A DNA stretch of 32,000 bases. It comes from Promethearchaeum syntrophicum. GTDB lineage: Archaea > Asgardarchaeota > Lokiarchaeia > Sigyniarchaeales > Promethearchaeaceae. Position 1 is the first letter of the stretch; each line of letters opens with the position of its first letter. Positions 1 to 32,000 of this stretch are shown here, one piece after another. Both the position numbers and the translations under genes were made by a program. The notes beneath the pieces are model-generated. The model did not search any database. It was not told the DNA's origin and saw nothing but the letters and a program-made list of their open reading frames with translations. The stretch lies in assembly GCF_008000775.2 (NCBI RefSeq), contig NZ_CP042905.2, positions 1,290,001-1,322,000 of the forward strand, in the 5' to 3' direction.

Positions 1-795
1 ATCGGAAATGTCAAATTCATATTTCAACCTGCAGAAGAAGGTGGAGCAGGGGCTTATAAAATGATTAATGAAGGAGTACTTGATGACGTAGATGAAATTT
101 TTGGTTTGCATGTATGGAGTCCTCTTGAATCGGGAAAAATTGGCTTATGTCCGGGACCAATAATGGCTTCCTCAGATATGTTCGAAATAACAATCAAAGG
201 AAAAGGTGGTCATGCTGCTTTTCCTCATTTATGCATTGATCCAAGTGCGATAGTTCCTGATATCTATGATGCTTTCCAAAAAATATTAACACGTGAAATC
301 GATCCCCTAGAGCCTACTGTAATTTCAATACCTGTCTTCAAGGGTAGTAATGCACATAATGTAATACCTTCGAAATTTACTCTTCAAGGAACTATTCGTA
401 CTCTAAATCCTACAATTAGAAAATATATCATTAAGAGGATGCATGAAGTCCTAAAAGGATATGCAGAAGCATGGAGATGTAAGGCAAAATTAAAATTTAT
501 TGAGCCTTCTTATCCCACTGTTATTAATGATGAAGAATTAACTGAAAAAATATCTGAATTATTAGATCCTTTAGGACCTATTACAAGCATTCCCCCAAGC
601 ATGGGGGGAGAAGATTTCTCATTTTTTCAACAAAAAGTTAGAGGTGTTTTTCTATTTTTGGGGATTAAAAATATCGAAAAAGGAATATTAAATCCGCATC
701 ATCACCCAAATTTTGATATCGATGAGGATATTCTATGGAAAGGTGCAGCCATCTATTCAATTTTGGGATTTAAAAATTTTAACGTTGATTTCTAG
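1..795 (+). CDS. M20D-family amidohydrolase (N-acyl-L-amino-acid amidohydrolase / hippurate-hydrolase-like), 5'-truncated by the window edge
   Basis: Frame 1 is open from base 1: IGNVKFIFQPAEEGGAGAYK precedes the Met at 61. QPAEE, GKGGHAA and C-terminal GGEDF motifs are typical of peptidase family M20D. Confidence 0.85.
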   Translation: MGNVKFIFQPAEEGGAGAYKMINEGVLDDVDEIFGLHVWSPLESGKIGLCPGPIMASSDMFEITIKGKGGHAAFPHLCIDPSAIVPDIYDAFQKILTREIDPLEPTVISIPVFKGSNAHNVIPSKFTLQGTIRTLNPTIRKYIIKRMHEVLKGYAEAWRCKAKLKFIEPSYPTVINDEELTEKISELLDPLGPITSIPPSMGGEDFSFFQQKVRGVFLFLGIKNIEKGILNPHHHPNFDIDEDILWKGAAIYSILGFKNFNVDF

Positions 796-849
796 AAAAT
801 ATTCAAAAATATCTAAAATTATCAAGAAAAATATTGAAAAAAAACTAAA

Positions 850-2046
850 TTATAGTAAATTCGGTTTTCGTTTTTGAATCTTCGTAGCGACTATACATAC
901 TGCTGTAGAACTAAGTAATATTAATGGAATTATTGAATATCCGGGAAGTTCGAAAGGATCCTCCTCAAACCCCTTCTTAAATTCAACAAAAAGAGTATGA
1001 TCCGAATCTACATTTTCAAATGTATAATTATGCGGTGTTCCAATAATAGTTCCATCGATATTTACACTATCAACCATAAATCCCTCATCTGGAATGAATT
1101 TGAAAAATCTATCATCACCTTCCAATACTGAAATTTCACCTTCAGGATCAATAATACCATTATTGCTGCTGCTTGTATTAATTGTATAATAAATGAAATC
1201 TCCTCTAAAATCTAAATAGGGGTTCCTACCAAACCATTCTTCATGAGATCCAGTATAATAAACATTTGGTGTAGGATGAATTAAATTTTCCCCTAACATT
1301 TCATCCAAAATAGAATTAATTCTTAAACGTAATGTATCAGAACCCGTTTGTACTGGAATTCCAAATTCATCTTCTTTGAATACATCTTTAATAAATAATA
1401 ATTCAGAATCTTCTTCTTTAATTTCGCTTAATACAGCAAAATTTCCAAGAACAACATCTACTGTTCCGTACTTGAGAGCTTCAATTGCTAAAGTAATAGT
1501 AGAAAACCTCACTTTTTCAGCAACTATACCTTCGTCATCGATATACGATTCACCCGCTGTACCATCTTGAACACCAACAGAAACTAGAGTTGAATTAATA
1601 TCAGCAATCGACTCAATTCCTTTTGGATTATCATCATTAACCATTATTGCTAAAGCACTTCTATAATACCAACGTGAAAAGTCCATTTCACTCTCTCTTT
1701 CTGGTGTTATTGTGATGGCTGAAATCGCGCAATCAAATTCACCATTTTGTAAATCTGCAAAGATATTTGTCCAATATACATCTACCCATTCTATAGAAAC
1801 TCCAATATCATTAGCGATATATTGCATAATATCTGGATCAAAACCTTCAATTTCGTCAGTAACTGAATTTATTTGTTCAAAAGGTGGATATCCTACATCA
1901 ATTCCAACAACAATTTTTCCCGCATCAATCACATCTTGTAAACTAGAATCTTCTATAGGGGTTGCGGATGAGTCAGAAACAAAAAAAAATAAGAAGGGTA
2001 AAAGAAATATAAAGAGGATTAAAATCCCATGAGGTTTATTTTTCAT
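850..2046 (-). CDS. Secreted, membrane-anchored family-3 solute-binding protein (amino-acid ABC-type SBP) with an extra beta-rich module and a PGF-CTERM-like tail
   Basis: Signal peptide (ILILFIFLLPFLFFFVS). SBP_bac_3 pattern (KIVVGIDVGYPPFE, GFDPDIM, DFSRWYY). Extra module GIIDPEGEISVLEGDDRFFKFIPDEGFMVDSVNIDG...HTLFVEF. C-terminal PGY, then a hydrophobic helix, then KRK. Confidence 0.8.
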   Translation of the reverse strand: MKNKPHGILILFIFLLPFLFFFVSDSSATPIEDSSLQDVIDAGKIVVGIDVGYPPFEQINSVTDEIEGFDPDIMQYIANDIGVSIEWVDVYWTNIFADLQNGEFDCAISAITITPERESEMDFSRWYYRSALAIMVNDDNPKGIESIADINSTLVSVGVQDGTAGESYIDDEGIVAEKVRFSTITLAIEALKYGTVDVVLGNFAVLSEIKEEDSELLFIKDVFKEDEFGIPVQTGSDTLRLRINSILDEMLGENLIHPTPNVYYTGSHEEWFGRNPYLDFRGDFIYYTINTSSSNNGIIDPEGEISVLEGDDRFFKFIPDEGFMVDSVNIDGTIIGTPHNYTFENVDSDHTLFVEFKKGFEEDPFELPGYSIIPLILLSSTAVCIVATKIQKRKPNLL

Positions 2047-2283
2047 TATTTATCATTCCTTGAAATGTAAAATACAAATATAATGGTGAAACTACAGTTT
2101 TAAAATGTTATTATTACAGATCAAACAAATAAAAATCTTGTTCATTATATTTCTTATGAATAGAAAATGTTATCAAATATTGATATCATTAATTTAACTT
2201 ACAGATAAGGAATGCTATCTTTTCGTTAGTTAGGAATTTTAATGTTTTAGTCAAATTTTGTAAAAAAAATGGGAAGTATACTC

Positions 2284-2601
2284 TCATTTATTATATTCAT
2301 GCTCTCCGCGTGTTACTTTGGCGGGTAAATGTTGATATGGATCTACTTCTTCTTTACATTCAAAACCCACACCCACTCTAGCACCAGTGGCTGAATTTAC
2401 TATTCCCACCTTGCTTATCTCTCGTGCTCTTCTTAATGCGGTTCTTCGCTGAATAAAACTAATATCCTTATCTGAATATTTAAAAAGCCACGCTTTCTCA
2501 TCCTCAAATAATTCTAAATATATGCCTTTTTGTCCAATTTCTGCGACTGGGTGAAAGGTTTGGTTTGAAGCTTCCCATCGTAAAATAAATTCATCACTCA
2601 T
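2284..2601 (-). CDS. Hypothetical protein (105 aa)
   Basis: Clean ATG-initiated ORF isolated between AT-rich spacers, with a TATA-like AATATAAAAA about 25 nt upstream on the minus strand. No motif I recognise. Confidence 0.5.
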   Translation of the reverse strand: MSDEFILRWEASNQTFHPVAEIGQKGIYLELFEDEKAWLFKYSDKDISFIQRRTALRRAREISKVGIVNSATGARVGVGFECKEEVDPYQHLPAKVTRGEHEYNK

Positions 2602-2702
2602 ATTTTTTTCACTTTTTTTTTTATATTGAAATATAATCGCTTAATTTTATTAAAATTATTCCTTATTTTTAGTTTCTCAGAAATGTAGGCGTTTTTAACC
2701 CA

Positions 2703-3596
2703 TTATTTTTGAATTTTTTTTTGTTTTTCAAGCCATTGCGTTTTGATTTCTTCTGGAAGTAAATCAATAAAAGAAGATTGTCTAAATTTTTTTGCTGGTG
2801 CTCCATATATAAATTGAGAATCTTCTCGTTCAATTCTCCAACCTTTTGGAACATAAGATTTTGGTCCTATTGCAGTTCCCTCAGAAATAGTTCCACCTGG
2901 TGCCATAATTGAATTTGTTTGCATAACGCCATCTTTTTCAACAGTAACTTCCTCAATGGTGAGATTTCCAAAAATTGAATCGTTAACATGGCTCGATAAT
3001 GTAGCCCCATCCATTATTATTGCTCCTTGTTGTAAATTTGTGAATTCTAATGATACATAGGCATCACCATAAATCACATCTTTATCAATTTTATTGGCTG
3101 CCATATCCCTTAAAACAAAGTTAACCATCCAAGGAAATATCGATTTTTTAGATATAAAAACCGGCCATTTATACATAAAACCCCTTAGGTGATAATAATG
3201 AACTCCCCGATCTGCTACATTATGTTTTGTGAATTTTCTGGAAAAAACTCCCGTTTTTGCAGGGCTTTGCTTGTTGTAATACCAATGCAATATTTTACAG
3301 AATTTTGTCATAGACCAAATATACATTAGATAGTCAATTATGAAAATTAGGGGTAAGAATATAATTTGCAAGAATATCTGAACTGCTAGAAGTTCATATA
3401 AATAGTAAATGAAAAAATTAATTCCGATTACTACAAATATCGGCATGCAAAACTGATATATGTTAATATAAAAAAAAGGCATTCGAGGTAATTCTACAGA
3501 CTTTTCTGCCCATTCATCAGCGAGTTCATCTGAAGTCTTTTTACGAAAATTAAATCTACGTTTTTTCGATTTAGGTTGCTGATTATTCATGGACAT
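2703..3596 (-). CDS. Membrane protein with a C-terminal hexapeptide-repeat (left-handed beta-helix-like) domain
   Basis: Basic N-terminus and several hydrophobic helices (FFYINIYQFCMPIFVVIGINFFIYYLY; IFLQIIFLPLIFIIDYLMYIW). C-terminal imperfect hexapeptide pattern GAIIMDGATLSSHVNDSIFGNLTIEEVTVEKDGVMQTNSIMAPGGTISEGTAIGP. The track start at 3602 is TTG; the first ATG is at 3596. Confidence 0.6.
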   Translation of the reverse strand: MSMNNQQPKSKKRRFNFRKKTSDELADEWAEKSVELPRMPFFYINIYQFCMPIFVVIGINFFIYYLYELLAVQIFLQIIFLPLIFIIDYLMYIWSMTKFCKILHWYYNKQSPAKTGVFSRKFTKHNVADRGVHYYHLRGFMYKWPVFISKKSIFPWMVNFVLRDMAANKIDKDVIYGDAYVSLEFTNLQQGAIIMDGATLSSHVNDSIFGNLTIEEVTVEKDGVMQTNSIMAPGGTISEGTAIGPKSYVPKGWRIEREDSQFIYGAPAKKFRQSSFIDLLPEEIKTQWLEKQKKIQK

Positions 3597-3675
3597 TCTC
3601 AATTTTTAAAATGAACCAAATAAAAAAAAATTATGCTAAAAATAAAAGATAAAGAATTATTACTTGATTTGAATA

Positions 3676-4485
3676 ATGGGTAAAAAGAAAAAATCGCATA
3701 GGCAAAAACGAGGGTATCCAATAGGACTCATAATTGGATTTGAATCTATGCAAATTAATATTTGGAAAGTTTTTAGCGAACGTGTCCTAATCTTCAAAGT
3801 GAGAAAACTCGGTCGCAAATTTGAAAATGCTCAAAAATCACATTTATATCACTTCTTTGAAGATATTATTAACGATTTAAGACCAATAATGAAAGAAGGA
3901 ATCAAAAGCATATTACTGGTTTGCCCTTTGAAAAAAGATTATGCTTCATTATTCCTCAATCATATAAAATCCCATCACAAATGGTTGATTCTTGAAAAAA
4001 ATATCAATTCCGCATCATTTCAAATATTACATGGTTCAGTTAGAGACTTAGAAGAAGTCTCCTCTTTTATTCAAACCGATCAATATCTTGAAGCAATTGG
4101 CTCTGTCACTGAAAAAGAAACTAATCGCATTATAGAAACGTTAGAAAAACGTCTAAATGATCTCGAAAATGGCTTGGTTTTGTATACTTTAAAAGAAATT
4201 GAAGAAATAGTTTATTCAGGAGGGAAGCGAAAAAAAAAATTCAAGCCTCTTTCTTTGATTCCTGAGCATATTTTATTCACCAATTCTTTTATCGACGAAA
4301 ATCCACAGAAAAATCGAATCCATCGTTTAATTCAGATTGCAAAAAATCGACAAATAATTTCCAAGATCATTGATTCTGAAACTCCTGCTGGCATAAGAAT
4401 TAACCAATTAGGAGGAATTGTATGCTTTTTACTGGTAAAATCAGATTATGAGAAGAAAATAGGTCAAAAAATTATTGATCGATAA
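3676..4485 (+). CDS. Pelota/eRF1-fold protein (central and C-terminal domains only; no N-terminal domain, no GGQ)
   Basis: By-eye colinearity with Pelota domains 2-3: IGLIIGFESMQINIW; HLYHFFEDIINDLRPIMKEGIKSILLVCPLKKDYASLF (compare ...SIIILGPGF...); TEKETNRIIETLEKRL...GLVLYTLKEIEEIV; C-terminal LGGIVCFLL (compare FGGxAGILRY). Confidence 0.5.
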   Translation: MGKKKKSHRQKRGYPIGLIIGFESMQINIWKVFSERVLIFKVRKLGRKFENAQKSHLYHFFEDIINDLRPIMKEGIKSILLVCPLKKDYASLFLNHIKSHHKWLILEKNINSASFQILHGSVRDLEEVSSFIQTDQYLEAIGSVTEKETNRIIETLEKRLNDLENGLVLYTLKEIEEIVYSGGKRKKKFKPLSLIPEHILFTNSFIDENPQKNRIHRLIQIAKNRQIISKIIDSETPAGIRINQLGGIVCFLLVKSDYEKKIGQKIIDR

Positions 4486-4512
4486 TTTGGAAAGGTAACA
4501 CAAAAAATATAT

Positions 4513-4526
4513 AAAAAAAAAAAAAA
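4513..4526 (-). terminator. Oligo-T tract (T14 on the minus strand) just downstream of the SDR stop codon
   Basis: A14 on the plus strand at 4513-4526. The SDR stop is at 4530-4532 on the minus strand. Archaeal RNAP terminates at oligo-T tracts. Confidence 0.5.
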
Positions 4527-4529
4527 TTA

Positions 4530-5345
4530 TTAAAGCCCGTCCATTTTCCCGCCGTTAATTGGGATGAGAGAACCATTAATAAAATATGCCCCTTCACTAC
4601 ATAGAAAACACACAGGATCACTTACATAGGATGTTTGACCAATTCCAAAAGGTATACGACCATCATAATATTTCTTAAATTTACCTTCATCTTTTTCAAG
4701 AAGTTCTCCTAAGATAGGGGTATCTATTAATGTTGGCTTCACTGCATGCGATCGGATATTATATCTCGCCAATTCTTTTGCCATTGTCAACGTCATGCCA
4801 ACTACACCCGCTTTTGATGCTGAATATGCTACTTGTCCTGCATTTCCCTCAGCAGCTAATGATGCAATATTTACAATTACCCGCGGTTTATTCTCAAGAA
4901 CTGGAAGATATTTTTCTCCTTTTTCTTTAGCTTTCGCTCTCGATTCATTAACCCACTTTGTAACAAATGCTTGACTTACTATTGCAACTCCTTTCAAATT
5001 CACATCAATTGTAAAATCCCAAAATTTCTCATTAAATCTGGAAACTAGAAAATCTCGTAAAACCCCTGCGCAATTAATCAAAAAGTCAAAATCTCCAATT
5101 TCTGTCATTGCTTGGGCAACTAATTTCTCAACACCTTCTTTATCGGAAACTGATCCTTTAAGAAAAATCGCTTTTCCATTTCCAGCTTTCTTTAATTCTT
5201 CGACGGTTTTATTTCCTAATTCTTCATTCATATCTAATATCGCTACTGAAGCTCCGTTAGATGCCATATCCATAGCAATTTGACGCCCAATTCCAGATGC
5301 TCCACCAGTAATAAAAGCATTCTTACCTTCAAAATTCCATTTCAT
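4530..5345 (-). CDS. Short-chain dehydrogenase/reductase (classical SDR, FabG / 3-hydroxyacyl-CoA dehydrogenase-like)
   Basis: TGGASGIG cofactor motif, NCAG, and the catalytic YSASK (YxxxK) motif. Length is 271 aa. Confidence 0.9.
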   Translation of the reverse strand: MKWNFEGKNAFITGGASGIGRQIAMDMASNGASVAILDMNEELGNKTVEELKKAGNGKAIFLKGSVSDKEGVEKLVAQAMTEIGDFDFLINCAGVLRDFLVSRFNEKFWDFTIDVNLKGVAIVSQAFVTKWVNESRAKAKEKGEKYLPVLENKPRVIVNIASLAAEGNAGQVAYSASKAGVVGMTLTMAKELARYNIRSHAVKPTLIDTPILGELLEKDEGKFKKYYDGRIPFGIGQTSYVSDPVCFLCSEGAYFINGSLIPINGGKMDGL

Positions 5346-5423
5346 TTTTTTTCACTCGCTAAAAATTCAATATAAAATTGTTATTTCTTTGTTTAGTTAT
5401 TTTTCAAAAATTATAAACTTGAT

Positions 5424-6191
5424 TTACTTCGAGTATTTGGATGTTAGAAAATTATACAATCCTTCGGGATCATTTGTAATGATTGAATCCACACCATTTT
5501 TTATCAACCTTTCCCAATCTTTTGGCTTATCAACTGTCCAAGGATTAACCAAAAGACCTAAAACATGAGCCTTAGTACATAATTTCTTACTTGTCATTAT
5601 TGAGATTGGATTGATTGAATCTGCTTTTACGCTTAAGGCATGATTTATAAAACCCATTTTATTTAAGAATGCAAGAAAGAAAGCAAAAAAATTGCCGCCC
5701 GTAGGTTCTAAAGTCGCACAATTAATTTCAGGTTTCAATTTCTTTGCTTGAGCAACTTCACTATGTATGAAAGACGAGATAATTATGTCATCAATCATTC
5801 CATTTTTTTCAACCATATTAACCACAGATTCAGCGAGCCCCTCGGCTTTTATTTCTATGTTAATTCCAATTTTTCCTTTACAAAGATCAATAACTTCTTG
5901 TAAAGTCGGAATTTTTTCTCCTTCTCCAATATCGAGCGATTTTAAAATATTTAAATGCGTCCCTTTTACAACCAAATCTTGATTTGCTACATTCCCAGTT
6001 GTGTAGTTATGAATAACAACAAATTCTTTATCTGCTGAAAAATGGACATCCAATTCAATATAATCTGCTTTTGCTTCAATCGCCTTTCTAAATGCAAGCA
6101 TAGTGTTTTCGGGATATTTTTTGTTAAAACCTCGATGTGCTATAATCGCAATAGGGAAATTTTCCTTTTTCTTTAATTTTTTATTAACCAT
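5424..6191 (-). CDS. Glycerophosphodiester phosphodiesterase (GDPD family)
   Basis: IAHRGF..YPENT..AF..A...ADYIELDV motif set of GDPD. The track start at 6209 is TTG; the first ATG (MVNKK...) is at 6191. Confidence 0.88.
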   Translation of the reverse strand: MVNKKLKKKENFPIAIIAHRGFNKKYPENTMLAFRKAIEAKADYIELDVHFSADKEFVVIHNYTTGNVANQDLVVKGTHLNILKSLDIGEGEKIPTLQEVIDLCKGKIGINIEIKAEGLAESVVNMVEKNGMIDDIIISSFIHSEVAQAKKLKPEINCATLEPTGGNFFAFFLAFLNKMGFINHALSVKADSINPISIMTSKKLCTKAHVLGLLVNPWTVDKPKDWERLIKNGVDSIITNDPEGLYNFLTSKYSK

Positions 6192-6348
6192 AGTTCTCAA
6201 ATTTCTCAACCATGTAAAAAGTTTTTTTTATTTTATCACCTATAAAAAATTTTAAAACTATGGATTTTACAATTAGAGCTATAGTTTTTCGCACTTTTCG
6301 ACAAAATTCTAAGAAACAACATTTAAATACTACAATTAGTTTAGATAG

Positions 6349-6356
6349 TTTAATAA
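6349..6356 (+). promoter_or_regulatory. TATA-like box (TTTAATAA) upstream of the zinc-ribbon gene
   Basis: The box is centred about 27 nt upstream of position 6381, where the conserved zinc-ribbon coding sequence begins. This spacing is typical of archaeal TATA-to-TSS distance and of leaderless mRNAs. Confidence 0.3.
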
Positions 6357-6380
6357 AAAAATAATTCTCGGTGGTTCAAA

Positions 6381-6662
6381 ATAGAATTTTGTGAAGATTG
6401 CGGAAATATTTTATTGCCTAAGAAACGAAGCGACGAACTATTTTGTAAAATTTGTCAAAAATCTTTTCCTTTGAAGGAAAAAAAAGACAAAGAAAAGATC
6501 AAGCATTACAAAAGTGCTTCTGATGTAGTTAAAAAGACGAAGGCTAAAAAGAAATTAGCCTTAAAATCATCAACTATTATAGAAGAAATTCGCAAAGCAC
6601 CTTCAATTTCTCAAGATGAACGAGAAGCTTTCGGCGAATTATTTGAAATGAGTGGAGAATAA
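6381..6662 (+). CDS. Small zinc-ribbon protein (TFS / RpoM / Rpb9 N-terminal Zn-ribbon-like) with a Lys-rich tail; start codon unresolved
   Basis: The in-frame sequence upstream of the track's TTG start (6414) reads (I)EFCEDCGNILLPKKRSDELFCKICQ, a complete CxxC...CxxC ribbon matching the FCxxCGNLLxP pattern. The frame is open from 6357, with no ATG, GTG or TTG before 6414. ATA at 6381 is the candidate start. Confidence 0.6.
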   Translation: MEFCEDCGNILLPKKRSDELFCKICQKSFPLKEKKDKEKIKHYKSASDVVKKTKAKKKLALKSSTIIEEIRKAPSISQDEREAFGELFEMSGE

Positions 6663-6663
6663 C

Positions 6664-6670
6664 TTTTTTT
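6664..6670 (+). terminator. Oligo-T tract (T7) immediately after the zinc-ribbon gene stop
   Basis: TAA at 6660-6662 is followed by CTTTTTTT. Confidence 0.35.
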
Positions 6671-7029
6671 ACTATAAAATAAATTGATTTTGGAGATTTG
6701 AGTTTTTTAAAAGTTTATCAAATTTATTTAGGATCCCTTATCAAACTAAAAGATCTTTAGAGACAAATGTTTTTTGAGCAATTTCCTAAGGTTATAGTTG
6801 GAAATATCAGAAAATGAATCCAAAGTCTCCTAATTTAAAATTTACATTTTTAGTCTCAATTTTGTCCAAATGGGATCAACATAATAAACATAATCATCAA
6901 ATCCTCTTTCAAATAATACTCAAATAAGATTTTTTTGTTATGCTCAAGAAAAACTTTGGAGAACTGTCACTTTGACAGAAATGTGAATAATTACTGATCT
7001 ATTTATTAATTGAAAAAAAATTAATTTGT

Positions 7030-7707
7030 TTAGAGAAAGAAATCACTATCATCATCTAAATCATCTTGATCATCAAAAGATTGAATATTAATGAATAAAT
7101 CATAATCAAAAATGTTTTGAATTAGTGAGCGGAGCGAATTTTTCACCATTTTTATATCTTTCATTCCAAGACCAATGATTTTAGAATTTGAGAAAATTAA
7201 AAATGTTCCTCCGGTTGGCGGTTTTACAATTGCAGCAGGAAATTGTTCAGGTTCATAAAGACAATTGGTTAAAGTTAAACAGGCCATTTCTAAATTTATT
7301 AAACGCTTCAATTGACTCATAACAACAAGATTTTGAATTTTAATTTGAAATTCAGTAAAATTAATTTCTGCTTTTGCTAAGCGATCTATAATTTTTTCTT
7401 TGATGCTTGGAATTTTTTTCTGTTCTTTAATGCCAGTTATAATGAGTTTCCCATTTCGGAACAAAATCACAGATATATTATCAATCTTAAACATTACACA
7501 AGGGAATCGATTTAAACGTTTTACCTCAATCCTTTTTTCTACTTCGTTAAAATCTATTCTTTTTTCCCCCTCTAATTCCAAAATACCTAATGCCACAATA
7601 TTAATGATTTTGTAAGGAAAGTTGCTATTTGCCTCATTCTCTTCAAATTCTTCAATTTCACCTGCGTAAACAGAAATTGTTTGGTCCGGGATTTCAAGAA
7701 GTGCCAT
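7030..7707 (-). CDS. Divergent TATA-box-binding protein paralogue with acidic N- and C-terminal extensions
   Basis: Two TBP repeats: NRFPCVMFKIDNISVILFRNGKLIITG and YEPEQFPAAIVKPPTGGTFLIFSNSKIIGLG. Acidic tail DDQDDLDDDSDFFL. The first repeat is much less canonical than in the paralogue at 11808-12521. Confidence 0.8.
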   Translation of the reverse strand: MALLEIPDQTISVYAGEIEEFEENEANSNFPYKIINIVALGILELEGEKRIDFNEVEKRIEVKRLNRFPCVMFKIDNISVILFRNGKLIITGIKEQKKIPSIKEKIIDRLAKAEINFTEFQIKIQNLVVMSQLKRLINLEMACLTLTNCLYEPEQFPAAIVKPPTGGTFLIFSNSKIIGLGMKDIKMVKNSLRSLIQNIFDYDLFINIQSFDDQDDLDDDSDFFL

Positions 7708-8238
7708 TTTGTTTATTCTCCTTCTTCTTTTTTAATTTTTTATTTTTAATTGAACAAAGAACAGGTTCAATTTTTAATTTTCAAATTCAATGATTAAAAA
7801 AGAGAATTTGTTTTGTATATTAAAAAATACTTATTTCACAATATATATGTTTCGGACAACTTACAAGATTTCCAATATATTCTTAGAATCTTTTTGTTAA
7901 TATTCTAAATAAGAACTGATGAGAAATAGGTTTATAGAATTGATGGATATTCTTCGGTAAATATAAAAAAATCAATTTTCTTATATAAAACAAAAAATAT
8001 GACCTATCCGAGTAGTGTCTGAAAGAGATTTTGATGATCAGGTTCTGTAATTTGTTTCTGTTCCGACATAATTGAGACATTAAACAGAAATTTTAAAATT
8101 TGAGCCTTTGGTTTCTTAAGTTGCATATTTCCGGTGACAACAGAAGGAAATTGCTCAAAAAATTGTTTATCTCTAAACCTTCTATAAAATAAGGAAAATT
8201 ATTATCAATAAGTTGAAATAATTTATAACTGAACTAAT

Positions 8239-8661
8239 ATGGAAAAAATAAAAAAAATAGAAATTAAGCAAAAATTGAACGAACACAAACTGTGGCTTAA
8301 TGGAGAGGCTTCCTCCGGAAAACAAGCTGATTTTTCTGGACTGATGATTAAAATTGCTAATTTTCGAGAAGCTCAATTATCTAAGGCTAATTTCTCAGAT
8401 TCAATCCTAAAAATTGTTGAATTTGTAAAGGCTGATATGCAAAACGCGAATTTTCAAAATACTGAACTTATAAAAGTGGATTTTCATGATGCTAATATGA
8501 ATGGTGTAAATTTCAAAGGAACCAAGTTTCGGAAAGTACATATTAATGAAGAAGATTTCAATAAAATGCAGGATGAATTAACAGAAGATCAAAAACGGGG
8601 CATTATCACCTCATATAAGAAATTTATGCGAAAAATGATTTTTAAAAAAAAAATTCAATAA
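8239..8661 (+). CDS. Pentapeptide-repeat protein
   Basis: LNEHKLWLNGEASSGKQADFSGL, followed by tandem A(D/N)LxX-type pentapeptides (ANFREAQLSKANFSDSILKIVEFVKADMQNANFQNTELIKVDFHDANMNGVNFKGTKF). Confidence 0.85.
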   Translation: MEKIKKIEIKQKLNEHKLWLNGEASSGKQADFSGLMIKIANFREAQLSKANFSDSILKIVEFVKADMQNANFQNTELIKVDFHDANMNGVNFKGTKFRKVHINEEDFNKMQDELTEDQKRGIITSYKKFMRKMIFKKKIQ

Positions 8662-8802
8662 TTACATCCAGTGGATATAAACTGTATTTGTGAATTTTTC
8701 CTATTAAATCTGAATTTAGATTTTCTATTTTTTTTTCAATTTCTTTTCTTGTCCAAATTAAATAGAATAATTAAAATTTTGATGAATATTAATTTTATAA
8801 TA

Positions 8803-9261
8803 ATGCCTCGTGCTCATTCAGAAAAAAATGAACCTAATCAAAAAGAAATACTGGGGAAAATTGCCCAGATCAAGGAGATGAATAGTAATTTCCTAAATCT
8901 TATTGGGAAACTTGAATACATTCCCAGAGATAAATTGGTCGAATTGGATTATTTAAAAAAATGTGAGAAGCATGCACCGTGGTTAGAGAAATCATTAAAA
9001 CTTAAGAATAAAAATGGAGAAATTATTGAAGAAAATGAAATGGAGGATATTTTATCCGATAGGCAAAATCTATTAAAAAAACTGTTAGTAAATATAGAAT
9101 CTTCTCCTAAGAAGCGAAACCAATTCATTAAACAGTTTTTAGAGCAAAATTCTTTAATAGAAAAAGCAGATAGAGAAATACTGATCAAAAGCTATGAAAG
9201 TCTTTCCAGTGAAAAGCTAGAAAAGGAGCTTAATAACATTTTAGAAATTTTTGGAAAGTGA
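8803..9261 (+). CDS. Hypothetical alpha-helical protein (152 aa from the ATG at 8803)
   Basis: The track ORF begins at GTG 8671, but its first 44 codons are F/L/I/N-rich like AT-rich spacer. The charged helical protein MPRAHSEKNEP... starts at ATG 8803. Confidence 0.5.
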   Translation: MPRAHSEKNEPNQKEILGKIAQIKEMNSNFLNLIGKLEYIPRDKLVELDYLKKCEKHAPWLEKSLKLKNKNGEIIEENEMEDILSDRQNLLKKLLVNIESSPKKRNQFIKQFLEQNSLIEKADREILIKSYESLSSEKLEKELNNILEIFGK

Positions 9262-9297
9262 GATTACTTAAAGAAGTGAAATTGAAGAAATTGAGGA

Positions 9298-10371
9298 ATG
9301 TTCATGGACATAGGTAAAGCAATTGCTGAATTAAAAAAATTTATTGGCATTTTAGAGAAAAACTCTACATCCTCTTCATCTTCTTCAAAATTCATATTCC
9401 ATCGTTACCTTGGAGGGAATTTAGACTCAATAGACTCGAAAATAGGAGAGATATTCTTTATTTTACAATCTTCGATAACAATGTCTAAAGAAGGACTGAC
9501 TTCTACGGAAGTAAATAAAATTATAGACCATAAAATTCATTCTAATTCATTTTTACTACCCTCAGATTCAGAATTTACTCCAATTCTAAATTATTTTTTT
9601 AGAAATCGAGATGAATTTACTAAAGAACAAAATGAAATAATCTCATTTTTGCATGAAAAAATACAAAATCTTCAAAATTCTATCTGGATTGAAAATAGCA
9701 ACGTTTTTTCTTTTGGAAATAGGAATTCAATTCAACCTGATTGTACAATCAATTTTATGGAAAAAAATGATAATTTAGCGTTTATTTTCCAAATAAACAA
9801 TCTCAATTTACTATTCAATGAATCCAAAGAGATTAGTATTCTAAATAAAAAAATATCTCTTTTAAATAAAAAAATTGAGAGAAATCATCGAAAAGAAAAT
9901 GTTGAAAAAACATTTGAAGACAAGCAAGAATCCTACGAAAAAACTATCCAAAAATTAAACAATGATTTAATTTCTACAAAAAATGAATTCAAATCGAAAA
10001 TTGCTCAATTGTATCAAAATTTACAACGTATAGAATCTGAAAACGCAGAATCTATTTCAGAAAATAAGCAATTAAAACTTGAAAATCAAAATTTTCGGGA
10101 ATCAATTCAAAAATTAGAGGAAGAGTGTCAAAATTTAAAAGACGAAAAAGACGTTTTTAATGAAGAAAACGAGATGCTAAGAGAAAATATCGAAGAAAGT
10201 AACCTTAAGATTTCGGATTTATCGGAAGAAATAAAAAATCTTGAAATCTTAAATTCTGAACTCAAAAGTTCTAATACTGAACTTTCTGATAAAAATGAAG
10301 CACTTGAAGTTAAAATTAAAAAGAAAATCTTGAAGATCAAGGAAATCTTAAATGAATGGACGAGTAACTAG
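9298..10371 (+). CDS. Globular-head plus long C-terminal coiled-coil protein (paralogue A)
   Basis: The N-terminal ~185 aa are globular. Residues ~185-357 are continuous heptad-like E/K/N/L-rich sequence (KLENQNFRESIQKLEEECQNLKDEKDVFNEENEMLRENIEE...). TGAGGA abuts ATG 9298, so ATG 9304 has better Shine-Dalgarno spacing and is an alternative start. Confidence 0.7.
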   Translation: MFMDIGKAIAELKKFIGILEKNSTSSSSSSKFIFHRYLGGNLDSIDSKIGEIFFILQSSITMSKEGLTSTEVNKIIDHKIHSNSFLLPSDSEFTPILNYFFRNRDEFTKEQNEIISFLHEKIQNLQNSIWIENSNVFSFGNRNSIQPDCTINFMEKNDNLAFIFQINNLNLLFNESKEISILNKKISLLNKKIERNHRKENVEKTFEDKQESYEKTIQKLNNDLISTKNEFKSKIAQLYQNLQRIESENAESISENKQLKLENQNFRESIQKLEEECQNLKDEKDVFNEENEMLRENIEESNLKISDLSEEIKNLEILNSELKSSNTELSDKNEALEVKIKKKILKIKEILNEWTSN

Positions 10372-10382
10372 AGGTTATTAAT

Positions 10383-11798
10383 ATGACGCGTGAAGCAATC
10401 AATAAATTATATGATATTTATCAAAAAATTAATAGTTTTAAAAAAATCACTCCGGGATTTGGATTCTTTTTCAAACGTTATGAAATCAAAGGTAAGAATT
10501 CATTCTTACTTGTTGTTATGGAACCCCCTCATTATCGCACAAAAGGTAAACTCAAAGATTTTGAAAAAGTTATAAATAAAAGTCTTTCTCGTAATAAATT
10601 AATTTTACCGAAAGATTTCCCTTATCTTTACAATTATCTATTAACAGAATTCAATCAATATATTACACCTAGAGATGAAATTCTTAACAAAATAAAACGT
10701 ATAATTGCCAGTTTAAGATTAAACTTTTTTGAAGATACTAATATGAAATATTCCTTTATTTCTAGCATGTTCCCCGAGATTATTGTTTTTGATACGGTTA
10801 GTCAAAAAGGCCAATTTGCTATATATTTTAATATAGTAAATTTAGTTGAAGATGGTTTAATTTTAGCACATGAAAGGCAATTAAATTTTCTATACGAACA
10901 AATAGAAAGGGGAGTAAATCCAACAAGTATAGTTGATACAGATCTACCAGATTTACGTAGTGGAAATACAGCATTTTCATTCTCAAGAAATAAAAATAGA
11001 CAAAAATCCAGAGAAAAAAGGGGGGCTGTTAAAAAATTCCGACAAGTTGTTAATAAAAAGGTATCTAAAGAAGAAATTGAGACAGAACTTGATTACGAAA
11101 CAGTCATAGATTTCAATCCGAGTCAAAAAACAAAGAAAAATATTGGAAATGAAAAGAAATTAGTTAGAAAAGGATTATTTGGTCAACCTTTACCTGCTAG
11201 TTTGAAAAATAGTGAAAAAACCATACCACAATCTAAATCGGAACCTGTAACTGATCCTATACCTCCTATCGATTCTTCCGCACCCGATTTTAATGATCAA
11301 ACAATTATTACCAAGCAATCCAACCTTGCGGTACTTGAAGAGCTTGAGAAAAAAATTGATATTTTAGAGAAAGAAAATATTGATTTAGATGAGATTAAAG
11401 ATAAAAATGACCTTCTTGTTAACCAAATTACTCAAATTACAGATGAATTGACCACAAAACTCCAAGAAAAAGATAACCAATTAAAAGAAATAAAAATTCA
11501 GTTAGAGAAAGAACAGAATATTAGGAAAAACCTAGAAATTGAAATTCAGAGAATAGAACAAGAAAAAAATGTTGCTTTTGATGCAATAGAGGAGCAAGTT
11601 CAAGATTTAGTTGATGAAAACGCCTCCTTATTAAAATCTATTGAAAAAAATGAATTAACTCGAAAAGAATTGGAATTGATTATAGAAGAGATAAAAAATG
11701 CAAGAATTAAAGATGAAGAAATAAACAATGAAATTATTACTACATTGAAAGAAGAAATTCAAATTTTAAATAAAAAGATTAATAATGAAAGAGAGTAA
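10383..11798 (+). CDS. Globular-head plus basic/Pro-rich linker plus C-terminal coiled-coil protein (paralogue B)
   Basis: GAGGT Shine-Dalgarno-like motif 7 nt upstream of the ATG. The head aligns with paralogue A (FFFKRY/FIFHRY; LILPKDFPYLYNYLL/FLLPSDSEFTPILNYFF; FAIYFNIVNLV/LAFIFQINNLN). C-terminal ~160-aa coiled coil. Confidence 0.7.
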   Translation: MTREAINKLYDIYQKINSFKKITPGFGFFFKRYEIKGKNSFLLVVMEPPHYRTKGKLKDFEKVINKSLSRNKLILPKDFPYLYNYLLTEFNQYITPRDEILNKIKRIIASLRLNFFEDTNMKYSFISSMFPEIIVFDTVSQKGQFAIYFNIVNLVEDGLILAHERQLNFLYEQIERGVNPTSIVDTDLPDLRSGNTAFSFSRNKNRQKSREKRGAVKKFRQVVNKKVSKEEIETELDYETVIDFNPSQKTKKNIGNEKKLVRKGLFGQPLPASLKNSEKTIPQSKSEPVTDPIPPIDSSAPDFNDQTIITKQSNLAVLEELEKKIDILEKENIDLDEIKDKNDLLVNQITQITDELTTKLQEKDNQLKEIKIQLEKEQNIRKNLEIEIQRIEQEKNVAFDAIEEQVQDLVDENASLLKSIEKNELTRKELELIIEEIKNARIKDEEINNEIITTLKEEIQILNKKINNERE

Positions 11799-11807
11799 TG
11801 CATCCGC

Positions 11808-12521
11808 CTATAAATCTAAAATATCCAGATCTTTTTCTTCTTTCATCCCATTTTCTCCCAGAACGCCATTATCCTTAAGAGTAATTGCAAGTTTTTTTAC
11901 TGATTTTTTTATTATATCTTCGTTATTAGACCCAGTCACAATTATTCTCCCTGAGCTAAAAATTAAAAAACATATTTTTGGATCTGCAATCTTATAAATT
12001 AAACCTGGAAATACTTCAGGTTCATAGATGGCTGAGTCAAGAATCAATGATGTGATGTCTAAATTTATCGATTGGTGAAAATCTCCACGAACAACGATAT
12101 TTTCAATTTTAACAATAGGTTCTTCTTCAATTTTAATTCCGGCTTTCTCAATTCTGCCAACAATTTTGGAAACCACTATGGGAATATCTCTAGGCAATCT
12201 TACACCTGTACATACTAGCTTACCTGATGCAAAAATTAAGATTGTAGCTTTAGGTATATTAATTTTAGCAACTAGACCAGGGAAATTATTTTTTTTTTCA
12301 ATATCTTTGTATTTTTCTAGTATTTTTTCAAGAGAAAGTTCAATGCCTAAATTGATAGAGGCAACAACATTCTCAATTCGAAGAGAAACTTTGTTTTTCT
12401 TTGAAATTGAGCTTGTTTTTTGATCTTGAATGGATGTTTTTCCCAATAAATTCTCCCCTAAAATGGAAGTTTTTTTGAACGAATAAGGATTTGGGTTGAG
12501 AAAAATTGGAACTAGACACAT
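11808..12521 (-). CDS. tbp: TATA-box-binding protein (canonical archaeal TBP core, ~55-aa N-terminal extension, acidic tail)
   Basis: LRIENVVASINLG..., FPGLVAKINIPKATILIFASGKLVCTG, IENIVVRGDF..., YEPEVFPGLIYKIADPKICFLIFSSGRIIVTG. Tail EEKDLDILDL. The N-terminal start is uncertain; an internal TTG is possible. Confidence 0.9.
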   Translation of the reverse strand: MCLVPIFLNPNPYSFKKTSILGENLLGKTSIQDQKTSSISKKNKVSLRIENVVASINLGIELSLEKILEKYKDIEKKNNFPGLVAKINIPKATILIFASGKLVCTGVRLPRDIPIVVSKIVGRIEKAGIKIEEEPIVKIENIVVRGDFHQSINLDITSLILDSAIYEPEVFPGLIYKIADPKICFLIFSSGRIIVTGSNNEDIIKKSVKKLAITLKDNGVLGENGMKEEKDLDILDL

Positions 12522-12587
12522 CTGTTAAATATATGATTTTAAAATTAGAATCATAATTAATCAATTTTTTATTGAGAATCATTTGAA

Positions 12588-13121
12588 TTATTTTTCATCA
12601 ATTTCATTAATCAAAAAATCTGCAATATAGTTGAATATAGAATCAATATTTTCCCCCGATTTGGCTGAACTATAAAAAATTTTTGTATTTTTATAAATTT
12701 TCTCCAAATCTTCAATAGATTTTTGTAAATCTTTTAAATCTATAAGGTCAGACTTGTTTACTACGATAATATAAGGGCAATTTGGAGGGCTGTTTGCTTT
12801 AACATCTGTAATCCATGGTTCAATAAAATTTTTTGGCTCTAATCGATTTACATCTACAACAATAATTACCAGGTTAGCATGTTGGAGATAATGACTGCGT
12901 ATCTTCTCAAAATTTCTTTGTGAGGCAATATCCCAAACAACAAGGCCTAAATTTATCTCTTTATTATTTTGGAGGGATTTTTTCTCAATTTCATAAAAAT
13001 CACAGCCTAAGGTCATCAAATAACTATTGGAGAATGTTCCTTGAGTATACCTAATTATAATTGATGTTTTTCCAACACCATCGGAACCAATTAAACAAAT
13101 TTTTTTTTTCCAAGTTTCCAT
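12588..13121 (-). CDS. Rab/Ras-like small GTPase (177 aa, no C-terminal Cys lipidation motif)
   Basis: G1 GSDGVGKT. Switch I TLGCDF (Rab-like TIGxDF). G3 WDIASQ. G4 NKSD. G5 SAK. Confidence 0.9.
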   Translation of the reverse strand: METWKKKICLIGSDGVGKTSIIIRYTQGTFSNSYLMTLGCDFYEIEKKSLQNNKEINLGLVVWDIASQRNFEKIRSHYLQHANLVIIVVDVNRLEPKNFIEPWITDVKANSPPNCPYIIVVNKSDLIDLKDLQKSIEDLEKIYKNTKIFYSSAKSGENIDSIFNYIADFLINEIDEK

Positions 13122-13149
13122 TAAAAATTAACCATTTTTTTCTTTTTTT

Positions 13150-14643
13150 TTATACTATCGGAATCAAACTAATCTGCGGATAACCCAAAGAGAAATCGTT
13201 TTCCATATAATATAACTGTGTTCGGGGTTTTATTCCATATATAAAAATTGCACCGTTTTGTTCGAGAATCTTTAAATGGGTATCCGCCACATAAGATAAA
13301 TCATTTGTAAGTGTACCTAAAGGAGATGATGCATTGATTGCTGAACGTGTTGAATTTATTATGCCTAACTCTATTACATTACTATTTCTGATTTTCGTAA
13401 TATGTTCGTCGAATTTACTGATTGCTTTATTAAAATCTACCATAAAAGTTAAAGTATTATATGAAACTGCGGCAAAAACTGGTTGAAATTTCGTAATACT
13501 TGATAATTTTGCATACGTATCAAAAAAGATTTCGTTAAAATTCTCTTTGTCAATTTGTGTTATATATGGTCTTATTTCATTTCGATCTGATAATTTTTCC
13601 ATCAAAATTCGCATGTTTTTGCTTATCGCATCAGTTTTTAGATGTAAAAATAATCTTTTCTTATCAATCAATTCAGAATTTATACCGTCTGTTGTATGGA
13701 CAATTATACCTCGATTTTGCTGAATATAATTACATATCATCGCAATTACTATTGGAGAATATGATGTAATAGGTACATTAGATTCTATTTCTAAGAGATT
13801 AAATGTCCCTTGTTTAAGACCTCCATGATAAAGGCGATCTAAAGATTTATTTCCTGTTGAAAACAGATCATCTGTATCGGAAGTTGTATTCCAAGGAAGA
13901 ATTTCAGTGGGTTTAATATCTTGGAATGGTTTTAAATATTGAAATTTATTATTAAAGAGAGTAAAAACATATTTTTTTTGATTTCTCTCAATTGCTCGAA
14001 TTTTATTAACTTCAATGGTGCGAATAGTTCTTCCATCTACTGAATCATCACGAAGAGTAAAAATACCATCTACAATATAATCCAAAAATCCAATTTCATC
14101 AGATTCCGCGATTAATATCAGTTTGGCATTTGTTTGTCTAACGAATTCTGAAAAGAGAGTCTCAATATTTTCCTTATTTTCACCTTCTTGACCCATAATA
14201 GCATCCCATGAATCTATAACAATAATTGGATGTTCATATTGTGCAATTTTCTCATAGACTATTTTTAAAAATTCTGGAATAGAAGAAAAACGAATTGTTC
14301 TCATTAGATGGGCTTTCATTAGTGTTCCATCGGGATCTTGTCGATTGGCAGGAGGAATATATGTTCTTGTTGCATCAATAATGTTTTCAGTTTTTAACCG
14401 TTTTTTCAACCAAGGAAATTGAGAAAAAAGACTTAGGGGAGCTACTCTCGTGGATAAATAAATTGGCTCGAAATCCTTGAAAACATCAAGTAGAGTTAAA
14501 GCAAAGGTTGTTTTCCCTGCTCCCGCTTTCCCTTTAAGAAGGATATTATAGCCCGTATCTTTTAATTCGAAGGCATCCATGATTTCGGGAGGAATTATAT
14601 TTTTTCGATAAATCTTCGCACCCTTACTTTTTTTTGCATTCAT
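13150..14643 (-). CDS. Two-domain KaiC/GvpD/RAD55-family RecA-like ATPase (second domain lacks a P-loop)
   Basis: Domain 1 has Walker A GKAGAGKTT and Walker B-like IIVIDSWDAI. Domain 2 starts with STGNKSLDRLYHGGLKQGTFNLLEIESNVPITSYSP, which keeps the KaiC-like lead-in but has no GxxxxGK[ST]. Only 28 nt separate it from the GTPase gene, with no oligo-T. Confidence 0.75.
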   Translation of the reverse strand: MNAKKSKGAKIYRKNIIPPEIMDAFELKDTGYNILLKGKAGAGKTTFALTLLDVFKDFEPIYLSTRVAPLSLFSQFPWLKKRLKTENIIDATRTYIPPANRQDPDGTLMKAHLMRTIRFSSIPEFLKIVYEKIAQYEHPIIVIDSWDAIMGQEGENKENIETLFSEFVRQTNAKLILIAESDEIGFLDYIVDGIFTLRDDSVDGRTIRTIEVNKIRAIERNQKKYVFTLFNNKFQYLKPFQDIKPTEILPWNTTSDTDDLFSTGNKSLDRLYHGGLKQGTFNLLEIESNVPITSYSPIVIAMICNYIQQNRGIIVHTTDGINSELIDKKRLFLHLKTDAISKNMRILMEKLSDRNEIRPYITQIDKENFNEIFFDTYAKLSSITKFQPVFAAVSYNTLTFMVDFNKAISKFDEHITKIRNSNVIELGIINSTRSAINASSPLGTLTNDLSYVADTHLKILEQNGAIFIYGIKPRTQLYYMENDFSLGYPQISLIPIV

Positions 14644-14972
14644 ATATTACAAATTATAATTTTTATTGTGTTAAAAATCTTCAACATTAATTTTAAGTAA
14701 AAAATTATTGAAAATATCTATTTTTTTCTGGTTATTTTAATTCTTATAAGCGTTCATTTGCGAATTATCAAAATTTTTTCTAAGAATATCGATTTAGTTT
14801 GGCTATTTTTGATCAATTAATCTTATTAAATTCATAGAAACCACTTTCTAAGGATTTTAATTAGAAGTTTTTTCTTTCATTTTTGTAATCGCGATTAATT
14901 ATTCACTTTATTTTGAAATTACTGTTTAATCTTGTTGTAAAAAAATTAATAAAATGCACAATTTACAAATTT

Positions 14973-16442
14973 ATGTCCAATGATAAAATCGAAGAAGATA
15001 TGGAATTCGATTTAACACCAATTTTTAGACCGGAATCCGCAGTAGTTGTTGGTTTGTCTCAGAAAAACCCCTTTCACCCTGGAAATGCAATGTTTACAAA
15101 GAATCTCATGGAAATGGAAGTGAAAACATATGGTGTAGCCCCAAAATACAAAACCATAGAGGGACATAAGATTTACAATTCAATTAATAGTTTGCCACAA
15201 ATTCCTGATTTGGCAATTCTAGCAGTAAGTTCAAGACATACACTGCCTGTGATAAAAGAAGCTGCTGAATTTGGGATTAAAGGAGCAATTATTGTTGGGG
15301 GAGGGTTTGCAGAGACGGGTAAAGAAGGAAAAAAAATTCAAGATGAAATTGTAAAAATTTGTAGGGATAATAATATGCCTTTTATCGGTCCTAATTGCGT
15401 GGGTGTATATTCTCCTCCTGTTTTAGATACGCTATTTCTTCCTTCTGAAAGAATGACTAAACCAAAATCTGGGAATGTTGCCGTTATTTCTCAATCAGGT
15501 GGTGTGCTTGTTGATCAATTTTTCATAAATTTTGCAAAACGGGAAATTGGAATTAGCACTGCTGTTTCTGTTGGAAATAAAGCTATGATAAACGAAACCC
15601 ATTTGATTAAATATTTTGAAAAAGATCCAAAAACCGATGTTATTGCTTTATATTTAGAAGGATTTAATCATGGGGATGGAAGAAATTTCTGCATTAATGC
15701 AAGAAAAAGTAAAAAAGATATCGTTGTTTTTAGCGGAGGTAGAACATCTGCGGGAAAATCTGCAGCAGGTAGCCATACTGGGGCATTAGCGGCCGATAAT
15801 TCAATTATGTCTGGAGCTTTTAAACAATATTCAGTAATCAATCCTGAAACGGAAAATGAATTAAGAAATACGTTGAAAGTTTATTCTATGTTAGCAAATC
15901 CTTTTAGAAATTATTCAACAATGTCTATTCACGGAGATAAAATTGCAATATTAAGTGTATCGGGCGGTCATGGAGTTTTATGCTCAGATCTTCTTGAGAA
16001 ATACGATCTATCACTCACAAAATTCACCGAAAAACAAAAAGACGATATTGGATTCCTACTTAACCCCACTGCTTCAAAAATTGCTGGTCTTAATAATCCT
16101 ATTGATATTACAGGTTCTGGTGGAAACGAAGATATTGTGAATATTTTAGAATATTTATTGAACCAAAATAATATCGAAATGGTTCTTATTTTAATCGTAC
16201 CACAAGTGCCTCAGTTACTGATGACATTGGGCCGAGATATCGTTAATTTAGGTAACAAATACAAGAAACCAATTGTCGGATATGTTCCTTGGACTGAAAA
16301 ATTTGGTTTAATCAGAGAAGCTTTAGAGTTAAATCATATCCCATGTGGAAATACTATTGAAGAAGCAGTACAGATGGCAGCAGCAATTAAACTGAAAGGC
16401 GAAGGTGGAATTAGGAAGAAATTTTCGCATAATTCTTTATGA
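14973..16442 (+). CDS. ADP-forming acetyl/acyl-CoA synthetase, alpha subunit (CoA-binding / succinyl-CoA-synthetase-like)
   Basis: PESAVVVGLS..., GAIIVGGGFAETG, FIGPNCVGV, and the phosphohistidine loop GSHTGALA. The track start (14913) is TTG; the first ATG (MSNDKIEE...) is at 14973. No ATP-grasp beta subunit is adjacent. Confidence 0.85.
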   Translation: MSNDKIEEDMEFDLTPIFRPESAVVVGLSQKNPFHPGNAMFTKNLMEMEVKTYGVAPKYKTIEGHKIYNSINSLPQIPDLAILAVSSRHTLPVIKEAAEFGIKGAIIVGGGFAETGKEGKKIQDEIVKICRDNNMPFIGPNCVGVYSPPVLDTLFLPSERMTKPKSGNVAVISQSGGVLVDQFFINFAKREIGISTAVSVGNKAMINETHLIKYFEKDPKTDVIALYLEGFNHGDGRNFCINARKSKKDIVVFSGGRTSAGKSAAGSHTGALAADNSIMSGAFKQYSVINPETENELRNTLKVYSMLANPFRNYSTMSIHGDKIAILSVSGGHGVLCSDLLEKYDLSLTKFTEKQKDDIGFLLNPTASKIAGLNNPIDITGSGGNEDIVNILEYLLNQNNIEMVLILIVPQVPQLLMTLGRDIVNLGNKYKKPIVGYVPWTEKFGLIREALELNHIPCGNTIEEAVQMAAAIKLKGEGGIRKKFSHNSL

Positions 16443-16575
16443 TTTATTTTATATTTTTTTAACAGCTTTTTATAAATTTCACGTTTCTTTAGTTTTTTAG
16501 TCAAAATTTCTTTAAGTAAAAACATTCATCTATTAAAATAGTGGGTTTTTAAAAAATTAGAGAACTTAGAGTAGA

Positions 16576-17748
16576 ATGATTATGCTGGATGAAAAATACG
16601 TTTATGTTCCCTTTGAATCACTTTGGGAGTTTGAAAAAGATGCTTTCATATCAATGGGTGTTCCTGATGATGAAGCTAAAATTTGTGCAGATGTGCTATT
16701 TGAAGCAGATAAGAGAGGAATAGATAGCCACGGTGTTGGTCGATTGTTTATGTACTATGCTAGAATCAGGAGAAAACAGCAAAAAACAACAACAAAAATA
16801 ACTATTGAAAGAGAAAAAGAAGGTATTGCACGTCTTTCTGCTGATAATGGGATGGGGCAAGTCGTAAGTCATAAAGCTATGCAGATGGCCATTGATAAAG
16901 CAAAAAAATGCGGAATTGGGATGGTGACTGTTGGAGAATCAAACCATTATGGAATTGCTGGTTATTTCTCATTAATGGCATCTACCCAGGGATGTATTGG
17001 GATAAATGGAACTAATGCACGACCTTCAATTGCTCCAACTTGGGGTGTTGAACCTATGTTAGGGACAAATCCTCTAACGATAGCTTTACCTACTGATTGG
17101 GATTTCGATTGGTTTGTAGATCACGCCACATCTATAACTCAAAGAGGAAAAATTGAATGGTATGCAAGACTTAATAAACCCGTTCCAAAAGGATGGGTGA
17201 TTAATGCTTCGGGCGAAAATCCCACAGATTCAAAGATAATATTAAAGGACATGCTTGCTAAAAAAGCCGCTCTTGCTCCATTAGGTGGAAGTGGTGAAGA
17301 ATTAGGAGGTTATAAAGGATATAATTATGCAACATTCGTTGAAATTCTTTCTACAGCCCTTAGTTCAGCAAATTTTCTACAACATTGTCTTGGGTTCCAT
17401 ATGGATGGTGATAAGCAAGTATTTGATCCATATCGGCTTGGACATTTCTTCATTGCTATAGATATTGAGGCATTTACCGATTTGGATAAGTTTAAAAAAA
17501 TAACCGGAGATATTTTTAGGGAAATTGCAAATTCAAAGAAACAACCTGGAGCAGATCATATTTTTATTGCAGGAGAAAAGGAGTATGTAATAGAATTGGA
17601 AAGGAGTAAAAATGGAGTTCCAATATCTGAAGCAACTCAACTTCAAATGCAACAAATGATTGCAGAATTGAAAATGGATGAATCAAAATATGATATTAAG
17701 TGGACCACTAAGTATGATGCTGACGCTGTCGATTCCCAAGGCTGGTAA
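16576..17748 (+). CDS. Ldh2-family (malate / L-lactate / sulfolactate type) 2-hydroxyacid dehydrogenase
   Basis: DSHGVGRL, NHYGIAGYF and GTNPL motifs characteristic of the Ldh_2 family. Length is 390 aa. Confidence 0.85.
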   Translation: MIMLDEKYVYVPFESLWEFEKDAFISMGVPDDEAKICADVLFEADKRGIDSHGVGRLFMYYARIRRKQQKTTTKITIEREKEGIARLSADNGMGQVVSHKAMQMAIDKAKKCGIGMVTVGESNHYGIAGYFSLMASTQGCIGINGTNARPSIAPTWGVEPMLGTNPLTIALPTDWDFDWFVDHATSITQRGKIEWYARLNKPVPKGWVINASGENPTDSKIILKDMLAKKAALAPLGGSGEELGGYKGYNYATFVEILSTALSSANFLQHCLGFHMDGDKQVFDPYRLGHFFIAIDIEAFTDLDKFKKITGDIFREIANSKKQPGADHIFIAGEKEYVIELERSKNGVPISEATQLQMQQMIAELKMDESKYDIKWTTKYDADAVDSQGW

Positions 17749-17752
17749 TCTC

Positions 17753-17760
17753 TTTTTTTT
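17753..17760 (+). terminator. Oligo-T tract (T8) 5 nt after the Ldh2 stop, overlapping the LarA stop codon on the opposite strand
   Basis: TAA at 17746-17748 is followed by TCTCTTTTTTTT. The convergent genes are only 10 nt apart. Confidence 0.35.
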
Positions 17761-18973
17761 ATTTCACAAGATAACCTACAGACATTCCGCCCATTTCATC
17801 AATAAGAATTGTGTGGTTTTTTTCTTTCCAATTTTTTATTTTTGTAAATAGTTGGTTAAAAGTAATTTTTTCCAAAAAAGCATTTGAAGCTTCACGAACT
17901 GAAATATCTCCAATATAAAACAAACGAGCACGATTTGCAAGTTCTGCCCAATAGAAAGCTTTATGATCTCCGAATTTATAATTTTCGTAAGATAACGAAG
18001 AAATTATATTCTCAGGTGTTTGTAAATTCTTCATCCTTAGGAAAAATTTGGGATTTCCAATACCCCGATCACATTTAGCTATCAAAGTAAAGGTTCCATT
18101 ATCCTTAAGTACATTTTTAGTGTTTTCCATAGCTTTTTGAGCTTGATAGAGTGTATTATTTAAAGGATTAGCCACGAAAGATATTATATGATCAACTTTC
18201 TTTTTCAAGGTTGTTCCATAGATCTTAAATGATTGATTTTTGGCCTGGTTAAAAGCATTTTGTAAAGTTCCTACACTCATATGAAAAATTGCTTCGTCAT
18301 GATTAACAACTTGAATAGATTGGATTTTCTGTAAAGATTTAAGTAAAGAGCCTCCTTCCCACAAGTCTCTATAAAGAGGATTACTATCTGTTTTTAAAAT
18401 ACAAGATTCCGGTTTTAATGCTAAACTATGATTTTTCTCAATAGTTTTTCTTGAGGCTAGCCCGGGAATGATAGATTTTATACCACCAGTAAATCCCGCA
18501 AAATAATGGGGTTCAACACTATTTATTGTAATAATATCATCTGATTCCAATAATAACTTATTAATCGACACCTTGGTTCCATATTCGGTTTCTCCTAAAG
18601 CTATAAGTTTTTCATCATCATCACAATCATGAATTAATACTTCATCACCGCTTTTTGCTCCAGTAAATTGAATAGGGTCAATATTGGTTAGAAACTTATG
18701 TGATCCCGTTGCAATTATAAATTTTGCAGATTTTATCAAAATTCCAGCGTTTCTTAATAGATTTACAATTTTTGGTGTTGGCGTCGAACGATCAAGATCA
18801 TTAACAACAATCAGCGAATTAGTTTGAAGTGGTTTTAATTTTTGTAATATGGATATAAGTTCAATATCCGGAATTTGTTTTCCAAATTTTGGCCTGATTA
18901 TTTTAATTCTAGGAGAATTTTTCAGGTCTAATCGCTTGTAAAAAGATTGAACTGACAATTCTTTCTCTGACAT
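17759..18973 (-). CDS. larA: LarA-family nickel-pincer-dependent 2-hydroxyacid racemase/epimerase (DUF2088)
   Basis: VVNDLDRSTPTP near the N-terminus and the hallmark PHYFAGFTGGIKSIIPG, which contains the Lys that tethers the nickel-pincer nucleotide (NPN) cofactor in characterised LarA. Length is 404 aa. Confidence 0.85.
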   Translation of the reverse strand: MSEKELSVQSFYKRLDLKNSPRIKIIRPKFGKQIPDIELISILQKLKPLQTNSLIVVNDLDRSTPTPKIVNLLRNAGILIKSAKFIIATGSHKFLTNIDPIQFTGAKSGDEVLIHDCDDDEKLIALGETEYGTKVSINKLLLESDDIITINSVEPHYFAGFTGGIKSIIPGLASRKTIEKNHSLALKPESCILKTDSNPLYRDLWEGGSLLKSLQKIQSIQVVNHDEAIFHMSVGTLQNAFNQAKNQSFKIYGTTLKKKVDHIISFVANPLNNTLYQAQKAMENTKNVLKDNGTFTLIAKCDRGIGNPKFFLRMKNLQTPENIISSLSYENYKFGDHKAFYWAELANRARLFYIGDISVREASNAFLEKITFNQLFTKIKNWKEKNHTILIDEMGGMSVGYLVK

Positions 18974-19003
18974 AAATATATCTATAACCTCATTTCCAAA
19001 TTA

Positions 19004-19018
19004 AGGACTTAAAGTCCT
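19004..19018. promoter_or_regulatory. Perfect 15-bp palindrome AGGACTTAAAGTCCT in the divergent larA / membrane-protein promoter region
   Basis: 7-bp arms AGGACTT / AAGTCCT around a central A, GC-richer than the surroundings. It lies 6 nt upstream of a TATA-like TTTATATA (19025-19032), which sits ~25 nt before ATG 19054. Confidence 0.35.
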
Positions 19019-19053
19019 CACTTATTTATATATGCTAACTCAATTAATTAGTT

Positions 19054-19950
19054 ATGTCATTACCTCATGTCATAGAAACAACCCATTCTGATGGTATCAA
19101 TCAATTATTAAAGATTTCTCAACAACGGATTATTCATCAGGTCGCCAAAAAAAAGCAATTAATTCGAGCCCAACTATTTATCGTTGTAATGCTTGGCATT
19201 GCCATAACCCTCCATTTAATTCCTTTCTTATTTATTGACAGAACTCCCCGAATTTTTGCTACAGGAATTATCATTATTATTGGATTCAACAACAATATTT
19301 CTATTCAATTGATCCGAAAGAAGAAATTAATTAACGAAACTCAACAATTTTTAAAAAAAATTAAAGATAGTAAAAAATTGAACCGAAATGGTGTCTTTTT
19401 CCCTCTCATAAGTAATTATTTACATAATCTATATAATCTCTTATTTTATGGCAAGAAAAAGAATAAACTCCCCGAATCTTTCTTTCTATCCACAACACAA
19501 GAATATGACCCGGAAATCGAAGAAGGATTAATTAAATCATTAAATAATGATATTTTTATAAACTTAAGTATCGGATTTGTCTATATCCTTGCAGCTGTCT
19601 TAGCTGGGGTGTTTATGCCTGAAAGAATTCAAATACCATTTTATTTGGGTAGTCTTATTATTCTCATAAGCTTATTTATTGGGTTATGGATTATATGTCT
19701 CAAGCTACGCCACCATCTCTCATCGTGGATCCGTGGATTTATGGATCTTCAAATCTGGGTCAAAATGATTGAAAATTTACCTATAAAATCCGAAAAATCC
19801 GATTTACAGAATCCTGTAGCTTATCCCACAAATGAAACTGCCTTAAGTGATACTAAGATAGCAAGAAATGTGCTGTTTTGTCCTTTTTGCGGGGAAGCAG
19901 ATCAACTTCAAGATAAGTTTTGCCAGAATTGCGGAAAATTAATTGAATAA
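19054..19950 (+). CDS. Multi-pass membrane protein with a C-terminal cytoplasmic zinc ribbon
   Basis: At least four hydrophobic helices (FIVVMLGIAITLHLIPFLFI, IFATGIIIIIGF, IGFVYILAAVLAGVF, LGSLIILISLFIGLWIICL). C-terminal CPFCG...(11 aa)...CQNCG. Confidence 0.6.
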   Translation: MSLPHVIETTHSDGINQLLKISQQRIIHQVAKKKQLIRAQLFIVVMLGIAITLHLIPFLFIDRTPRIFATGIIIIIGFNNNISIQLIRKKKLINETQQFLKKIKDSKKLNRNGVFFPLISNYLHNLYNLLFYGKKKNKLPESFFLSTTQEYDPEIEEGLIKSLNNDIFINLSIGFVYILAAVLAGVFMPERIQIPFYLGSLIILISLFIGLWIICLKLRHHLSSWIRGFMDLQIWVKMIENLPIKSEKSDLQNPVAYPTNETALSDTKIARNVLFCPFCGEADQLQDKFCQNCGKLIE

Positions 19951-19954
19951 ATGA

Positions 19955-20233
19955 TTGGGTGAAAATTTGTTGACTCGACGAACAAAATATGAAATTTGGG
20001 TAGCTATTTTGGAAGTTTGTTTAAACTCTCCAAAACATCAAAGTGGGATCTTACGAGAATTGAGTTTGAAAACCAATCATGCAAAACAGGAGATTGAATA
20101 TCTCCTCCACCGCAATCTTTTGAATGAAATTCTTAACAAGGATGATAAGTGGTCATCATATCAAACCAGTCTTAAAGGAAAAAAAGCTTTAAATCATTTT
20201 TACAGACTTATTACAAATTTTTTCAAACCATAA
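19955..20233 (+). CDS. Small winged-helix (wHTH) DNA-binding protein
   Basis: RRTKYEIWVAILEVCLNSPKHQSGILRELSLKTNHAKQEIEYLLHRNLL...YQTSLKGKKAL fits the archaeal wHTH regulator pattern. TTG start 4 nt after the upstream stop, so probably co-transcribed. Confidence 0.5.
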   Translation: MGENLLTRRTKYEIWVAILEVCLNSPKHQSGILRELSLKTNHAKQEIEYLLHRNLLNEILNKDDKWSSYQTSLKGKKALNHFYRLITNFFKP

Positions 20234-20255
20234 CTTTTTTCTCATTTATTTTTAG

Positions 20256-20264
20256 AAAAAAAAA
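20256..20264 (-). terminator. Oligo-T tract (T9 on the minus strand) directly after the transporter stop codon
   Basis: A9 on the plus strand at 20256-20264 abuts the minus-strand stop at 20265-20267. Confidence 0.4.
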
Positions 20265-21647
20265 TTAGAGATTTCTGTTTTCTTCTGTTACTATTATATT
20301 TCCAGCATTTTTCGGGATAAAAAGTAGAGGTATAATTGCAAAAATCGAAACTATTGCAGCAATTAGTAAACTTTCCCATGTTGGTATTATGCCTTGTTTA
20401 CCATCGATTATGGCTGGAGTTCCTAATTGCTCAATTATAAATGATCCGATTGGTGCTCCTATCATCATAGGTATAGCAACAAAAAAAATTAAACGGACAC
20501 CTTGATATTTCCCGATTTCAGCCTTTGGGGTTTGATCTTGGATCCAAGACATAAGAAATATACCTATCCCAGTATCGACACTTATTTGAATGGCATAAAA
20601 AGCAATTACTACCCACATATTTCTAAAAAGACTTAATATTGCTAAATTAACAGCTGAAAGAATTAAAAGTACCATAAGTGCAGATTTTCGGTTAAATTTA
20701 TGACTAATCATTCCAATTATTATTGCAACCATTGTTCCAGATAAGATTATTATCGCTCCCGCCACACTAATCATAGTTTTTGAAAATTTTAGGTTATGTT
20801 CTAAGTAAATAAATAAATAGGGAAAATATATTTGCATTCCAATCCCAGAAATTGCCATAAACAAGAATAATAGGTATAAAATTTTATTTTTTTTTATTGT
20901 ACTTGGCTTAAATGCTTGAGCGATATCAATTAACACAGATTTCTTCTCTTTTGATTGCTCATCCTCTGATAATGGAGGCTCTTTTAAAATTAATCCTGCA
21001 ATTCCTCCTAAAATAGTAACGGATCCTCCTAAAATATAGAAAAACACAAAATATCCAAAATTTTCTATTATAATTCCTGCTACTCCTAAAGCAACTAAAT
21101 TTGCCAGTAAGGTCGATGCAGAAAGTATCCCTTGAACGCGACCCCTGTTTGTAGAATCACTAATATCGGTGGACCATGCATTGAATGCAGCATCATTTGC
21201 AGTCGAACCGAAAAATGTCATTACAGAATCTAAAATTACTACTAACACTATTGCTATTCCTATATTTTCTAAAAGTGCAGGTTCTGGAAAAATAATCGTA
21301 ATAATACCCCATAAAACGTACCCAAAAAGAATATAGGGTCGACGACGCCCAAAACGGCTTTTTGTTCGATCACTTAAACTTCCCATTAATAATGTCGTTA
21401 TCGTAGCAGTTAATGCGCTTAAAACAACCATCCAGGCCACAGGTGCTGGGTTTGGAGTTAACTCATCATACACGAATGTATTAAACCAAGTATTCTCAAC
21501 AGCCCAAGCAATTTGACCAGATAATCCTAAAATCCATAGTACTAGGGTTGTCCTAATTCCTAGTTTTTTAACTTGAACTACGTTTTTTTCTTGAGGATTT
21601 TCCTCAAATGTTTCTATTTCTTCTCTGGTTTTTCTCATTTTTTTCAT
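20265..21647 (-). CDS. MFS-type glycoside-pentoside-hexuronide (GPH) family sugar:cation symporter
   Basis: About 12 hydrophobic helices and the GPH signature LSDRTKSRFGRRRPYILFG after TM2. Confidence 0.85.
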   Translation of the reverse strand: MKKMRKTREEIETFEENPQEKNVVQVKKLGIRTTLVLWILGLSGQIAWAVENTWFNTFVYDELTPNPAPVAWMVVLSALTATITTLLMGSLSDRTKSRFGRRRPYILFGYVLWGIITIIFPEPALLENIGIAIVLVVILDSVMTFFGSTANDAAFNAWSTDISDSTNRGRVQGILSASTLLANLVALGVAGIIIENFGYFVFFYILGGSVTILGGIAGLILKEPPLSEDEQSKEKKSVLIDIAQAFKPSTIKKNKILYLLFLFMAISGIGMQIYFPYLFIYLEHNLKFSKTMISVAGAIIILSGTMVAIIIGMISHKFNRKSALMVLLILSAVNLAILSLFRNMWVVIAFYAIQISVDTGIGIFLMSWIQDQTPKAEIGKYQGVRLIFFVAIPMMIGAPIGSFIIEQLGTPAIIDGKQGIIPTWESLLIAAIVSIFAIIPLLFIPKNAGNIIVTEENRNL

Positions 21648-21683
21648 CTTTTCTCATTTTTAGGTGTTATAAAAAAAATTTGA

Positions 21684-23561
21684 TCAATTTTCAGCTTCAT
21701 ATAAGGTTTTATGAAGATTTTTTAGCCATTCTGGCTCTAATTTTATGATTTTACGGTCATATGAGATCAGTCCATTAATTTCTTGTTCTACATCGGTAGT
21801 TTGTGTGTAAATGGCAGCACTCAATCCTTTTTTGATTAGTGGCTTCAAATTTTTTATTAGTTGTGAATATTTTGTTTCCAGTTCCAATTTCGATTTTAAA
21901 TTACGATATCCCCATTTTTTAAGTTTGGTTTTCCAAATATGATTGTGAATTTCAAAACCGAAACCACCAAACTCACTTAATCCCAATCCTCTTTCTGATT
22001 TTGATTTTATTTTTGGAATAGCTGGTCCAGGATATCGATGAATCGTATGAAGATCTCCACATCCATAATCTGTCCACCCGCTAGCGCTATCTATTAATCT
22101 GGATTCATCGATCGATCTTAAATAATTAGTCACTTTTTTTGTATGAAATTGTCCCCAACCTTCATTAAAAGGAACCCATACAACAATACATGCGAAATTG
22201 AATAAATTTGAAACAGTTTGCTCTAATTCATAGTAGAAATTTTGTTGAATTTTTTTCTTCTTTCGACCTGTCCACCAAGATTTCTTTAAAAACATCGCTA
22301 TAAACATCTGGATGCCCCAGTTCCAATTGCCGTAAACCCCTCCAGAAGGAATATCTTGCCAAACTAATAATCCAAGTTTATCACAATGATAATACCATCG
22401 CGCAGGTTCGATTTTGATATGCTTTCGCACCATATTAAAACCCATCGCTTTGGTTTTTTCTAAATCCCATTTCAATGCTTGATCATTTGGTGCAGTATAT
22501 AATCCATCAGGCCACCAACCTTGATCTAATAAACCATACTGGAAAAAAAACTTATTATTTAATTCAATTCGCGGAATTCCTTGACTCCCTCTCTTAATTG
22601 CTATTTTTCGCATTCCAAAATATGATTTAACTTCGTCAATGATATCTTCAAACCCATTTCCATCTTTTAACAAGGTTATCTTTAAATCATATAAAAATGG
22701 AGAAGAGGGGGACCAAAGTTTCGGATTTTTAACTGGAACTGAAAATTTTTGCTTTAAATCATCCATTTTTATTTTTTTTGAAGAAATTTGGGTTCCATCT
22801 TCAGAAATCTCAATGATTATTGAAAAATCGGATAGTTCTTCATTAGGTTTTGAAAAATTGACTTCTAAATCTATCTCTTCAAGATCTATATCCGTTTTTA
22901 GCTGAAAATCGTAAATATATGGATCTGAAACCATTTCTAACCATATTGTTTGCCAAATTCCACTCATTGCAGTATAGAAAACTGTGTGGGGTTTTAGCTT
23001 CTGCTTTCCCCTCTCCTGATGGCCTTTGTCACTTGGATCCCAAACTCTAATAGTTAAATCATGGAGATTTTGAGTATTTTCTTTCTGATTGGTTTTTAAA
23101 TAAGGTGTTATATCTACTGAAAATGGAACATCGCCACCTTCATGAAAGAAAACTTCTCGGTCATCTACCCAAACCTTTGTTTGCCAATCGACTCCTCCAA
23201 AATGTAAGAGAATCCGATGGTGGTTTAAGTTTTCTTCCCAGTTTTTTGGAAGAGAAAAAGTCCTATGATACCAAAGATATTGGTGTGGAAACAACTTTTG
23301 TTTTACTCCTGATAAAGCTGATTCTACAGGGAATGGAACAAGAATTTTTCCTTCCCATTCTTTTATTTCTTCTTTAGGAATATTTTTATCAGCAATTACA
23401 TAATTCCAAAGACCATTTAGATTTTTCCATTCTGCCCTTGTCATTTGTGGGCGTGGGTATTCCGGAAAAGGTGCTTCTGAAGTCACTTGTAATGTCCAGG
23501 GTGTGAAAAGATCTCCTCCGATAGGAGTCCATTTATTTGATTTAGAAGGTTGAATTTCCAT
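21684..23561 (-). CDS. Glycoside hydrolase family 2 (beta-galactosidase / beta-glucuronidase / beta-mannosidase-type)
   Basis: N-terminal sugar-binding beta-sandwich (WKNLNGLWNY, GGVDWQTKVWVDDREV). TIM-barrel motifs GFNMVRKHIKIEP..WYYHCDKLGLLVWQD and VWVPFNEGWG. Confidence 0.85.
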   Translation of the reverse strand: MEIQPSKSNKWTPIGGDLFTPWTLQVTSEAPFPEYPRPQMTRAEWKNLNGLWNYVIADKNIPKEEIKEWEGKILVPFPVESALSGVKQKLFPHQYLWYHRTFSLPKNWEENLNHHRILLHFGGVDWQTKVWVDDREVFFHEGGDVPFSVDITPYLKTNQKENTQNLHDLTIRVWDPSDKGHQERGKQKLKPHTVFYTAMSGIWQTIWLEMVSDPYIYDFQLKTDIDLEEIDLEVNFSKPNEELSDFSIIIEISEDGTQISSKKIKMDDLKQKFSVPVKNPKLWSPSSPFLYDLKITLLKDGNGFEDIIDEVKSYFGMRKIAIKRGSQGIPRIELNNKFFFQYGLLDQGWWPDGLYTAPNDQALKWDLEKTKAMGFNMVRKHIKIEPARWYYHCDKLGLLVWQDIPSGGVYGNWNWGIQMFIAMFLKKSWWTGRKKKKIQQNFYYELEQTVSNLFNFACIVVWVPFNEGWGQFHTKKVTNYLRSIDESRLIDSASGWTDYGCGDLHTIHRYPGPAIPKIKSKSERGLGLSEFGGFGFEIHNHIWKTKLKKWGYRNLKSKLELETKYSQLIKNLKPLIKKGLSAAIYTQTTDVEQEINGLISYDRKIIKLEPEWLKNLHKTLYEAEN

Positions 23562-23651
23562 GGTTATTTAATCCAAAATTGAATTATGAAATTTAATTGT
23601 CTATCTTAAGATACGAATTTAATTTAAGGTCATTTTTTTTATTCTACTTTA

Positions 23652-25211
23652 ATGAGTTTTTTTTTTGATAAAGATACAATCACGGCTGAAGATGTCTCTC
23701 AATTGGATGCGAACAGTGCGAGTTTAGGCATACCAAATGGGTACTTGATGGAGTGTGCTGGTTTACAAGCGACAAACAAAATATACGAACATTATAAACT
23801 GAATTCGAGTTCTTCTGTTGTTATTATGTGCGGTATTGGAAATAATGGAGGGGATGGATTATGTATTGCACGACATTTGGCCACTCGAGGTATTTCTGTA
23901 TTTGTTATACTTTTGGGAGATTCCATTCATATACGCACCCAAGAATCTAGATTAAATTGGGAATTAGTGAACACTCTCACTTTAAAAATTCGCTCATATT
24001 CTATTAAAAATATCAAACAACTTAAAACTCTCTGCAAATCAGAATTTTTTATGAATGCAGATATAATTATTGATGCGTTGCTAGGAACCGGTGTTACTGG
24101 AAAGATCAGAGAACCTATTTCAACTGCAATAGATATGATAAATCAAAGCAACCTACCAAAAATTTCGATTGACGTGCCTTCTGGTATGAATCCAGATACT
24201 GGACAAATCACCGAAAAATCTGTGAATTGTGATTTTTGTATTACTTTCCATGCTAAGAAGAAGGGATTCGCCAATATTAAAACCTGGGTGGCTCCAATTG
24301 GGATTCCATTAGAAGCCAGTCTTTTTATTGGGGATGGTGATCTTCGTTCAGCTATAAAAAAACGCGATAAAGATTTTCATAAAGGTCAATATGGAAAATT
24401 ATTGGTGATTGGGGGGTCATCTTCGTATTCAGGAGCCCCATCACTTGCTGCAATGTCCGCGCTTGAATTAGGGATTGATTTATGCATTTGTTTTGTACCT
24501 AAAGGGATCGGGAATGTAGTAAGAAGTTTTTCTCCTAATTTAATTGTACAAGAAGGAGTTGCAGAAAATTTTTCTAATTCAGATTTTTTACAAGCAAAAA
24601 AATTGAGCAATTGGGCTGATGCAGTTTTAATTGGACCTGGTTTGGGAAAAGATCCTAAAACTGTTGAATTTTTCGAAAAATATATCCTATGGATTCTCGG
24701 GAAAAAAATTCCATGTGTTGTTGATGCAGATGGAATTAAAATGCTAGGAAAATTATTCAAAGAGAGCAAAATTGCAAGATTAACTTCCTCGATAGTAATA
24801 ACACCACATATGGAGGAACTTAAATCCATCGTTCGATTTAAAAATCTTCCAAAATTCGATGAAATTGAAAAACGCACAAAAAAGCTAATATCGATCTTGG
24901 AAAAAATTGGAGGGGTAATTTTAGTAAAAGGAGTCTATGATTATGTTATTAAAATATCAAAAAAGAGAAGTATTTGTAGAGTTAATCGCAGTGGATGCCC
25001 TGAAATGGCTGTTGGTGGTACCGGTGATGTTTTAGCTGGATTAACATCCGCTTTTCTCTCCATCGGAAACTCCCCATTTAATAGTGCATGTGCAGCTGTA
25101 TATTTAAATGGGTTACTGGGTGAATCAGCCAAAAAATCGTATGGACCAAGGATACATGCAACAGATATGATTAAAAACTTAAAATCGTTTTTGTTATTTA
25201 AAAAATTTTAG
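23652..25211 (+). CDS. nnr: Bifunctional NAD(P)H-hydrate repair enzyme (YjeF-N epimerase plus ADP-dependent dehydratase)
   Basis: N-terminal domain GIGNNGGDG. C-terminal domain HKGQYGKLLVIGGSSSYSGAPSLAA and GGTGDVLAG. Confidence 0.9.
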   Translation: MSFFFDKDTITAEDVSQLDANSASLGIPNGYLMECAGLQATNKIYEHYKLNSSSSVVIMCGIGNNGGDGLCIARHLATRGISVFVILLGDSIHIRTQESRLNWELVNTLTLKIRSYSIKNIKQLKTLCKSEFFMNADIIIDALLGTGVTGKIREPISTAIDMINQSNLPKISIDVPSGMNPDTGQITEKSVNCDFCITFHAKKKGFANIKTWVAPIGIPLEASLFIGDGDLRSAIKKRDKDFHKGQYGKLLVIGGSSSYSGAPSLAAMSALELGIDLCICFVPKGIGNVVRSFSPNLIVQEGVAENFSNSDFLQAKKLSNWADAVLIGPGLGKDPKTVEFFEKYILWILGKKIPCVVDADGIKMLGKLFKESKIARLTSSIVITPHMEELKSIVRFKNLPKFDEIEKRTKKLISILEKIGGVILVKGVYDYVIKISKKRSICRVNRSGCPEMAVGGTGDVLAGLTSAFLSIGNSPFNSACAAVYLNGLLGESAKKSYGPRIHATDMIKNLKSFLLFKKF

Positions 25212-25231
25212 CGAAAATTTTTAGCGAAAAT
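25206..25231. repeat. Perfect 13-bp tandem duplication (TTTTAGCGAAAAT x2) spanning the nnr stop codon
   Basis: Read directly: TTTTAGCGAAAAT at 25206-25218 and again at 25219-25231. The TAG at 25209-25211 is the nnr stop. Confidence 0.9.
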
Positions 25232-25292
25232 ATTGCTAATTTAATTATAATTTACATTTACAAAATATTTAAGCGGAGTGCGAAAAAAAAAA

Positions 25293-32000: not shown

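Follow-up and report, generated by a model that had tools for sequence, protein, structure and literature searches.

Ndc80 and Nuf2 are paralogous, non-enzymatic scaffolding proteins in which an N-terminal globular head is followed by a long coiled coil. A second kind of likeness is offered by the roadblock/LC7 proteins (MglB, LAMTOR) and longin domains, namely a likely dimeric head built as a small alpha/beta sandwich flanked by helices, together with a Ras-like GTPase encoded nearby. PAS/GAF proteins with a coiled-coil signaling helix follow a similar order of elements (an N-cap helix, two strands, three helices, three strands, and a C-terminal helix directed towards the coiled coil), and crescentin, other CCRPs, and the eukaryotic intermediate filaments share long heptad-periodic helices.

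Here we describe a locus that resembles each of these systems in part. It lies within a stretch of 32,000 nt from Promethearchaeum syntrophicum (contig NZ_CP042905.2, positions 1,290,001 to 1,322,000), hereafter called the window, and includes three genes that we call S, A, and B (Table 1). Judged from sequence, S, A, and B constitute a conserved, Lokiarchaeia-restricted module that is apparently undescribed. Searches of PDB, BFVD, Pfam, NCBIfam, and PADLOC gave the module proteins no significant match in structure or sequence. The heads of A and B are alpha/beta domains, whereas those of Ndc80/Nuf2 are all-alpha CH domains; no sequence or structural similarity to that pair was found, and loci encoding B without A argue against a heterodimer here. 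Unlike PAS/GAF sensors, the module carries neither an output domain nor pocket residues conserved across its three subtypes. Of such sensors, Foldseek matched only one phytochrome and a few histidine-kinase chains (probability 0.12 or less, TM 0.2 or less), and no Pfam PAS or GAF domain is among the listed hits.

Gene layout and conservation of S, A, and B

Table 1. Features of the S-A-B locus and its neighbors, in window coordinates
Feature	Residues	Position (nt)	Strand	Basis or remark
Inverted segment		6770..8162	.	imperfect 38-nt inverted repeats, arms 6770-6807 and 8125-8162
Divergent TBP paralogue, acidic tail		7030..7707	-	Pfam TBP, E 1.3e-19
Pentapeptide-repeat protein gene		8239..8661	+	PF00805, E 3.9e-15
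S	152 aa	8803..9261	+	ORF; start 8803 agrees with orthologues
A	357 aa	9298..10371	+	ORF; start probably second ATG, 9304
A head	~1-172	9298-9813	+	
A coiled-coil tail	173-357	9814-10368	+	fused directly to head
GAGG, Shine-Dalgarno-like		10371..10374	+	read from sequence
B	471 aa	10383..11798	+	ORF
B head	1-190	10383..10952	+	alpha/beta domain, AF2 model
B linker	191-316	10953..11330	+	disordered; basic patch and conserved short motifs
Basic/acidic helix KFRxxxKQKK...E	210-238	11010-11096	+	
ETVIDF	239-244	11097-11114	+	
LFGxPLP	265-271	11175-11195	+	
B coiled-coil tail, with stop codon	317-471	11331..11798	+	AF2 helix, periodicity, conservation
Ras-like small GTPase		12588..13121	-	Pfam Ras, E 8e-30; 790 nt downstream of B
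GvpD/KaiC-like ATPase		13150..14643	-	GvpD_P-loop, E 1e-18

The four ORFs that the initial annotation had placed in one plus-strand operon (the pentapeptide-repeat gene, S, A, and B) are all present at the positions given there, and the gaps of 36 nt between S and A and 11 nt between A and B were confirmed. The GAGG motifs reported at these last two junctions fared unequally. The motif before B, 8 nt 5′ of its start, shares sequence with the A stop codon (TAG, 10369-10371), an overlap that suggests coupled translation of A and B. The motif before A (9292-9295) is only 2 nt from the ATG at 9298, but 8 nt from a second ATG at 9304. Because of this spacing, and because all A orthologues begin at the position of the second ATG, the true start of A is probably 9304.

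The four-gene operon itself gives way to a unit of three genes, S-A-B. Although the pentapeptide-repeat gene is a sound member of its family, which is marked by tandem A(D/N)LXX repeats (55.5 bits against a PF00805 cut-off of 20.2), 141 nt lie between it and S, and a tblastn comparison with the 12 related loci detected no counterpart. It appears to be a window-specific gene beside an inversion breakpoint, outside the conserved module. The order S-(A)-B is kept in 11 related loci, with gaps of 10 to 45 nt or overlaps, and S stands directly 5′ of A or B wherever the upstream region is visible. The window genes share the features of this family, in that a head of ~170 to 190 residues matching the joint A/B profile precedes a coiled coil and S lies directly upstream. 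In four lineages (L005, L012, L016, and L019) A is absent at the locus and S is followed directly by B. S-B is the constant core of the module, and S is its constant small helical partner, probably on the same transcript as A and B.

A profile search with S recovered 41 relatives of 134 to 165 residues, among them NEF87_004171 of Ca. Lokiarchaeum ossiferum; the S protein of one module locus is identical to an annotated protein of that organism, whose matching locus is L016. S has no match in Pfam, NCBIfam, or PDB, and its PADLOC comparison yielded only a weak match to PtuB (21.7 bits, E 3.7e-5). Assignment as an HNH nuclease of the PtuB type was rejected, since the expected Cys and His residues are missing from S, which has one Cys and two His. 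All three module proteins diverge faster than every neighboring gene. Between the window and L016, for example, identity is about 25% for S and 37% for B, compared with 51 to 72% for the neighbors, a pattern typical of structural or adaptor proteins. Three items had not figured in the initial annotation: S as a constant member of the unit, the TBP paralogue that is normally co-oriented upstream, and the conserved short motifs in the B linker.

Heads, linker, and coiled-coil tails

The proposal that A and B share an N-terminal domain was borne out by pairwise alignment. BLASTP aligned the two heads at 21% identity over 159 residues (E 2e-4), and HHalign of head-only profiles for the A-type and B-type subfamilies gave a probability of 97.6% (E 4.3e-12, 151 columns). 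On this evidence, A and B are true, distant paralogues with a common N-terminal domain. An exhaustive HMMER search of 1.84 billion (1.84e9) representative proteins returned only 30 hits, 29 of which are credible relatives. All family members with a named source come from Lokiarchaeota, Promethearchaeum, or L. ossiferum.

An AF2 model of the B head, built from 31 sequences, has a pLDDT of about 95 over residues 1 to 190 and the element order a1-b1-b2-a2-a3-a4-b3-b4-b5-b6-a5. B-type heads also carry a specific C-terminal extension, EDGLxLAHERQ ... NPxxI..LPxLRTGxT. Foldseek found no significant match for this model in PDB or BFVD, the two collections that the statement of no known fold covers (best PDB E 0.05). 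There is no Pfam match either, and the earlier remark that the head belongs to no familiar family and lacks a P-loop still stands. This is a new protein family, and its architectural kind, a head on a coiled-coil stalk, is familiar. A Walker A motif and a TM segment are both missing from S, A, and B (the maximum 19-residue Kyte-Doolittle mean is 1.24, and no hydrophobic segment was detected); Cys/His clusters are likewise lacking, and the three family subtypes have no invariant residue in common. Together these absences point to a soluble, non-enzymatic protein. The non-enzymatic reading is the most likely one from the sequences, with the proviso that, for a fold without relatives, one cannot prove that a catalytic motif is lacking.

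Long coiled-coil-type tails had been proposed for both proteins, and this view is upheld by the AF2 model and a test of periodicity, along with weak matches to generic coiled-coil Pfam families. Residues 173 to 357 of A and 317 to 471 of B are free of Pro and Gly, and a 3.5-residue hydrophobic periodicity exceeds that of shuffled sequences in the A tail (z = 3.8) and the B tail (z = 3.4), a statistic that also picks up amphipathic helices, as in the A head (z = 3.4). AF2 renders residues 317 to 470 of B as one helix of 154 residues with pLDDT above 90, although a lone modeled helix is no proof of a coiled coil. Near the start of the B tail lies a conserved patch, QxxQVTDxLTxQLxEKD, in which T353 is invariant.

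These tails invite the explanation that A pairs obligately with B, the heterodimer polymerizing as a cytoskeletal filament, in the manner of intermediate filaments or crescentin, or acting as a long golgin-like tether. The genes are adjacent and probably translationally coupled, both products end in long heptad-periodic tails, and weak Pfam matches to the Crescentin rod, HMMR, and Cep57 were obtained. However, an obligate A-B heterodimer, as entertained in the initial annotation, is unlikely since four lineages, among them the one matching L. ossiferum, have no A at the locus. The A tail also ranges from about 76 to about 260 residues, whereas the B tail is steady at about 155 to 200, and the two lengths do not covary. 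The rods are short (~23 to 27 nm), much shorter than those of crescentin and intermediate filaments, and lack the conserved rod subdomains of the latter, and the module has a folded head where the intermediate filament head is disordered. Membership in that class was rejected, since Rod_CreS scores 13.1 bits with A against a family cut-off of 100, does not hit B, and matches weakly in 3 of the 31 family members. Nor does either protein end in a GRIP/GRAB-like domain or carry a TM or lipid anchor. We consider this explanation very unlikely, and the golgin, intermediate-filament, and SMC analogies drawn earlier dissolve into generic coiled-coil matches.

Three further candidates were set aside. 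An SMC/Rad50/MukB-like protein would have an ABC ATPase head with Walker A/B motifs next to an antiparallel coiled coil and hinge; the module proteins have no Walker A motif, and the NCBIfam SMC/Rad50 and PADLOC JetC/LmuB models match coiled-coil segments only (16 to 24 bits against cut-offs of 567 to 1087). A golgin- or SNARE-type tether is disfavored by the lack of any hydrophobic segment, anchor, or GRIP/GRAB or SNARE Pfam match. For anti-phage defense of a kind represented in PADLOC, the A matches fall in the coiled-coil parts of JetC and LmuB, and the locus keeps a stable place among housekeeping genes instead of lying in a variable island.

The basic, Pro-containing disordered linker that had been noted in B only was recovered by our analysis. 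Its 126 residues include 9 Pro, with a proline-rich stretch, and carry a net charge of +10, all of it within the 36 residues from 197 to 232. The pLDDT is mostly below 50, with the exception of the helix at residues 210 to 238 (63 to 77). Among 12 B-type proteins, which are 28 to 37% identical overall, E235, E239, T240, I242, and F244 are invariant. The combination of PxP-rich stretches and a putative dimerizing coiled coil with a basic amphipathic helix that terminates in KKV-type residues may recall the WH2 and poly-Pro regions of WASP/VASP proteins, and Lokiarchaeia possess homologues of actin, profilin, and gelsolin. However, the hydrophobic spacing in the linker differs from the WH2 consensus, and Pfam WH2 hits none of the 31 family members. 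The linker motifs could also fold back onto the head rather than recruit partners.

Conserved neighbors and the processes they suggest

In relatives, a TBP-like gene lies 17 to 113 nt upstream of S in the same orientation. Among the 10 loci with a visible upstream region, 8 have it directly 5′ of S, and the gap shrinks to 17 nt in L017 and 21 nt in L019, which implies co-transcription. The paralogue is divergent, with a Pfam E-value of 1.3e-19 against 4e-43 for the canonical copy encoded at 11808-12521, and its matches to the NCBIfam TBP models fall under the cut-offs. In the window, the paralogue is inverted, with another gene before S. The segment involved is bounded by the imperfect 38-nt repeats listed in Table 1, whose outer 18 nt, TTTTTTGAGCAATTTCCT, are perfectly complementary. 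The window contains just two copies of a 17-mer of the repeat, oriented oppositely, where chance would give 0.05, and tblastx shows that the DNA between the repeats is inverted relative to L001 and L004.

This arrangement raises the prospect that the module acts with the TBP paralogue in transcription or chromatin organization, either through binding of DNA by the basic B linker, whose charge is so concentrated, or through binding of the TBP-like protein by the head. An RPB9/TFS-like zinc-ribbon gene shares the block with both TBP genes. Yet the inversion in the window, together with the absence of the TBP-like gene from L006, indicates that co-transcription is not required, the linkage can be inherited synteny, and no DNA-binding domain was hit. 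Moreover, no TBP partner (TFIIA, NC2, Mot1, and TAFs) is known to have the head and coiled-coil architecture of this module. A role of this kind therefore strikes us as unlikely.

Downstream of B, the initial annotation had remarked on a Rab-like GTPase 0.8 kb away on the other strand. The Ras-like gene is real and conserved, but its link to the module is suggestive only, given its convergent orientation and the syntenic block, with housekeeping genes, in which it lies. The GTPase and the GvpD/KaiC-like ATPase follow B as a convergent pair in the window and in L001, L004, L006, L012, L016, and L017, whereas the truncated locus L011 shows only the Ras gene. One explanation is that the module serves this GTPase as a regulator or an effector, with paired heads acting like MglB/roadblock or longin dimers (GAP/GEF platforms), or with the coil acting like the Sec2/Rabin8 coiled-coil GEF or a Rab-effector tether. 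The Ras-like gene comes within 2 to 17 nt of the B stop codon in L006, L011, and L017, a second, Gtr1/RagA-like GTPase occupies the same place in L012 and L016, and the modeled order of head elements (a-b-b-a...b-b-b-a) recalls roadblock and profilin-like folds. However, at about 175 to 190 residues the module head is larger than a roadblock or longin domain, three inserted helices separating b2 from b3. Pfam gave no Robl_LC7 or Longin hit at E up to 1 among the families listed for the 31 members, and no roadblock, longin, or MglB chain is among the 50 listed Foldseek matches of B, despite a model pLDDT of about 95. The lower-confidence A model drew a single BLOC-3 (longin-containing) chain (E 7.9, probability 0.01). 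Genes on opposite strands are not co-transcribed, and adjacency can be inherited when the whole block, including GDPD and CoA ligase, is syntenic. It can also arise by chance, which is common in Asgard genomes because they are rich in small GTPases, and the Ras/GvpD pair is missing where C-type family members are encoded. We regard this explanation as improbable.

A proposed coiled-coil adaptor

The explanation we prefer, to which we give an even chance, is that S, A, and B together make up an adaptor or scaffold of the coiled-coil type, non-enzymatic and restricted to Lokiarchaeia. B would be the core subunit, its C-terminal helix of ~155 residues forming a parallel coiled coil ~23 nm long that presents two copies of the compact alpha/beta head and two flexible linkers of ~125 residues. 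Each linker may recruit partners through its basic patch and the motifs LPxLRTGxT, KFRxxxKQKK-ETVIDF, LFGxPLP, and PKPAP-like. A would be an old duplicate with its head placed directly on the coil and no recruiting linker. Because A is dispensable in several lineages, it most likely self-dimerizes or modulates B rather than forming one half of an obligate heterodimer. S would be a small helical partner. The processes that such an adaptor might serve are suggested by its conserved neighbors, the divergent TBP upstream and the Ras-like GTPase with the GvpD/KaiC-like ATPase downstream.

A bolder version, which is tentative and on balance doubtful, holds that S-(A)-B is an unrecognized Lokiarchaeia-specific machine built on a new fold. 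In that case, a dimeric stalk-and-head adaptor would use its motif-bearing linkers to connect a target in the cytoskeleton, membrane, or chromatin with the TBP paralogue or with the adjacent Ras-like GTPase and its KaiC/GvpD-like ATPase neighbor, and would be an Asgard-invented organizer with no eukaryotic or bacterial counterpart.

What sets the module apart is a confidently modeled head with no PDB or BFVD match, motif-rich disordered linkers, and stable linkage to a TBP paralogue and a GTPase/ATPase pair. If it is an ordinary lineage-specific scaffold, its wider importance would be limited. If it does tie TBP paralogues or small-GTPase signaling to the structure of the cell, it would add a new element to Asgard cell biology. 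Lokiarchaeia belong to the small set of Asgard archaea in culture, and their protrusions and actin cytoskeleton are central to ideas on the origin of eukaryotes. Since one module locus encodes an S protein identical to that annotated in cultured Ca. Lokiarchaeum ossiferum, and Promethearchaeum likewise has members in culture, the module offers a concrete target for localization and interaction studies.

Relationship and predicted fold of the A and B heads

The N-terminal domains (heads) of A and B, two adjacent proteins that each end in a long C-terminal segment of predicted coiled-coil type (tail), can be aligned by BLASTP over residues 32-186 of A and 28-174 of B (21% identity, E 2e-4), and no significant BLASTP alignment was obtained between the tails. 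An exhaustive search of 1.84 billion representative proteins with a joint A+B head profile returned 30 proteins, 29 of which are credible relatives; the remaining match, P0037 (1451 aa, E 1.9e-4), consists of repeated short matches and was rejected as spurious. The credible relatives comprise three subtypes. In A-type proteins the head is joined directly to the coiled coil, in B-type proteins a conserved extension and a disordered linker precede the coiled coil, and in C-type proteins an acidic linker bearing a GLFGP motif separates the head from a short coil. Comparison of head-only subfamily profiles by HHalign matched A with B at a probability of 97.6% (E 4.3e-12, 151 columns), A with C at E 1.2e-18, and B with C at E 5.4e-15. 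These BLASTP and HHalign matches indicate that, on sequence comparison, the paralogy of the two heads is real and old, which upholds the common N-terminal domain that the initial annotation had aligned by eye. Identity between A of the window and A-type orthologues of other lineages is only ~27%, and the three subtypes share no invariant residue.

All five models of the B head (residues 1-190) built on the 31-sequence family alignment had a pLDDT of ~95; the A head reached a pLDDT of 73 with only 7 sequences. The modeled B head begins with a helix (2-17) and two strands (26-35 and 38-46), continues through helices 57-70, 76-93, and 97-112 and strands 115-118, 121-125, 132-139, and 145-159, and is followed by a helix at 161-175. 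We took this order of elements to resemble profilin-like, roadblock, or PAS topologies, a likeness that failed every test run. Foldseek revealed nothing significant in the PDB with either the A or the B model (best E 0.05, probability 0.23, TM ≤0.29) or in BFVD (best E 2e-3, TM ≤0.3), and profiles run against PDB sequences gave no match. Two recurring top matches, to neck proteins of phage NF5 (E 0.05-0.6, TM ≤0.29) and to GHKL ATPase domains (probability ≤0.12), were dismissed as noise; Bergerat-fold motifs are not conserved. Pfam, applied to each protein and to all 31 family members, and NCBIfam assigned no significant known domain to the head, and for S (the small protein encoded 5′ of A), A, and B they gave weak, generic coiled-coil matches alone. 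No Walker A motif or TM segment is present in S, A, or B, which contain one, two, and zero cysteines, respectively. Thus, the earlier impression of a head that belongs to no recognizable family and lacks a P-loop agrees with all of these searches, and the head as modeled is without a match relative to the PDB and BFVD.

Predicted coiled-coil tails and conserved motifs in the B linker

Neither tail (A 173-357, B 317-471) contains a single proline or glycine, and E, K, Q, L, N, or I account for 72-77% of their residues. Hydrophobic periodicity at 3.5 residues is above that of shuffled sequences for both the A tail (z = 3.8) and the B tail (z = 3.4), and AlphaFold2 renders B 317-470 as a single unbroken helix with pLDDT >90. 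Both tails are strongly predicted to be coiled coil.

The linker of B (residues 191-316) is modeled mostly at pLDDT <50, includes nine prolines, and has a net charge of +10 that falls entirely within residues 197-232. Its conservation was judged on 12 B-type proteins with 28-37% identity to B of the window, together with one close orthologue at 74%. Invariant or nearly so among B-type proteins are L188, P189, L191, (R192), G194, and T196; E235, E239, T240, (V241), I242, and F244; an LFGxPLP motif and a PKPAP-like stretch; and a patch close to the start of the coil (T353, K363). Short motifs that are conserved within disordered sequence typically mark sites of partner binding, and we regard the B-linker motifs as putative sites of this kind. 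The linker may also resemble WH2/actin-regulator regions; a Pfam WH2 match was found in none of the 31 family members, and this resemblance was retained as a lead only.

Gene order, synteny, and a local inversion

All four plus-strand ORFs of the initial annotation were recovered at its coordinates, in a window of low G+C content (26-38%), as were the short gaps and GAGG motifs at the last two junctions. The intergenic gaps measure 141 nt between the pentapeptide-repeat gene and S, 36 nt between S and A, and 11 nt between A and B. One GAGG is located 8 nt before the initiation codon of B, where it overlaps the stop codon of A, and another (9292-9295) is located 8 nt before the second ATG of A (9304). 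Because all A orthologues also start at the position equivalent to this second ATG, it is probably the true start of A. The mechanical ORF for S begins at a GTG (8671), and its orthologues begin at the MPRAH encoded from 8803. The product of the first gene is a bona fide pentapeptide-repeat protein (Pfam PF00805, E 3.9e-15). A scan for bacterial-type promoters and terminators yielded counts equal to the shuffled expectation, and such models are not applicable to archaea.

Features of the S-A-B region, in window coordinates
Feature	Coordinates	Strand	Remarks
RPB9/TFS-like zinc-ribbon ORF	6414-6662	+	
Inverted segment	6770-8162		
Left repeat arm	6770-6807		
Divergent TBP paralogue	7030-7707	-	Pfam E 1e-19; acidic DDQDDLDDDSDFFL tail
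Conserved stretch	7799-8183		~385 nt
Right repeat arm	8125-8162		
Pentapeptide-repeat ORF	8239-8661	+	140 aa
S ORF	8803-9261	+	152 aa counted from ATG
A ORF	9298-10371	+	357 aa
B ORF	10383-11798	+	471 aa
Canonical TBP gene	11808-12521	-	Pfam E 4e-43
Ras-like GTPase, then GvpD/KaiC-like double-domain ATPase	12588-14643	-	28 nt between the two

Across 12 related loci, the recurrent order is GDPD (-), RPB9/TFS-like zinc ribbon (+), [SCP2-like], divergent TBP paralogue (+), S, [A], B, and then [cupin], [canonical TBP (-)], [RagA-like (-)], Ras-like GTPase (-), GvpD/KaiC-like ATPase (-), and CoA ligase-like (+). The pentapeptide-repeat gene is found in none of the 12, which argues against the four-gene operon originally proposed; operon-like spacing is confined to S-(A)-B and possibly TBP-like-S. 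The gene immediately 3′ of S is always A or B, which either overlaps S or begins 10-45 nt after it. The loci with A are the window, L001, L004, L006, L008, L009, L010, and L017; L005, L012, L016, and L019 lack A and have B directly after S. The S protein of L016 is identical to that annotated in Lokiarchaeum ossiferum. C-type genes reside in unrelated contexts (L007, L014, and L018).

The existence of lineages with B and without A at the locus weakens the initial proposal that A and B form a heterodimeric filament. The same is true of their tail lengths, which do not covary: A-type tails range from ~76 aa (P0033, L017) to ~260 aa (P0025, L006), and B-type tails measure ~155-200 aa.

The divergent TBP paralogue is on the same strand as S and 17-113 nt upstream in eight of the ten loci where this region is visible. 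Transcription of the Ras-like/GvpD-like pair converges on B in every locus with a visible downstream region, and the pair lies right next to the end of the B ORF in L006, L011, and L017. This conserved adjacency is the sole basis for two further readings, wherein the module regulates the GTPase or acts with TBP in transcription. Since the synteny covers the entire block, housekeeping genes included, the adjacency may be inherited rather than functional, and we consider regulation of the GTPase improbable and a role in transcription likewise unlikely. The pair is conserved in the related loci, where identity of the ATPase is 63-91%. The switch II of the Ras-like GTPase reads WDIASQ rather than the usual DxxGQ in the window, L004, and L006, and the protein lacks a C-terminal Cys for lipidation.

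Sequence divergence of S, A, and B outpaces that of the neighboring genes. Identity between the window and L016 is 72% for canonical TBP, 70% for the CoA ligase, 65% for TBP-like, 63% for GvpD-like, 55% for GDPD, and 51% for the Ras-like protein, and it is 45% for the B head, 37% for B overall, and ~25% for S.

In the window, two TBP genes flank the S-A-B module. Relative to L001 and L004, both Promethearchaeum MAG loci, the TBP-like gene is inverted together with ~0.5 kb of conserved upstream non-coding DNA. The inverted segment is bounded by imperfect 38-nt inverted repeats with perfectly complementary outer 18 nt, and a 17-mer of the repeat occurs exactly twice in 32 kb (0.05 expected by chance) and in none of the related loci retrieved. 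No recombinase gene was found nearby, and the segment may either be invertible or represent a scar of past recombination. The pentapeptide-repeat gene adjoins the right-hand arm on its outer side. The inversion has thus uncoupled S-A-B from the TBP paralogue in this genome, and S-A-B presumably relies on a promoter in the AT-rich 141-nt spacer.

Several additional features of these loci were observed. The conserved stretch at 7799-8183, which separates the TBP-like gene from the right repeat arm, corresponds to L004 328-712 (tblastx 55-79%). It has no convincing ORF or Rfam match and may serve a conserved regulatory function or contain a small gene or RNA that has escaped annotation. The small zinc-ribbon ORF of the window is orthologous to those of L005 and L006 (MxFCxxCGN...). 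The first CxxC is missing from the ORF as called, and thus translation may begin further upstream or at a non-canonical codon, or the gene may be N-terminally truncated. In L010 (1-2470, a Promethearchaeum-like contig) the zinc-ribbon gene is inverted and immediately downstream of B, which implies that the region was rearranged more than once in the Promethearchaeum-like lineage. The A orthologue of L001 (4080-5143, MAG CSMAG_2442) is present as two ORFs, one for the head (180 aa) and one for the coiled coil (143 aa), which could reflect a frameshift, misassembly, or a genuine split of the gene; the orthologue in MAG CSMAG_2396 (L004) is intact at 366 aa.

Distribution and possible role of the module

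Close relatives of B come from two Promethearchaeum sp. MAGs, and the annotated source of one C-type member is a Ca. Lokiarchaeota MAG. For S, the family numbers 41 proteins, 134-165 aa in length, including NEF87_004171 of Ca. Lokiarchaeum ossiferum and one Promethearchaeota MAG protein, and a metagenome scan for further loci found two. Judging from these named relatives, the head-coil and S families appear, as far as can be seen, to be confined to Lokiarchaeia and rare in metagenomes. A search of the available literature library found no paper that mentions locus tags NEF87_004170 to NEF87_004173 or describes a Lokiarchaeal coiled-coil family of such kind.

A defense system was rejected, given synteny of the locus with housekeeping genes and the nature of the PADLOC matches. 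S weakly matches the Septu PtuB model (21.7 bits, E 3.7e-5, residues 62-150) without having the Cys and His residues expected in an HNH nuclease, and the match was judged to be probably compositional; the JetC and LmuB matches fall on coiled-coil segments only. A mobile element or provirus was rejected on the basis of uniform base composition, the absence of tRNA genes and Rfam families from the window, and metabolic neighbor genes.

In the best-supported reading, to which we give about even confidence, S-(A)-B functions as a coiled-coil adaptor that is soluble, non-enzymatic, and specific to Lokiarchaeia, and B forms its core. The proteins with this head define a new, apparently undescribed family, the general architecture of which is familiar: a globular head, a disordered linker, and a coiled coil.

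What the first reader, a model, noticed from the sequence alone, without database searches (positions are those of the whole stretch)
12588..14643. KaiC/GvpD-like double RecA ATPase co-transcribed with a Rab-like GTPase, upstream of a TBP gene
Seen in the sequence: on the minus strand the 497-aa ATPase gene stops 28 nt before the GTPase start, with no oligo-T tract between them. The GTPase stop is 66 nt from the TBP start (12521), again without a T-run.

The ATPase has an intact first RecA-like domain (GKAGAGKTT; IIVIDSWDAI). Its second domain keeps the KaiC-type lead-in (STGNKSLDRLYHGGLKQG) but replaces the P-loop with NLLEIESNVPITSYSP, so it is probably catalytically dead.

Established knowledge: archaeal KaiC/GvpD/RAD55-family ATPases act as signal-transduction or regulator-turnover modules. 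GvpD, for example, controls the amount of a transcription activator.

Inference: a RecA-like ATPase paired with a eukaryote-like small GTPase, sitting next to a general transcription factor paralogue, is an unusual combination. It could be a nucleotide-switch regulatory module. I know of no described KaiC-like/Rab-like pair.
Basis: partly seen in the sequence, partly recalled or inferred. Interest (0 to 1): 0.65.

Follow-up and report, generated by a model that had tools for sequence, protein, structure and literature searches.

The report
GvpD-like ATPase paired with Rab-like GTPase
In a Lokiarchaeial (Asgard) genome, a full-length relative of the haloarchaeal regulator GvpD is followed within 28 bases by a soluble Rab-like GTPase; this pairing recurs in about nine related lineages, I found no description of it, and it gives one Asgard small GTPase a testable candidate partner.

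Summary
The ATPase (13150-14643, minus strand) is a full-length GvpD homologue with two KaiC-like domains. The first keeps Walker A and B but has S-T-R in place of KaiC's catalytic Glu-Glu. The second has no P-loop, and this holds across the whole GvpD family. The GTPase (12588-13121) is Rab-like, has no prenylation cysteine, and reads DIASQ where DxxGQ is expected.

The ATPase-GTPase adjacency, with gaps of 3-34 nt, occurs in 10 contigs (about nine lineages) spanning 42-91% ATPase identity. I recovered it starting from either gene. It survives where both flanks differ. It is absent from 34 distant GvpD-like loci.

The TBP link is weaker. The true TBP start is probably TTG 12446, which makes the gap 141 nt rather than 66. 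The TBP is the canonical type, not a divergent paralogue, and it is linked in only some clades. Other Lokiarchaeia carry a Rag-like GTPase gene between the Rab-like gene and the TBP gene.

Best reading: a conserved two-gene regulatory module. The GvpD-type ATPase acts on or with the protein encoded just downstream, as GvpD does with GvpE, and the output may be transcriptional. The mechanism is inferred, not shown. I rate it a new variant of a known kind, of moderate interest.

The parts
14671..14682 (-). Candidate promoter element (GAAGATTTTTAA; the TATA-like TTTTTAA lies 28-34 nt upstream of the ATPase ATG)
   Evidence: It is the best-conserved block in an otherwise 59%-identical intergenic alignment with L011 and L012. 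Its function is inferred only.
13150..14643 (-). GvpD-family ATPase, 497 aa, with two tandem KaiC-like domains
   Evidence: ORF. PF07088 scores 68.3 bits against a cutoff of 24. It aligns with Halobacterium GvpD over aa 19-497, E 2e-21. AF2 pLDDT is 87, and Foldseek matches full-length KaiC at E 1.5e-21.
14506..14532 (-). Walker A / P-loop, GKAGAGKTT (aa 38-46)
   Evidence: G38, G41, G43 and K44 are invariant in 52 family members and in H. salinarum GvpD.
14446..14454 (-). S-T-R motif (aa 64-66) in the position of KaiC's catalytic Glu-Glu
   Evidence: The HMMER alignment to KaiC CI puts FEE opposite STR. R66 is invariant in 52 members. S-T-R is invariant in the alignment that includes real GvpD.
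14197..14226 (-). Walker B region, IIVIDSWDAI (aa 140-149)
   Evidence: D144 and S145 are invariant.
13753..13800 (-). Second-domain site where a P-loop would be: NLLEIESNVPITSYSP (aa 282-297), with no GxxGxGK[ST]
   Evidence: Alignments A1, the family alignment and A5. A more distant KaiC-type relative, P0067, keeps GMTGTGKST here.
13122..13149 (-). 28-nt ATPase-GTPase spacer (11% GC, with a T5 run directly before the ATG)
   Evidence: The orthologous spacers are 3-34 nt in 10 contigs.
12588..13121 (-). Rab-like small GTPase, 177 aa, no C-terminal cysteine
   Evidence: Ras 8e-30 and Roc 2e-27. The best PDB sequence matches are Ypt6, Rab35, Rab1, Rab6 and Thorarchaeota Rab.
12918..12932 (-). 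Atypical G3 / switch II motif D-I-A-S-Q (aa 64-68), with Ser where Ras has Gly60
   Evidence: Alignment with H-Ras and nine orthologues. WDxASQ is found in the window, L011, L012, L001, L061, L062 and L063. The canonical WDLAGQ is found in L004, L005 and L010.
12447..12587 (-). Probable true GTPase-TBP spacer (141 nt). It contains a TATA-like TTTTAAAA at 12537-12544 and most of a conserved 51-nt block (12444-12494) that ends in an AGGGGAG SD-like motif (12453-12459) and the TTG start
   Evidence: DNA alignment with L011 and L012 and motif coordinates. The promoter and 5'UTR reading is inferred.
11808..12446 (-). Canonical-type TBP ('TBP-A'), 212 aa from TTG 12446. The 237-aa ORF from ATG 12521 is probably over-extended
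   Evidence: Pfam TBP 4e-43. It scores 145 bits, full length, against P. woesei TBP. All four DNA-intercalating Phe positions are present, read from the sequence. A 212-aa form is on record from the same 4.32-Mb contig.
7030..7707 (-). Divergent second TBP ('TBP-B'), part of the conserved wider neighbourhood
   Evidence: Pfam TBP 70 bits. It scores 81 bits against P. woesei TBP with a poorly matching first repeat. Orthologues sit near the pair in L001, L010, L011, L012 and L061-L063.
6414..6662 (+). Small Zn-ribbon ORF, possibly TFS/RPB9-like, next to TBP-B
   Evidence: phmmer links it to the Zn-ribbon ORFs of L010, L005, L012, L061 and L011. The L005, L010 and L061 genes carry weak Zn_ribbon_RPB9 hits. 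The window ORF itself has no Pfam hit at 1e-3.

Best explanation
The ATPase and GTPase genes form a conserved two-gene unit, very probably co-transcribed, that is specific to Lokiarchaeia. It encodes two coupled nucleotide switches.

The ATPase is a true GvpD-family protein. Its N-terminal KaiC-like domain can bind ATP: it has Walker A and B and the Lys/Arg pair that aligns with KaiC's inter-subunit residues, which suggests an oligomer. It lacks KaiC's catalytic glutamates. The C-terminal KaiC-like domain has no P-loop.

The GTPase is a soluble Rab-like switch, not prenylated, whose switch II glycine is replaced by serine in this clade.

I propose that the ATPase acts directly on or with the protein encoded immediately downstream of it. 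That is how haloarchaeal GvpD behaves: it binds GvpE, which is encoded 2 nt downstream, and lowers its amount in a P-loop-dependent way. Under this proposal the ATP state and the GTP state gate one another.

The most likely output is regulatory and may be transcriptional. Other branches of the same ATPase family sit next to HTH regulators. In Lokiarchaeia the pair lies in a conserved island with a Rag-like GTPase gene, the canonical TBP gene, a second TBP and a possibly TFS-like Zn-ribbon gene.

Shown: homology, architecture, motif states and conserved adjacency. Inferred: co-transcription, physical interaction, direction of control and the transcriptional output.

My sub-confidences are about 0.85 that the pair is a conserved functional unit, about 0.45 that the two proteins partner directly, and about 0.25 that the output is a transcription factor or TBP.
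For: GvpD identity:
- PF07088 scores 68.3 bits against a cutoff of 24.
- All 52 aligned relatives hit PF07088, and 31 of 52 hit GvpD_bR2.
- The only plasmid-database hits are 18 haloarchaeal records, 17 of them annotated as gvpD. The best aligns over aa 19-497, E 2e-21.
- The P-loop, S-T-R, DSW(D/E), E180, GR..R...K.RG, the second-domain lead-in and the C-terminal motifs are shared with H. salinarum GvpD.
- The fold is two KaiC-like domains.

Pair conservation:
- The GTPase lies directly downstream in the window, L011, L012, L001, L004, L005/6 and L010.
- Starting from the GTPase gave the same result in Lokiarchaeum ossiferum, Harpocratesius and a Promethearchaeia MAG.
- Gaps are 3-34 nt, and ATPase and GTPase pairwise identities track each other (r = 0.96).
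- In the 42-47% identity clade both flanks differ but the pair persists.
- None of 34 distant GvpD-like loci has any small-GTPase ORF, even when searched with a profile HMM.
This is a heuristic.

Partner encoded next door:
- In pNRC100, gvpD is followed 2 nt later by gvpE.
- GvpD binds GvpE and lowers its level, and this needs the P-loop and an Arg-rich region (PMC4390858).
- Among distant loci, 8 of the 20 with full flanks (11 of 34 in all) have an adjacent small wHTH gene.
- The Lokiarchaeial clade without the GTPase has an AsnC-type HTH gene directly upstream.

Transcription island:
- TBP-A follows the pair in the window, L011, L012, L005, L010 and L061.
- The Rag-like gene to TBP-A gaps are 12, 14 and 40 nt.
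- TBP-B and the Zn-ribbon gene are nearby.
Against: - There is no direct evidence of interaction or co-transcription. No multimer prediction or RNA data were available.
- No ATPase-GTPase fusion appears among the listed homologues of either protein.
- One Lokiarchaeial clade (P0019, P0024) has the ATPase without the GTPase.
- All pair-bearing genomes belong to one class, so part of the conservation could be inherited gene order.
- TBP linkage is absent in the Harpocratesius clade, whose canonical-type TBP is on another contig, and in L004.
- In the window, TBP-A probably has its own promoter and 5'UTR.
- Loss of KaiC's catalytic glutamates leaves it open whether the ATPase hydrolyses ATP at all.
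- Rab-like proteins usually suggest membrane traffic rather than transcription.
Confidence: 0.45

Rival explanations
1. Trafficking or cytoskeleton module. The Rab-like GTPase does what eukaryotic Rabs do, marking a membrane or scaffold, and the GvpD-like ATPase is its effector, chaperone, GAP or GEF. There is no link to transcription, and the neighbouring Rag-like genes belong to the same GTPase network.
For: The best PDB sequence matches are Ypt6, Rab35, Rab1, Rab6 and Thorarchaeota Rab. Two Rag/Gtr1-like genes flank the pair in L001 and L061-L063. A Helarchaeota relative of the ATPase lies two genes from a Roadblock-Ras fusion. The window holds a weak Roadblock-like ORF 13 kb away.
Against: None of the 10 orthologues has a C-terminal cysteine for prenylation. 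No membrane, longin, TRAPP or DENN genes are in the unit. The only member of the ATPase family that has been characterised acts on a transcription activator. Other branches of the family pair with HTH genes.
Confidence: 0.2
2. Inherited gene order with no functional coupling. The two genes simply have not been separated within Lokiarchaeia.
For: All pair-bearing contigs are from one class. Other neighbours, such as the Succ-CoA-ligase-like gene, the coiled-coil genes and TBP-B, are also syntenic among the closer genomes. One clade lacks the GTPase.
Against: The spacers stay at 3-34 nt across 42-91% ATPase identity. In the distant clade (L004, L005, L010) the upstream genes are replaced, and in L004 the downstream genes too, yet the pair persists. 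Lokiarchaeial neighbourhoods here show inversions and gene loss around the pair, such as the loss of the Rag-like gene and the flipped orientation of TBP-B.
Confidence: 0.1
3. KaiC-like autokinase or timer hub. The ATPase autophosphorylates and cycles like KaiC, and the GTPase acts as an output or input protein.
For: KaiC is the best structural and PDB-sequence match, and PF06745 scores 7.7e-13.
Against: KaiC's catalytic Glu-Glu is replaced by Thr-Arg. The second domain, which is the autokinase domain in KaiC, has no P-loop. No KaiA or KaiB family was hit by the window ORFs scanned against Pfam. The global TM-score is only 0.37, so the domains are arranged differently from the KaiC stack.
Confidence: 0.07
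4. Rad55/RadA-type recombination mediator, as some databases name relatives of this protein ('RAD55 family ATPase'). The GTPase would be unrelated.
For: Source annotations call close homologues 'RAD55 family ATPase'. The fold is RecA-like.
Against: Specific full-length homology is to GvpD, not RadA. The window ATPase hits no RecA or Rad51 Pfam family, and neither family is among the 24 matched by any of the 52 relatives scanned. No DNA-repair genes are in the neighbourhood.
Confidence: 0.03

Closest known systems
GvpD of Halobacterium salinarum and Haloferax mediterranei (gas-vesicle repressor; Pfam PF07088 + PF20440)
   Same: Homology runs end to end (aa 19-497, 22% identity, E 2e-21). The architecture is the same: a P-loop KaiC-like domain followed by a P-loop-less second domain. 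The S-T-R motif, the GR..R...K.RG basic stretch and the C-terminal motifs are shared. In both cases a partner gene lies immediately downstream: gvpE at 2 nt, and here the GTPase at 28 nt.
   Different: There is no gas-vesicle cluster and no gvpE. The downstream gene is a small GTPase rather than a bZIP-like activator. The haloarchaeal acidic insertion of about 55 aa is missing. The window protein's own bR2 match is below Pfam's cutoff (17.9 against 27.9 bits).
KaiC (cyanobacterial clock ATPase/autokinase) and archaeal single-domain KaiC-like proteins such as ArlH
   Same: It has two tandem RecA/KaiC-fold domains. Walker A and B and the Lys/Arg pair in the first domain align with KaiC CI.
   Different: The catalytic Glu-Glu is replaced by Thr-Arg. 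The second domain has no P-loop. The domain arrangement differs (TM 0.37, rmsd about 19 Å). There is no KaiA or KaiB.
Asgard Rab-like GTPases, e.g. Thorarchaeota Rab (PDB 7ezb), and the LAMTOR1-like / Rab-like / DENN operon described for Asgard archaea (bioRxiv 10.1101/2020.10.19.343400)
   Same: It is a small Ras-superfamily GTPase with its best matches among Rabs. It is a second example of an Asgard Rab-like gene sitting in a conserved operon-like unit.
   Different: The partner is a GvpD-family ATPase, not a Roadblock or DENN protein. Switch II reads DIASQ. There is no prenylation site. Tran et al. note that small GTPase genes of the cultured Lokiarchaeon MK-D1 generally lack operon partners.
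Eukaryotic Rag/Gtr GTPases
   Same: In most other Lokiarchaeia the pair is followed by, and in one clade also preceded by, Gtr1/RagA-family genes.
   Different: The window itself has no Rag-like gene. No Ragulator or TOR components were seen. The Rag-like gene is tightly followed by a TBP gene, which has no eukaryotic parallel that I know of.

Membership tests
GvpD family (PF07088 GvpD_P-loop + PF20440 GvpD_bR2) | N-terminal GvpD P-loop domain above Pfam's gathering score | tested here: met
   68.3 bits against a cutoff of 24, E 1.1e-18, covering profile positions 4-187 of 189.
GvpD family (PF07088 GvpD_P-loop + PF20440 GvpD_bR2) | C-terminal GvpD_bR2 domain above the gathering score | tested here: not met
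   The window protein scores 17.9 bits against a cutoff of 27.9. However, 31 of 52 aligned relatives match at E <= 0.001, and the C-terminal half aligns with real GvpD. The domain is therefore homologous but divergent.
GvpD family (PF07088 GvpD_P-loop + PF20440 GvpD_bR2) | Full-length similarity to experimentally studied GvpD | tested here: met
   tblastn aligns aa 19-497 with H. salinarum gvpD, E 2e-21. All 18 plasmid hits are haloarchaeal, and 17 are annotated as gvpD. Shared motifs are shown in A5.
GvpD family (PF07088 GvpD_P-loop + PF20440 GvpD_bR2) | Genomic context: gvpE downstream and a gas-vesicle (gvp) cluster | tested here: not met
   No Gvp family was hit by the window ORFs scanned against Pfam. 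For contrast, pNRC100 has gvpACN / gvpDEFGH.
GvpD family (PF07088 GvpD_P-loop + PF20440 GvpD_bR2) | P-loop-dependent lowering of a partner transcription factor's level | not testable with these tools
   Known for GvpD and GvpE (PMC4390858). It needs experiments here.
KaiC | Two tandem RecA-like domains | tested here: met
   Foldseek aligns 497 columns to full-length KaiC, E 1.5e-21.
KaiC | Walker A in both domains | tested here: not met
   The second domain has NLLEIESNVPITSYSP instead.
KaiC | Catalytic Glu-Glu after beta-strand 2 | tested here: not met
   KaiC's FEE aligns with S-T-R, and R66 is invariant in the family.
KaiC | NCBIfam circadian KaiC equivalog score | tested here: not met
   27.5 bits against a cutoff of 408.
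Rab family small GTPase | Ras-superfamily G domain with G1, G4 and G5 motifs | tested here: met
   GSDGVGKT, NKSD and SAK are present. Ras 8e-30.
Rab family small GTPase | Canonical G3 motif DxxGQ | tested here: not met
   The window and six orthologues have WDxASQ (DIASQ in the window). It is canonical only in the L004/L005/L010 clade.
Rab family small GTPase | C-terminal Cys prenylation motif | tested here: not met
   None of the 10 orthologues has a C-terminal cysteine.
Rab family small GTPase | Closest solved relatives are Rabs | tested here: met
   The top PDB hits are Ypt6, Rab35, Rab1a, Rab6 and Thorarchaeota Rab.
Archaeal TBP | Two TBP repeats, full-length match to archaeal TBP, four intercalating Phe | tested here: met
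   Pfam finds two stretches, 4e-43. It scores 145 bits against P. woesei TBP. NFPGL, LIFASGK, VFPGL and LIFSSGR are read from the sequence. NCBIfam equivalog cutoffs are not reached (176 against 270 bits).

The most novel reading that the evidence does not exclude
Lokiarchaeia have a dedicated cassette made of a GvpD-type ATPase, a Rab-like GTPase and a Rag-like GTPase. It controls the availability or activity of the general transcription factor TBP, or its divergent paralogue. [quoted passage not shown] The ATPase would work as an ATP-dependent factor-turnover or sequestration machine, as GvpD does for GvpE.
Probability: 0.12. Interest if true: 0.85.

Novelty: new variant of a known kind. Interest (0 to 1): 0.55.

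Why it matters
Asgard archaea encode dozens of eukaryote-like small GTPases, yet almost nothing is known about their partners, and gene context rarely helps (PMC10933270). A conserved partner encoded 3-34 nt away gives one Rab-like orthogroup a concrete, testable interactor. The result also takes GvpD out of its gas-vesicle niche. It shows a broad archaeal family of GvpD-like ATPases whose neighbouring gene changes by lineage: GvpE, small wHTH proteins, an AsnC-type regulator, or a GTPase. That pattern suggests a general 'ATPase plus client protein' logic. If the nearby Rag-like and TBP genes turn out to be part of the same circuit, it would be an unexpected link between GTPase signalling and basal transcription.

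Tried and rejected
- Collection scans. The metagenome scan with an alignment was swamped by the P-loop pattern and returned only distant relatives at 20-31% identity. I used those loci as an outgroup instead.
- T-run and terminator reasoning. T5+ runs occur 7.5 times per kb on this strand and ten times inside the ATPase gene, so I dropped it as evidence either way. The sigma-70 and intrinsic-terminator scanner was not used because it does not apply to archaea.
- Literature. The key review on archaeal KaiC-like ATPases (Makarova et al. 2017) is not in the library. I cannot exclude that the GvpD-like family or its neighbourhoods are discussed there.
- Structure of the coiled-coil neighbour. A single-sequence AF2 run on the N-terminal domain (10383-10985) gave pLDDT 35.6 and is unusable.
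- Fusion search. None of the listed homologues of either protein carries both domain types.
- RNA features. There are no Rfam families or tRNAs in the window.
- Rejected readings. A KaiC clock is rejected on the missing Glu-Glu and second P-loop. Rad55/RadA is rejected on specific full-length GvpD homology. A gas-vesicle function is rejected because there are no gvp genes.
Full report
**Observation.** The ATPase-GTPase spacer is 28 nt, and the quoted motifs are present.

Two details need correcting. First, the 28-nt spacer does contain a T5 run, at 13123-13127. T5+ runs occur 7.5 times per kb on this strand, ten of them inside the ATPase gene, so oligo-T carries no information here. Second, the 66-nt GTPase-TBP gap depends on ATG 12521, and several results point to a later start:
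- The ATG is not conserved in the two closest genomes.
- A 212-aa form of the protein is on record from the same 4.32-Mb contig, and it corresponds to TTG 12446.
- That TTG is preceded by AGGGGAG, inside a conserved 51-nt block at 12444-12494.

The likely spacer is therefore 141 nt. It holds a TATA-like TTTTAAAA at 12537-12544, so TBP may well have its own promoter. That last point is an inference.

**Organism.** The window is 26-38% GC. Its proteins lie on a 4,324,194-bp contig. The nearest genomes are MAGs named Promethearchaeum sp., at 91% ATPase identity.

**The ATPase.** Sequence evidence for GvpD identity:
- Pfam gives GvpD_P-loop (68.3 bits, cutoff 24) ahead of KaiC (48.8 bits), plus a sub-threshold GvpD_bR2 hit in the second half.
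- All 52 aligned relatives hit GvpD_P-loop, and 31 hit GvpD_bR2.
- A tblastn search against PLSDB plasmids returned 18 haloarchaeal records, 17 of them annotated as gvpD. The window protein aligns over residues 19-497 at 22% identity, E 2e-21.
- Aligned with the experimentally studied H. salinarum GvpD from pNRC100, it shares the P-loop, an S-T-R motif, DSW(D/E), a conserved Glu (E180), the basic stretch GR..R...K.RG, the second-domain lead-in FSTG..LD..GG, the P-loop-less stretch after it, and C-terminal motifs.

Structural evidence:
- The AF2 model (pLDDT 87.2, pTM 0.85) matches full-length KaiC over all 497 columns at E 1.5e-21.
- The global TM-score is only 0.37. Both domains are KaiC-like, but they are arranged differently from the KaiC stack.

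Two features qualify 'intact first domain, dead second domain'. KaiC's catalytic Glu-Glu aligns with Thr65-Arg66, and R66 is invariant. The missing second P-loop is a trait of the whole GvpD family, not of this protein alone. NCBI names some relatives 'RAD55 family ATPase'; the specific homology does not support that name.

**The GTPase.** Ras scores 8e-30. The best solved relatives are Ypt6, Rab35, Rab1, Rab6 and the Thorarchaeota Rab. G1, G4 and G5 are canonical. G3 reads DIASQ, with serine where Ras has Gly60. The window and six orthologues share this change, while the L004/L005/L010 clade keeps DLAGQ and carries an insertion of roughly 30 aa. None of the orthologues has a C-terminal cysteine, so the protein is probably soluble. 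From general knowledge of Ras, changes at Gly60 impair the GTP-driven switch II movement. What the serine does here is unknown.

From the ATPase side, the GTPase orthologue lies immediately downstream in:
- L001, a 4.36-Mb Lokiarchaeial genome;
- L004, L005/L006 and L010;
- L011 and L012.

From the GTPase side, three orthologues at 49-53% identity each sit 14-17 nt downstream of a GvpD-like ATPase. They come from Lokiarchaeum ossiferum, Harpocratesius sp. and a Promethearchaeia MAG.

Across the 10 contigs (about nine lineages, since L001 and L062 are 99% identical) the spacers are 3-34 nt. ATPase and GTPase pairwise identities co-vary (r = 0.96 over 45 non-independent pairs). In the clade with 42-47% ATPase identity the upstream genes are different, and in L004 the downstream genes are too, yet the pair stays. 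That is a heuristic only.

The exception is one Lokiarchaeial clade (P0019, P0024). It has the ATPase but no GTPase, and has an orthologous AsnC-type HTH regulator directly upstream instead.

As an outgroup I used the 34 distant GvpD-like loci with a clear ATPase match (E < 1e-20), out of the 48 returned by the metagenome scan. None has any small-GTPase ORF, even when searched with a profile HMM. Eight of the 20 with full flanks (11 of 34 in all) have an adjacent small wHTH gene of about 114 aa.

**Wider neighbourhood.** The commonest Lokiarchaeial layout is:

Rag-like-2 <- Succ-CoA-ligase-like <- | -> ATPase -> Rab-like -> Rag-like-1 -> TBP-A | <- coiled-coil <- 142-aa protein <- TBP-B, often with a Zn-ribbon gene that gives weak RPB9-family hits.

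- The Rag-like-1 to TBP-A gaps are only 12, 14 and 40 nt. The Rab-like to Rag-like-1 gaps are 50-465 nt. This suggests two sub-units.
- The window's lineage has lost Rag-like-1, so the Rab-like gene now abuts TBP-A.
- TBP-A is the canonical-type TBP (145 bits against P. woesei TBP, four intercalating Phe). TBP-B at 7030-7707 is the divergent copy (81 bits).
- TBP linkage is not universal. In the Harpocratesius clade the locus lacks TBP-A, and a canonical-type TBP sits on another contig.

**How it most likely works.**

Shown:
- a bona fide GvpD homologue;
- a soluble, atypical Rab-like GTPase;
- tight adjacency, conserved in a lineage-specific way.

From the literature:
- GvpD binds the activator GvpE and lowers its amount.
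- This needs GvpD's P-loop and an Arg-rich region.
- GvpD oligomerises.
- GvpE binds TBP and TFB in vitro (PMC4390858).

In pNRC100, gvpE starts 2 nt after gvpD.

Inferred: GvpD-family ATPases act on a client protein encoded next to them. The client is GvpE in haloarchaea, small wHTH or AsnC-type regulators in other branches, and the Rab-like GTPase in Lokiarchaeia. The pair would then be two coupled nucleotide switches, with the GTPase as either client or gate of the ATPase. A transcriptional output is plausible, given the family precedent and the TBP, TBP and Zn-ribbon island, but it is unproven.

My confidences are about 0.85 for a conserved functional unit, about 0.45 for direct partnering, and about 0.25 for a transcription-factor output.

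**Rivals:**
- a Rab-style trafficking or cytoskeleton module with the ATPase as effector (0.2);
- inherited gene order without coupling (0.1);
- a KaiC-like autokinase hub (0.07), which is disfavoured by the missing Glu-Glu and second P-loop;
- a Rad55/RadA-type recombination role (0.03).

**Novelty.** No held paper combines Asgard, KaiC, GTPase and operon, and none links GvpD to Asgard biology. Asgard GTPase studies describe a LAMTOR1-like / Rab-like / DENN operon. They also state that small GTPase genes of the cultured Lokiarchaeon MK-D1 generally lack operon partners among roadblock, longin and TRAPPC3 genes. The main review of archaeal KaiC-like ATPases could not be read, so prior mention there cannot be excluded.

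Each component belongs to a known family. The association is what appears new, together with the wider pattern of GvpD-like ATPases with lineage-specific neighbouring clients. I rate it a new variant of a known kind, interest 0.55.

Noticed in passing
window 7030-7707 (-) and 6414-6662 (+): A second, divergent TBP gene lies about 4 kb from the canonical one, beside a small Zn-ribbon ORF. TBP-B scores 70 bits on Pfam and its first repeat is poorly matched, yet it is about 90% identical to its L012 orthologue. Some orthologues of the Zn-ribbon ORF give weak RPB9-family hits. Both genes recur near the ATPase-GTPase pair in other Lokiarchaeia.
   Followed up: partly
L061 7774-9780; L005 8260-10280; L010 8533-10501: In three lineages a Gtr1/RagA-like GTPase gene (430-460 aa) is followed by the canonical-type TBP gene after only 12-40 nt. 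It looks like a Rag-like/TBP operon. The window lineage has lost this Rag-like gene.
   Followed up: partly
window 12444-12494 (-): A 51-nt block upstream of the probable TBP-A start is conserved among the window, L011 and L012. It ends in an AGGGGAG SD-like motif and the TTG start. It could be a 5'UTR or regulatory element.
   Followed up: partly
window 9298-10371 (+) and 10383-11798 (+): Two adjacent genes, convergent on TBP-A, each encode an uncharacterised N-terminal domain followed by a long coiled coil. The N-domains are paralogous (22% identity, E 2e-4). Orthologues of 560-630 aa hold the same position in L001 and L061-L063. There is no Pfam family, and single-sequence AF2 failed with pLDDT 35.6.
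   Followed up: partly
L017-L038 (metagenome loci), e.g. L018 9589-9933, L030 4043-4381, L035 131-451: In a high-GC, non-Asgard branch of the GvpD-like family, a winged-helix gene of about 114 aa (HTH_20/TrmB-like) sits directly next to the ATPase. This is seen in 8 of the 20 loci with full flanks, and 11 of 34 overall. It resembles the gvpD-gvpE arrangement.
   Followed up: partly
L002 5146-5754; L064 5174-5920; L065 737-1597; L004 978-1511; L010 440-1637: An orthologous AsnC-type HTH regulator accompanies the Lokiarchaeial GvpD-like ATPase. It is directly upstream in the clade that lacks the GTPase, and about 4.5 kb upstream in L004 and L010. In L064/L065 the downstream gene encodes a leucine-rich-repeat protein.
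   Followed up: partly
L007 1947-5246 (Helarchaeota MAG): A more distant GvpD-like ATPase lies on the same strand two genes after a Roadblock-Ras fusion protein, with a CYTH-domain gene in between. The GTPase association may therefore extend beyond the strict pair.
   Followed up: no
L008 1-7347 (Syntropharchaeia MAG): A GvpD-like ATPase sits on the same strand, three small ORFs beyond an archaellum gene cluster: archaellins, a KaiC-like ArlH-type gene, and ArlI- and ArlJ-type genes (T2SSE, T2SSF).
   Followed up: no
window 14671-14682 (-): GAAGATTTTTAA is conserved 28-39 nt upstream of the ATPase ATG in the window and L011, and partly in L012. It would fit a BRE/TATA element driving a leaderless or short-leader mRNA.
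   Followed up: partly
window 26127-26507 (+) and 26607-28781 (+); window 8239-8661 (+): A weak Roadblock/LC7-like ORF (E 2e-4) is followed by a 724-aa VWA-domain protein. A 140-aa pentapeptide-repeat protein lies between the coiled-coil genes and TBP-B.
   Followed up: no
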